DNA of 64,000 nucleotides from Thecamonas trahens ATCC 50062 (GCF_000142905.1 NW_013657621.1:15457-79456), one strand, 5' to 3'; positions 1-64,000 are shown, counted from the first letter of the stretch. A program made the numbers and translations. The notes: generated by a model from the letters alone, not told the origin.

Positions 1-3000
1 TACGATCGGTACAGGCCGCCGATCTCGTTCAGCACCCTCGCATCAAACAGCGCGTCTGCGGTCTTGGCCTTCCATAGCATCCACCCGCACACTGCCGGAA
101 TGCCGACCACATACACCATCGTGCACACTCCGCCAAAGCTAGCCACCGCCCACCACGTCCCATTGTAGCACACGAGGCTCATGTCTGCATCAAGCAGCCA
201 CCTTCCGTCGTACAGCCGTGTGCAGTCAAAGATCGAGAGCGTCGCCCGCGAGAGCGGCAGGTACATCAGCGGCGAGACCAGCGCCGCCAGACTCTGTGCC
301 GCCTCCTGCATCTCAAACGATGCGTGCGCGCTCCAGAGCATACCCCAACAGACAAGCCCAAAGAGTGCCACAAACACCATCGGAAGTATCATCACCACCG
401 CGTACTTGGCGTAGAACGAGGTGAGCGTGCACTTGTTGACCAAAACGCCGCGTCGAGGTTGAAAACGTCAAACACGCCCAGCGTCGACTGCGCCGCTTCC
501 GGCCAGCTCATCGCCGCGCTTCCAAGTACGCCCAGGACTTGGAAGAAGAGGAATGCCATCGTCACCGCCCGGGGAATCGAGGTCATCCGTTGAGCGAGCC
601 TGGACCTGCCCTCGTAGTCGTCATCGCGGACAGCCTGGATGCGGGTGACAATGAACACGCCCGCCGCCGCTGCCGCAATGCCCACAACCACAATCACCGC
701 AGACAAGACGACTGGTGCACCGCTCGGGCACTTGGCACACACTCCGCGCTTGTCTGTGTGATATCCGCGTGCGCACACGCCGCAGAGCGCTCCCTCGTGG
801 CCGGCCGCGCACTGCGGCGGATCACCGCCGCGGCAAACGTCGCGCAGTCGACACTCCTCAAACTGGCCGTCGCCCACCGGGTAGAAGCCTGGCATCGCCA
901 CAGGTCCATTGGTCCCGCCCGCGCACACGCCGCCCACGGGACATGCCTGACATGCCACGTTTGTCGCTCCGTTGAGCGCGTAGTACCCGATTTTGCACAC
1001 GCACGGCACGCTGCGCCCGGCTGCCGTTACGTTCTTGCTCTCTGCGCGCCGGAATGCGTTGTCCGGGCACGACTCGCACGATGTTGCCCCCTTGTTGAGA
1101 TTGAACGCGCCTATTGGGCACGCCATGCAGCCTTTGAGCGAGATCTCGTCCGAGAACGTGCCCTCGGAGCACTCGCTGCACTCGAGCGGAAGCCCACTGA
1201 GCGAGATAAGGCCCATGCCCAGGCCGCACGGCCGGATCTGCAGCGACAGCGCTACCTTGGCCACCTCGGGTACACCAACTACACTCACCTCAAGCGAGTA
1301 CTGCGTCTCGCTGAGCGAATCGAGGGCGTTGCTGTCGGCTGCAAGTGCTTTGACCGTCGCAAACGAGACTTCCGCGGCGTCCATCAGCCGCGACCGATCG
1401 CCACCGGCAAGCACCACCCCGCCCGGCGTATTCGGCTGCGAGTGCATCGAGATCCGGACGCTAGCATCCACCACAGCCTGTCCAAACACATCGCCGAGGC
1501 TTACTGTGGCATCATCTCCGAGTGACGCTCCAGTTGCCCGATCAAGCGGGCCGACGCTCCGCGCCCTCCTCCTGCTCCAAACCATCGTCACCGGCGGCGA
1601 TGCTGCCACCGCACCATATCCGCTCGCCGACGACCCGCTCAACAGCGTTGACGCCGCCATCCCGCCGCCGAGCGAGAGCCACGGCACATCGTCAACAGAT
1701 CGTGCCTCCGGTGTGTTGTCGGCATCTACAAGCGGCAGCGTTCCCGCCGGTAGGCAAACAAACACGCCGCCGCCGCCGCGGCTAGCGCTGCTTCCAGCCA
1801 CGCTCGAGCTCCCTGCGCTGTCAAACCTCACACGCACTCCGCAGAGCCCCATCGCTCCGCCGTAGCTTGCGCGATTGTCGCTCATTGTCACCACTCCATT
1901 GAGCGCCACGGATCCGGCCGTGTCGCTGGCTGGTGGCGCCGGTGCCAGGCCCGTCGACGACATCGGGCTCGACAGCGCCTCCACAGAGACAACCGCCCCA
2001 ATCGCTCCGCCCCATCCACCGATGTTGCCGCTTAGCACAAGCGGTGCGTCGATGGTGGCATCCACCGCTAGCCCCACCACCGCCAGCCCGCCGCCAACTC
2101 CGCTCGCCGAGTTGCCCGAGATCGTACTCGATACGCCGCTCCAGTCGACATCGAGCACAACCGTGGCCGACTCGGAGAGCAGCAGCGCCCCGCCGCCCGA
2201 GCCCGAGCCGTAGCTCTCGGACCACCCGCTTGCCACGTTGTTGGTCAGCGTCACACCCGACAACGACACCGCAACGCTTCCTGATCCCGATCCGAGCACC
2301 AGCAAGCCGCCGCCCGAGCCCGTCGCCGTGTTTCCATCAAAGATGACGTCGGTCAGGTTCACGCTGCTCGTCGAGCCAATGACCGCCAGCCCGCCACCAG
2401 AGTCGCCAGCCACGTTCAACTCAAACGCCGTCCGGAGAGCAGTAATCGACGCGCCAAGCTCAACAAGCACCGCCCCGCCCATCCCGGCATTGATCTGGAA
2501 CACTGTCCGGTCGGAGGCCAGCTTGTTCGAGCATCCGCGCAGCGTCACGTCGGTCAGCGTGAGCGACGAGCCGGAGCCGGTCACCCGGAGAGCCGCCACA
2601 GCCTCGGCGTCCGACGGGATTGACGTTGCTCCGATGATCGTCATGTCTTGCAGCGAGACTTCTGCGCCGTCGCGGATGTCAAACAGGCCGCCGCCGCCAT
2701 TGGCCCCGCAGTCGATCGTCGAGCCCATGCCGCGGATGGTCACAGACTTGAAGAGTGGCAGGAGCCGCGTCGAGAAGCACCCGCGATACACGCCGGTCGG
2801 CATAACCACGGTCGTCGTTGCGCATCCCGACGCCTCAAGCAGCGTCTCAGCTACGCACGAGAGAGTAAAGCCGCATCGCGCAACCGCCACCGTCCGCGTC
2901 ACCCCGGGCAACGGGATCGCCGGCGAGAAGATCGACATCCCAGGGATCCAGCCGATCTGCGACTCGAGGCCGATGAGAAAGTCGGGTGCGCCGTCGAGGT

Positions 3001-5314
3001 TAAAGTCGCGAAGGACAAACCGCAGATCGGTGTCTGCATTGGCCACAGACATCGGGCGAGGGCTGTACGACGGGCCGGGAAAGTAGATGATGACCGACGC
3101 AAACGAGCCCTCCACCACAATGTCCAGTACGTTGTCGCCGTCAATGTCCGCTATCTCGATGCCCACGTTGGTCTGATCCGTCGCCACAAAGGTCGAGACC
3201 TGTGGATCCACCGGCAGCGGCGTGAGAAAGAGCGGCGAGGTAGCGCTGCCAAAGTTGTTGCTCCGTGAGAGCGAGTACTTGCCGCCAAATGGGTTCGGCG
3301 GCCCGCGGGTGTGGAAGACGAGATCAAGCAAGCCATCACCGGTCAGATCGCCGAGCGCAAACTCGCCCACTTGCTGCGCCCCGGTCCGTAGCGAAAGCGC
3401 AGGCGCGCTGTATCCGTTCATGTTGTTGGCCAGCCACATGATCGAGCTTGTGCCCGTGTCCGAGAACACCACATCACCGTAGCCGTCGCCGTTGAGATCG
3501 CGGACCAAGAGGTATGCCAGACTGCTGCCGGTGTTGGCATAGACAGTCGTGGCCGGCCCAAACCCGAGCGCCTCCGTCTCAAGCAACAGGTTCTTGACCA
3601 GAAACACCGCATTCGGCGCATCGATGCCCACAACATCCATGTCGCCGTCGTTTTCTACGTCCACCACCGCCATCGCCGTCGCCGCAGTCGACGTCGACAG
3701 CTGGCCGCTCCATTCCAAGGACGAGAAGCTCCCGCCATCGTTGATGGCGTAGACGAGCATGCTGCCAGCCGCCGACGACGCAATCACATCGGTGTCGCCG
3801 TCCAAGTCAAGATCAACCGCAATCGCAGTCTCGGGTTCTGCCAGCTCTCCGCCCACCCGCGCCGGGCTGGCCCATGCCCCGCCGAGCCCGTCGCTGTTGC
3901 CAAAGACAAACACACCATTATTGGGCGAGCCGATGGCGCCGATGATGTCGACATCACCATCACCATCCGCATCCAAAGGTCTCAACATGCGAGGCGAGCC
4001 GAGTCCGCCGGCCAGAAACGAGTACTGCAACACGTCCAGTGGATCAACGAGGAAGCCAGAGACCGTGTCCGACAGCATCGCCGCCGCCACAATGTCGTCG
4101 TCGCCGTCGGCGTCGAGATCGCCCATCGCCACGCCGCTGCACGCGCTACATGGCGCAATGAGCCGCGACATGCCCCAGACCTCGTCCTTGCCCCGCCCTG
4201 CTCCCCCACCGTCGTACCGGTTTGCTACCCAGAACAAGTTGTTCACGTTCTGCGACGCAAGCACCAGATCCAGATCGCCGTCTCCGTCCACGTCATGGGC
4301 ATACACGCCCGAGACCGAGAGCTGGAACGGGAAGCTCCGAGTCGTCCATCCGCTCCCATCGCCAGCGTTGTTCTCAAACCATCGCAGTCTGCTCGCCGCG
4401 GTGCAATGGACTACATCGTTGTCGCCGTCGCCATCAAAGTCTCCCGTCGCCACCGCCAGCGATGCGCCGACGTCGGCCGAGAGAAGAGCCACCGGCGGCC
4501 CATACGTTGTTGCAGCCATCCACGGCAGGTACGCCACCGCATCGCCGCCGCCGTGCGTGGCAAACACAATGTCAGCCATGCCATCGCCAGTCACATCGCC
4601 CAGCGCAAACGTCGTGGCCCTGTCCAGCGCCGCCACTGTCACCGAGTCGGCGAGCTCGTGTTTGGTCGTGTTGTAGCTCCCGGCGCCGTCGTCGACAAAG
4701 GCAGCCAGCTGAAAAGTGATGCCCATCGGGTTGAACGACGGTCCCTCGAGCGTTACCACATCGTCCAATCCGTCGCCGCTCACATCTGCGTAGTCAACGT
4801 GGACCACTCGCCGCAAGTTGGTGGCAAAGATGGTCTCGACAAAGTTGCCGTTGTTGTCGCCGACGTAGTGGGCGCACCAGTGCGGAAAGTCGGCAGCGCT
4901 CGAGCCACGATACCCGTTGCACGCCACCACGCTCGGCACACCGCTCAAAGTAGACGTGGCCATGACGTGCACAAATCGTGCCCGATGCATGTCAGCCAAC
5001 TTCGCCGAGGCAGTCTTGACCCACCCGATGCCCACACCGGTATTCCGCACCCACTCGATGGTGCCCGACTCGTAGCCGGCGACAACAACATCGTTAAAGT
5101 CGATCCCGGCGCTGAGGGGTCCTGGTGGCGGAGGCACATCCTTATCGCAGTCAACAACGGCAACGCCGGCCGCTCCGTCGATCAAGCCCGAGATGACCTG
5201 TGCCGATGGCTGCAGTAGTTTGTCACACGGCACGTCGACGCCGACCACTGCCTGCCAAGCCGCTACCAGCGCCACCAGTGCAAGCAGAATGCCCCTTCTG
5301 ATATACTTTGCCAT
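1..5314 (-). CDS. Receptor-like membrane protein: signal peptide, FG-GAP/VCBS repeats, PMP/pectin-lyase-like beta-helix, Cys-rich repeats, multi-pass TM domain (frameshift at ~442-445; 3' end runs off the window)
   Basis: ORF 392..5314 has a signal peptide, many DxDGDGDxD repeats, GGA(I/V)/FxxN motifs and CxxCP repeats. After the break the -1 frame continues to base 1 (VNKCTLTSFYAKY...YLPLSRATLSIFDCTRLYDGRWLLDAD...IGGLYRS), collinear with the paralog at 5767. Confidence 0.88.
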
Positions 5315-5766
5315 GCTTGCGCAAAGACTACGTTGCTTACAATAGCGATGAGTGTATCCATCATGCCGATGCCCACATTGACGCGCCCTGACCTGCTACA
5401 GCGACCAAGCGGGGGATGTGTCGAACGCGACAACGAAATTTCTATTGCGACACGGCTCGACATTGACCACCTTCTAACGCTCCTCCTGCTCGACTTGACA
5501 TCGCAACCGGAGTTTATTGCACACCACATTGTACTCTGGTAATAGTTGTTTCTGTTACGCTTTTTTGTTGTGCTATAGGTGCCTTGTACGCGGCTACAGG
5601 ACGAAGGGGGGGTGCGTTGTACAAAGTCCCGCACTTGGCCTGTGCAGCAAAAAATTCATTTCGGTCACGTGGGTGCAGCCACCGCTCACACGTGCGACAG
5701 GGCGCCTCTATCCCGCACGCCTGCACAGCTGCAGACTCAACCACATATCATCTCATCTTTACCTGT
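5315..5766. promoter_or_regulatory. Putative bidirectional promoter between divergent paralogs
   Basis: About 450 bp of lower-GC spacer between two head-to-head start codons; positional inference only. Confidence 0.4.
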
Positions 5767-8700
5767 ATGGCTTGCTGCCCACCGTACCGAGGCATACTCG
5801 CTGTCGAGCTGTTCATCGCCCTGCTTTTCGCCATGATCTCGCTGCAAGCAGTCACCGCTGTGCCCATCACCTGCAAGCCCGTGCCAGCGACCATGACACC
5901 AATCGGATTCGTCGACCAGGGCAACAGCCTTGTCACCGGTCACCTCGATGCAGATGTTTTTCCTGACGTGGCTGTTGTCTCGGGATTGACAGGCAATCTC
6001 GTCTGGTTTCGCAACACCCAGTCGTTTGGCTGGTCATCGGCCAACACCATCTCCATCGGCCGGCTGGAGACGCCGAGCTATCTTGTCGGATACGACTCGG
6101 GCGGTGATGGCCTCCTGGATTTGGCATCTGCTTCCGATTCGAGTACCGACACCACCCTTGACTTTTATCGCAACACCGGTGGCGCCTTTGTCCACGTCGA
6201 GGTCGTCCCGCCCGGCACCTCGCCCTACGCCCGATTCACCTATCTCGTCATGGCCGACTTTACCGGCAACACTCTCGCCGACATTGCCGTCGTCGATTCT
6301 GAAGCTGCCACTCCTACCATCGTCCACTTTGTGCAGACCGCGCTTGATACCTTTGCCGCTGGCGCCTCGATCATTCCCTCGGCCGCCCTGCTCGACAAGC
6401 CAGGCGCCATGGCCGTCGCGGACATCGACGGTGACGCAGACTTTGATCTGGTGGTGGCGAGCCATCACAGCGCGCCGGGCAGTGTGTACTGGCTGGAGAA
6501 CGGCGGCGGTGGAAGCTTTGTCGACACGGTTCATCCTATTGCCTTCAATTATCCGCTTCTGGACGAGTCCAGGACGATTGGCGTCGCCGACTTTGACCGC
6601 GATGACTTGAAAGACGTCGTCTTAGCCTCGCGCAACAACATCATGCTCTGGATCCGCGGCGCCAGCGCAAACGGGACAGCATGGGATCCCCCGCGGTTCA
6701 TTACTGACGCCCATCTGGATGCACCATCGCAGATTGTCATCGGTGACATGGACGGTGACGGCGATCCCGACCTTGCCGTGGCAGCAAGGGGCAACAACGT
6801 CGCCACCTGGCTCGGCAACCGGTACGATGGCGGTGCCGGGGACATTGAGAGCATGTGGGAGGAGCCGCGGACAATTTCAGAGTGCAACACGTGCCAGACC
6901 GTTGGCCTTATGGACTTCAACATCGACGGCAAGCTCGACGTGGTCGTCGCCGATCGCGCCAAGGACAAGCTCCTTCTCGCCCGCAACTCGCCGCTGGACG
7001 TCTTTGGCAACACCCTCATGGACCTCTCCACAGACTCGCCCGAGACCATGGAGTCGCACGACTTTGACGGCGATGGTGATCAGGACTACCTCGTCTCCTC
7101 AGCCTCAACCAACACCGTTAAGTGGATCGAGAACACAGATGGGCTCGGCGGCACCTTTACCACCCGTGTCCTCGACACTACTCTAACAGGCGTGAGCCGG
7201 GCGGCGGCGGCCGATCTCGATCTCGATGGCGACATCGACATCCTCGCTGTCTCGCCCTCACTCTACAAAGTTGTCTATGGGCTTAACGCAGGCGTGAACT
7301 TGTTTGCCGATGTTGCTGCTGCCGGATGGACCGGGACGGCGTTGCATGTTCCGGGCCTGGCGGTCAGCCTCATTGTGCCAGTCGACATCGACGCCGACGG
7401 CGATGTCGATCTCGTCGGCTCCTCGCCCACAGAGCTCTTCTACCTCACCAATCAGCTCATCGAGTGGGGCAACAAGACCATCGGCTTCTTGCCGCGAAAT
7501 GTCATCGACACATTCGTCCAGCTGGTCCAGTTCGAGGTAGCGCCGATGAACGTCGACGTATGGCCGGACATTGTTACGGCCGACAAGACCACCGGCGCCG
7601 TCCACATCTACCTCGGCTCGGCCTCGGGTAGCTTCACGGCAGGACTCTCTGTAGCTGCGTCAACAGAAGCGGATCCTGTGTCGCTGATCTACGCCGTGGC
7701 GCTCATTGATGCTGACAGAGATGGCGATCTCGACATCGCCTGTGCAGCTGCAGCTGAAGGCTTTGTGCTCCTCATCAACAGCGGCGATGCCGTGTTTGAC
7801 TCCTCTGTCGCCGGACGGACCAACTTCTCCACCGCTGTGGCCAAAGATGTCGACGTCGGCATGATGGTGGCCGACTATAATGGCGATAGCATCGACGATC
7901 TCATCTACCGCGGCAGGCTCGAGCCCGGCGTCCTCGGCTTCTTCGAGGGCGTCGGCGATGGCTCGTTCGTCACACAGCTTGTCGACGGCTCGTTCGAGAT
8001 CTCGCTCTCTACCGGCGTCGACTTTAACCAAGACGGCGCCATCGATGGCGTGGCCGAGTACCTCGGCACCATGGGCTGGTTCCGAGGCACAACACTCTTC
8101 CGCGTCCTCGATGCCGTCTCGCCGAAGAAGATGATCCTGTCTCTGGCCAAGCTCGGCTCCACCCTGGCCCGACTGTCCTACTACATCGGCCTCGCCTCGG
8201 GCTGTGCCACCGACACCATCGTGCTCCCGCCGCACGCTGCGTTGTATGGATGCTTTGACACCGGCCCGTATCCGCTGTACAAGTCGATGGTGATTGACGG
8301 TAACGGCGCGACCATCGACTGTCGCCTCGGCTCTGGCGGTGGCCTGTTTGACATCCGCGAGGGCGCGATCGTCACCCTCCGCAACATGACCATTATCGGT
8401 GCCCGCGCCACCAAGAGCTCGCCCAACGGGCCGGCCGGGCTACGGGTCACCGGCAGCGGCTCAATGCTAGTATTGGAGGACGTGGTCGTCAGCCATGGAT
8501 CGGCTCTTCCCATCGCCGGCGCCGTGTTTCAACTCAATCGCGGCATCGGCGGCGGCGTGCTTGTCGAGACTGGTGGGAGCCTGGTAGCGCGGCGATGCAA
8601 GTTTGAGAACAACGTAGCGAGCGCTGGAGGTGGCGGTGTGGCTGCTGTTGGCTCGGATGTGGCCATCGAGATGGAGGACGTAATTCTGACCGGCAACGCT

Positions 8701-11559
8701 GTGGCTAGTGGCTCTGGCGGTGGCATCCTGCTGCAGAGCAACGCCGCCGGGGCGGCACGAGTCGTCTTGACTCGCGTGACGCTCTCGGACAACTCGGCCG
8801 GCGGCATCGGATCTGGTGGCGGACTCGCCGTCTCGTGCATCGCAGCAGCGAGCTGTGAGGTCACGCTCACCGACTGCCGCGTGGCCGGCAACTCGGCGGA
8901 TGCTGCGGGAGGCGGCGTGATGGCGGCAGGGACGCGGGTGGTCGGGATGCTCAACGCGACGATGATCGAGTCTAATACTGCCGGCTATGGCGGCGGACTG
9001 GCGATCGTCACGGCGCCGGTGTCTGTGCCCGCACTCCTGCCAGCATCTTCGCTGATACCCGAAGGCGTGCCGGCGTCCAAGGTGAGCGGCGCGATGCAGA
9101 TAGTCGGCCCAGGGTCAGCGCTGCGCGGCAACATGGCCGTCTTTGGCGGTGCCATGCTTGTGTGCTCCGTGCCGGTCACCTTTGATGACGTCCAGCGTGC
9201 ATCGCTGGACGTTTCAGGCAACTCGGCGAGCGTCGGCGGCGGCGCGGTCTTTGCCTGCCTCCCGGCCGGCTCACTAGCGGCGGGATCAGGGGCGCGGCTA
9301 GATGCGGCTGGCCTCCCATGGCTCAAGCTCTACAATCGCGCGCTTGGTGCCTTTCAGAGCGTCGAAGAGGTGTTTGGTCCGTTTGTGGATGGCAGCGCGC
9401 TCTACGGACAGGTCCTCGCCTCACCACCGCATGTCCTCGAGTGGATGGCGTCTCGCGGTAGATACTCGCCAGTGCTGACGCAATCGTCGGGCATCGAGCT
9501 CGGCGCCACAGCTCAGATCTGGCCGATAGACGTGTTTGGTCAGGAGCTTGTTGATCCGGGCATGACGATCGAACTGGAGCTAGTGGCGCCGGGAACGGGC
9601 TTCCAGCTCTCTGGCGGCGATCGGTCCAAGCCGATGGGCAGCTCGTCGCCAGTTTCATTCGCGGACGTGACCGTGGAAGCGTTGGACGGCGACGTGCTGC
9701 GGGGCACGCCACCGGTGACAATCCACGCGCGCGTATTGCCCGCGCAGCAGAGTCCCGTGGGCGTGCTGCAAGCGAACATCTCGGCGTGTATGCCTGGATT
9801 CGGCCGGCGGTCTCCCGATGGCGCGCCGATTGTGTGTTCGATCTGTCTCGAGGGTACGTACTCGGCAGAGCTCTCCACTGCGCCATGCCTCTCGTGCGAC
9901 GACGGCGCGTCCAACTTTGGCATCGGGGCCACGAGCTGTGAAGCGTGTCCGCGAGGAACGGAGCGCGACTTGTCTGTCGTCAACACAACCGACGTGACGG
10001 CCGACGGTGGCATCAACTTGCCGTGCACATGCTCGCCGGGCTTTTACTCGCCGCAACGCAAGAAGGATGTGGCGTGCGCGCCGTGTCCTACTGGCGGAGT
10101 ATGCGATGGCAAGCTCAAACTCCCCTATGCGCAGCCCGGGTACTTTCCCGGGAGTGATGGCACCTTTGCCGCCTGCCTCAAGGCCGATGCCTGTCTGGGA
10201 GGAGATCCGTTCCGCTGCGCGGGTGGCTCTGAAGGCCTGCTCTGTGCCGAGTGTGTCGATGGCTACTACGTCGACGCCAGCGGTGACTGCCACAAGTGCT
10301 CTGATGCCTCGACAGTCTTCCTTGTCCTGTTTTTGCTGGCATTCCTCGCCTTTGTCTCGGCCGCCGTCTTTGCTGCGCTGCGTCAGGACAACGGCGGGAG
10401 CGCGCCTCCGGACACAGGCCTCGCACTGCACACCAGCAAGATCCCCATCAGCATCACCATCGCCATTGTGTTCTTTCAAGTAGTAGCCGTGGTCGGCGCG
10501 ACCCTGTTCCGATGGCCGAGTGAGGCTCAGGCAGTGCTGCTGTGGTTCGGCATTTTTAATTTCGACTCGAGCGCGGCCTTTAACGAGTGCTCGCTCTCCT
10601 CGTACTACGCCAAGTACACGCTGGCATGCATGCTGCCTGCTGTCTTTATGCTAGCAGTCATCACTGCACTCGCGCTAATCCGCATGTGGCGGGGAGTCCA
10701 GATCAGCATCGGGCTTGCCGTCACGCGTATGATCCTGGTGGTTGGCCCGGTGGTGTACCTGACGCTCTCGCGGACAGTCCTCTCTCTCTTCGACTGCACC
10801 CAGCTCTTTGACGGCGTGTGGTCGCTCGATGCCGATCGGCGGCACCAGTGCTACAACGCAACGTGGTGGGCAGTTGCCTGGCTTGGAGCTATCTTCGTTC
10901 TGCTCTACGTTGTCGGCATCCCGGCGTATTGTGCCTTGGTTGTGTGGCGATCGCGACGTGAGCTCTATCACCATGAGACTATGCAGGCCATCGGAGGCTT
11001 CTATCGCTCCTACCGGCGGCACTACTACTGGTTTGAGCTGGTGCAGCTTGGGCGGCGGCTGTGGATCGCATGCGCCTCGCTCTTCTTCTCGACGCTGTAC
11101 TCGTTCCAGTTCCTGCTGCTCGGCGGTGTCTTCTTTGCCTCGACGCTCGCCTTTCTCCGGCTGGAACCGTACTTTCTCCCGATGTACAACACGCTCGAGG
11201 CGCGGCTGAACGCAATCCTTGTGGGCATTCTCGTGCTGGGCATCATGTTCCACGGCGCGATGTTCAGCGCCGGCCAGCGGACCTTCTTTACCGTTGTCAT
11301 CATCCTCCTTGTCGCCGCCGCTATCGTCCTGCTCGTGGTGGTCTTTGTCCGCGAGCTCAGGCTCGTCGCCGCGCTACGCAAGGAGAAGAAGGACTCGGCA
11401 GGCGAGACCGGCGGCATTCAGCTGCACTCGATCCGTGAGCAGGAGTTCTGGGAGTTTGTCCGCCGCGAGTGCGACGACTTTGAGGATCAGGCCGTCATCG
11501 CCATCCTCCATCAGTTCGATCCTGCCCGACGCGACGACGACCGTAGTCTCGGCTTGTAG
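5767..11559 (+). CDS. Receptor-like membrane protein: FG-GAP repeats, beta-helix, Cys-rich repeats, multi-pass TM domain (intact paralog of the 1..5314 gene)
   Basis: ATG 5767 gives MACCPPYRGILAVELFIALLFAMISLQAVTA (signal peptide). Shares blocks with the first gene (NRYDGG, GGGLFDIRxGA, LRVTGSGS). C-terminal TM region includes GGFYRSYRRHYYWFELVQLGRR. Confidence 0.9.
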   Translation: MACCPPYRGILAVELFIALLFAMISLQAVTAVPITCKPVPATMTPIGFVDQGNSLVTGHLDADVFPDVAVVSGLTGNLVWFRNTQSFGWSSANTISIGRLETPSYLVGYDSGGDGLLDLASASDSSTDTTLDFYRNTGGAFVHVEVVPPGTSPYARFTYLVMADFTGNTLADIAVVDSEAATPTIVHFVQTALDTFAAGASIIPSAALLDKPGAMAVADIDGDADFDLVVASHHSAPGSVYWLENGGGGSFVDTVHPIAFNYPLLDESRTIGVADFDRDDLKDVVLASRNNIMLWIRGASANGTAWDPPRFITDAHLDAPSQIVIGDMDGDGDPDLAVAARGNNVATWLGNRYDGGAGDIESMWEEPRTISECNTCQTVGLMDFNIDGKLDVVVADRAKDKLLLARNSPLDVFGNTLMDLSTDSPETMESHDFDGDGDQDYLVSSASTNTVKWIENTDGLGGTFTTRVLDTTLTGVSRAAAADLDLDGDIDILAVSPSLYKVVYGLNAGVNLFADVAAAGWTGTALHVPGLAVSLIVPVDIDADGDVDLVGSSPTELFYLTNQLIEWGNKTIGFLPRNVIDTFVQLVQFEVAPMNVDVWPDIVTADKTTGAVHIYLGSASGSFTAGLSVAASTEADPVSLIYAVALIDADRDGDLDIACAAAAEGFVLLINSGDAVFDSSVAGRTNFSTAVAKDVDVGMMVADYNGDSIDDLIYRGRLEPGVLGFFEGVGDGSFVTQLVDGSFEISLSTGVDFNQDGAIDGVAEYLGTMGWFRGTTLFRVLDAVSPKKMILSLAKLGSTLARLSYYIGLASGCATDTIVLPPHAALYGCFDTGPYPLYKSMVIDGNGATIDCRLGSGGGLFDIREGAIVTLRNMTIIGARATKSSPNGPAGLRVTGSGSMLVLEDVVVSHGSALPIAGAVFQLNRGIGGGVLVETGGSLVARRCKFENNVASAGGGGVAAVGSDVAIEMEDVILTGNAVASGSGGGILLQSNAAGAARVVLTRVTLSDNSAGGIGSGGGLAVSCIAAASCEVTLTDCRVAGNSADAAGGGVMAAGTRVVGMLNATMIESNTAGYGGGLAIVTAPVSVPALLPASSLIPEGVPASKVSGAMQIVGPGSALRGNMAVFGGAMLVCSVPVTFDDVQRASLDVSGNSASVGGGAVFACLPAGSLAAGSGARLDAAGLPWLKLYNRALGAFQSVEEVFGPFVDGSALYGQVLASPPHVLEWMASRGRYSPVLTQSSGIELGATAQIWPIDVFGQELVDPGMTIELELVAPGTGFQLSGGDRSKPMGSSSPVSFADVTVEALDGDVLRGTPPVTIHARVLPAQQSPVGVLQANISACMPGFGRRSPDGAPIVCSICLEGTYSAELSTAPCLSCDDGASNFGIGATSCEACPRGTERDLSVVNTTDVTADGGINLPCTCSPGFYSPQRKKDVACAPCPTGGVCDGKLKLPYAQPGYFPGSDGTFAACLKADACLGGDPFRCAGGSEGLLCAECVDGYYVDASGDCHKCSDASTVFLVLFLLAFLAFVSAAVFAALRQDNGGSAPPDTGLALHTSKIPISITIAIVFFQVVAVVGATLFRWPSEAQAVLLWFGIFNFDSSAAFNECSLSSYYAKYTLACMLPAVFMLAVITALALIRMWRGVQISIGLAVTRMILVVGPVVYLTLSRTVLSLFDCTQLFDGVWSLDADRRHQCYNATWWAVAWLGAIFVLLYVVGIPAYCALVVWRSRRELYHHETMQAIGGFYRSYRRHYYWFELVQLGRRLWIACASLFFSTLYSFQFLLLGGVFFASTLAFLRLEPYFLPMYNTLEARLNAILVGILVLGIMFHGAMFSAGQRTFFTVVIILLVAAAIVLLVVVFVRELRLVAALRKEKKDSAGETGGIQLHSIREQEFWEFVRRECDDFEDQAVIAILHQFDPARRDDDRSLGL

Positions 11560-12237
11560 CATGACGGCCGACTCGGATGGCAGCAATAACGCTACGATCT
11601 GCTCGCAGTAGTGGCGACAAGGAGCTGGCCGCCCGAGCCGATCGAGACGAGCGCCAGCAAGTCGCTCTCCCACGATTCAATGCATAGCCGGTGCCAAAAA
11701 ACGGTGAGCTGTGGCCATGGCTAGTCCCGGTGGGCCGCGGAAGGCGTGGATAAAAACACTTTTGTCTCGGCAGTTGCCAAACCATCACTGTCGTCACCTA
11801 CAATGATTACACGTGAACATAGGTGCAGAAAGCGAAATCGACCGCATGCAACTGTGCTATATGGCTTGTTACACGCTGCATGTGTTGCCAGGATGTATGG
11901 CTTGCTCGTATTCTCGGTGTGGCGTCCGACGTGGCAACCATCGTCTCCGCCAACTGTAAAAATGACTGATCCACCATCGACCCGTCGTCGACTCACACGC
12001 TGCAACCATGACTGGCGGACAAGCCTGCCGGCGTCTATCTTCTCCCCATCCAAGCCCTTCCTCAGTGTACAAGCACCGATCTTGAGCCCATAGACTCTAT
12101 GCTTGTGCTATCGCGGGCTTTGACTCGTCTGCAAGCGTCTCGGCGCAACTGAGTGTGTCGGTGAGCCCGGGAACGGTGCTTGCAGGTTGCTCCACGTTGA
12201 GCAAGAGGGTACAAGATGTGTTTGTGACGGTTGTATG

Positions 12238-13824
12238 CTACGCTGCCCGGAGGCGGGTGACGGTGGTGTCGATCCAGGTGGTAAAGTTCGGATCGGTCTC
12301 GGCGTCAAAGAGAAGCCGCTGGCGGAAGAAAGGCGCCAGCTGCGAGTTCAGGATCTGGCCGCGGTAAAACTTGGTTGCGGCGCCCGATCCAGGAGAGGCC
12401 CCTGCCTCGTGCTCGATCTTGCGAGTGGTGAAGCCGCGGTGCTCTGCCCAAGCCTCACACACCAAGCGGGCAAGAGTCGAGGCTGGCACACCGGCAGGGA
12501 TGATCGTGTTGACCGTCATGGTGTTGCAAGCTACAACGTGGGCCGGAAGCGCCGCCGGGGTCTGAATGAGCGAAGCCCGGGTGTTGGCGTTGATCCGGGC
12601 CTGGAGCTCGTCGCGCTCGGTCTCCAGCTCATCGCGCTCGGTCTCGAGCTCGTCGCGCTCGGCGACAGCCTCGTCTCGCTCGGTCTCGAGCTCATCGCGC
12701 TCGGCCTGGAGCTCGTCTCGCTCGGTCTCCAGCTCATCGCGCTCGGCCTGGAGCTCGTCTCGCTCGGTCTCGAGCTCATCGCGCTCGGCCTGGAGCTCGT
12801 CTCGCTCGGTCTCGAGCTCATCGCGCTCGGCCTGGAGCTCGTCTCGCTCGGTCTCCAGCTCATCGCGCTCGGCGACAGCCTCGTCGCGCTCGGTCTCGAG
12901 CTCATCATGCTCGGCGACAGCCTCGTCTCGCTCGGTCTCCAGCTCATCGCGCTCGGCGACAGCCTCGTCGCGCTCGGTCTCCAGCTCATCACGCTCGGCG
13001 ACAGCCTCGTCGCGCTCGGTCTCCAGCTCATCGCGCTCGGCCTGGAGCTCGTCGCGCTCGGTCTCGAGCTCATCACGCTCGGCGACAGCCTCGTCGCGCT
13101 CGGTCTCCAGCTCATCGCGCTCGGCCTGGAGCTCGTCGCGCTCGGTCTCCAGCTCATCACGCTCGGCGACAGCCTCGTCGCGCTCGGTCTCCAGCTCATC
13201 GCGCTCGGCCTGGAGCTCGTCGCGCTCGGTCTCCAGCTCATCACGCTCGGCGACAGCCTCGTCGCGCTCGGTCTCCAGCTCATCGTGCTCGGCCTGGAGC
13301 TCGTCGCGCTCGGTCTCCAGCTCATCACGCTCGGCGACAGCCTCGTCTCGCTCGGTCTCGAGCTCATCGCGCTCGGCGACAGCCTCGTCGCGCTCGGTCT
13401 CGAGCTCATCGCGCTCGACCTGGAGCTCGTCTCGCTCGGTCTCGAGCTCATCGCGCTCGGCAACAGCCTCGTCGCGCTCAGCCTCGATCTGGCTACGAAT
13501 CACGGCGCACTCGCCACACGCCGGGGTAGCCGCCAGGCTCCGGATGCCCGCCTCGACCTTGGCCATCATCTCGCCCATCCGCACCGATCGCTCGTCATCA
13601 AGCACAATCTGCAGCTTGCCGGCCAGCTCCTCGCTTGGGGTAGAGGACAGATGGCTGAGCAGAGTGGCAATGAGCGACACAACTGCCGCAGCCCGCCCGT
13701 CGCTCTCGCGGTCGAGCACCTGCGCGATCTTGTGCCCAATGTCAACGGCAGCCATGAGCTTGTTGCCCTCCTTCACCAGGGTCGCGACAAGCGCAATCGT
13801 AGGGTTCTCAGCATGAATCTCCAT
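12238..13824 (-). CDS. Acidic coiled-coil protein with ~42 heptad repeats ([A/T]ERDE[LE/LQ/AV]) between unique N- and C-terminal domains
   Basis: 528-aa ATG-initiated ORF with plausible non-repetitive flanks; heptad periodicity is directly visible. Confidence 0.75.
   Translation of the reverse strand: MEIHAENPTIALVATLVKEGNKLMAAVDIGHKIAQVLDRESDGRAAAVVSLIATLLSHLSSTPSEELAGKLQIVLDDERSVRMGEMMAKVEAGIRSLAATPACGECAVIRSQIEAERDEAVAERDELETERDELQVERDELETERDEAVAERDELETERDEAVAERDELETERDELQAEHDELETERDEAVAERDELETERDELQAERDELETERDEAVAERDELETERDELQAERDELETERDEAVAERDELETERDELQAERDELETERDEAVAERDELETERDEAVAERDELETERDEAVAEHDELETERDEAVAERDELETERDELQAERDELETERDELQAERDELETERDELQAERDELETERDELQAERDELETERDEAVAERDELETERDELETERDELQARINANTRASLIQTPAALPAHVVACNTMTVNTIIPAGVPASTLARLVCEAWAEHRGFTTRKIEHEAGASPGSGAATKFYRGQILNSQLAPFFRQRLLFDAETDPNFTTWIDTTVTRLRAA
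12597..13481. repeat. Coding minisatellite, 21-nt unit x ~42 with 42/84-nt higher-order structure
   Basis: Recurring units such as ctccagctcatcgcgctcggc and gacagcctcgtcgcgctcggt. Confidence 0.95.
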
Positions 13825-14230
13825 GATGCAAGATGTTCAGGGAGAAGTAGGGTGTCTGCCTCCCCTCTGCTTGTCCTCTCCACCCAAAACGTCCGGGTTT
13901 TATGCCCGCCGCAAAGGAAGTGCGCTCGGAGCGAGAAAAAGCGCAAAAGTGCAAAAGTGTGCCGCTCGTCCGAGTTGCGCAACACCACCGCCAAGCACAA
14001 GGCCATTACCTTGTCATGTGCGCAAACTCACGGTTTTCATACCCATCCCACATCGCTGCACTCTTTCCTCTGCGAGAGAAAGGGCCGCGGACTATCCCTT
14101 GCAGCTACAAGCAACCACAGCCGCACATGCTGCCTCGTCCGCACTCATCCGCACTCTTCCGTCACGAGCGGGCATTATCACACAACAGTCGACCTCTCGG
14201 TCAACACAGGTACGTACAGCAGCAGCATAA

Positions 14231-16120
14231 TTGCGGTCAACGCCGACACAACCAAATCACTTGAAAACCACGGAGTGTTTGTTGCAGACAAACGGAATTG
14301 AAACAAACCGGCCAGCAACATGTCCAGGCGGCGATCGCTTTTGGTCCCAGCCCGGATACTGGAATGCCGACGACGACACGCCGCCGTCGCGCTGCCCCGT
14401 GGCCTCGGACTGCCCTGGCTACACGGCGAGCGGGCCATCGGTCCCTCCTGGATCCAACGCAGGCGTAGATGATGGGAGCTCAGGCTCGAGCGGCTTTGGC
14501 TCTTCGGCCAACCATGCGTCTTGTGTTGATGGCCGCACTGGCTTTGGCTGCACGGCCTGCGCCGAGGACTACCACATCTCCGCCACAGGCATCTGCATCG
14601 CCTGCGAGTCGGCGGCTGGCCGGATGATCTTCATCATCCTCCTCCTCATTTTCTGCCTCATTGCTGCGCTCGTCCTCGCCTGTGCCTCACGACGGACCGC
14701 TGGCCTCTTTGTCTCCTTCATCATGGCCATCCAGCTCGTCGCCCTCGTCCTCCGCTACTTCCTCACCCTCACCGCCGACGCATCGTCCGCCGCCGCCCGC
14801 GCCATTCGCTGGTCCGGTATCATCCTCTTCGATCCCGAGGTCTTTGCCGCCGGCTGCACCCAGCGCTGGTCCGGGCCATACTTTGTCTACCTCTACATCA
14901 TCCTCGTTGTCATTGTCGCCATCATGCTCCTCATTGGCATGCTCATCGCCATCGTCCGCCATGCCCGCCTCGCCAACCGCCCTGCCACCGACGACCTCGA
15001 GATCTCCGTTCCCATCTGGGTCCTCGGCGACTCGGAGCTCTCGGTAACGGGCAGCATCTCGGCCTCGACCTCGCTGCTCTTCCGCCAGGACACCTCCACC
15101 ACCACCCTCGCCCGCCAGGACACCGCCGGCTCGGCCATCGTCCGCTACAACTCGTCCGACTCGAACCCGGGCACCCCGCGATCGAACCCGGGCACCCCGC
15201 GATCGAACCCGGGCACCCCGCGATCGAACCCGGGCACCCCGCGATCGAACCCGGGCACCCCGCGATCGCGCTCGCGCCCGTCGTTGTCGTCCTCTTCCTC
15301 GCGCAGCGCCTCCGAGTCCGACACCATGGTCTCGATGTGGAGCGTTGATATGCCCAACACCGTCTCGCGCCGGTCGTGGATCGGCTACGCACTTGCCTTT
15401 ATGGCCTCTCTCTTCTACACGCCCGTCACCTACCGGACCCTTGCCGGCCTCGGCTGCTCCACCTTTGACGATGGTATCTCGCGGCTTGATCACGAGATCG
15501 CCACAAAGTGTTACGACGGCTCGCACTGGTTCGCTGCCGTCTTCCTCTTCTGGCCCATTGTCGTCGTCTATGTTGCCGGCCTCCCGCTTGCTACCCTCGT
15601 CCGCGGCATCGGCGTCTACCGCACCGGCCGCGCCATCGCCTCAAAGCTCCCAGCAGACGCCATGCGGTACAACATCTTCCTTGTCCGCGGCGCGTTCCGC
15701 TTCCTCTTTACCGGCTACTTTACATCGTACTCGTGCGCCGGCGCCGTCCCCTTCTTCCTCGTCCTCGCCATCTCCGCCGTCGCCGCCATGGTCAAGGACA
15801 ACCTTAGCTTGGAGGTCATCGCCACCGCCCTCACCACCAGCATCGCTCTCGGGCTCACCGCCTGGACCGCCATCTCACGCTGGCGCGCCGCAGCATCGGC
15901 TGTCTCGGCCGTCGCCATCATCCTTGTCATCCTCATCGTCACCGTCAACGATGCCTCGCCGGCCGCCGTCTCTATCTCGGTCATCGCCCTCGTTCTTGCC
16001 GTCCTCATCGCCATCCGCATCGCCTACTCTCGCACCTCACAGACAGAGTCCTCCCGCCCACAATCCGATCCGGCCACCTACGACTCGGCCCATCCCCATG
16101 GCCGTCCTGCCGCCCGCTAG
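14231..16120 (+). CDS. Cys-rich plus multi-pass TM protein, paralog of the C-terminal half of the 16521 gene; 5' end uncertain
   Basis: CPGGDRFWSQPGYW...CPVASDCPG matches CPGGDRFFPLPGFW...CPVPSECPG next door; many hydrophobic segments. No ATG or signal peptide at the ORF start; a possible intron at 14210-14287 (GTACGT...GCAG) would join it to ORF 13823. Confidence 0.72.
   Translation: MRSTPTQPNHLKTTECLLQTNGIETNRPATCPGGDRFWSQPGYWNADDDTPPSRCPVASDCPGYTASGPSVPPGSNAGVDDGSSGSSGFGSSANHASCVDGRTGFGCTACAEDYHISATGICIACESAAGRMIFIILLLIFCLIAALVLACASRRTAGLFVSFIMAIQLVALVLRYFLTLTADASSAAARAIRWSGIILFDPEVFAAGCTQRWSGPYFVYLYIILVVIVAIMLLIGMLIAIVRHARLANRPATDDLEISVPIWVLGDSELSVTGSISASTSLLFRQDTSTTTLARQDTAGSAIVRYNSSDSNPGTPRSNPGTPRSNPGTPRSNPGTPRSNPGTPRSRSRPSLSSSSSRSASESDTMVSMWSVDMPNTVSRRSWIGYALAFMASLFYTPVTYRTLAGLGCSTFDDGISRLDHEIATKCYDGSHWFAAVFLFWPIVVVYVAGLPLATLVRGIGVYRTGRAIASKLPADAMRYNIFLVRGAFRFLFTGYFTSYSCAGAVPFFLVLAISAVAAMVKDNLSLEVIATALTTSIALGLTAWTAISRWRAAASAVSAVAIILVILIVTVNDASPAAVSISVIALVLAVLIAIRIAYSRTSQTESSRPQSDPATYDSAHPHGRPAAR
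15161..15265 (+). repeat. Perfect 21-nt tandem repeat x5 encoding (SNPGTPR)5
   Basis: Five exact copies of tcgaacccgggcaccccgcga. Confidence 0.97.
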
Positions 16121-16182
16121 CGCGGCTGCCGCAGCTGGCAGCTCAAAATCAAAATCACCTTACCTGTCAAACGCACGCCACA

Positions 16183-16183
<1 letters not shown>

Positions 16184-16274
<91 letters not shown>
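16184..16274 (+). repeat. (CA)n microsatellite
   Basis: About 45 CA units, ~60 nt after the stop at 16120. Confidence 0.97.
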
Positions 16275-16277
<3 letters not shown>

Positions 16278-16520
16278 TACACACACTACTGTTCTCTCCA
16301 CCCACCCTCTTCATCCATCCCTCCATGCCCCGCCCTCATCTTCTCCGTCCCACCCGTGCCAGGATTCCACAGAATATTTACACCACGTGTCGTGAGCCAA
16401 TTTAACTGCCTTCCGCCTCACCCGCACCGAACAAGCCCGCACTCAAGGAACATTCGCACACGGACACCCTGTGCAACACCTCTCTGTCGGACTCACTCAT
16501 CCATAACCATACCCCTCATC

Positions 16521-19500
16521 ATGAGCACACATGCATGGGTGGTCCGCTTGATGATGATGATGCTCATACTGGTCGCCGCAATGGTTGAGATGTCGACCAG
16601 TTGCGGAACAGGCGAAATAACGTTTGGCGAAATAATCGAGTGGGACAATACCACGGTGACGTACCCCGTCGCCTCGCGCTCAGGCACCTCGGCTGTTCTT
16701 CTTGGCGATGTCAATGGCGATGGCATCGGTGACGCTGCCTTTGGCTCGCCGCTCGCTGACCTCTCAGATGGCTCGGCCACCATCGTCTTCCTCAACATCG
16801 ATGGCTCGGCCAACTCGTCCGTCGTCCTCTCGCGGGATACGCCGGCGCTGACGACGACTCTCTCCACTCAGGCCGGCCAGTTTGGTACTGCTCTTGGTGG
16901 CCCGGGCGATCTCAACGGCGACGGTGTGCCTGATCTCCTCGTCGGCGCGCCCGTCCTGGGAGGCACCGGCACCGTCGTCGTCATCTTCCTCAACGCCGAC
17001 GCCTCGGTCGGCTCGGTCTCGCTCATCGCCAACAACAACGGCCTAGGCCTTGCTACCCTTGTCGCCGGCGAGCTGTTTGGCTCGGGCATCGGCATCATCG
17101 AGGGTGTGAGCTCGGTCAACTACGCCACGCACACCATGGTCGGCATCGGTCTGGCAGCCGGCCAGGACCGGGTGACGACCCAGGTCTACGGCTCGATGCT
17201 CATCGCCACCCTCTCGCGGACGGACGGCTCGGTCACAGCCTTTACCCTCATTGACCACTCGCAATCGGGCATGAGCGCCGTGACGCTTGGCTCGGGCTTT
17301 GGCTCGTCCATCGCTGCCGGCGACGTCCGCGGGTCGGGCAGCCCGATGCTCGCCGTCGGCGCGCCGCTGTATGACTCTGCCCGCGGACGGGTCTTTCTCG
17401 TCGACATGGACTGGGCCACTCCAGCAGCCGTGAGCATGATTGTTGTCGAGGAGGGCGCTATCGGCTGGAACCCAAGCCCTACCCTCGGCTCGTTGGCCCA
17501 GATCGGGACAGGCGTGGCGCTGGCTGACCTCAACGCCGACGGCTGCGTTGATCTGGCGGTCGGCGCGCCGGGCGCCGAGGAGCTTGGGCCCAACTACGGC
17601 GTCCTCGGCATTCTGCTCCTCAACAGCAGTCCGACATCCATCGCTGTCGAGAGCTTCACCCGCATCTCGTACTCGGCCAATCCGGCCCTGCAGTCGACCG
17701 TCTCCGTCGGCGCCGAGCTCGGCTACGCTGTCGCCACGGGCAACCTTAACGGCGCCGGCTGTCCGGACGTCATCTTCTCCGGCCCTGCATCCAACAAGGA
17801 CGCGGGCCATGTCTGGGTGGCAGCCTGTGAGCATGTTGTTCCCTCCCCGCCGCCGCCGCCGCCATCGCCGCCACCGCCACCCTCTCCACCGCCGCCGCCG
17901 CCGCCGCCATCGCCGCCGCCGCCGCCCTCTCCGCCGCCGCCGCCATCGCCGCCATCGCCGCCGCCGCCACCATCGCCGCCGCCGCCACCATCGCCGCCGC
18001 CGCCACCATCGCCGCCGCCGCCGCCATCCCCACCTCCACCTCCCTCTCCGCCGCCACCTCCATCGCCACCTCCACCTTCCTCTCCGCCGCCTCCGACTGG
18101 ATCGCCGCCATCGCCGCCATCCCCTCCTCCGCCGCCATCACCGCCGCCATCGCCGCCACCATCGCCGCCACCCTCTCCTCCCCCTCCCTCTCCTCCTCCT
18201 CCGCCACCGCCACCATCGCCGCCGCCACCACCGCCGCCTTCCCCGCCGCCGCCTCCTTCCCCGCCGCCGCCACCTCCTTCCCCACCATCACCGTCGCCGC
18301 CGCCATCACCGCCGCCGCCGCCTCCTTCACCGCCGCCGCCGCCGCCATCACCGCCGCCGCCGCCTCCTCCCCCGCCGCCGACGTCGTACACCAACATCAC
18401 TACGCCAATCATCTGGATCCACACGCCAACCACCTCGCGCCTAGCCGGAGGCGTCGGCATGGAGCTCTCCACCACACAAGATCAAGCTCCTCAGCTCGAC
18501 CTCCTCGCTGCGCGCGACGTCTCCCTCTTCGTCGAGACAACCTCGTCAGCCAGCCCGGACTCGGCCGCCTTTGTCCTGGTGCCCATCACCATCACCGGCG
18601 CTCGATCGCTCACCTTTACCTCTCCCGTCACTGCGCGCGTCGGTTACGCTCACATGCGACTGGCTGTCACAGCATCGTCGACCAGCAGTCGGGCGGCGAC
18701 GAGGTTGGCGGCCCGTGACGCGGGCGATGGCGCCACCGTCATGTACTGGATCACCTACTCGCTGTACTACCTCGAGTCCGAGTGCATCGCCGAGGGCTAT
18801 GTCCTCTACAACGGCGCATGCACCGCATGTGATGATGCTTTCCCCGGCGCTTACTGTCCCGGTGGCGATCGCTTCTTCCCGCTCCCGGGCTTCTGGTCTT
18901 CATCGACGTCGTCCCCGCCCGTCGCCTGCCCCGTCCCGTCCGAATGCCCGGGCACTCCGCGGCATCGGCCCTCCGCGCCTCCATCCACAGCATCCGACAA
19001 CCCAGTAGACATGCCATCAGGCTTGTTCAGGTGCCGTCCTTCTCGCTCTGGCCCGCACTGCCTCTCCTGTGCTGATGGCTTCTTCATGTCCGACTACGGC
19101 AAGTGTATCACCTGCGACACGCCCGACGCCGTCTCGGCCATCATCCTCTGGCTCGCTGTCATCATCCTGGTCATCACTGTCATTGTCTTTGCCGCATGCT
19201 GCTCTGTCACCTCCGGTGCCGTCTTTGTCGTCGCTCTCATGGCCGCCCAGGCTGTCGCCCTTGTCTTCCGCTACATCGTCGCTCTCTCCATCGATCACGC
19301 CGACACCTCGTGGCGTCCCACCGCCGCCCTCTGGGCCGCTGTCGTTCTCTTCCAGCCTGAAGCCCTTCGCCTTGGCTGCCACCTATCCGCAGATCCGCCC
19401 TACTTTACCGAGAGCTACATCCGTCTCGTCCTCCTCGCCGCCATTGCCCTCGTCTTTGCCCTCATCTTCGCCCTCTGCTGCGCCTTCTCCTCCTCGTCGT

Positions 19501-20839
19501 ACCCCGGCAAGCCGCGCGGCGCCATCGCCCCGGCGCACGTCGCCCCGGCTGGAAGTCGAGTGATGTCAAGCGTGCCCGCAAGCATGGCGAGAGCGATGAT
19601 GATCATGGCCACAGCGATGAACCCGTCCCGCTCGCCCGTCGCCGGTCCAAGAGCGACGTCGTCCGCCCCATGCACGCCAAGCACAAGCATCGCCGTCGCT
19701 CCATCGCCCATGGCGGCACTCACCATCGCAACCATCTGGTCTCCAAGCAACGTGTCCAGCCCACCTCCTACGTCACACACGTCACTCATGGCGAGCCACG
19801 CATCCAATACGTCTCCAACGTCACGTTGAAGACCACCACCGCAGCTAGCCAGTCCTCCATCCGCACCTCCAAGAACGCGCACCTCCACTCGTTCTCCGTC
19901 GCGTCGCTGCCGCCCATGGACTCGTCGTCGTCATCCATCGCCTCGTCATCATCGTCCGCCCCGTCCTCACCGCGCGCCCACTCATGCCGCGACAAAGCCG
20001 CCGCTCACTCTGCCGACTCTGCCCACGCCGATCGTACTGACGTCCACGCCGCCGACTTTACGCCACGCCCACACCAGCCATCGCCCCACCCCCGCCGTCG
20101 CCACCGCCGCGTCGCTCCCATGCCATCGTCCATGCCTTCCTCCTTGTCTGGGCCTCGTTCTTCACTCCTGTCGCCCATCAGTCGCTGCGCGGCCTCGACT
20201 GTGTCGCCCTTGCCGCCGGATCGGACGTCCTCCGCATCCGGACCGAGACTTCCACCGAGTGCTTTGTCTCCTTGCATCTCGTCCTTCTCTGCATCGCCAT
20301 CGCCCCCATCTTGCTCTTTTGGGTCATTGCCCTCCCGCTCTACGTCACCTGTGGCCAAGCCAGCTGGCTTGCTCTTCTCCGTCGGAGCCTCGCCCATCCC
20401 CTCTGCTATCACTCGGGCGTGCCGTTTGCACATGCCCTCGGCCTTGCCATCGCCATCACCTTTGGAGATCGCTGGGCGCCATCGATTGACGCGGTCTTTG
20501 TCGGCATTGTTGTCATTGCTGCCCTTGCCGCCTTTGCCCACGCGTGGGCCTCGTGCCGCCCATGGCGCGCCCTACTCGTCGCAGCTGGGCTCGCTGCCAC
20601 CCTTATCCTCCTCCTCTGGGCCTCGATAGACCACAACACCCATCATCTCACTATCGGCGTGGTAATTGCCTTCATCTTCCTTTCCTGTCTTGCCGCCGGC
20701 GTCATCGTCGTCCGCATCGGCGCCTTTACCCCCTACGACGACGATGTGCCTGACAAGGACCTGCCGCCGCGCCATCAGGCGGATCCGGCACCGCCGGCCT
20801 ACCCAGCGCCTGTCCGCACGCGCGCCTCCCTCTTCGACT

Positions 20840-20841
<2 letters not shown>
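16521..20841 (+). CDS. Integrin-alpha-like FG-GAP propeller, extensin-like SPPPP stalk, Cys-rich repeat and multi-pass TM domain (frameshifts at ~19545 and ~20090)
   Basis: ATG 16521 gives a signal peptide; FGTALGGPGDLNGDGVPDLLVGAP-type repeats follow. Joining ORFs 15345, 19670 and 20272 by two -1 shifts restores FFTPVAHQSLRGLDC...TECF, matching FYTPVTYRTLAGLGC...TKCY of the 14231 paralog. Confidence 0.82.
17840..18380 (+). repeat. Low-complexity (CCG/CCA/TCG)n tract encoding Ser-Pro(2-7) repeats
   Basis: About 180 codons that are almost all Pro or Ser. Confidence 0.93.
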
Positions 20842-20845
<4 letters not shown>

Positions 20846-20870
<25 letters not shown>

Positions 20871-20882
20871 TCTCTCTCTCTC
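20846..20882 (+). repeat. (CA)n(TC)n microsatellite
   Basis: Begins within 5 nt of the stop at 20841. Confidence 0.93.
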
Positions 20883-20907
20883 ATCATCACCACACTTGGC
20901 GCGTCCT

Positions 20908-21345
20908 TTGACCCTTTACGGTACGGAATGGACGTATTTGTCCATCGCGCAAGCCGCGCTCTTCGACGCTCCACAGACGTCGCAACGTCCAAACAGTCGG
21001 CGATGAAGAGATGGACGCCGCGCGCGGCGCAAAAGGTCCGCGGCCGCAATCGCTTACCATGAAGCCTCCGGCAGGCGAGGCAGTCGCATCGCAGAGCGGC
21101 TTGTTGGGGAAGGTGGTGATGACGAGCAGCCGCTGCATAGGGACGCTTCCGCTTGCGCGACGGCGCGGAGCTGACGGCATTGGCGCCAGCAGTGAGGGCG
21201 TCGATGATGTCGTAGAGAAAAGCCAAGCGAGTCATGACGGGCGTGGGCTTGCGTCGGCGTAGAGCGCGTACGCGCTGATGAGCGCGGCGTCCAGAATCCA
21301 GTACAGGATGGCGTGCCACCTCTTGCGCGGCCACGCCGACCGGCA
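20908..21345 (-). mobile_element. piggyBac-like DNA transposon relic (transposase C-terminus, Cys-rich domain and one terminal repeat)
   Basis: Minus strand reads RKRWHAILYWILDAALISAYALY, then after a frameshift MTRLAFLYDIIDAL...HHHLPQQAALRCDCLACRRLHGKRLRPRTFCAARGVHLFIADC. Element end is TTGA|CCCTTT at 20908-20917 with an internal inverted repeat atggac/gtccat. Confidence 0.75.
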
Positions 21346-21600
21346 AGCTCGTCCGTCGCAAGACGTCCTCGCGCGCTCCCGTCCCGCCGCTGTGTGTTCA
21401 ACTCTGCTATGCTCTCCTTCCCGGTCCTCGGGGTCGTCAACTACAGGCGCCATCAGCGGCACCCAGTCGGCGGGGCGATCAGCCGGCGGCGTGATCATGA
21501 TCACGATGGTGATCGGGATCACGCCCCGCCGACGCACACGGCCACCCACCCGACGCTAGAGAGAGGACAGAGCAAGCTACGTTGCCCAAAGTCGGCAGTG

Positions 21601-24600
21601 ATGGAGTGGAGCGTATGGAGGATATGTGGTGTGGTTTTGGTGCTTGTGGGACTGGTAAACCAGGCAGGAGCGGTGTGCCATTGGTGCAATGTCTCGCTGC
21701 CACAACAAGTCGCCGTCCGTGTCTCCCGCCTCTCGACGCGCCGCTCGTCTTTTTTCGAGTCGGGCGCCGTGGCCATGCTCCGCGGTCTTCCTCGGACCAA
21801 ACTGCCTGCTGCTGAGCTTGCTGCCGGATCTTTTTCGGCTGAAGCTCTAGTCGCCTATGTCAAGGACATTCTCATCTTGATCCTTCTCTCGGCGGTGCTG
21901 ACTCTGGCTGCATGCTGCACTCCGTGCTGGTTTTATTCTTGCAGACGATGCGGGGCCAGCCGATGCTGTGGTGGTTCGGCTCCCAATCGCTCAGGCTGCA
22001 ATCTCTTTCCCATGCGCGACAAGCCGTGTCGCGGCTACTCCAAGAAAGAGCGCAGACTGCCGGCGGCTGCCATGACTGCCGCCGTCATCATCATCTTCTC
22101 CGCCGTCTCCTCGGGCACCTATTACAACGAGGTTGTCCATCAGGGCGTCGGCGATGTCTTTGACGACGCCCTCCTCGGCGCCACCGCCGTCAGCCAACAT
22201 GTCAACTTTATGGCTGACCTTGTCGAGGCGCTTGGCCTCGACGTCCAGGACGAGGTCGCCGCCGGCATTCCCGTCATCCTCGCCTCGGCCGCCAACACCT
22301 CGTTTGGTCTCGAGATCGAGGACTCGCTCTCGAACGAACTTGACGCACTCACGGGCTCCATCACCGACTGGATCGACGCGTCGACCCGCTCAGAGTCGGA
22401 CGAGTCGGCGGCCAGAACTCGGGCGTCGAGCGCCCACGCCGCCAACAGTGACGCACACGCCGCCCTCCAGCAAGCGCTCACGCCGCTGCTTGCCGCGCCC
22501 TCAGTCTCGCTCACGTTCGAGACAATATCATCAGGAAGCGTGACGCGCTCGTTCCCACGGCCGTACCCTGCACTCGCTGCCCAGCCGCTGCGGCCGGTGG
22601 CAAGTGCCGGCGACGCTGCGCTGGCGGCCGACCTCGGTGACCTGCCGGGCGTCATCGGCCAAGTTGACACTCTGGACGCCGTCATCGACGAGCGCGTTAC
22701 GGCAGTCAACGAGCTGCTCGAGCGCCAGCTCACCGAGGCGTTCGACAGAGCGCAGAGCAACATCGGGAGGGTGGCGTCGCGCATCCGGAACGTCACCGCG
22801 CCCGGCGGCGTCGTGCCTCAGACCGAGAAGCTCCTCGGACGGTTGCAGAATGTGGTGGTCAATGCCGACCGGCGGTACCGGTCGCCAATCTTCTTGGTGG
22901 TGGCATGGACGTCGCCGCTGGTGGTCATCCCGTCGATTGTGGGCCTCATCCTCGCCTTTTGGTGGTTCCGCCTCTCGTGCCCGCACACCACTGCCGCCGT
23001 CGGAGCCTTTGTCGTCCTCGCCCTCGTCATGGTCAACCTCACCGTGTACCTCCCGGTTGTCCTTGTCCTCGACGACTTTTGCACCGACGTCGACTTTATC
23101 GTCTTCTCAGCCCTCGACTCGGTCGAGCCCAACGCAACAACTGCGCTCCAGACCTGCATTGCCGACGAGAACCTCTTTGACGCATTTGACGTCTCTGCCA
23201 TCATCAGCGAGCCGCTGGCCAGCCTACGCTCCTCACTCGCCGACCACCTCAACGCCGTCCTCGACGTCAACTCGATTTTCCCGGACGAGTCCATCACCGG
23301 CGCCCGCCTCGCCACCGATGAGGACACCGAAGCCACTCTTGCCCGCCTCGACGCCCTGGACGCCGAGCTCGCTGCAGAAGCCGCGTACGCCGCCTCGGGC
23401 TCGGCCAACGTCACAACCTACAACGACACCCTCGCCGCCGTAGCCTCGGCTGGGGACGCGGATGCGCGTGCGGCCTGGGAAGCCGCTGTGGGTCTCGACA
23501 TTGCCGCCGCGCTTGACGCAGCGAACATCGCTCTGGCAAGCGCCGGCTACGATGCGGTCGTCTTTACTCTCGCCAACGTGACCGCCTTTAACGCCTCGGC
23601 CTACTCGGGCATCGGGCCGGCAGGTTTCGAGCTCGAGGTTCAGCTTGGGCTCAACGCCACGCTGACCGCCGTTGCCGACGCGCTCGCCGACGCGGCATCG
23701 AACGCTATGGTGATCTTTAGCGAGAGCGTGCTTCCGGCGCTCAGCGATGCAGCCGCGGAAGCTGCGGCCGGGCAGGCAAGCTCGGGCAGTGCCCGCGACG
23801 AGGCGAACGCGGCGGCGGCGCGCGCGGAGGCATCAGACGTCGCAGGCGAGTCGATCGACGCCCAGCTGCGGGCAGCGCTGCAGTCCAACCTTGATGATGC
23901 AGCCGAGGCGGCGTTGGCCATGCTTGACCGTGGCGTGACTATTGTCATTGCCGCGCTCCGCAGCGCAGCAACGTGCCGGTACGTCGGCCGGACATACAAC
24001 GCGTTCAAGACCGATGTGTGTGACTCTGTTCGCGGCGGCCTGTCTGTCCTCTGGGGCACGCTCGCTCTGCTCTCACTCACGTTTGTCACCGCCATCATTG
24101 CCGGCACCCTGCTCTCCAAGCGGGCAGGCTTCCTCTACCCGGAGGACAAGGTCGTCTCCAAGATGATGGCCAAGGTTCATGGTCTGTCATCGCCGGCCGA
24201 CTTTGCCGCCGCCCACGATGCCTCGCTCCGTTGCGGCTGCCTCTCGCGGCACCTGGCTGCCGCTGCCGGCGCTGTCGGCCTTCATCGGTCGGCCTCGGCG
24301 CCGTGCTCGCCGGTAGCTGCTGCCGCTGCCGCCAACATGACCTTTGCCTCACTGGCGGTGACGACTGGCGTGGCGCCGGCACCTCACGACCCGCTGGCGC
24401 TCTCGCGTTCGATGGCTTCGGCCGCCGACATTGCCGCCTCGCGCACAGCAGGCTACTCGTCGCTCGAGCACACCGAGTCTGGCGACGGCGACGGTGCCGC
24501 CGCTGCCACTGAGATGCACTCTGACTCGAGCTACGCCTCCGAGTACGTCAGCTCGTCGGCGGCCGAGTCGGGCATCGAGCTCGACGCCATCCGCTTTGAC

Positions 24601-27231
24601 AGCTTGCCGCCGCCAGCGCCGCCGACGTCGCTTCCGGCACAGGACTCGCCGTCGTCGACGACGGGTCTGACAGCGTGGTCGGGAGGCAGCTCCGTGCTTG
24701 CCAAAGCCGCCGCAGAGACCGGAGCTGCCGAGGAGCAGGTCGAGGAGATGGAGGTGGTGGTGACAGACTCGGTGGGAGGATCTGCGCGGCTGGTGATGGC
24801 GCACGACCCACCGCCGCTGACGGCCGAGCTTCGGGCGGCCGCCGAGGCGCTGCTCCCGCAGACGGCCGATGTCGAGGCTGCCGAAGCTGCGGCGGCCGGT
24901 GCCGTCCACAGCATGCGGTACACCCCGGTGGTGGCGGTCGACGTGAGCGGCGGGCGCATGGGGTTGGGCTATGCACACTCGGCCGATGTGGCGGCAGTCG
25001 ACGGAAGCCCAGCTCGCCCGCAGTACCTCGCCACGATCGACGCCACAGGCGGGATCGATGTCAACGAGCTGACGGCGCTCTCGCTGCGGATCTACACCCT
25101 CGCCGAGGCGGTGAGCTCGGGCGAGCTGGCCAGCTCTGCACCGATGTGGAATGAGCTCCCGCCAGTGGCGACCGCGGTGGCGCAGCTCTCGCCCCTCGCC
25201 CGAGCGCAGCTGTGCGAGGCGGTGCAGGAGCTCGACGCCGAGGCAGCGCGCAAGCTCCGCGCAGCGGCAGACGCACGCAGAGGAGTGCTTCGAGCAGGAT
25301 GGAGCAAGCCTAACTTGCGGATGATGCTGCAGCTGGTTGCGGCGGCGTGCGAGACGCCGCTGGAGGCCGATGCGCGGGTGCTCGCCGACTGTTGCGCCGG
25401 GCGTGGCGTGGCCGAGGACTGGTCGCCTGAGCTGGCGAGGCAAGTGGCGTGCTTCATCCTGGCCACGCACGCAGACCTGCCCGGGCTCGCGGCAGCAACG
25501 ACAGCGGCGTGTGGGTACGACGGCGAGCTCGACGGGCTTGTGGCCAGCTCGGAGTGGGGCGTTCGCGGAGCGACGAACTCGCTGGCGGCGGTGGCGGCGA
25601 GCGTCAGGGCAGCAAGCGTCAAGGCAGTGCTCGGCGATGAAGCCGAAGCCGCAGACGACGATGATGTGCTGCCACAAGCGGTTCGGAAGCTTGTGGGCGG
25701 CGGACGGCGGGCAGCGTCGCGGGTGCTGCATGAGGAGCAGGTGGAGGCCGACGCGCGCGCGCTGTACGAGGCCGGTGAGGGCAAGACGTTGACGACGGAC
25801 GTGCCTGTCTTTGTGGGTGTTTTTGTTCGAGCTTCGCCAGCACACCTCGCTGCCGTCTCCGCCGCCTACCGCAGCTTCTCGTTCTCGACGCTCATGGCGG
25901 CGCTCCGTGACGAGATCGACCCGCCGCTGCTGGACCTCCTCGCGGCGCTGCTGGATCCTGTAAGCGCGTGCGCGGCGCTGGTCCGCTACGCGCTGGACAC
26001 CATCAGGAACGACGGCGGCGCGCTGTTCGCCTTCCTGGCCACCCGGGCGCCACGCCCACTCCGCACTGCACTCCGCCCGGTCTTTCTGGAGCGGTTCTAC
26101 CTTCCGCTGCCGCGCGTGGTGTCTAGCGCGGTAGCCAACACGGCGCAGGCGGCGGTCGAGGCGCTGGTGGCGGCCGAGCCCGAGGTGGACGAGGCGGCTC
26201 AGGCGCTGCGCAAGCGCCTGGGCCAGCTCCATGTGAACGATGGCAAGGCCGTGGCGGCACTGGCGTCGCTGCCACGCTTTGTCCGGCTCGGGCTGGCTCT
26301 CGGCTACCGGCGATCGTACGGAGTGGCGCTGGCGACGGCGCTGAAGCAGCGGCTGGGGACACGGACGGCGGCGGTGACGGCGGCGGCGCTGCTGCCACGG
26401 CCGATAGCGGCAGCCAACGCGCTGCACCAATTGATCACCGAGGCCCGCGGCTCCAAGCACGCTGCCACTGCGTCGATCCTTGTGGTCTGCACCCTCCCAC
26501 ACAACGACGTGCTCGCTGCGGCGCGGGCGTACCGGCGGACATACGGCAGCGAGCTGCTGAGCGAGCTCGCGCGGTTCTTGCCCAAGCCACTGGTGGCAGG
26601 CCTCCGCGCCGTGGCCGACGCTGCCCTGCTGGACGTCTTCTCGGCGGCAAGCGCGGGCCGCTCGGACGATCTCATGGCGTCGGCGGCGGTGCTCCCGTTG
26701 GAGGCCGCGGTGGCCGAGGTGGAAGCGCTGAGCGCGTCCGGCAGGAGCAGCGCCGTGCTTGGTGCTGACGGCATTCTCGTCCCGCCGCTCTACGCCATGG
26801 TTGTCCACGCAGCCGCCAGGCGTGAGGTCGTCACCGACGCCATCCGACCGGTCCTGCCGGCTGTCGCGTCCGTGGCGCCGCTAGTGGCGCAGCTGGTGGA
26901 GGCGCTGGTGGACCCGGTGGCGTATGTGGGCAGCGCCGTCGTCGCCGTCGTCACGCGCAACGTGGTCAAGCGATGGTGGTCGCCCCACATCGAAGCGCTG
27001 ATACTTTCGGCGGCGGCAGCGCTTCCGCCAACAGAACTCTGGGCTCGGGTCCTTGGCGCCCACACCCATGAGCTCCGGCCGCGGCTCTCGGCTGCCCTCT
27101 TTGCCGCCCTCAAGCTCTCGCTCGACGGCGGCGCCGGCGGCGATGGGCTGGACGGCCAGCCAGGAAGCGACTCGACGGCCGAATTGGCTGACTACAGTGA
27201 CTCGATGGCGGCAACAACCCGGACGGCATAG
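21601..27231 (+). CDS. Prominin-like pentaspan membrane protein fused to C-terminal annexin repeats (~1876 aa)
   Basis: Signal peptide; TM1 followed by a Cys-rich loop (CCTPCWFYSCRRC..CCGG); TM2; large loop; TM3/TM4 plus DDFCTD; large loop ending TCRYVGRTYNAFKTDVCDSVRGGLSVLW; TM5. Annexin repeat DARALYEAGEGKTLTTDVPVFVGVFVRASPAHLAAVSAAY starts near 25750. Confidence 0.8.
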   Translation: MEWSVWRICGVVLVLVGLVNQAGAVCHWCNVSLPQQVAVRVSRLSTRRSSFFESGAVAMLRGLPRTKLPAAELAAGSFSAEALVAYVKDILILILLSAVLTLAACCTPCWFYSCRRCGASRCCGGSAPNRSGCNLFPMRDKPCRGYSKKERRLPAAAMTAAVIIIFSAVSSGTYYNEVVHQGVGDVFDDALLGATAVSQHVNFMADLVEALGLDVQDEVAAGIPVILASAANTSFGLEIEDSLSNELDALTGSITDWIDASTRSESDESAARTRASSAHAANSDAHAALQQALTPLLAAPSVSLTFETISSGSVTRSFPRPYPALAAQPLRPVASAGDAALAADLGDLPGVIGQVDTLDAVIDERVTAVNELLERQLTEAFDRAQSNIGRVASRIRNVTAPGGVVPQTEKLLGRLQNVVVNADRRYRSPIFLVVAWTSPLVVIPSIVGLILAFWWFRLSCPHTTAAVGAFVVLALVMVNLTVYLPVVLVLDDFCTDVDFIVFSALDSVEPNATTALQTCIADENLFDAFDVSAIISEPLASLRSSLADHLNAVLDVNSIFPDESITGARLATDEDTEATLARLDALDAELAAEAAYAASGSANVTTYNDTLAAVASAGDADARAAWEAAVGLDIAAALDAANIALASAGYDAVVFTLANVTAFNASAYSGIGPAGFELEVQLGLNATLTAVADALADAASNAMVIFSESVLPALSDAAAEAAAGQASSGSARDEANAAAARAEASDVAGESIDAQLRAALQSNLDDAAEAALAMLDRGVTIVIAALRSAATCRYVGRTYNAFKTDVCDSVRGGLSVLWGTLALLSLTFVTAIIAGTLLSKRAGFLYPEDKVVSKMMAKVHGLSSPADFAAAHDASLRCGCLSRHLAAAAGAVGLHRSASAPCSPVAAAAAANMTFASLAVTTGVAPAPHDPLALSRSMASAADIAASRTAGYSSLEHTESGDGDGAAAATEMHSDSSYASEYVSSSAAESGIELDAIRFDSLPPPAPPTSLPAQDSPSSTTGLTAWSGGSSVLAKAAAETGAAEEQVEEMEVVVTDSVGGSARLVMAHDPPPLTAELRAAAEALLPQTADVEAAEAAAAGAVHSMRYTPVVAVDVSGGRMGLGYAHSADVAAVDGSPARPQYLATIDATGGIDVNELTALSLRIYTLAEAVSSGELASSAPMWNELPPVATAVAQLSPLARAQLCEAVQELDAEAARKLRAAADARRGVLRAGWSKPNLRMMLQLVAAACETPLEADARVLADCCAGRGVAEDWSPELARQVACFILATHADLPGLAAATTAACGYDGELDGLVASSEWGVRGATNSLAAVAASVRAASVKAVLGDEAEAADDDDVLPQAVRKLVGGGRRAASRVLHEEQVEADARALYEAGEGKTLTTDVPVFVGVFVRASPAHLAAVSAAYRSFSFSTLMAALRDEIDPPLLDLLAALLDPVSACAALVRYALDTIRNDGGALFAFLATRAPRPLRTALRPVFLERFYLPLPRVVSSAVANTAQAAVEALVAAEPEVDEAAQALRKRLGQLHVNDGKAVAALASLPRFVRLGLALGYRRSYGVALATALKQRLGTRTAAVTAAALLPRPIAAANALHQLITEARGSKHAATASILVVCTLPHNDVLAAARAYRRTYGSELLSELARFLPKPLVAGLRAVADAALLDVFSAASAGRSDDLMASAAVLPLEAAVAEVEALSASGRSSAVLGADGILVPPLYAMVVHAAARREVVTDAIRPVLPAVASVAPLVAQLVEALVDPVAYVGSAVVAVVTRNVVKRWWSPHIEALILSAAAALPPTELWARVLGAHTHELRPRLSAALFAALKLSLDGGAGGDGLDGQPGSDSTAELADYSDSMAATTRTA

Positions 27232-28820
27232 TGGTCCGAGGGCGTGGCAAAGGAGATGGTGGCCGACGGCGGTGAGGCCGAGGCCGAGGCGGAGAACGGC
27301 GGTTCTGGTGGCGCGGCAAGGCCGAGAAGCGGCTCGGTGCCCATTCGCTCGGCGGATCGGAGGGCGATGCGGCGGAGAAAGACGCGATCAGGCCGCCACG
27401 GCTTGCGAAACCTGCGGCTACCCGGGTGGGTGGGCCCAGCGGCGGCGGCGGCGTCGGTGTAGCCCTCGAGGGCGGCAGCGAGCGAGGCACCCTCGGGCGA
27501 GTCGCCGATGTTGCAGTCGCCGGCGAGGAGGAGCGACGGCCAGAGGCCGATGGCCTCGACGCCGCAGCGCCAGGCCTCGAGGGTGTGGCGCGCAATGGCG
27601 ATCTGCATCTGGCGCATGGGCGCGGTGTCGTACATCGACTCAAGGTGGGCGGTGGCGGCGACGACGACCCGCGACGCGGTGCCGGCCACCCGCCAGGCGG
27701 CGGTCAGCAACCACCGGCCCATAACGGTTGGCAGCGGAGTGGCGAGCGCGAGGCCGCCGCGCCATCGCGACAGCATGAGCACGCCGTACTCGTTGAGGAC
27801 GTCGGCGGCGGTGTCTGGTGAGACACTCGCCGCGTAGCTGGCCCGGATGGCCGGCGCCGCGAGGAGGAAGGCGGCAAAGGCCGGCGTGGCCTCCTGGATG
27901 GCGACGAGGTCGGCGTCGGCGGCGAGTATGAGGTCGATGATGGCCGGCCAGCGGAGATCGTCGGCGTAGACCGGATAAAAGACATTGTAGCTGAGGATGG
28001 TGAGCTCATGGTCCCAGGGCTCGATCGGGTCTTCGGCCTCGTCGACGTAGACGGCGAAGTCAGGAGCCGGGAGCGCGGCGAGTTCGACTGATCGTCCGGC
28101 ATCAAGGACGGCCAGCTGGCGGACAAATCCCGGATTGGGCGCGATGGCTGGTCGGGCGGCCTTGACTTGGGCGTGGGCAGCGAGAAAGTCGAGGTCGCAG
28201 CTGCGCATGAGGTAGGCGATGACGCAGGCCGCCGAGCGGGAGACGCCCGCTGCGCAATGGATGATGACTGCGCGACCGGCGGTCCGGGCGGTGTCGATGG
28301 CTGCGCAAACGGCGTCGATGGGAAGCGCAACACAGGGCGCGTCAATGATGCCGATGTGGACAAAGTCTGGGCCCGGCGACGGAATGTCGGCGTACGCCGG
28401 CGGGGCCGAGGCGATCTCGGCTGCGACCGAGATGACGGTGACGGCGGCGGCCGGCGCGGCGCTAGCGGCCATGTCGATGTGGAACGGTGCGGCGGCGCCG
28501 ACGGCCGATGCAAGAAAGAGCGGGCCAAGGCTTGTGTCGTGATCAGCGTCGACAATGAGGTTGATCTCTGTGTCGACGAGGCCCGGCATGAGGAGCGCGG
28601 CCATGTCCTGATCAAGGACGACGTCGTCGATCTGGCCGATCAGAGCTCTGTCACGGACATCGGCTGCGGCGGCGAGGAGCAGATCGGGCGAATCAGGAAG
28701 CCAAGCGTCCGCAGCAGCGTGGTAGGCATACATGGCGAGTGGGGAGGAGGATGCGATCATTTCCGATGTGGTGGCGGCGTTGCGGGCGGCAGCGGCTGGC
28801 GAGGAGGACCACTTTGACAT
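27192..28820 (-). CDS. Dual-specificity phosphatase fused to an endonuclease/exonuclease/phosphatase (TDP2-like) domain
   Basis: DSP motifs VIIHCAAGVSRSAACVIAYLM and PNPGFVRQL; EEP motifs ILSYNV, IQE, TAHLES, AGDCN, RPDRVF, SDHYAV. Start could be 28820 or 28733. Confidence 0.88.
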   Translation of the reverse strand: MSKWSSSPAAAARNAATTSEMIASSSPLAMYAYHAAADAWLPDSPDLLLAAAADVRDRALIGQIDDVVLDQDMAALLMPGLVDTEINLIVDADHDTSLGPLFLASAVGAAAPFHIDMAASAAPAAAVTVISVAAEIASAPPAYADIPSPGPDFVHIGIIDAPCVALPIDAVCAAIDTARTAGRAVIIHCAAGVSRSAACVIAYLMRSCDLDFLAAHAQVKAARPAIAPNPGFVRQLAVLDAGRSVELAALPAPDFAVYVDEAEDPIEPWDHELTILSYNVFYPVYADDLRWPAIIDLILAADADLVAIQEATPAFAAFLLAAPAIRASYAASVSPDTAADVLNEYGVLMLSRWRGGLALATPLPTVMGRWLLTAAWRVAGTASRVVVAATAHLESMYDTAPMRQMQIAIARHTLEAWRCGVEAIGLWPSLLLAGDCNIGDSPEGASLAAALEGYTDAAAAAGPTHPGSRRFRKPWRPDRVFLRRIALRSAERMGTEPLLGLAAPPEPPFSASASASPPSATISFATPSDHYAVRVVAAIESL

Positions 28821-29059
28821 GGCCGAAAAAGGGCGTAAAGTGGGCAACCTGTTTGGGTGTGCAGGGCACGTGGGGATGAAGATAGATGGGAGGGAAGTGG
28901 ATGTGGTGCTCGGCGTGGGTGTGGAGAGAATTGAGAGTGGGGTGCGGTGTGTGTGGAGTGGGCAATGCCGGTGGTAGCGGGGGTGGAAGGGGAGGGGGAC
29001 GACAAAGCGACGGAAAAAAATGGAATGGAAGCGCTGGCGAAAGGGGGGAAGGCGACGTT

Positions 29060-30583
29060 TTAGGCGAGCGAGGGGTCGGGAAAGCCTGTGAGGGTGAGGA
29101 CGATGGCGATGACAGCGCGAGTGGTGGTGGTGAGCTGGCCGTCGACGTCGTAGCCCGGACGATCGAGGATGTCGCCCTCCTTGTGGTACATGGGGTCGCG
29201 GATCCAGTCGCAGTTCTCAAACACGCCCGAGGCCGGGTACTGCTTGCGGTTGAAGGAGGCCTGATCGGCGCAGCAGACGGGCGAGTAGCAGACGGAGACG
29301 TGCGGCTCGTAGAGCGCGATGACGGGCATGAGGATCTCGTTGAGGACGGCGTTGGAGTCGCGCTGGAGCAAGGCGATCTCCATGGTCTCCACTTCGGGCG
29401 GGCGGTAGGCGACCATGTCCGAGTTGATGTACGCGATGATGTCGTCGCCGGAGTTGTCAGCCCGCCCGGCGTACGCCTTGGAGCCGCGGCGGCCCTGCTC
29501 TTCGCCGGACCAGAAGCCAATGCGGACGGTGTAGTTGAGGGTGACTGGCGAGGAGGCGAGGACGCGGGCGACCTCGAGGTTGAGCGCGGTGCCAGAGCCA
29601 TCGTCGTTGGCCCCGGGGGCCGGATCTGTGGGCGACGAGACGTTGCGCGAGCGCGAGTCGTAGTGCCCGCCGATGATGACGTACGAGGTGTCGAAGCGGC
29701 CTGGAAGGGTGGCGATGACGTTGGGCGAGTATCTGTCGCTGTAAGGCCAGTACTCGACCTCGTACCCGAGAGTCTCGAGCTCGTGCACGAGCCAGTGAGA
29801 GACCTTGATGGCGTCGTCCGAGTACGAGTTGCGCGTCACAATGGTTGACGATACGCCGGTGAGGTACTCGAGTGACGCCCGGAGCTTACCGGCGTCGACC
29901 TTGTTTGCCATGCTGACGATGAACGGATCCGGCGTGGTCTTGGTGAGCATCTTGTCGCGGATGGCGGTCAGCCGGGCCTCAGCGTGCGCCGGCAGCGTCT
30001 GGATTGGGCCGTCAATGACCGAGACCTGGGCGTCGACCACGGCAGCAAGTTGGTCGTCGAGCAGAGCGACAGCAGGCGAGTCGAGGCCAAAGAGAGCCAT
30101 CGCCGGGGTGCGATAGAGGGCATGGCAGCCGACTACGGCCTCGACCTTGCGGCCCCACGCATCTGCGCTCTCACGCCCGTCCCCGGGCACCATCTCGACC
30201 AGCACAAGGCTCTTGTTCGCCGCCTCGCCAAAGTACTCCTCCACGGCACGTGTGACGACCGTCGCGGGATAGGCGAGGTGCTCACCGCGCGACGCTGGCA
30301 CGGTTCCGATGGTCACGTCGGCGAGCTCGAGGTAGGGGGTGATGATGGAGAGGAGAGCGGCGACCTGCGCCGATGATGCGTGGTTTTCTGTGGTTTGATT
30401 CAAATTGTTGGCATGTGCCGGAACCACACCACCCGCATGTGCCACTCGCCCTGTCTCCGGCCCACCCGCCGCACCAGGGGTAGGCACAGCCACGAGGATG
30501 GGCGCAATGGAGGCGCAGCAGGCGGCGGTGCAGGGGCAGGCGGCGAGGAGGAGGATGGCCAGGGAGTGGGGGGTGCGGGGCAT
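29060..30583 (-). CDS. Secreted M28-family zinc aminopeptidase
   Basis: Signal peptide MPRTPHSLAILLLAAC; motifs GGHYDS, APGANDDGSG, SGEEQG, INSDMV, ADQASF, YHKEGD. Confidence 0.9.
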   Translation of the reverse strand: MPRTPHSLAILLLAACPCTAACCASIAPILVAVPTPGAAGGPETGRVAHAGGVVPAHANNLNQTTENHASSAQVAALLSIITPYLELADVTIGTVPASRGEHLAYPATVVTRAVEEYFGEAANKSLVLVEMVPGDGRESADAWGRKVEAVVGCHALYRTPAMALFGLDSPAVALLDDQLAAVVDAQVSVIDGPIQTLPAHAEARLTAIRDKMLTKTTPDPFIVSMANKVDAGKLRASLEYLTGVSSTIVTRNSYSDDAIKVSHWLVHELETLGYEVEYWPYSDRYSPNVIATLPGRFDTSYVIIGGHYDSRSRNVSSPTDPAPGANDDGSGTALNLEVARVLASSPVTLNYTVRIGFWSGEEQGRRGSKAYAGRADNSGDDIIAYINSDMVAYRPPEVETMEIALLQRDSNAVLNEILMPVIALYEPHVSVCYSPVCCADQASFNRKQYPASGVFENCDWIRDPMYHKEGDILDRPGYDVDGQLTTTTRAVIAIVLTLTGFPDPSLA

Positions 30584-30639
30584 GTGTGTGAGGGGGGGGT
30601 GGAGGGGGGAGAGGAGTGGCTGGTGGAGGGGTGGGAGTG

Positions 30640-31020
30640 GTGGGAGAGGTGGTGGTGGTGATGGTGGTGGTGGTGGTGGTGATGGTGATGGTGATGGTGA
30701 TGGTGATGGTGATGGCGAGTGGTGATGGTGAGTGGTGATGGTGGTGGCAGTGNNNNNNNNNNNNNNNNNNNNNNNNNNNNNNNNNNNNNNNNNNNNNNNN
30801 NNNNNNNNNNNNNNNNNNNNNNNNNNNNNNNNNNNNNNNNNNNNNNNNNNNNNNNNNNNNNNNNNNNNNNNNNNNNNTGGTGGTGGTGATGGTGGTGGTG
30901 GTGGTGGTGATGGTGATGGTGGTGGCAGTGGTGATGGTGATGGTGGTGGTGGTGGTGGTGGTGGTGGTGATGGTGATGGTGATGGTGGTGGCAGTGGTGG
31001 TGATGATGGCAGTGGTGTGG
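30640..31020. repeat. (TGG/TGA)n triplet microsatellite around an N-gap (30753-30877)
   Basis: ggtggtgatggtgat arrays on both sides of the gap. Confidence 0.92.
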
Positions 31021-31142
31021 TGGCCATGGTGGTCATGGTCGTGGCCATGGCCCGACAGTCCCAACAACCAAAGGCAGGCGGATTTGGCCAAACTGACACT
31101 TGTCGCTGACCAGCTGCAGCCGTCAGTGCGGGCAAGCGGGGG

Positions 31143-33259
31143 ATGGCGGCAACACATGAGGACAAAAGTCAGAGGTATGATGCGTTGCTCTTCGTACAAG
31201 GGGTATCCGAGCGGTTGCGGTCGTACGGTGTCTACCTCTCGCAGGAGGAGCTCGGACGTGCTCTCGACTCGGCGGGCCTCTCAACCGAATCGGCCGCAGC
31301 CGCCGCAGCCGCTGGTCGACAGATCGGCGGCAAAGACGGGCTCGATCTTCTGCAGGCGGTGGTTGCACCGCTCCGCACCTCGCTTGTAGACTCGCTTGGC
31401 TTGGAGGTCTCGGACGCATGTCTTGTTACTGCTGTTTTTGGTCGCCCTGACATGCCCGCTGTCGCGCGGGATGCTGCCCAAGGTCGCGTGGCGGCCCGTG
31501 ACGGCAACGTCTCGGTCGACGACTTTGCCGATGCCATGTACGAGCTGTTTGATGAGCATGGTGGCGATAAGCCGGGCGGCGATCGGTCGGGCGCAGGGAA
31601 GGCCCGGTTCCAGGACGCCGCCCGCCGCGTCATCGCCAACCGCCACAAGCCGCGGTCGACGACTTTGCCGATGCCATGTACGAGCTGTTTGATGAGCATG
31701 GTGGCGATAAGCCGGGCGGCGATCGGTCGGGCGCAGGGAAGGCCCGGTTCCAGGACGCCGCCCGCCGCGTCATCGCCAACCGCCACAAGCCGCAAGCATC
31801 GCTCGCCAACACGTCGGTCGACGACTTTGCCGATGCCATGTACGAGCTGTTTGATGAGCATGGCGGCGATAAGCCGGGCGCAGGAAAGGCCCGGTTCCAG
31901 GACGCCGCCCGCCGCGTCATCGCCAACCGCCACAAGCCGCAAGCATCGACGGCAACGTCTCGGTCGACGACTTTGCCGATGCCATGTACGAGCTGTTTGA
32001 TGAGCATGGTGGCGATAAGCCTCGCTCGCCAACACGTCGGTTGACGACTTTGCCGATGCCATGTACGCGCTGTTTGATGAGCATGGCGGCGATCGGTCGG
32101 GCGCAGGAAAGGCCCGGTTCCAGGATGCCGCCCGCCGCGTCATCGCCAACCGCCACAAGCCACAGGACACATCGGTCGACGACTTTGTGGACAGCTGTCT
32201 GCCCCGCCGCAGTCACAAGCGCCACCGTCAATCGCGCGATCGCCAACATTGTCACCCTCATCGTCGTCGTCGTCGCTCTCGCACATATCCTCAGGCGAGG
32301 TCACCCACTCCCATGTTCCCCGACTGTCCCGTCCGCTTCAGCGCCTCGTCGCCTTCCTCGTCGACGCTCTGCACCTTGATGACGAGCCAGCGTTCTCGCC
32401 CCTCATCCGCCCGGTCTCCGAGCTCCGTGATCTGGCCGACTTTGCTACCGCCCCTGCATCGTTCTCTCTCGCTGCTGTTGCCGTCCTTGGCGTCGATCTC
32501 GGCCGTGCGCTCCCGCGCAACCTCTCCAAACCGGCTCTGGTCGTCGATGCGCTCTTTGCCTATCGCAGCAAGTCTGAGGAGAGTGACAAGGAGCTGCCTG
32601 CTTCCGCAGATCCTGATTTTGCTTCTGCCTCGCGCATCTCGCTCTCTCCCCAGCAGCCCGCATCGCCGGACATGTCGGTTCTATCGGACGCCAACCTCTC
32701 GCTCGCTCGTGAGCTCATCGTCGCCCAGCACGAGTACGCTGCCACCGTCTCGCTGCGCCAGGCCGAGGCTGAGCGCGCCTATCGTCTGCGTCGCGAGCAG
32801 AATGACCTCAACTACCGCATCGCCCAGTTCCGCGCAGCAACTGCCTCGCTTGCTTCCTCGCCGCAGCCTGGCCTCCCGCTCTCGCTTTCGCCCATCGCCC
32901 CGCCGGTCTCGATCGCCTCGGCTTCACCGGCTCCGTTCTACGTTGCCCCGTCTACGTCGCCTCCGGCATCCCCTGCTTCCGGCCCAGCCCCTCCTCCTGC
33001 TGCGCGCTCATCTCCGCCAGCTGACACATCAGCTGACACTCGGGTCCCGTGCTCACCCTCGCCCCAGAAGGTGTCCACCGCAGCCATCCGCCCGTCGCCG
33101 CCGCCATCCGACTCGGAGCTGCGCATGGCAACGTACCTCGGCGATCGTGAGCTGCGCATGCAGCGAAACCTTGCTCTCATGACCGGAAGCGGGAGCCCAA
33201 GCCTATCGCTCAACTCCACCACACCCGGCTCGTTCCTTCCCCACCTTGCCCGCCGTTGA
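31143..33259 (+). CDS. Hypothetical protein with ~5-6 tandem EF-hand-like/basic-helix repeats and a coiled-coil, Pro-rich C-terminus; several frame breaks
   Basis: ATG 31143; unit SVDDFADAMYELFDEHGGDKPGGDRSGAGKARFQDAARRVIANRHKPQ occurs in changing frames; a -1 shift at the C4 run 32202-32205 leads into ORF 32249..33259. Confidence 0.6.
31500..32190 (+). repeat. Imperfect tandem repeat of ~75-160-nt units with chimeric junctions
   Basis: (t)cggtcgacgactttgccgatgccatgtacgagctgtttgatgagcatgg recurs near 31512, 31653, 31814, 31960 and 32037, with a partial copy at 32172. Confidence 0.93.
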
Positions 33260-33428
33260 GGCAGCCGCGTCCCGGTGGAGTGCGCTCCGCTGCACTTTGC
33301 AGTTTTGCAAAAATTGTGCGACTCGGGCACACCCGCAAGGCACACATAAAACGCCGATAGCTTCTCCTTCCACTCAACTGTCGCAGACACACACAGTCCT
33401 CCCTTTTGTCTCGCCACTCATCACCGCC

Positions 33429-33869
33429 ATGCCTGTTGATCCCCGTTCCCGTGACGCCCTTGAGTGCTCCAGCGAGCGCGAGTGGCGCTCCCGCGTCCGT
33501 TGCGCAGCCGCCAAGCGCCGGCGGAAGATGGCACGCACTGCACAGAAGGAGGGTATGACTGCCCTTCGCCCCTCCCCCAAGGCTGCCCGCAAGTCGGCTG
33601 ACACGGTGTTCGGCCATGCTGCCGCTGTCCCGGAGCCGCCGACCAGCCTACGCGCCCCGCCGTCCGTCTCCGCCCCGCCATCTGTCCTCGGCCGCTCCGC
33701 GCACACCTGCAGCGGTCCCGACGACGCAGATGCTGTCCGTCGTGCCTTGGCCAAGATTCAACACTGTTTCCGCGGCGAGCGCAGTGGAGCCCGTCACCAT
33801 CGGGGCTCTCGCTACGCCGCCTGCTCGGACGTCACGCCCTTCTTCCCAGACACCACCACCCACCTCTAA
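33429..33869 (+). CDS. Small basic hypothetical protein (paralog of the 34058 gene)
   Basis: Good start context (gccATG); N-terminus MPVDPRSRDALECSSEREWRSRV resembles the neighbouring ORF. Confidence 0.6.
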   Translation: MPVDPRSRDALECSSEREWRSRVRCAAAKRRRKMARTAQKEGMTALRPSPKAARKSADTVFGHAAAVPEPPTSLRAPPSVSAPPSVLGRSAHTCSGPDDADAVRRALAKIQHCFRGERSGARHHRGSRYAACSDVTPFFPDTTTHL

Positions 33870-33877
33870 ACGCCCCG

Positions 33878-33878
<1 letters not shown>

Positions 33879-33930
<52 letters not shown>
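33879..33930 (+). repeat. (CA)n microsatellite
   Basis: 10 nt after the stop at 33869. Confidence 0.96.
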
Positions 33931-33931
<1 letters not shown>

Positions 33932-34057
33932 GCTGATGCCCTCCCTCTTCTCGCATCTCGGCACCGCCTCGAGTGTGCCGTCGGTCGTGCTTCCGATTGT
34001 CCATAGTTTGCGCGATTGCACTGTCCTGCCGTCACACACACCTGACTCGCCGTCCCC

Positions 34058-34639
34058 ATGCCCATCGATCCGTCGTCACCGTACGCAAAGGCCTGCGACT
34101 CCCATGCAGCCTGGCGCACTCGGGTACACCAAGCCGAAACCCGTCGCCGCCGCACGCGCTACCGTCGCCTCGAGGCCCCTGCTGTCTCGCCATCGCCGCC
34201 GCCGCCGCCACCACCGCTTGTCACACATGCCACACCTAAGCCGACCCGGCGTGCCGCCATCGGCCGCTCGGCGCGCATCCGGCGGTCGCCGGCCAGCGAC
34301 GACATCGCCAGTTTTGATACCTCAGACGATGAGTACAGTACCAGCGATGATGAGAGCAACGTCCCTAGTTGTGAGTCTTCCAGCAGCAGCGACCTGCCGC
34401 TCTTGCCGCCCACTCCAGCGCGCACCGGCGTCGCTAGGGAGATCGACTCGTGGCGTGGCCTTGTTGTCGGGTACGCCTCCCTGATGGCCAAGTCCGGTAT
34501 GCAGACCTCCCGTCACCATGCTGCTGTGCAAGTAATGCTCGCTGAGTCATGCTTCATACAAGCATCCAGCGACTCTGCTGCTACTCCACCTCCCATGGCG
34601 CCCATCGGCTACGACGACTTCACCAGCGGGTTCTTTTGA
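34058..34639 (+). CDS. Small hypothetical protein (paralog of the 33429 gene)
   Basis: MPIDPSSPYAKACDSHAAWRTRV; acidic Ser-rich middle; ends GFF. Confidence 0.6.
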   Translation: MPIDPSSPYAKACDSHAAWRTRVHQAETRRRRTRYRRLEAPAVSPSPPPPPPPLVTHATPKPTRRAAIGRSARIRRSPASDDIASFDTSDDEYSTSDDESNVPSCESSSSSDLPLLPPTPARTGVAREIDSWRGLVVGYASLMAKSGMQTSRHHAAVQVMLAESCFIQASSDSAATPPPMAPIGYDDFTSGFF

Positions 34640-34647
34640 TGCACAAC

Positions 34648-34684
<37 letters not shown>

Positions 34685-34721
34685 ACGCACACGCACACGC
34701 ACACGCACACGCACACGCACA
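34648..34721 (+). repeat. (CA)n(GCACAC)n microsatellite
   Basis: 9 nt after the stop at 34639. Confidence 0.96.
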
Positions 34722-34831
34722 AGCATGCATTCATTCCTGATCGTGGAACAAACAAACCCTCTTTCAACTCAATTCAGTCGTACCCCTCTCAATACCGACA
34801 GAAACCGTCTTCGTACGCAGTCATTGCAGCA

Positions 34832-34908
34832 CCCCCCCCCCCCCCCCCCCCCCCTCCCCAACCCCTCAACCCTCAACCCCTCTCCCCTCTCCCCGACCCC
34901 TTCTCCCA
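34832..34908 (+). repeat. Poly-C/pyrimidine tract upstream of the giant ORF
   Basis: Run of more than 20 C followed by ccctc motifs. Confidence 0.85.
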
Positions 34909-35066
34909 CCTGTCGCATCCGCGTGGCAACACGCATCCCATTTTTTTGGGGGGCAACTGTGACGTCCTTGACGTCACACTCAGCACAGACTAAAACACGG
35001 CTTCCATTTTCTGGCCGTCATGCAGCAGCTCACACACACCTCTCTTGCTTCTCTTAAGACACCGGT

Positions 35067-38000
35067 ATGACCTTTGACGCCAAGCTTCTTCAAGCCCTTC
35101 TCGAGGGGTACACGGGGGACGACCATGATTTCGATGATGCCATCGATGTCTGCGACGAGCTGCTGGCTGACGCCGACGACGCCGACGAGTTGGACGACAA
35201 CTCGGCCCTTGCTACCATCGGTCGTAACAACCTCATTGCCAGCGCTTTGACCAACGACAGCCGCGATATTTTCCCCTTTGCTAAGGAGTGGAAGTCGCTG
35301 TTCTCGGAAGAGACCTCCCTGTCAGCCGACATTCTTCTGCTCGCCACCATCGCCGCGGCCACCCTGCCGCCCCAGGCGCTGGTCGACGGACTGCTCCGCA
35401 TGTTGGTCGGCGGCTCGTCGGTCCGGACCGCAGCCGTCTTTGACTTTGTTGCCGAAATCGTGGGCACTGTGGGGAACGGGCTCACACTTAGCTCCATTGT
35501 GACCAAAGCTGCCGAGCGCGGGCTCTCGTGGGACGTCTTCTACACCATCGCCGACGCCTTTGACGTCGCCTCGCGCCTCGCTGTGGCAGATCTGGTCCGT
35601 GAGGTGACGGCCAACGAGATCCATCTCCAGCTGCCTCACTCTTCCACACCGTTCTTCTCCCACTTTGCTACCCTCTTCGTCGACAACGACAACGATAACG
35701 ATGACGCCCTCGCCGGTCTCCTTGCTTTTGTCCGCGGCGAGATGCACGGCATCCGTCCTCTCATCTCGGCCATGCTTGAAGCTGCAGCGGCGCCGGACAC
35801 GGCCTTTGATCTCGTCGAGCAGGCCAACCTGAGTGGTTTTCCAGAGTCCGATCTCGTCAAAGCCCTCCACTACGCGCTCATTCTTGGCTTCTCTAACGTC
35901 CTCGGCACGGGCAAGACCGTCAACGACAACATTGCCCTCGCCCAGCATGTTGACTCCATCCGTCGCTTTGTGCCGGCCATCTCGCTTGCTCAGCTGGCCT
36001 CGGCCGCCACCGACATCGGCGACGACGCCGGGCGAACGCGTGCGGCCGACGCGGTAGTCGACACGCTCGTCAACGTGCTTGACCTTCTCACGGCAAAGGT
36101 GCGCGGGTCGTCCTTCAAGCTCGATGTCCGCAGCTCGCCGTGTGTTTCCATCTCCCCGCGACCTGGTGACGCGCCTGGCTTGGCGGTCCATCTCCCGCCG
36201 GTCGGCGTCTTCTCCATCCAGAAGCCGATCTTCAGGGGTTGCACCAGTCGGCTGGAGTGGAAGCCAGTCCAACCCAGCATCGGCTTTGGGCCTGATGCCT
36301 ACGATCATGGCGAGGACGCTCACGCCGTCGATCCTGTTCTCCAGTGCCTGACCATCTCTGAGCTGGTCTCCTCCGTCCACAACATCACCATCACGCTCCG
36401 GGTCCGCCCCCTCGACATCGAGGTCAACGTCAACTTCTACAAGGCCCACGGCATGGTCCTGCAGGTCATCCATGCACCGAAGGGCTTTGACGTCGTTGCT
36501 CCGACCCGGCTGGACGAGATGCGTGATGGGATCATGGCGTTTGTTGTCCCTCAGGCCGCGGCCGGCGGGCTGCGCGCGGGAGTGCCATCGCTCCCCAGCG
36601 CCCCGCTTGCCATCTCCAAGTTCAACTCGCCGATGGTGAGCGAGGTCAAGGAGCTTCTGGCTCGACTTGAGCCGGAGGATGGCCCAAAGAGCGGGGTCTT
36701 TAGCATCGATCCACACCTCAAGGCGCTCCTCGCGGTCTTTGACCACTACCCCAAGCCGGCCCGCCTGCACGAAATCGCGCCCAACAACATCGACGAGGTG
36801 TGCAAGCAGCTCCAGGCCCACGCGCCATCGATTGTCACCTACCGCCTCCTGCGGCTGTGTGGTCTCTCACGGAGCCACATCCAGCAGCTGGTCAACCTCG
36901 CTCCCAACCTGGCTACCAACCGCCTTGTCCTGCTGCCGGATCCGGATCTCCTGCCCATCATCCGCTCCGTCGCCCGCGTTAACAGCGCCATCGTCTTCGC
37001 CGCCTCGCTCCGCGATGACGCCACCTTTGAAATCGTCGCCTGCAAGCCAAACACCCCGCTTGGCGCTGCTCTCTCTTCTCCTCCGGACCCTGAGCTGCTT
37101 CAGCCGCGCCCGCCAAACGTCGTCTCAGTCTCGGCCGCCTTTGATCGCATCAGACTCGCCAGCAAGCTCGACCCCACCGAGCTGATCGACTCGTCAACAA
37201 GCGCAGGCAACTCTGTCGCCTGCCAAGCCATCACCAGGTCCATCATTCCGATCGTCATGCGTGGCAACTCGCCGCGTGACATCCTCGAGACATGCGCAAA
37301 GTCGAACGTCGACAAGACTCCCTTTGCTGCCATCGTTTCCACCTGGGACTCGTTGTCGGCCGACAAGCTCAACCTCGCAGCTGTGCTCGGCCTCGACAGC
37401 AACATCCGTGTCGTGTTTGTGCCCAATGCCGATCAGACCAAGCCGGCCACCGTGATGAGTCTCGCTGCTGCTGCTGCTAGCGATCGTCCCGGGAGAGAGC
37501 GACTCCGCGTTGTGGTCGTTCTCTGCTTTGCACACACGCCCGACGTCCAACTCCTTCACCCGCGCGTGGTTCTGCCGTCCGGCGCCGTGGTCCGAGTCAA
37601 GCTGGATCTGATGCGCGTCGCGCTTGCGCCCTCTGACGATCATTCCCATGCGCCAAAGTCAACCGAAGCGCTTGCCGCCAGCGCCATGATCGCGCTCTGC
37701 GGTCCTCACACCAACACTGATCTCTCGGCTCCGCACTCTGGCGTCAATCCGGCAGTCCACGCTGCGGTCATGGCGGAGTTTTATGCCGCCGACGTTGCAG
37801 CCTCGTCGTCGCAGGCCTCAGTCGAGGTGGACGCCTCGGACGAGCCTGGCGTTGGCCGGGCCCGCCAGATCGCTCGTCTCGTCAAGACCATCGTCGCCTG
37901 CGGCGCGGACAACAAGGTCATAGTCCCATCGTTTGCGGACTTTACCGTCGCCAACCCGCACTTGGCCACGCTGCCAGCCGCAACGCGCGTGGGAATGTGG

Positions 38001-41000
38001 CTCCGACAAACGGCTGATGCGGTGCGGGCCCACATCTCCGACCGCGACATCTCTAACGCCGTCGCCGATCTGGTCAACGTCGTATCATCGACCAACGTCC
38101 TTGAGCTTGCCTCGGCCATTGGCATGGCCACCGGCGACGCGCCGGGCTACTTTGGCGTCTTTGGCACCTCGCAGAAGATTGCCAGTCTGAGCGAGCTCCA
38201 CCTCCGCGGCGGCAACCTCGACTACGTCAGCATCACCAACGCCATCGCCGATGGCGCAGTCGCTTCGGCGCGCGCTTTGGCAGACGTTGCCGCTCACTCA
38301 CCGAGCCCGCTTCACATCCTTCTCATGGTCCCACCGCAACGCCTTGCCCGTATCCTCTCCGCGGCCACGGCCGATGGCCACAGCACCATCCTTGACATGA
38401 TTGCCGATCTCGGCCTTGCCTCGGGTCTTCGTACCACTGCTCTCGGCCCCTCCTCTCACCCAATCATCCCGCGCAGCTCTCGGCGGCGCTCCTTGCGTGG
38501 GCGGCAACAATCTGGCTCGAAGACGAGCTCGAGCTCACTGCGGCCACCATCAGCACCATCGTCGACCCGATCATTGCTGCCGGCATTTCTCTCTTCTTCC
38601 CGAGCAGGGAAAAGGCTGACGAGAGCCACTACTACAGCCTCCTCGTCCGCCACCTGGTCGCCACCGGCATTGAGCTGCCGGGACAGCTGCAGCAGATCGT
38701 CATGACCGAGACCCTCGACTCGATGCATCTAGGCGCCGAGGAGAAGGTGATCATCGGCCAGAGCTTTGTAAGCCTCTGCCTCTCTGTGCCGGACAGCCAA
38801 GCCTTCCCGCTACGCCGGGATCTCATGGGCTCATTCGCCGAGTACAACGAGCGCTCTGCCTCAGAGGCCGGCGCCATCATAGACAAGTATCGCCTCGTGG
38901 TGACGAGCGAGGCCACCGTGGCCTTGCTTATGTTGCGGCGCGACGACGACGCGGCCAGCTTCTACTGTTTTGTCCAACATCCTGCTCTTCTCGCGCGGAT
39001 GGGCGCGGGAGACGCGCTGCGGACGGTCGTCGCCCCGCTCGTCACTGCCGAGCCGACAAGCGCGTTCCGGCTCGTCCTCGCCCTCATGCACAACATCGAG
39101 GTCATGAGGCAACTCAAGAGCGAAGCCGACAATGCCAGCAGCTGCTGGGCCGCAGACATCATCGATGCGGTTGACCGGCTCCGGATGGCGTCAGAGTGCG
39201 GCTTCCTCCTGCCGCCAGCCAGTGACCTTATGGCCCTTGCGCGGAAAGTGGCTGCCGATCCAACCACCGTCATGACCACCGCCGTCGACGAAGGCAGGGC
39301 ACTGTTTGAGGTCCTCGCGTTCAAGTTTGCGATCTCGGATGAGCTGATGGACAGCGATGGCGAGCAAGTGGACAAGGACATTCTCGACACCGCCAAGTCG
39401 TTCCACAAGCTTCTGCACCCGGATCTGTGGGCATTTGCGCAGGCACAGTACATCGGCCATGAGTTCCGGCTACTCCATGCCATGGCATGGGCGATGAAGC
39501 TTGACGAGGTGGACGAGCCGCGGATGCCAACCGCGCCCGACGATCTGATACTGCGCCGGTTCTGGGCCTTGGCAGACAAGCTGCCTGAGGTGCGCGCTGC
39601 GCTCAACACCGCCACCACTCGCGACTTGCTCTTGACACCAGTGCCGGCCACCAAGTACCTTCTGGCCGGCCATCATGCCGTCCTCAGCGCCGGCGAAGTC
39701 AACGCGCGAGTTGCGTCCGGCCCGATCTCCGCAGACGGTTCCAGCCTCGTGTCGCGGATCGAGACCGAGTGGATGACGCTGCCCGGGAGGAGCAACAGGC
39801 ACGACCGGGACAGGTTGTGCTTCGGCCTGCCAAAGACAACGGCGGCACCCGCAGATGAGGTGATCCGTACCCATCGTCAACAGCTTCTCTCCAGCGCGGC
39901 GGCCGGCCTCGTGCTCGATGGCGCCTGGAACGGCTTTGATCTTGGCTCGGGCGTGTCGGCGTTGTCGGTCGCTACCAACCTGGTGTTCCTTGCCAGGGCG
40001 CTGGGCGCAAAGTACGAGACGTATCCATTCATGTCAGGCGAGGAATCGGAGAAGATGGTCATGATCTCCAAGCCCGCAGCACTGCTTGAACCGGAGATGC
40101 TCGGTAATCTGGAGGTCCTGGTCACGATTGGCTCTGATCCGGAGGAGATGCTGGCGACGATCGTCGATGAGCTGTCGAGCACCAACCTGGTGGTCGACGC
40201 CGAGCTGTCCAAGCTGAAGCACGCCACTGATATCAAGGCACTGCTGACCGAGGACGAGCGGAAGAGTGGCTTTTTTGCTACTCTCAAGCGCTTGTGGAAC
40301 AGTATGAGTTCAAAGGCGGCGAGGGCTGCAGCGGCGAAGGTGGAGGCGGCGCGGACGACCGCAGACGGCATCGCGGCCTCGCTGACACAGTGGTACTCCA
40401 AGGCGGTGTGTGACATGTACTACGCACTGCTCGTCATGGAATGGTTCCACAACACCGGCTTTGATCTTGGCGCTGTCGTTGCAGCGGTCTCCGAGCATGT
40501 CATGGGCGACGGCGACGGCGACGTCAACGATGCAGTGCGCGCCATTGGGCACGGCGCCAGCATGTGGGCCAAGCACTTTGGGTCAAAACCGTCACACACG
40601 GCGGCCGAGACCATCTGCGCCGCCGAGGCAAGGGACTGGCTCCCGATTGTGGTCAACCACGGGACGGCGCCGACCAGTGGCCATGCGGGGCTCTTTGAGT
40701 CCTCACCGGCATCGGTGGCGTGGACAGCGCGCGTCCTCCTTGGTCCGGCGGCGATGACCTTTGGCGCCATGCGCGAAGACGACATCATGGCCTACAACCA
40801 GCGCACCTGGTTCTCGCGGGCAGCCAATCACGCCGCGGTAGCCATTGCTGCGCTTGGCGACGACGACACGGCCGTGCTGGAGCTTGTGACGGGGATTTAC
40901 GCAAGCGTTCAGCTCATGAACAGCGACGCACACACGCTGGCGTACGGCCGGATGTTGGCTGATGCAGTTCTCGCGCAGGCCTCCGCGAGCGCGCCCCTGC

Positions 41001-44000
41001 TGCGCACCGCGCTCCGCAACTTCCCGCCCCCGATCCGGCGCAAGATGGATGAGGTCTTTGCCAAGGCGGGCGTGCCGTCGGTGACTTGGTCTCCTTCGCG
41101 CCATGCGCCATTCTGGCCATCTAAGCCGCTCAGCAAGGCGCTGTCCGAGATTGAGCCGCCGGCCGACGCCGCAGCGAGCGGCACGGCGGCGGGCTGCGAT
41201 GAGGACGCAACCGCCAGCAAGGAGGATACGGAGTCAATGACGGACAAGGCATGGCAGCTGAATCAAGTCACGGTGCTTTCGAAGCCGGCGCGCCGCCGGC
41301 GCGTCCAGCATAGTCTCCGCGCCGGCATTGCGTCGAGCGGATGGAGTGCAGGCGGGCGGGTGGACGCGCGGGCGGCGTCTGCGGGATCGGTCACCAAGGC
41401 GCAGCTGCGGTTGGGCCAGTTCTCTACAATCGACGTGTCGGCAATGGTACAGGTAACGTCGACGCACGGGATCGTGTCGGTGGTGTCTGTCCGGCCGCTG
41501 GCCGAGGTGGTCGCGTTGTACGACATGCGCCACTCGTCGCCAGTCCTGCATCTGATGGAGGCCAGTGCGATGGCAGGGGACGATCCGCACCTTCGGGTGG
41601 TGCGGCAGTTTGGTTCGTCGGAGGAGGCGTGGCGAGTGCTGCTTGCAGTGCCCATCGGGACGCGGCTGGTGGCATCGGGCTTTGTCCTCACGCGCATCGC
41701 AATCTCGTCGAGCTGCGCCATCGACTCGCCGTGGCAGCTCTCGGTGCTGAGCCCGGATCCGGCGCCGCGGTCGTTCGCCGACGTACTCGCTGCACATCAT
41801 GCCGGCGTGCTCCCCAGCCAGCTTCCGACCGAGGTCGTCAAGGTACTGGACATGCTGGCGAAAGCGATGGTGGCCAAGTACTGTGTGGACATCGCAGAAC
41901 CGGCGGGTGCCCAGGCGCTCGCTCAGGCGCTCGCCCAGGCGCTGGCCGCCGTGCCGGACCAGTTTGCGGACGATGTGACGGCGATGCGCGAGGTGTGCAG
42001 TGCCTCGAAGATCGACAACGTGCTTTCAACGCTGCCACGACACCTGCGGGCCGCAGCTAGTGCTGTGCGGTTCTGTAGCCAGAGCAAGCGGATGCTCGTG
42101 GCGCTCTTCGAGGCGAGGCCGCAGCTGTCGGGTTACTGGGACACCGATCTCGCGCCATCGTGCAGCTACGCCAACGGGTACTGCATCCACGCGCCGTCGG
42201 CGCACACGACCCGGTTTGAGGCGTGGCAGGCGGAGACCGAAGTTTATCCGCGGCCAACGGGCTGGACGGTCTGCGACGTGACGACACTCGAAGCGGTGCC
42301 GTTGGAGTGGATTGGAGTCTCGGCCAAAGCGCACGGACGGGAAGAGGTGGCCAAGCTCGGGCTGGATCTGGAAGACGGATCGCAGATGGCAAACCAGATT
42401 GTGATTGGCTTTGTGACGGATCAAAAGGTGGTGGAGCAGCTGGTGCACGGCGGACATCCCGATAAGCCGCTTGTGGAGCGGATGGCTGCGGCGCGCAAGT
42501 GGCTCAGCCTCACGCTGGCGGCACCCATTCCGGCCAGCCTCAAGCAATGGTTGCTGGACATTGCACGGCAGGACGTGAGCCCTGTTTGGCCAAACGAGAT
42601 CAACGGCATCACCAAGGTGCTTGCCACTGGCCTGGCGCTGTTGCTGCGCGACAAGGTGTGCGCCGAGGCGGGAAGCGTGGCGTGCAACAACATGCTCCTC
42701 GACGCACAGGCGAGCGAGGAGAGCGCGCTGACGGCGATGACGCAGCGGACGGCTGGCTACGGAGTGCTCCTCTGCAGGCCCGACGACCTGACGAAGGTGC
42801 GGAAGGCCAAGGTGCCGATCGGGCGGGTGCTTGATCTGAGTGGCGGCGGGATGGACGGCCACGAGATGTACACGTTGATCATGGACGCGCTGGCGGAGCG
42901 GCCGTTTGTGTACGTCAAGGGCTTCAACCCAACCGACGACAAGTACGTCAAGCTGGTGTGCGAGCACACGCATGACGCGCCGTGGACATACGTCTACATC
43001 GAGATGGATGCCGGGCAGCTGTTCCGTGCCGCCGACTCGGATCGGTTCACCCTGCTCTCGGAGCCGGCGCACCAGAGCGCGTCCGACCAGTCGCTGGGGC
43101 AGTCAACCAAGGTGATGGTGGAGACAGAGCGGCGATCGCTTGCTAACGATGGCGAGCTTTGGGCGATTGCGGAACCAGCGCTGAGTCCCAATCTTGTGAC
43201 GGAGCGCGACGCAGAGTGGAAGGTGCGGCTGACGAACGCATGCACGCGGGGAGTGACGGTCATCGTGTTGTGCTCGGACCCGGGGACGGGCAAGACGACG
43301 ATGGTCGAGATCATGTCTTCAAAACTGCTCAAGGACGGTGGCATCGTCGTTCGCATCGACTGCTCCTCGGTGGAGCTGGAGCGGTCGACGGTGGTGGCTG
43401 CGGTGGAGGCGGTGGTACCCATCGACGGGAAGGTGCGGACGGTGCTTGTGGCCGACGAGTTTGATCGGCTTGACCGGTCGCAGAAGGACGCGCTCTTTGC
43501 CTGGGCCCTTCCCAAGCGGGCATGGCTCCAGGTTGTCTGCCTCGCTAACCGCAAGCACTCGTGCGATGTCGAGCTGCTCGACGCGGCTGTCCTCCACACG
43601 CCTTCGCTGGAGTACGAGACCATCTGGGCTCGGCTCAACATCGACGAGATGGTGGAACTGATGCCCCAGCTGTGCAGCGGCATCAAGGGCTGCCGCCTCG
43701 GAAATGACGTGCGGCGCAAGCTGAAGGAGTGCGCCGTTGCGATGCGGCTGCTGTTCGGCGAGTCTGTCCTCTCGCTGCGGCACGTCAAGTCGCTGGTGGA
43801 AGCGATCTCGGCCGAGACGCCGGGCCCGCTTGCCTCGTGGCTGCTGGGGCGCGCGTGGCACATCGGCGACAAGATGGCGCACGCGTTTGCAGAGACCTTT
43901 GTCAAGAGCTACAAGGGCACACCGACGGGCGGATCGCCGTTGGGGCTGGTGGCGGCGGCGGCGGTGAGGGCGGCGCAGTGGGGCGTGGTTGGCGTGGAGG

Positions 44001-45283
44001 TGGCGGCGGCGGACCTGAAGACGTACCCGGAGTTTGTGTCGCAGCTGGCGGAACCATACAAGAGCCATCCGCTGGTGCGACTGGCGGCATATCTGCGGAC
44101 GGTGCTCAAGTGCAACGCCGATCTGGACGGGCTGATGGCGTTCGAGGTGTGCGATGGGTTCGACTTTCCGCTCTTCTACAACGCGACGGGCAAGAGTGCG
44201 GCAAGCGGGGGCCTGGACACGTGGCAGACAATGGTGGTCCCGGGTACCTTCCTCAGCCTCGCAGAGATCAACGACCGTCTTGAGCGCGGGCTCGAGTTTA
44301 ACTGGTACGAGATCGGCGAGATGTGGGTCGCCGAGCCGCCGACCGACCACGCGGCGCTGCGGTCTGTGGCGTCCAACGCGACGTCCATGGCGACGATGCT
44401 ACAGGCGCTGCCGGCGGAGACCCTGGTGGACATGCTCAACGCCGACGATGCATCGTGCGACTTTCTGCTCAAGGTGGCGGGCGCGCTGTCAGCATGCAGC
44501 AACATGGAGGAGCCGCTGTACACGGCGGTGTGGGCTGCGATCCGGCGCTGGCCATTGGCCGACAAGACGCCGAGCGCAGTGGCAAGCGAGGTGTTCACCA
44601 CGATCGGGACCATCAGTACGGGCCTGCTCGGCCGATGCCTCACCTGGGCCGCAGTCCACGCGACGGCAATGACTGTGCCGGACCGGGCCAGCGACTGCAA
44701 CGAGCTCCTCGCGCGGTGCCTCATTCACAGCTCGGGACAGGTTGGGCTGGCGGCCGGCGAGAGCGACGAGGAGGCCGATGTGGTGGCAACGATGTGGGGC
44801 GGGCGGTTTGCACCGCTGCTGGGCGTTGCGCTGGCGATCGTGAGTGAGGAGATGATGCACGCGGCAGCGCTGCGGGCGGCTGTGTCGCAGCTTGTGGCGC
44901 GCGAGCAGGCGCCTGATCCGCGGTGGCCAGGGCTGGTTTGGACCGTCCACGGTATTGCCCACGGAAGTGGACCGCTTGCGGCGGCCGCCATCACACGCGC
45001 ATTTGTTGAGTGGGCCGCCGTGTTTGGCTCGGGCGCGCTGCCGGTGGCGATCCCGGCGGTGGCGACTGCGGTCTTTGCGCGCGCTGTCTCGCTCGAGTGG
45101 CAGGTGGCGAGGAGCATTCTAGATGCGGACGAGGGGACGGTGGCGCCCAACCCCAGAGTGATCCGCGGCGAGACGATCAAGCAGCTGCTGCACGTCGGGT
45201 GTCGCGCAGGCGACCGAGTGACCGGCGCGGCGTTTGCGCATCAGGCACACCGGGAGGCGGTTGCGTCGCTGGCCCGGGATTAA
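35067..45283 (+). CDS. Giant (~3400 aa) protein with a C-terminal AAA+/P-loop NTPase module; one frameshift at ~38447-38450
   Basis: ORFs 35067..38705 and 38702..45283 join by a -1 shift; the alternative frame is open and protein-like from ~38450 (NHPAQLSAALLAWAATIWLEDEL...). Walker A VIVLCSDPGTGKTT at ~43260-43300; Walker B VLVADEFD at ~43442-43465. Confidence 0.78.
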
Positions 45284-45401
45284 ACGTGAATCTGAAGACA
45301 ACAACAAAGCCCACGAAGACGCTGCGTACAACTGCCGCGACGACCGCTGCGACGACCGCAACGATCCTGACAGTGTAGTCGTGGAGGCGGCGACGTTGGG
45401 C

Positions 45402-45744
45402 GATGGTGATGGTGATGGGCATGGGCATGGGCATGGGCATGGTGATGGTGATGGTGATGGTGGTGGGCATGGGTATGGTGATGGTGATGGTGATGGTAGT
45501 GGGCATGGGCATGGTGATGGGCATGGTGATGGTGATGGTGATGGTGATGGTGGTGGGCATGGGCATGGTGATGTGCATGGTGATGGTCATGGTGATGGTC
45601 ATGGGCATGGGCATGGTGATGGTGATGGTGATGGTGGTGGGCATGGTGATGGTCATGGGCATGGGCATGGTGATGGTGATGGTGATGGTGGTGGACATGG
45701 GCATGGTGATGGTGATGGTGATGGTAGTGGGCATGGGCATGGTG
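45402..45744. repeat. (GGT/GAT/GGG/CAT)n triplet microsatellite running into an N-gap (45745-46257)
   Basis: ggtgatggtgatgggcatgggcat arrays. Confidence 0.93.
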
Positions 45745-46258
45745 NNNNNNNNNNNNNNNNNNNNNNNNNNNNNNNNNNNNNNNNNNNNNNNNNNNNNNNN
45801 NNNNNNNNNNNNNNNNNNNNNNNNNNNNNNNNNNNNNNNNNNNNNNNNNNNNNNNNNNNNNNNNNNNNNNNNNNNNNNNNNNNNNNNNNNNNNNNNNNNN
45901 NNNNNNNNNNNNNNNNNNNNNNNNNNNNNNNNNNNNNNNNNNNNNNNNNNNNNNNNNNNNNNNNNNNNNNNNNNNNNNNNNNNNNNNNNNNNNNNNNNNN
46001 NNNNNNNNNNNNNNNNNNNNNNNNNNNNNNNNNNNNNNNNNNNNNNNNNNNNNNNNNNNNNNNNNNNNNNNNNNNNNNNNNNNNNNNNNNNNNNNNNNNN
46101 NNNNNNNNNNNNNNNNNNNNNNNNNNNNNNNNNNNNNNNNNNNNNNNNNNNNNNNNNNNNNNNNNNNNNNNNNNNNNNNNNNNNNNNNNNNNNNNNNNNN
46201 NNNNNNNNNNNNNNNNNNNNNNNNNNNNNNNNNNNNNNNNNNNNNNNNNNNNNNNNNT

Positions 46259-47338
46259 TACTGCTCGCGCCCACCGGCGCACGTCAAGCTACTCGGCGAG
46301 CGCTACTCGCCCATGCGCGTGCGGGCGCGATCGTCGCTCTCGCCGCGCACCCGCGAGTCGGCCATCGAGCTGCTGCGGGCCATGTACCCGGACACCCCTC
46401 GCGGCGCCCTCGTCACCGTCGCCTACGACTTTCACGAGGGCATGCTCTTCCCAAACTCGATGCTTGCCCCGCAGCTCGACGCCGAGTACTGCGCAGCGCA
46501 GATTGAACCCGGCTACGTGGCGGCCATGGTTGCCGCCGCCACCGACAAGGCTCGTCTGCTCGGCGTCTTTGGCTACCTCCCGCCGGCCGGCCCGCACACC
46601 CACGACGATCTCGCGGCTCTGGAGGCACAGGCCGCGCACCCGGGATGGATCGCGCTCTACGACGTGTACAAGTCGTACTCGAGCCACGGCATCCCGCTCC
46701 CACAGGGCCTCCGCCCCGGCGACGGCGAGCTGCTCTCGCGCATGGCCTTCTTTGCTCTCGACTCGCTCCTCGCCCGCCCGCCGGTCCTCCGCCTCGCCAT
46801 GGGCCGCCTCGTCGGACACATTGCCGATGTACTCGAGGTCAAGGCCGGCCGGCCGCCGCGCGGCATGAGCCCGCTGCAAAGTGCTCAAATGGCCAAGGCC
46901 AAGCTTGTGGTTCTCTCCGGGCACGACACCACCATCGTCCCGCTGCTGCACATCCTCGGCCTCGACGCCCACCTCGACGCCTGGCCCGACTACGCCTCTG
47001 CCATCGTTCTCGAGCTGCACACCAACACCGCACCGTCGCGTGCCTATCCGGCTGCCCACTACGTCCACGTCATCTACAATCGCCACACCGCCGCCATCGT
47101 CGCCCTCGACGACCTCCTCTCCGCCCTTGACCCATTCCGCCTCGACTCGATCGAGCACCTGCACCAGGCCGAGGCCACCGCCGCCGCCGCCGCTGCCGAC
47201 GCAGGCCGTCCCGACGACCTTGCTGCTGTCGCCGCTCCAGGCACGCCGCCTACCCACTCGTGGCACCGCGACTTTAACCAGCCCGCCCTCGCGCACGTCC
47301 TCGCCAACGCCGCCACTGCCGCCGCCGCCACAGAGTAA
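46259..47338 (+). CDS. Histidine acid phosphatase (branch 2, ACP6/lysosomal-like), 5' part lost in the gap
   Basis: RARSSLSPRTRESAIELLRAMYP, LVVLSGHDTTIVPLL and WPDYASAIVLEL; the RHGxRxP motif is expected inside the gap. Confidence 0.85.
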   Translation, partial: YCSRPPAHVKLLGERYSPMRVRARSSLSPRTRESAIELLRAMYPDTPRGALVTVAYDFHEGMLFPNSMLAPQLDAEYCAAQIEPGYVAAMVAAATDKARLLGVFGYLPPAGPHTHDDLAALEAQAAHPGWIALYDVYKSYSSHGIPLPQGLRPGDGELLSRMAFFALDSLLARPPVLRLAMGRLVGHIADVLEVKAGRPPRGMSPLQSAQMAKAKLVVLSGHDTTIVPLLHILGLDAHLDAWPDYASAIVLELHTNTAPSRAYPAAHYVHVIYNRHTAAIVALDDLLSALDPFRLDSIEHLHQAEATAAAAAADAGRPDDLAAVAAPGTPPTHSWHRDFNQPALAHVLANAATAAAATE

Positions 47339-47350
47339 CCAATACCAGGC

Positions 47351-47884
47351 CTACGGCGCATCGCCGCCACCCTCAACATCACTCCCGTCACTGCTTCCGT
47401 CGCCTGTCGCCGAGGACGCCGAGTCGTCCGACGACGCTACCCACTCGGCCGGCGGGAGCACGTTGAGCATGGCCAGCAGCTCGCTGCGGGCCGCGTCGTC
47501 GGCGCGCGGCGTGCGCGCGGCGAGGTCGACCGGCCACTCGCCGTCGTCGTTGACCGCTCGCCGGCTCGCTCCAGCCCGCAGCAGCTCATGTACCGCCGCT
47601 ACATGTCCTCGCCACGCCGCCACATGCAGCGCCGTCTCACCGCGCCCGTCGCGACCATCGACAGCCACGCCGTCGGCGCCTGCCAGTGCCGCCACCACCG
47701 CCGCGTGCCCGCCCAGTGCCGCCGCGTGGAGCACCGTGCCCGCCAGTGGCGATGCCGCTTGCAACAGCGGTGCCCGCACTTTGTCCGGTAGCCCCAGAAC
47801 AAACGCCACAGTCGCCGTGTCGCCTGCAGACGCTGCCCGCAGCACAGCCGCGCCCGTGAGGTCGGTGGTCGCCGCGGGCTCCAT
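47351..47884 (-). CDS. Ankyrin-repeat protein
   Basis: GTVLHAAALGGH, GETALHVAAWRGHVAAVHELLRAGA and GEWPVDLA. Confidence 0.9.
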   Translation of the reverse strand: MEPAATTDLTGAAVLRAASAGDTATVAFVLGLPDKVRAPLLQAASPLAGTVLHAAALGGHAAVVAALAGADGVAVDGRDGRGETALHVAAWRGHVAAVHELLRAGASRRAVNDDGEWPVDLAARTPRADDAARSELLAMLNVLPPAEWVASSDDSASSATGDGSSDGSDVEGGGDAP

Positions 47885-48090
47885 TGACGTGGTGGAGTCT
47901 GTAGCGGCGTGTCTGAGGCCCTCAGAGCTGCTCTACAACAGACTAGACGTGTGCGCGATATGTAGAGGCGTATTGACGAGGCTCGGACGCCATGCAGCCT
48001 TGTGGAACTGGAGAACAAGGCGTCAGGGCGGTCTGCGAGCGCTAACCCGAAGACGCGGTGGAATAGAGGAGCATGAACCGCCATCTTACA

Positions 48091-48238
48091 AACGTAAAAA
48101 ATCATGAAGAATTGTGCTCCAAACAATAAATATATTCATTATACATGTATTTATTAAAAATTATTATGAAATCTATAAATTGTACCACACAGTTATATTA
48201 TCATATTATCATATTTCTATATTTCTATATATTTATTG
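48091..48238. other. AT-rich island
   Basis: About 150 bp dominated by A/T (e.g. atatttctatatttctatatatttatt) in an otherwise GC-rich window. Confidence 0.85.
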
Positions 48239-48490
48239 TCGGACCACTAGCGCTCATCGGATCGCCTTTTTCCTTTCCCTCTCCCCTCTCCGCGTCAACG
48301 ACCCCATACACACCACAACACAGTCTGCTACCCACCCACCGTTGCTATACTATGAGAAGCAGCACCGTTTGATCTACATGGCATTGTGCCTGGTCTGGCC
48401 CTGAAAAGCTGCCATGGCAAAGAAATTGCGACGGAATAACCGTCTCCCGACCCAGAGAGTTGCACCACACCAGCCGACGTACGCACTGCA

Positions 48491-51400
48491 CTACCCCTCC
48501 AGCTCCTTGGCCTCGTCGGCAGGCACAAAGTCTTGGTACAGCTGGAGCAGCCGGAGCTTCATGTCGATGTCCTCGATGTCGGCAAATTCGCGCTCGACAA
48601 CGGCAAAAACACCCGCTCGCGCTCGTTGAGCGTGGAAGTGGCGGTGAGTCCAGCCTGGGCGAGGCGACGGTCGGCAAGGATCATGCGCGCTTCAGCGACG
48701 ATGGCCTGTCCAACAAGGACAAGGCACGTGGCGACAACCACAAAAGCAACGGCGGCAAAGACGATGCGCGAGCCCTCGTTGGGAAACTTATCGACGTAGA
48801 AGCAGAGGCCAAAGAGGAGGAGGAACGAGACGGCGACATTGAGGCGTGTCTCGAGCGCGTTGTACACCTCGCGATAATACGGCCGCAGCTTGAGCTGCGC
48901 GAGCATACTGAGCTGGAAAATGAAGAGAAGAATCGAGATCTGGACAAGGAGCTGCGAGGAGAAGAAGAGCGCCACCACCACCACCAAAAGCCGCTTGCCC
49001 AGCAAGATGAGCTCGTAGAAAAAGAGCGGTCGCCGGTAGAGCATAAAGATGGTGCCATACCGCGCCAGCGTCGCCTCGTCGCGGACCCGGCCGCGGACTC
49101 GCTTCCAAAGCACAGTGGCGAGGAAGATAGGGAGCCCAACAACGTACAAGCCGGTTGCTAGCAGCGCTACAGGCAGCGTCGCCAGCCACTCAGAGTCCAC
49201 GCACTGGGTTCCGGGCGAGGCATCGAGGTAGAACTTACCGTCCGGAAACTGCGAGCAATCAAAGTACGAGAGCGTTGCCTGCGCCATGCCGATGTACATC
49301 ACGGGACCGACGACACACACCAGCCGCTCGGTTGAGAGCATGAGCAGCCGCCAGAGGCCAACGCTCGCCGCCCCACGCGTCTGCTGCACGTAGCCAGACA
49401 ACGGCGGGAGTGCAAACGCCAGACACACGCCGCACACATGCAGGAAGAGCCCGACCAGCGGGAGAGCCGCCGTGAGCAAAAACATCGAGTAAAACGACGT
49501 GATCGAGCACTCGGACGTCGCCACCTTGATGTCGATGTTGAGCAGTCGGAAGATGCCTAGCGTCCGTGAGACAGATTCTGGCCATCGGAGCGGAATCGAG
49601 GAGAGTACGCCGAGAATCTGCAGGAAAACAAGCCCCACAGAGATTGAGTGCGGAACCTTGCGCGCCCGCGACGTCGACACTCCTTCCGCAGTTACCTCCC
49701 AAGGGAAGACCGCAAGGTGGAAGATACCCGCGAGCACCCCGAGCGTGCCGAGAATGAGTACAGCTAGCGCCGAGCCAAACACTGCCGCAGACGACTTGGG
49801 GCACCTCACGCACCCGCCTGTCGCCAAGTTGACGTAGTACTCATCGGCACACTCGGAGCAGAGCACGCCGCTGTAGCCAACCGCACACCCGCCACCCGCA
49901 AGGCAAGCCGTGGCCCGCGGGCACTTGGCCAGCACCGTACCATCGCCATTGACATCAAAGTAGCCAGGGACCGCTCTCGGTCGGGCCAGGCCGCCCGAAC
50001 ACTCTCCGCCAGGCGGGCACGGCTCGCACTCCCACGGCACAGCGATTCGGCGCGCCCACGCACCCGGCACGCAGCTGCAGTTGGCGATTGTCGATGAGAA
50101 CGCCGGCGCGGTGGTCAGCAGGGGACACGGCGCACACCGCTCCGGTGAGCTGCCTGCACCGGCACCAGCAGGTGGCGCCTCGGTGTAGTCATCACCGAGG
50201 CAAAACGCACACGGACCAGTCCGCGGAAAAGTGGGCGGCAGATAGGCACCCGGCGCGGTGCACAGCGCGCCCGAAGAGAGCAGCGCCCACGCCGAGTATC
50301 CACCGCCAAACCCAGTCGACTCGGCCTTCACCGCCACCGCAAGCTGCTGCGACGGCGCAAGGCCGCTGAGCTCGAGGACTCGCTCCGTGCCGGTCGGATA
50401 CTCGACCGCGCTTGGTGCCGCCGCATCCAGATTGCTTGGCAGCGCACGGCCGTCCAACCCAAGCACACGCACTGTGTAGACAACTGTTGCGCCACCGAGC
50501 TCGTCCTCGTTCGACACCACATCCCATTCGACTACAACAGACGACGGCGTCACAGACTGTGCTCGCGGAGCATTGAGCTGCGCCGGCACACCATACACCA
50601 CCATGTCGACCGTGACAGCCCGCGCAGGCATGTACAGGAGAAACTCAACCGAGAACAGGCCTGGTGCCGGCGGCGTCATGGTCAACTCGCCGCGAGTCGC
50701 ATCCCACGACACCGGCATCGTCGCCAGCTCAACAGGCAAGTTGAGGCATCCAAAGGTCGGAAGCGACGATGGGCGCGGCGCGAGGCCAAGCGCGACCGTT
50801 ACGCTCGTCCCCAGCGTCAGCTGCACCGGGATGGGATCGCGTGCCACCTCGGGATACGTCAGCGAGCCCATGACAAGCCCGACCCGGTAGTCGGGCCCCT
50901 CAATGACTGAGACCAAAAAGCTCGGGTACGCCCCGGCCTCACCCGCAACCGCCCCAAACATCATGTAGCCTGCGAACGCATAGCGGACCTTGTTCGCCAC
51001 CGCAAGGACTGGCCACTGGCCGGGGTATCCCTTTCCGGAATTCGCCACAGCCACAGCGTTCGTTGCCGCGTCTGTGATGTTGACCTGGAGCCCAAAGAAG
51101 GTCTTCACCGTCGAGTCAGCAGCAAGGACTACCACACTGTCGGCCGCCACTACCATGGCCGCGTACACCTCGACCTTGGCCATCGTGATCGTCTCGAGCG
51201 ACCCACAGCCCAAAATCGCCGAATTGTCGTGGTTGCACAGCATGGCCTGCAACTGTAGCGACGAGGTGAGCGGGTGCGCGATGAGCATGATCTTGTTGTT
51301 CTCCATCGGGAGAAGCGAGAACCGCGCGGCTTCCCAACGCCCGACATGAAGCGTGGCGAGAAGACCAGGTTGTCCGGATCACTGGCGTCGACGACAGTGA

Positions 51401-52310
51401 TGTACACGTCTAGCGACGAGCTGATCTGGCTGAACGCATCAACATAGCCCATGGCAAAAATCGGGCTTCCGGCGACCACGCCGCGTGAGCTGGAGTAGTC
51501 ATCGAGCCGGGCAAGCCCAACTCCATACGCCGACTGCATCACCACACCCTCGACATCGAGGCTTGTTTCCGACGACGCCTTGATCACCGTGTCCGTCACC
51601 GGATCGTACCGCAGGAGCAAGAAGATCTCGTCGACATCGCCAACGCCGACAAACTCGTTGATGATTGCCAGCACGTCCCAGCCGCTCAGGTATGCAAGTG
51701 AGCCGACAGCGCCGAACAGCGAGGACGCAGGCGTGCCCGAGCCTGCGCGCCGGCCCTCGGCCAGCACCCGCGTCATTGGCCCCACAGAGAGCGAGGCCAC
51801 CGGCGGAAGCGCAGCAGGCCGATCTGGATTGACGCTGACATACGTCGAGAGGACTGTCACCAGCGCCGCGTCGTCGGACGCATTGCGGAACGCTATCATG
51901 AGCCTGCCATCAGGCAGCAGTGCAGAAGAAAAGAGAAAGAAGATCTCCGCCACCGGTACAGGCTCGGCGAGCAGCGCCACGGGCCCGCTGGGCGTCGTCG
52001 ACGTCCCGTCCGTCGTGTTGTCGTACCAGTACAGCGAGGCCTCCAGCCTCGACGGCACTGTTTTGGCGTCGGTGCTCACCAACGCGGTGACCAGCAGCAG
52101 GTGCGGCCGGACCTCCGTCGCCACGGCAAAGTCGCTGTGGAGGGTGGGGAAGGTGTCGGGGGCAGGCAGCGGCGTCGTCGGCATCAACCCACCGGTCTCG
52201 CACGTCGGCAGGTCATACAGCTGGTTTCCGTTGGCCATGGCGCCATTTGGTGCCACCACCGCCACCGCCGCCATCGCCAGCAGAACTCCCAGCAGCGCAG
52301 TCGGTAGCAT
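48491..52310 (-). CDS. Receptor-like protein: signal peptide, beta-rich ectodomain, FN3, Cys-rich repeats, multi-pass TM (frameshifts at ~51334 and 48605-48609)
   Basis: ORFs 51150..52310 and 48559..51306; FN3 motifs VTPSSVVVEW...LSGLAPSQQL; YGTIFMLYRRPLFFYELILLGKR. A -1 shift at the A5 run restores VFFAVVEREFADIED...ELEG*, matching paralog tails. Confidence 0.82.
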
Positions 52311-52474
52311 TCCGAAGGCGGGGGAGGGGGGGGGGGGAGAGGTGGAGGAGGCGGAGGAGGGGTTGTNNNNNNNNNNNNNNNNNNNNNNNNNNNNNNNNNN
52401 NNNNNNNNNNNNNNNNNNNNNNNNNNNNNNNNNNNNNNNNNNNNNNNNNNNNNNNNNNNNNNNNNNCCCATCTC

Positions 52475-55400
52475 ATGCCCTCCCTCCCCCTCCTCCTCGC
52501 ACTGGCGCTCGCCCTCGCCGCCACCGGCCCCGCCCCCGCCGCCGCCGTCGGCATGGCTCCGTCGACGACGACGGCCGGCCCCTGCCCCGCCGTGGCGCCG
52601 TACACGGAGCGGTACGCGCTGCCCTTCCCCGGCATGGACGGGGTCTACATGTTCCCGCTCTCACCGCTGTATACGCTCATCATGCACGTCCACCAAGACG
52701 TCGAGTCCGACCCTGCCTTCTTCTCGAGCGCTGCCCGCTTCTCGGTTGCCCTCCTCCACCGGCCGTACCGCGGCGCGCCGTGGACGGTCCACCCGTCCGC
52801 AGCGCCGCGCACGTTCCCTGTCCTCTATCTCAAGACGGCAGCATACGCGCCGCTTTCTGTGCCGTGGACGGCTGGCCTGCCTGCCGACAAGCTGCATCCG
52901 TGGCCTCTGGTGCCTCCGACCTCGCCGCCGGCTACCGCCGCCGTCTACCGCTTCATCATCTCGGGCGCTGAGGGCAACGACGACGATCCCGGCCGCGCCT
53001 CGGCTCGCATCCTGACCGTCGACTGCGGCGCAAACTCGGCCGCGCTCTGGCCGCTTCCCGGAGGTGCACCCACACCTATCGTGGGATGCAGCATGGCGCT
53101 TTCAGCGCCGACCTGGCTGGCGCCAAACCGCATGACGGGTCTCGGCAAGTTCATCATCACCACACCCGAGTCACGGGTTGCGTGCGCCTCACTCGACCAT
53201 GATCGCGCGATGTGCTTCATCTCGGCCGCGATTGAGCACGACGAGCTGGTCATCCGCCAGCTCATCGGCCGCGCCGTCCGCGTCTCCGGCACTGGCCTCA
53301 CGTCGACCGTCGCGGTCGACGGCGGCCTGTTCAATATCACTGACCCACTCGTGGGCTCTGAAGTCCACACACTGCGGGCTCTTCCAGCTTCGCCCAACGT
53401 TGCTGTGCTGTTGGCGTACAAGGCACCGCCAAACGAGCAAATCCAGTGGCACTCTGTGTACTCGCCGTCAGGCGCCATGACGCCGTCGACGGGGCCACCG
53501 CGCGGCGAGGCCACCTTCTCGTCCTCATTGGCTGCACTCTCGCCATCGACGATCGGTCCCTCGCTCGGCATCGAGTTGGTGTGGACCTCACACGCCCGCG
53601 ACACCGTTCTCGTTGCTTTTGGTGACGAGGACCGTCTCTGGGCCGCCACCGTGCTCACGTGCTCGGCCAACCCTGGAGCCAACTTTTCGCTCACGGCTTG
53701 TTCGCCGAAAAGCGAGCTCGAGATCGCCACCGCCGTCTCTCGCTTCCAGCTCACCAGCTACGCTTTTCTTACGCCGGCCGAGATGGCGGCAGCGGGCCCA
53801 GCGGTGGTCGACGGTATGGTCACGGCCTCGCTGGTGTCCTTCCTCGATCCCAACGGTGTCATTCTTGCGACTATCAATGCTTCATCGTCACACGTGGCCC
53901 CCTCGCTCTTCCGCGACGAGCCGACTTTTATCGCGGCCAACATCATCAACGAGGGTGTCGCTGTCCCGCTCTCGCTTGCCCCGCTCGAGTTTGCCTGGTT
54001 TGCCCGCGGCTCGGTGCCCGAGCTCGGCAACGAGGAAATCCATGATCGGTGGCCGATGGCGGGTACCCTTTTGGTCTCTAACCCGCAGCCGAGTCTCCCG
54101 TCACTGGAGACGCGCACACTGCCCCTCGGCCTCGCCGCGAGCATCGCCCTCCCGATTGGAGTCACGCTGCCTGACATGCCGGTCGCGGCGTGCGTCGACT
54201 CGGCGCCGGCTGGCACTAGCGTTGTTGTCGCGTTCGACCCAGACCTGCCGCTCGGGGAGCAAGCCACTGTGACAATCAACATACCACCACTCGCTGGCGG
54301 TAAGCTGCACAGCGTCCGCGTTCGAGTCATGTTTCCGGACGTGCTCATTGAGGTGCCTGTGTGGATTGAGCCGGCGCCGCGCGCGCTGTCGTCGCCTGTC
54401 TTAGTGCGAGAGATGCTCACGGCAACGTCGCTCACGTTCACGGCAAGCATTCCGCCCATCGAGCCGCTGCCGCCGACTTTGGGCTTCAACATGGCTAACT
54501 TTACCAACACCCACCGGATCACGTGCTTGCGCGGCTGACACCGTTTGTCAACGGGTCGACAGGCGCCGGTGTCCTCGAGGCGCTCATCCCGCTCGCCCAG
54601 GGCGCCACCCTCTTTAATGTCACCATCTCCGGCCTGGAGCCGGACACGCTGTACGTAGTGACCATGGCGCTGCATGCCGGTTCCGGCTATGGCCCGTTCT
54701 CGGCGGCGACCGAGGTCAAGACGCTCCCCGACTGCGCGCTTGGTACAGTGCCGTCGATCGATGACGAGGCGTGTGTCGCGTGCGAGGCCGGTGAGTACGG
54801 CGCACTCACACCCAGTGGCCTCCAAACCTGCCTCCGCTGCCCGGATACGGCTGTCTCGTCGCGTGGCGCTGCGAGCATGACAGACTGTATTTGCCCAGGC
54901 TCGGCCTTTTTGACAGCCAGCAAGTGCGTAGCATGTCCGCGCGGCGGTCTCTGCACCGCCGCGCTCGGCCCATACCCGTACCCCGCCCCAGGCTACTTTG
55001 ACGCCACGTCTGACCGATCCGTCTCCGAGTCCTCGGGCGTAGGCTACCAGTTTGTGGCGTGCCCGCTGCCCGAGGCGTGCCTAGGCGGGCGGGCGGGTTG
55101 CGCGGTTGGCTACACCGGATTTGCCTGCGCGCGGTGCGCCGACGGTTACTTTGTCACGCCGTCGCGAGAGTGCCGTACCTGCCCGCCGGGTGCGGGCGGG
55201 ACGGTCTTTGCAGTCATCTTGCTTGTTGTTGGCCTTGCGGCAGGCTACACGCTCCTCTCGTTCCTCGCCGCCACGTTTCCGTGGGAGCTGACTCTTGCGC
55301 GGCAGACCGGAGTCGGCGCAGAGGCGCAGTCGTATATGGTACGCCGGCTGCGGGCGCCGCCCTCGCTGCGGTTGACGGTTGTCACCATCCAGTGCGTGGG

Positions 55401-56820
55401 CATGCTGGCCACCGTCCGGTTTGGCCTCCCCGACTCACTGCAGGGCGTTCTTCTTGCTGCCCACGCCACCAACCTCGATCCTGCGCTCTTTGCCATCGAG
55501 TGTACCATTCCGTCGTTTGTGGCACGCTACATCCTGGTCGCCTCGTTCCCCGTTGTCATCTTGGTGGTGGCGTGCGGCATGTGCTTTGTCATTGCGCTCA
55601 CGGCTGCCTCGTTTCCGATTCTCAAGGCCAAGTACGCGCCCTCGGCCGGGGCATCACTGCGTGCCCTCCTGCCGGCGCTGCTCGAGCGAGTTGTCCTCAC
55701 CCTCGGCCCGCTGCTGTACATTCCGCTAGTCCGCAGCAGCCTCGCGTTTCTCGACTGCTCTGCGCTCCCGGCGGGGCGCGGCTACTTTGTTGACGCTGAT
55801 CCGAGCCTGGCGTGCTACTCGAGCGAGTGGTGGGCCCTCTTTCCAGCCTTCTTGGCTTCGGCCACGATCTATGGGCTTGGTCTGCCGGGCTACATCGTGT
55901 TCCGACTGAGGCAGTCGTCAGGCCGACTGACGCAGCTCGGCGTCATTGCGCGGTATGGGTGTGTTTATCAGCCGTTCCGGCGGCCGACGTTTTTCTTTGC
56001 CCCTATCATGCTGGCGCGGAGCGCCGGCATGGTTGCCGCCACGCTCTTCTTCTCGTCATCGCCAGTCTGGGTTGCTGCGCTCGCGCTCATCATCACTCAG
56101 GGATGGATGATGACCATCATCCGGTGGCGGCCGCACTTTGAGCCGCTACACAACTCGCTCGAGCTCGGATATGGGCTGGCGCTCACGAGTCTTGTCCTAC
56201 TGTGTCTCGTCTTTCTCGCTGTCGACCGACCGTCAGCCGCAACCGTCCAGTTCTTTGAAGTTGCGGGCGTCTGCTGCGTCCTTGCAGTCGCCGCGGCTGG
56301 TCTCCTGGTTGCCGTCTACGAAGCTATTGCCATTTTCCGGGTCAAGGCGCAGGCCGAGACAAGCGACCACGGCGGCGGCACGAGTGGCAAGCTCGGCCCG
56401 GCCGCCAAGTCGCGGCTCAACATGCGCGAGCTGGTCGTTTGGCACACTTTTCTTCGCGAGGTTGATGACTTTGACAACGAAGAGCTCGCGGCGCAGCTCC
56501 ACACGCTCCTGGCGGATCTCCACGGGCTCTCGATTGTGGGTTCGGTCGAGGAGGCTCGGTCGAGGCTCGGCTCGTCGGCCTCGACCGGCGCGTTCGGCCT
56601 GCAGCTCCGCAAGGAGACTGACGACTTTGCCGGTGTCGGTGGCTTGGACGGTGTCGAGCTCACAAGCATGGATGCGCCTGTGCGACCGGTGCGGCCGACG
56701 CGCGAGCTGATGATCTCGCGTGAGGCGCCGGCCCGACCGATGCGGCCGGCACGGCCGGCGCAACATGATGTTGCCGAGCCGGCGCGGCCGGCGCGCAAGA
56801 CCACGGTGCGGTTTGCGTGA
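52475..56820 (+). CDS. Receptor-like protein: signal peptide, beta-rich ectodomain, FN3, Cys-rich repeats, multi-pass TM (frameshift at ~54510-54523)
   Basis: MPSLPLLLALALALAA; FN3 end ISGLEPDTLYVVT...GYGPFS; CPRGGLC...PGYF; YGCVYQPFRRPTFFF. Confidence 0.83.
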
Positions 56821-56959
56821 GGAACCACCACAAGAAAGAATACGGGCTGCTGTATCGCCAACAAATAATACGGGTTTACTCATGCGGTTGTGGCGTTGGA
56901 GAGCACCGGCAATTGGATGTGTGGTGGGCGGGAGTGGGAGTGGGAGAGGTAGGTGAGCC

Positions 56960-58929
56960 TTAGCGGCGACGGCCGCCGCCACCGCCACCGTTGCGGCCAC
57001 CACCGTTGCGGCCACCGCCGTTGCGGCCACCGCCGTTGCGGCCACCGCCGTTGCGGCCGCCGCCGTTACCGCCGCCGAGGCCCCAGGATGAGCCGTTGGA
57101 ACCCTTGGCCTCGTACACGAGGCCGGGCACATTCTTGAGGCCCATCTTGCCAACGGTGGACTTCTTGAGCGGCGGGATGTAGGTAAGGCCCTGGATGGCG
57201 GCCCAGCGGTTGGCAGCCTGAACGACATCCTCGGCGCGCCAGCGGAGCTTCTTGAGGGCACCCTTGTAAAAGCCGAGCCACGACTGGTACGACTGGCAGG
57301 CGGCGAGGTTGAGCTCGTTGTCAGTGGGGACGGTGGCGAGGACGGCATCGAGGCGGGCCGTGGCAGGGAGACCGGCCATGGGCGACGGCGGGACGTCAAC
57401 GCCGTCGGCGTCCTTGTCCGCGTCGGTGAGCGGGAGGTCGGCGAGCTCACGGAGAATGAACGTCTCAAAGTCAGCCAGGATGAGGACGCCCTTGCCGGTG
57501 CGGCCGGCGCGCGAAGTCCGGCCAAGCCGGTGAATGTACTGCTCGCGCGAGGTGAAGCCGATCTGGACAACGTGGGTGATGCCCGGAAAGTCGAGACCGC
57601 GGGCCGAGACGTCCGAGGAGAAGAGGACAAAGCCAGCGTTGTCGCGGAACTTCTTGGTCACCTTTGTGCGGTACGACTGCGACTTGCGCGAGTGGATCTC
57701 GAGCGTCGGCACGTCGAGCTTGCGGAACAGGGCGGCAAGGTAGCCGGTGGTCCGGGCCGTGGTGCAGAAGACGATGATCTTGAACTGGTCGTTCTCGGCA
57801 ATGGCCTGCTGGATGGCGAGGTAAGTGGCGTGGAGGATGTCGCCAAACTCGCGGACGACGTACTGCTGACGGACCTTCTGGCAGGTGGAGACTGCGTCCT
57901 CACCGATGGTGTCAACAAACTCGTGGTCACGGCGCATGGCAACGTGGCAGATGGCGTGGAGTGACTTGGGCACCGTCGCCGAAAACAGGAGCGTCTGCCG
58001 CGACTCGATGGCCGGGAGGAATGCGAGAATGCGCTCAATGTCCGGGCGGAAGCCCATCTCGAGGAGGCGGTCGGCCTCGTCAAAGACGAGGACCTGGAGC
58101 GAGGCCGAGATGCGCTCCGCGAGGCCACGCGTGTTGCGCAGGTGGTCCAGCAGCCGCCCGGGCGTCGCCACAAGGATCGAGACCGCGCCCGGCGAGGTGA
58201 GCTTGCGCGTCTCGGCGCCCATCTTGACGCCTCCAAAGACGCAGAGCGTGGCAATGCCGCTGTAGTTGACCGTCAGCCGCGATGCCTCCTTCTCAATCTG
58301 CTGGGCGAGCTCGCGCGTCGGCGAGAGAATGAGCGCCGAGATGTCGGCGCCAGCCGAGCCCGAGACAAGGATGTTCTGGATGGTCGGGATGAGGAAAGCG
58401 AGTGTCTTGCCCGTTCCTGTCCGCGCACGCACCAGCACGTCCCGTCCAGCGAGAATAAACGGCAGCGACGCGTCCTGCACGTCTGTCAGGTGGGTGTAGC
58501 CCATGCCCGACACAATAGCGTCAATCATGCCGGCGTCGATGGCCAGCGACGAAAACGTGGCGTTGGTCAGGTGCTCCGCAGTCGTAGCAGACATGCCTGC
58601 CGGTACCGAAGCGCCGCTGGTCGTCTTGGCCTTCTTGGCCGGCCGCGACGTCGAGTTGGTCGACGACGTTGACGATGCCGGCGACATCTGCCCGCGTCCG
58701 CCGTTGCCGCTACCCCTGTTGCCTGCCGCTCCGCCGTTGTTAGTCCACCGCGTGGCAGACGACGCCGGTGGTGCCCGCCCGGAGCCGTTGCTGCCGTTGG
58801 CTCCGCCGCGCGGTGCCGGCGGCTGGTCTGCGTTCGGGCAATCGCGCTTGATGTGGCCCTCCTGTCCACAGTGGAAGCAGCCCTTGTTGCGCCCACCGCG
58901 GCCGCGGCGGCGGTTGCGCTTGCGCGGGT
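56960..58929 (-). CDS. DEAD-box RNA helicase, Mss116/CYT-19/Has1-like, with N-terminal CCHC zinc knuckle and (GGRNG)n tail; 5' exon(s) unresolved
   Basis: Motifs ARTGTGKT, SPTRELA, TPGRLLDHL, DEAD, SAT, ARGLD, HRLGRTSR. In frame upstream of ATG 58687 lies CFHCGQEGHIKRDC. A likely CAG acceptor at 58930-58932 has a CTCAC branch-like motif upstream. Confidence 0.9.
56979..57076 (-). repeat. 15-nt tandem repeat encoding (GGRNG)~5
   Basis: ccaccgccgttgcgg repeated. Confidence 0.92.
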
Positions 58930-59099
58930 CTGTGGCGTGCGCGGGTGGGGGGTGAGTCCAACAATATTTTTGCGCGTGGCTGTACCTTCACTCTGCCCAG
59001 GCGCTCACTCGGTGGCCGTCTCAAATATCTGACATTAGCTCTCTCCCGCCCGCCCGCCCGCTCCCTCGGCTCGGCCGCACTGCTTGGCGCGACCATTAG

Positions 59100-59350
59100 C
59101 AGGGGGGGGGGGGGGGGGGAGGGGAGGGAGGGACGGAGGAGGAGAGCAAGGAGGAGCGAGGGAACAAGGAAAGGGGCGAGGAGGAGGAGGAGGGGGGCGG
59201 TGGGGAGGGCGGGCAGGCGGGCGCGGGGAGGCTGGGTGGCCTGGGATGGCCGGCCATCCCCGACTTTGAGCATGTTGTGGTGGGCGGGAGGGTGGCGGGG
59301 AGGGAGAAGGAGGGAAGGGCGGAGGGCGGCGGATGGGCTCCAGGGGGGCG
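59100..59350 (+). repeat. G-rich purine tract between divergent genes
   Basis: Run of ~18 G followed by gga/ggga motifs. Confidence 0.8.
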
Positions 59351-59661
59351 TACTAGTCGGTTGGGAGTTGGGAGTGTTGGAGTCCATGATTGATGGACGA
59401 GAAGTGTTGCCTAGATGCGCCTGTCCGTGCTGGCCAGCTGGTCGGCTGGCGGCCGCGAGTGGCGGGAACGTTGTTGTGCCTGAAACGTCCATTTGTTCCA
59501 ATGTCCTCGAATTGATGACCGACGATGACGTATGTTCGCGGTGGGCAGAGGGGGGGGGGGATGGGTGACAACTCACGAGAGTTGGTGTCGATGGGGGTGG
59601 ACGCCCACCATCGTCGGGCTATCGCCTCAACTGGAGCAGGATCATTGTGGCGCACCTTCTC

Positions 59662-60417
59662 ATGGCCGCCGTGCTGGTGGTGGTGGTGGCGGGCAACGCG
59701 GCGACTTGGATCGAGGTGACGGATTGGGACGACCGGTCGTCGACTTGCGCAGGCCAGGGGACGACGCTGTTGTTGGACACGTCGACGTGCTACTACTCGT
59801 CGACGATCGATGCATACTACAAGGTGAGCGCGTCGTGCACGACAGGCCAGGACAATGTGCTTTTTACCGTCTGCGACGACTCGGCATGTTCGAGCAACTG
59901 CGCCGCCGCATCGACCGGCGCCGTCGGCTTCAACACCTGTGCTGGCACCAGCCGCGTCTTTGGCCGCCCGCCCAAGTCCGGCTCATCCGAGCACTACCTC
60001 AAGCCGCTGCTGTGCTACACCGATGTCGGCATCCCATCGGCGTGGGACTCCAAGCCGGTCCTCGCCCACTTTAGCGGCCGCACCTGCACCGGCAAGGCCA
60101 CCCACTTTGCCGACATCTCGTGCTTCTACTCGGACGCTTTCGGCGCCCCGGCCGTCACTCAGTGCTCCGCTGGCAAGCTCAGGACCGCAAAGTGCATCCA
60201 CGGTTGCCCCGATGGCTGCGCCTCGCTCTCGGACGAGAGCCCGGCCTGCCATGCCTCATCGGGCACGACTGGCTCGGGTGCTACCCTCCACTTTTCCACC
60301 ATCGCAGAGTGCACCCCGACTCGCTTCCGCTCTGCCGCCGCTTCGCTCGCCCCGCGCCCGATTCTGGCCGCCGCCGCCGCCATCCTCGGCTTCTGGCTCG
60401 CCGCCGCCCTTGCCTAG
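59662..60417 (+). CDS. Secreted Cys-rich protein with a GPI-anchor-like C-terminus
   Basis: Hydrophobic N-terminus, two loosely similar Cys-rich halves, C-terminal SAAAS...ILAAAAAILGFWLAAALA. The true start may be ATG 59591 via a -1 shift at G5. Confidence 0.75.
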   Translation: MAAVLVVVVAGNAATWIEVTDWDDRSSTCAGQGTTLLLDTSTCYYSSTIDAYYKVSASCTTGQDNVLFTVCDDSACSSNCAAASTGAVGFNTCAGTSRVFGRPPKSGSSEHYLKPLLCYTDVGIPSAWDSKPVLAHFSGRTCTGKATHFADISCFYSDAFGAPAVTQCSAGKLRTAKCIHGCPDGCASLSDESPACHASSGTTGSGATLHFSTIAECTPTRFRSAAASLAPRPILAAAAAILGFWLAAALA

Positions 60418-60476
60418 TCGACGATGACGACGACAACAGCTGTAGCAGCGTCATATCCAATGGATTTATTGCATAA

Positions 60477-60623
60477 GTATCCCTTGATCCCTTGTTGTAG
60501 TCTTGATCCCTTGTTGTAGTCTTGCCATTGTCCCCGGAGATATAAGTAAGGTGCAATTGATGATGTGCATATGTGTGCCGAGGGTGTGCAACGAGGGTGT
60601 GCAACGAGGGTGTGCAACGAGGG
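60477..60623. repeat. Short tandem duplications in a convergent intergenic region
   Basis: gatcccttgttgtagtctt x2 and cgagggtgtgcaa x3. Confidence 0.8.
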
Positions 60624-60652
60624 GACGAGGAGACCGAGGCAGCACGGGTCAC

Positions 60653-63600
60653 TCACACATCCTCCTCCGGAACAAGATGTATCGCGTGCATCAAGTCCGA
60701 GTTGGGGATGATGGGGCAGCCAGTGATGAGCGACGACGACGAGGTGACGCCCGAGGCTGACACCGAAGTCGATGCCGAGGTCGAGGTCGACGCTGCCGTC
60801 GAGGTCGACTCGTGGACAGCAGAGTCGACGAGTGGGTAGCCGGCATTGTCCATGTATGCACGCTCAGAGTCGCGGCGGGAGGCGTCGGCACGAGCCGCTG
60901 CCGAGTTGATGCACGCCCGGACGGTGGGAAGTCTGAGCGATGGTGGGATGGAGCCGAGTCCGGTTGTGGACGAGAGTGACGATTCCGAGGTGAGTGCCGA
61001 GTACGAGGACGAGCCTGCAAGCGATGCTGGCCGCGAGCAGAATGGCGACCGCACGGTCTGTTCGGGCGCTGTCGGTTGCGGTGAGGCTGAAATGTGGTAG
61101 ACGCGCGCGGCAGTCCCGCTGCCGGCCGAGACATACACGCCAGTCTCGCATGCAAGTTGCGGCGGTGAGAGGAGGGCAAGCGGCTGTGGGAGGGTGATCA
61201 TTTGGACCAGCGCTCCGTTGCGCGCCGACCGGACCTCAATGCCGTAGTCGGAGAGAGCCAAGATGTAGTAGTCGATGGCGACAAACGATGTCGGCGCGTA
61301 GCACCAGCATAAGGGTGCCGCCCGCTGCGGGAGCTCGCCGGTGTCGGCGTCGACAAGGATCGACGAGACGCCCGAGGCTAAGAAGATATGCGACGACGGT
61401 GTGTCGATCGAGATCTCGATGGCCGCCGCCGCCGTAGACGCCGGTGTGATCGGCAGCTTGTGCCCTTTCTTGTTGAGCGTCACAAACTTGCCGGTCCGAG
61501 CATGCATGATGAGGTAGGTGCCGGCAACCGCGAGCCCGAGCCGTCCTGTGGAGAGGAACGTGACAAACGACGGCGCCGTCTCGAGGTTAATCCGCGTGTC
61601 GAGGACGTAGGCGCCAGCAGGGGCGACCCAGTCAAAGACATGGAGCGAGGCCTTGACCGAGACCACAACCTTGTGGCTCGTCTGGCAAACCGCAAGCCAC
61701 TCGCACCGCTTCGTCTCGGGCAGCCGGTGGACAATGGCCTTGCCGAGCGCGGTGAGGTGGAGGACGACAACGCCATGCTTGCGCTTGCACAGCCGCGCCA
61801 CCGCGAGCCCGAGATTGTGTACCACGTAGATGGCATCGGCCTGCTTGCCAAACAGCGTTGTCTTTGCAGTGTCGTCCGGCGAGAGCAGGTGGATTCCGTC
61901 GGCGTCAGAGTAGACAGCCGCGTTGCGCCACGGCGCAAAGGCGGTCACTGCCGACGGGCCGGGCGGAAGCGCGTTCACCGCCGAAAAGACCGTCAGTGCG
62001 TCTGACGCCGCGGCCAGCGGCATCACTGACGACCGCCGCGGCCCGCGGAGTGCAGATCCCAGAAGCGGCGGCAAGTTCGTTCCGCTTGTGCATGCCGCTT
62101 CACCCGACGGCGGCCCGACCCCGTACCCGGGTTCGCTCCCGTCGACTGCCGCCATGGCCGAGTCGAGGAGGTCTTTGCGGAACGCTGCTGCAGGGCCTGC
62201 GAGCCCTGGTGCCGACGCCCGGGCCGATGCCAGCCCGTTGATCACGTTGGTCAGCATCGAGTGGACCGCCGTCTGCGTCGCAGGCACCTTGAGTGAGGAA
62301 AAGTGCGGGCCAAACGGAGCGATCGACGCCGCATGCGCGTACTGCATCACGTACGCGTCCGAGTCGTCAGGATGCGGCGAGACGACAACCGTGACGTGGA
62401 CATGCTGCGAGCCGAGCGACGACGGCGAGAACAGCGCGCTCTCACGGACGCCCGAGTGGAATACAATGATCGCCGGCGTGTGCGAGACCAGCGCCTTGCG
62501 CCGCGTCGACCGCACAAACGAGCACTCGTCGTCGTCAACCTCGTTGGGAATAAGCGGCGCCACGTGGAACATGACATCCTTGCCTGCAAGCTGGGTAAAC
62601 ATCGAGTGCTCGCCCGACGTCCCGTTCTCCGTGTCCAGCGAGCCGGGGTAGCCATCCCACCCCAAGAGCGGCACGCACGTCCCGAGCCGCGCGATAAACT
62701 CGCACAGCGGCGCATCCGCAGAAGCCGGATACGTCGCGTTGTTGCCCAGGAGCTCAGACCGCGTCACCTGCCCGTCGTGCGCATACACCACCCCAATCGG
62801 CAGAGCACGCAGGAAACTCTCGTCCTCGAGCACGAGGAGAGTCTGCACAAAGTTGGGGCCCACCACGCACCGGAAAAACGACCGGACCCGGTACAGGCTG
62901 TTGGGATCGACGACCGCCAGTGCCGCGCGCAAGTCCGTCTTGAACGACCGGAACGCCTTGCGCGCCGCAAACGCCACCCGTCGCACAGTCGTCTCGCACC
63001 ACACAATGGCGCGGATCGTCCCGTGCTTGCTCCTGCCCTCGGCTGTTCGCATCACAGAAACGACGTACACTGAGTCGAGGTCGGCCACAAAGTTTGCGTG
63101 CGGCGCTCCGAGGAACAGCAGCCGGTACCAGGCAAGGAGAAGCTTGGGATTCTCTTCAACCGTGTTGTACTCGGGCCCGGTATACCACGAGCCCACAGGC
63201 TCGATCGTCTGCCACCCCGGCGCGTTCAGAACGAGCCGTGACGTCGCCACGTGCACAGGCAGCGCCTTGGTCGCTGCAAGATCCGACGGCTGCGTCTCGG
63301 CGCCAAGACCGTCCACGTCCGCCCCGCTACTCATCAGCGTGCCCAGCGTCCGCACATCGCGCGGCGTCGACGGGCCGCTCGACTGCTCCTCTGGCCCTGC
63401 TCGTCTCTCGTTCCCGCGAGCAGGGGCTGCTTCCGCACGCGTCTCGTACGCCACCTGCGCGGCGTTTCCATCGGCGTCCAGCTCAAACGAGAGATCACCA
63501 TCGACAGCCCGCGCCGCCCGGATCGCCGCCACAAGCTCTGCTCGCCACCGCGACGTCAGCCGCGCGTCGGCCGCCGCCAAAATGAGAGTCGGCAGTGATG

Positions 63601-63950
63601 CCCGGTCGATGTCGTCCACCGCCGCCACCGCCGTCAACGCAGACGATGTTGACCGTGCAGTCGTTGTCTCACTTGCCTCCTCGTCGTTCTCAGACTCGAT
63701 GCCGGGAAGGCCGCCAACGGCCTCGAACAACGGCGCGAGCCGGAATGGCGTCGCAGGCATGCCACATGGCCCAGAGCTAGATGCCGCCGCCACAGGCACT
63801 TGCTGCAGCTGCGATGAGTACGCATCGAGCGGGAGAGTGAGCGTTGCGAGCATCTGGTCCTTGGCCGAGCCCGGGGCGCTGGCAGAGCCACCGGGGCAGA
63901 CCGGCCGGAGCACAAGATGCGCCGCCGAAAGAAGCGCCTCGTACTCGGTC
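60653..63950 (-). CDS. PH + Rap-GAP-like + CNH domain protein (GARNL3-like architecture), 5' part beyond the window
   Basis: RapGAP motifs IGVVYAHDGQ..ELLGNN, GSLDTENGTSGEHS, VMFHVAPLIP; CNH-like YILALSDYGIEVRSARNGALVQ; PH-like LILAAADARLTSRWRAEL. Probable TAG acceptor at 63951-63953. Confidence 0.83.
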
Positions 63951-64000
63951 CTACGCGCCCATGGAATGAAAAACGTGAGTATGCAGGAAGGGGGGGGGGG

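What the first reader, a model, noticed from the sequence alone, without database searches (positions are those of the whole stretch)
21601..27231. Prominin-annexin fusion protein
Seen in one uninterrupted ORF: full 5-TM prominin/tweety-like topology (21601-~24130), a Ser/Ala-rich linker, then at least four annexin-like repeats (~25740-26620), one clear and the rest with degenerate Ca sites. Known: prominins shape cholesterol-rich protrusions, cilia and vesicles and normally have short tails; annexins are soluble Ca/phospholipid-binding membrane-repair proteins. I know of no described fusion of the two. Inference: a membrane-anchored annexin for protrusion shaping, tethering or repair.
Basis: partly seen in the sequence, partly recalled or inferred. 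Interest (0 to 1): 0.8.

Follow-up and report, generated by a model that had tools for sequence, protein, structure and literature searches.

The report
Membrane-anchored annexin on a Tweety/prominin-like pentaspan
One long gene of the protist Thecamonas trahens joins a five-pass membrane protein of the Tweety/prominin superfamily to four degenerate annexin repeats on its cytoplasmic tail, a domain combination I found nowhere else and not described in the papers I could search.

Summary
Window 21601-27231 (+) is one uninterrupted 1876-codon frame of Thecamonas trahens. It is public as the uncharacterized protein AMSG_10368, whose model starts 137 codons later.

- **Membrane half:** residues 1-834 have a signal-peptide-like start and five membrane helices in a 2+2+1 pattern, with outer loops of 260 and 326 residues. 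No Pfam Prominin or Tweety match reaches significance directly. A profile of six Thecamonas paralogues, one of which passes Pfam's Tweety cut-off, scores it 51 bits (best shuffle 3.8). The only outside relative leads to a protein that also passes the Tweety cut-off. So it belongs to the Tweety/prominin superfamily; "prominin" proper is not shown.
- **Annexin half:** residues 1383-1671 are four consecutive annexin repeats (annexin VI E 4e-12; fold Z 14). They run in the order III-IV-I-II. None keeps a canonical calcium site.
- **One gene:** codon-position GC stays in frame through the 550-residue linker.
- **Distribution:** no orthologue of the fusion was found, and the outside relatives have short tails.

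Function is inferred only. There are no transcript data. The scan had noted this same stretch from an overlapping window, not on other DNA.

The parts
21601..27231 (+). Whole coding frame as read here (1876 aa plus stop). The public model AMSG_10368 instead uses 22012-26978 plus 27164-27190.
21601..21678 (+). Signal-peptide-like hydrophobic N-terminus (aa 1-26)
   Evidence: Hydropathy; start-codon context; paralogues have the same feature
21868..21924 (+). TM1 (aa 90-108). It lies upstream of the annotated start codon.
   Evidence: aligns to TM1 of the paralogues
21925..22056 (+). Cytoplasmic loop 1 (aa 109-152): 7 Cys, 11 K+R against 2 D+E
22057..22113 (+). TM2 (aa 153-171)
22114..22893 (+). 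Outer loop 1 (aa 172-431, 260 aa). Helical in a low-confidence model; 2 N-glycosylation sequons.
22894..23067 (+). TM3, a short cytoplasmic turn and TM4 (aa 432-489), followed by the conserved LP...D.C motif
23068..24045 (+). Outer loop 2 (aa 490-815, 326 aa). It has 6 sequons, 4 Cys, and the conserved A.C..G..Y..FK...C motif before TM5.
24046..24102 (+). TM5 (aa 816-834), followed by the conserved L.KR
24103..25746 (+). Cytoplasmic linker (aa 835-1382), Ala/Ser/Leu-rich, with no recognisable domain. Five short helices are predicted at aa ~1236-1304 (pLDDT 62-71).
25747..25950 (+). Annexin repeat T3 (aa 1383-1450), of repeat-III type (AGEGKTLTTD)
25966..26166 (+). Annexin repeat T4 (aa 1456-1522), of repeat-IV type
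26191..26388 (+). Annexin repeat T5 (aa 1531-1596), of repeat-I type
26407..26613 (+). Annexin repeat T6 (aa 1603-1671), of repeat-II type
26614..27228 (+). C-terminal 205 aa with no detectable family
26979..27163 (+). 185-nt GT..AG intron of the public model, unverified. If it is spliced, the protein ends WWKRLDGRIG at 27190.

Best explanation
This is one gene of Thecamonas trahens encoding a polytopic plasma-membrane-type glycoprotein of about 1870 aa.

The N-terminal 834 aa are a divergent member of the Tweety/prominin pentaspan superfamily. They comprise a signal peptide, TM1, a Cys-rich basic cytoplasmic loop, TM2, a 260-aa outer loop, TM3/TM4, a 326-aa outer loop with conserved cysteines, and TM5. 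The module belongs to a small Thecamonas paralogue family. This topology places the 1040-aa tail in the cytoplasm.

The tail is a ~550-aa low-complexity linker, then a block of four annexin repeats in the order III-IV-I-II that has lost the canonical type II calcium sites, then ~200 aa of unknown fold.

Inferred mechanism: the pentaspan sits in curved or protrusive membrane, as Prom1 and Ttyh1 do. It holds an annexin-like peripheral lipid- or cytoskeleton-binding module on a long flexible tether at the inner leaflet of the same membrane. Annexin recruitment is then constitutive and local rather than triggered by calcium.

Shown here: the single frame, the topology signals, and homology of both halves. 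Inferred: subcellular location, lipid binding, and any role in protrusions, vesicle release or repair.
For: - **Single continuous coding signal:**
- **Public model:** a single-gene model contains both halves.
- **Pentaspan topology:** five helices in a 2+2+1 pattern. There are 9 N-glycosylation sequons in 649 predicted outer residues against 1 in the 1042-aa tail. The basic Cys-rich loop 1 fits the positive-inside rule.
- **Homology of the membrane half:** a profile of six Thecamonas paralogues, with the query excluded, scores it 51.0 bits in three colinear pieces; the best of 500 shuffles scores 3.8. Paralogue C24 passes the Pfam Tweety cut-off (40.5 against 31.8). Others give sub-threshold Prominin hits on the TM1-TM2 region.
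- **Outside relative:** a search of 1.84 billion representatives gives one hit, P0002, at E 5e-4 with two colinear motifs. Its cluster mate P0004 hits P0005 at E 5e-30, and P0005 passes Tweety at 44.4 bits.
- **Annexin half:** Pfam 28.1 bits against a cut-off of 25 on the tail alone. PDB annexin VI E 4e-12. Repeats T5-T6 alone hit annexin A13 at E 6e-5, and all 12 top hits are annexins. 27% identity to the Thecamonas 8-repeat annexin, E 3e-11. The model of T3-T4 superposes on annexins at Z 13-14, rmsd 2-2.5 A over ~145 residues.
Against: - No transcript or protein evidence is available.
- The public model differs at both ends.
- The first ~100 codons have a weak codon-position signal, GC3 0.60.
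- There is no direct Pfam or PDB hit for the membrane half, and its single-sequence model was useless at pLDDT 41.
- All four annexin repeats lack GxGT...D/E, so annexin-type lipid binding may be lost.
- T5-T6 and both flanks were predicted with low confidence.
- No orthologue exists to show that the fusion is conserved by selection.
Confidence: 0.7

Rival explanations
1. There are two genes or two transcripts. The pentaspan would end soon after TM5, and a separate soluble annexin-like protein would be made from an internal start. The open frame between them would be an accident of 69% GC.
For: GC-rich DNA here gives long accidental frames; for example, the antisense ORF 24349-26808 runs 819 aa. 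The linker has no recognisable domain. The relatives P0004 and P0005 stop 30-60 aa after TM5.
Against: The in-frame GC3 of 0.76-0.86 with low GC2 persists across all linker windows in the same frame as both flanks. There is no stop in 1640 nt. The public annotation calls one gene.
Confidence: 0.12
2. The fusion is real, but the annexin block is a decayed relic. It would now be only a helical scaffold or protein-interaction domain with no lipid binding, and the gene a lineage-specific oddity of little functional meaning.
For: None of the four repeats keeps the type II calcium loop with its acidic partner, while the Thecamonas free annexins do. Only four repeats, in a permuted III-IV-I-II order, are detectable, and the flanks are unrecognisable. 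No orthologue or paralogous tail exists.
Against: The coding signal in the repeats is strong, with GC3 0.81-0.88. The helix-forming pattern is retained well enough for sequence and fold matches. Calcium-independent annexins are known (my own knowledge; not tested here).
Confidence: 0.3
3. The membrane half is a true prominin orthologue rather than a Tweety-side relative.
For: It has a signal peptide, outer loops of 260 and 326 aa (Prom ~280 against Ttyh ~120 in PMC11405016), a Cys-rich stretch after TM1, and a Trp at the outer end of TM5. The nearest ESM-feature clusters include one with 14% Prominin-annotated members.
Against: PF05478 gives no hit at E<=10. Through intermediates, the family members that reach a curated cut-off pass Tweety, not Prominin. 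Cytoplasmic loop 1 is 44 aa against the <25 aa criterion. The Trp is not shared by the paralogues or by P0004 and P0005.
Confidence: 0.15

Closest known systems
Tweety homologues (TTYH1-3; Pfam PF04906)
   Same: Five membrane helices in a 2+2+1 pattern, helical outer loops with conserved cysteines, and a cytoplasmic C-tail. The homology is transitive: Thecamonas paralogue C24 and the metagenomic relative P0005 pass the Pfam cut-off.
   Different: The outer loops are two to three times longer. It has a signal-peptide-like start and a 1040-aa tail with annexin repeats. The direct Pfam score is only ~7 bits.
Prominins (CD133/PROM1, PROM2; Pfam PF05478)
   Same: A signal peptide plus a pentaspan, two outer loops of ~260-330 aa carrying N-glycosylation sequons, and a Cys-rich segment after TM1. 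Paralogues give sub-threshold Prominin hits on TM1-TM2.
   Different: No sequence match for this protein itself. Loop 1 is too long for the published criteria (PMC11405016). Prominin tails are short and carry no annexin.
Annexins (Pfam PF00191), especially eight-repeat annexins such as annexin A6 and the Thecamonas C13 annexin
   Same: ~70-aa five-helix repeats in tandem at ~73-aa spacing. The best matches are annexin VI, and repeats 7-8 of the organism's own 8-repeat annexin.
   Different: It is covalently anchored to a polytopic membrane domain. Only four repeats are detectable, in the order III-IV-I-II, and there is no intact type II calcium site.
Bacterial annexins with predicted membrane anchors (Kodavali et al. 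2014, PMC3894181)
   Same: Annexin repeats joined to predicted transmembrane segments and other domains.
   Different: Those are bacterial, with single anchors and toxin or enzyme domains. That paper states that no such additional domains had been described in eukaryotic annexins.

Membership tests
Tweety (PF04906) | Score at or above Pfam's gathering cut-off (31.8 bits) | tested here: not met
   Direct score 7.1-7.6 bits, E ~2. It is met only by relatives: C24 at 40.5 bits and P0005 at 44.4 bits.
Tweety (PF04906) | Significant homology to proteins that are members | tested here: met
   51.0 bits to a profile of six Thecamonas paralogues including C24, against a shuffle maximum of 3.8. The chain is query-P0002 E 5e-4, then P0004-P0005 E 5e-30.
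Tweety / Prominin superfamily | Five transmembrane helices in a 2+2+1 pattern, N-terminus outside and C-terminus inside | tested here: met
   Hydropathy peaks. The distribution of sequons and charge fits this orientation. No dedicated topology predictor was available.
Prominin (PF05478; criteria of PMC11405016) | Homology to annotated metazoan prominins | tested here: not met
   No PF05478 hit at E<=10 on the whole protein or on pieces. The genome-wide PF05478 search does not hit this locus.
Prominin (PF05478; criteria of PMC11405016) | Two large outer loops (the paper gives ~280 aa in one place and >300 aa in another) and two small inner loops (<25 aa) | tested here: inconclusive
   Outer loops are 260 and 326 aa. 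Inner loop 2 is ~14 aa, but inner loop 1 is 44 aa.
Prominin (PF05478; criteria of PMC11405016) | Conserved Trp in TM5 (human W795) | tested here: inconclusive
   W821 sits at the outer end of TM5. No alignment to a prominin could be made, and the Trp is absent from the paralogues and from P0004 and P0005.
Annexin (PF00191) | Score at or above Pfam's gathering cut-off (25 bits) | tested here: met
   28.1 bits, E 2e-6, on aa 1301-1876. The whole protein scores only 22.7 bits.
Annexin (PF00191) | Tandem array of four ~70-aa repeats forming the core | tested here: met
   Four repeats at ~73-aa spacing. Each pair is supported independently by PDB annexins. The order III-IV-I-II is atypical.
Annexin (PF00191) | Five-helix annexin repeat fold | tested here: met
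   For T3-T4 only: Z 13-14, rmsd 2-2.5 A, ~145 residues aligned, pLDDT 70-91. Annexin rows were in the input alignment at that spot. T5-T6 came out at low confidence.
Annexin (PF00191) | Type II calcium site: GxGT loop plus an acidic residue ~38-40 positions downstream | tested here: not met
   The loops read KTLTT, DTIRN, GQLHV and EARGS. Only T3 keeps the acidic residue.
Annexin (PF00191) | Binding to acidic phospholipids | not testable with these tools
   Needs a liposome assay.

The most novel reading that the evidence does not exclude
The fusion is a natural 'Rosetta stone'. In the lineage next to animals and fungi, a membrane-bending Tweety/prominin pentaspan became hard-wired to an annexin. 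This would mean the two families work together at curved or vesiculating membrane in general, and that free annexins are partners of TTYH and prominin in animals too. It would also be the first eukaryotic annexin that is an integral membrane protein by design.
Probability: 0.15. Interest if true: 0.7.

Novelty: new variant of a known kind. Interest (0 to 1): 0.45.

Why it matters
Both families act on membrane shape: prominin and Ttyh1 drive vesicle formation (PMC11405016), and annexins bind and repair membranes. Their molecular partners remain poorly defined. A natural covalent fusion gives a concrete, testable hypothesis of cooperation between them.

It would also extend annexin architecture to an integral-membrane form, which a 2014 survey said had not been described in eukaryotes (PMC3894181).

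It further shows that Thecamonas, a close outgroup of animals and fungi, carries a small family of Tweety/prominin-like pentaspans. That is useful for rooting the two animal families.

The weight is limited because the fusion is seen in one species only, without transcript evidence and with calcium sites lost.

Tried and rejected
- **Pfam on the membrane half:** Prominin and Tweety on the whole half and on three pieces gave nothing significant.
- **PDB sequence search of the membrane half:** nothing.
- **Single-sequence AlphaFold of aa 1-860:** pLDDT 41. Foldseek on it returned only designed helical bundles, which is meaningless.
- **The search for homologous proteins:** the alignment A1 returned nothing at all. 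The first search was saturated by Ala-rich words.
- **Metagenome scan with alignment A2:** 88 pattern matches, none confirmed.
- **Exact look-ups of the 1876-aa and 1940-aa products:** not on record, so no transcript-derived contig was found.
- **Eight-repeat hypothesis for the tail:** hhalign and PDB searches of the flanks aa 1180-1382 and 1672-1876 found no annexin signal. Only a five-helix prediction at aa 1236-1304 with pLDDT 62-71 hints at it. I do not claim it.
- **Antisense 819-aa ORF 24349-26808:** rejected as a GC shadow frame. Its codon positions mirror the sense frame, and the annexin matches are on the + strand.
- **W821 as the prominin Trp:** not claimed, because it is not conserved in relatives.
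- **Spliced model:** It was used only as the public protein P0001.
- **Human sequence:** nothing here is human.

Full report
**What is there.**
The window is Thecamonas trahens ATCC 50062, contig C59 of the assembly. Frame 21313-27231 (+) is open throughout and holds no N. The first ATG with a good context is 21601 (G at -3, G at +4) and gives 1876 aa.

Third-position GC in this frame is 0.76-0.88, with second-position GC lowest. This holds in every 300-nt window from about aa 205 to 1800, including the low-complexity middle. So the two halves share one coding frame with no sign of a break. The signal is weak in the first ~100 codons (GC3 0.60) and in the last ~70.

**Gene model.**
The public protein AMSG_10368 / XP_013753539.1 (P0001, 1664 aa) is identical to ORF residues 138-1793. 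It differs from my reading in two ways.

- *Start.* It begins at Met138 (window 22012), which removes the signal-peptide-like segment and TM1. I think that start is too late. The six Thecamonas paralogues all have a hydrophobic N-terminus, then TM1, then a Cys-rich basic loop, then TM2. Residues 77-133, upstream of Met138, alone score 12.2 bits against the paralogue profile, with the best of 300 shuffles at 2.6. Met138 falls in the middle of a conserved cytoplasmic loop.
- *End.* It removes a 185-nt GT..AG intron (26979-27163) and ends WWKRLDGRIG at 27190. I cannot decide this without RNA. Read spliced, it stops just short of that ORF.

**Membrane half (aa 1-834).**
Hydropathy gives a signal-like segment at aa 8-26 and helices at 90-108, 153-171, 432-450, 465-489 and 816-834. 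Several features fit an N-out, C-in orientation:

- The predicted outer segments hold 9 N-x-S/T sequons in 649 aa; the 1042-aa tail holds 1.
- Cytoplasmic loop 1 has 7 Cys and 11 K+R against 2 D+E.
- Outer loop 2 has four Cys at positions conserved in relatives.

Direct family searches fail. Pfam finds no Prominin and only ~7 bits of Tweety, and PDB sequences give nothing.

A filter-free phmmer search over 1.84 billion representatives finds only the protein itself and P0002, a metagenomic fragment (E 5e-4). P0002 matches in two colinear blocks, TM3-TM4 plus 'LP...D.C' and 'A.C..G..Y..FK...C' plus TM5. Its cluster mate P0004 hits P0005 at E 5e-30. P0005 passes Pfam Tweety (44.4 against a cut-off of 31.8) and gives a sub-threshold Prominin hit of 26.8 bits.

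Within the Thecamonas genome I found six further pentaspans.

| Contig | Pfam result |
|---|---|
| C24 | Tweety 40.5 bits (passes); Prominin 20.2 bits |
| C53 | Tweety 17.6 bits |
| C54 | Tweety 9.6 bits |
| C4 | Prominin 17.7 bits, on the TM1-TM2 region |
| C14 | Prominin 19.6 bits, on the TM1-TM2 region |
| C10 | Prominin 14.8 bits, on the TM1-TM2 region |

A profile built from these six, without the query, scores the query 51.0 bits in three colinear pieces: aa 78-209, 430-523 and 780-841. The best of 500 composition-matched shuffles scores 3.8.

Language-model features point the same way, with nearest clusters partly annotated Prominin or Tweety. That is a lead only.

My conclusion is that this is a divergent member of the Tweety/prominin superfamily. 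The two families are treated as distant homologues in PMC11405016. In size and layout it looks more like a prominin. By sequence, the only curated family reached is Tweety.

**Annexin half.**
- *Pfam.* Annexin scores 22.7 bits on the whole protein and 28.1 bits (cut-off 25) on aa 1301-1876.
- *PDB sequences.* Annexin VI scores E 4e-12, followed by dozens of annexins. Residues ~1374-1513 align to repeats III-IV. Residues 1525-1680 searched alone hit annexin A13 (E 6e-5), then A7 and A8, always on repeats I-II, and all 12 top hits are annexins.
- *Own genome.* The Thecamonas 8-repeat annexin on C13 aligns by its repeats 7-8 at 27% identity, E 3e-11.
- *Repeat count.* A repeat profile places four consecutive units at 1383-1450, 1456-1522, 1531-1596 and 1603-1671.
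- *Structure.* An AlphaFold model of aa 1090-1876 is poor overall (pLDDT 49.5) but confident over T3-T4 (70-91). There it superposes on annexins at Z 13-14, rmsd 2-2.5 A, ~145 residues. All 99 Foldseek hits with E<=0.001 that I saw listed are annexins. As a caveat, annexin rows were in the input alignment at that spot.
- *Calcium sites.* The type II site is not intact in any repeat. The loops read KTLTT, DTIRN, GQLHV and EARGS, against KGLGT in the organism's free annexins. Only T3 keeps the acidic partner.
- *Flanks.* aa 1180-1382 and 1672-1876 show no annexin signal.

The III-IV-I-II order would fit the middle of a decayed eight-repeat array, but that is speculation.

**Distribution and literature.**
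I found no orthologue of the fusion. The protein is alone in its 90% cluster. No long relative of the membrane half exists in either protein collection. The only outside relatives end 30-60 aa after TM5 at real stop codons. No second copy of the tail exists in the genome.

Full-text searches found no paper on this gene, on Thecamonas with prominin or Tweety, or on a membrane-anchored eukaryotic annexin. Kodavali et al. 2014 state that extra domains and transmembrane regions had not been described in eukaryotic annexins.

**How it probably works (inferred).**
The topology puts the annexin block in the cytoplasm, its normal compartment, about 550 disordered residues from the membrane. The likeliest role is a curvature- or protrusion-associated pentaspan that carries a permanently tethered annexin-like module. 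That module would bind the inner leaflet or cortical partners.

With the calcium loops gone, binding would be independent of calcium, or the module may serve only as a scaffold. I rate the architecture at about 0.85-0.9 and this functional picture at about 0.3.

**Verdict.**
The finding is real and correctly located. The family name needs softening from prominin to the Tweety/prominin superfamily. The architecture is new as far as I could search, but it is seen in one species and lacks expression data.

Noticed in passing
G000 contigs C24:371230-371961, C53:248519-249097, C54:222191-222469, C4:54593-54952, C14:193689-193946, C10:462764-463009 (loci L008, L010, L025, L005, L004, L024): Thecamonas carries at least six further Tweety/prominin-like pentaspans. 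All have a hydrophobic N-terminus, a Cys-rich loop after TM1, and a G.KRF motif after TM5. One passes the Pfam Tweety cut-off; several give sub-threshold Prominin hits.
   Followed up: partly
G000 C13:308019-309803 (L012, L013): A conventional annexin with eight Pfam-detected repeats in one 833-aa open frame, the same repeat count as annexin A6. A second annexin lies on C44:170461-170868.
   Followed up: partly
window 21601-22011: The public gene model AMSG_10368 starts at Met138 and so drops a signal-peptide-like segment and TM1, which the paralogues conserve. The start is probably mis-annotated.
   Followed up: yes
window 27192-27231: If the frame is read unspliced, it overlaps the stop-proximal end of the convergent minus-strand ORF 27192-28847 by 40 nt. 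The annotated 185-nt intron would remove the overlap.
   Followed up: partly
window 24349-26808 (-): An 819-aa antisense open frame lies opposite the linker and the annexin repeats. Its codon positions mirror the sense frame, so it is most likely a GC-rich shadow ORF.
   Followed up: partly
L029:4001-5776 and L030:2-1402 (JGI metagenomes 3300043418, 3300030743): Uncultured-eukaryote relatives of the membrane half (P0004, P0005) have short tails. They share the LP...D.C and A.C..G..Y..FK...C motifs and may define a protist subfamily between Tweety and prominin.
   Followed up: partly
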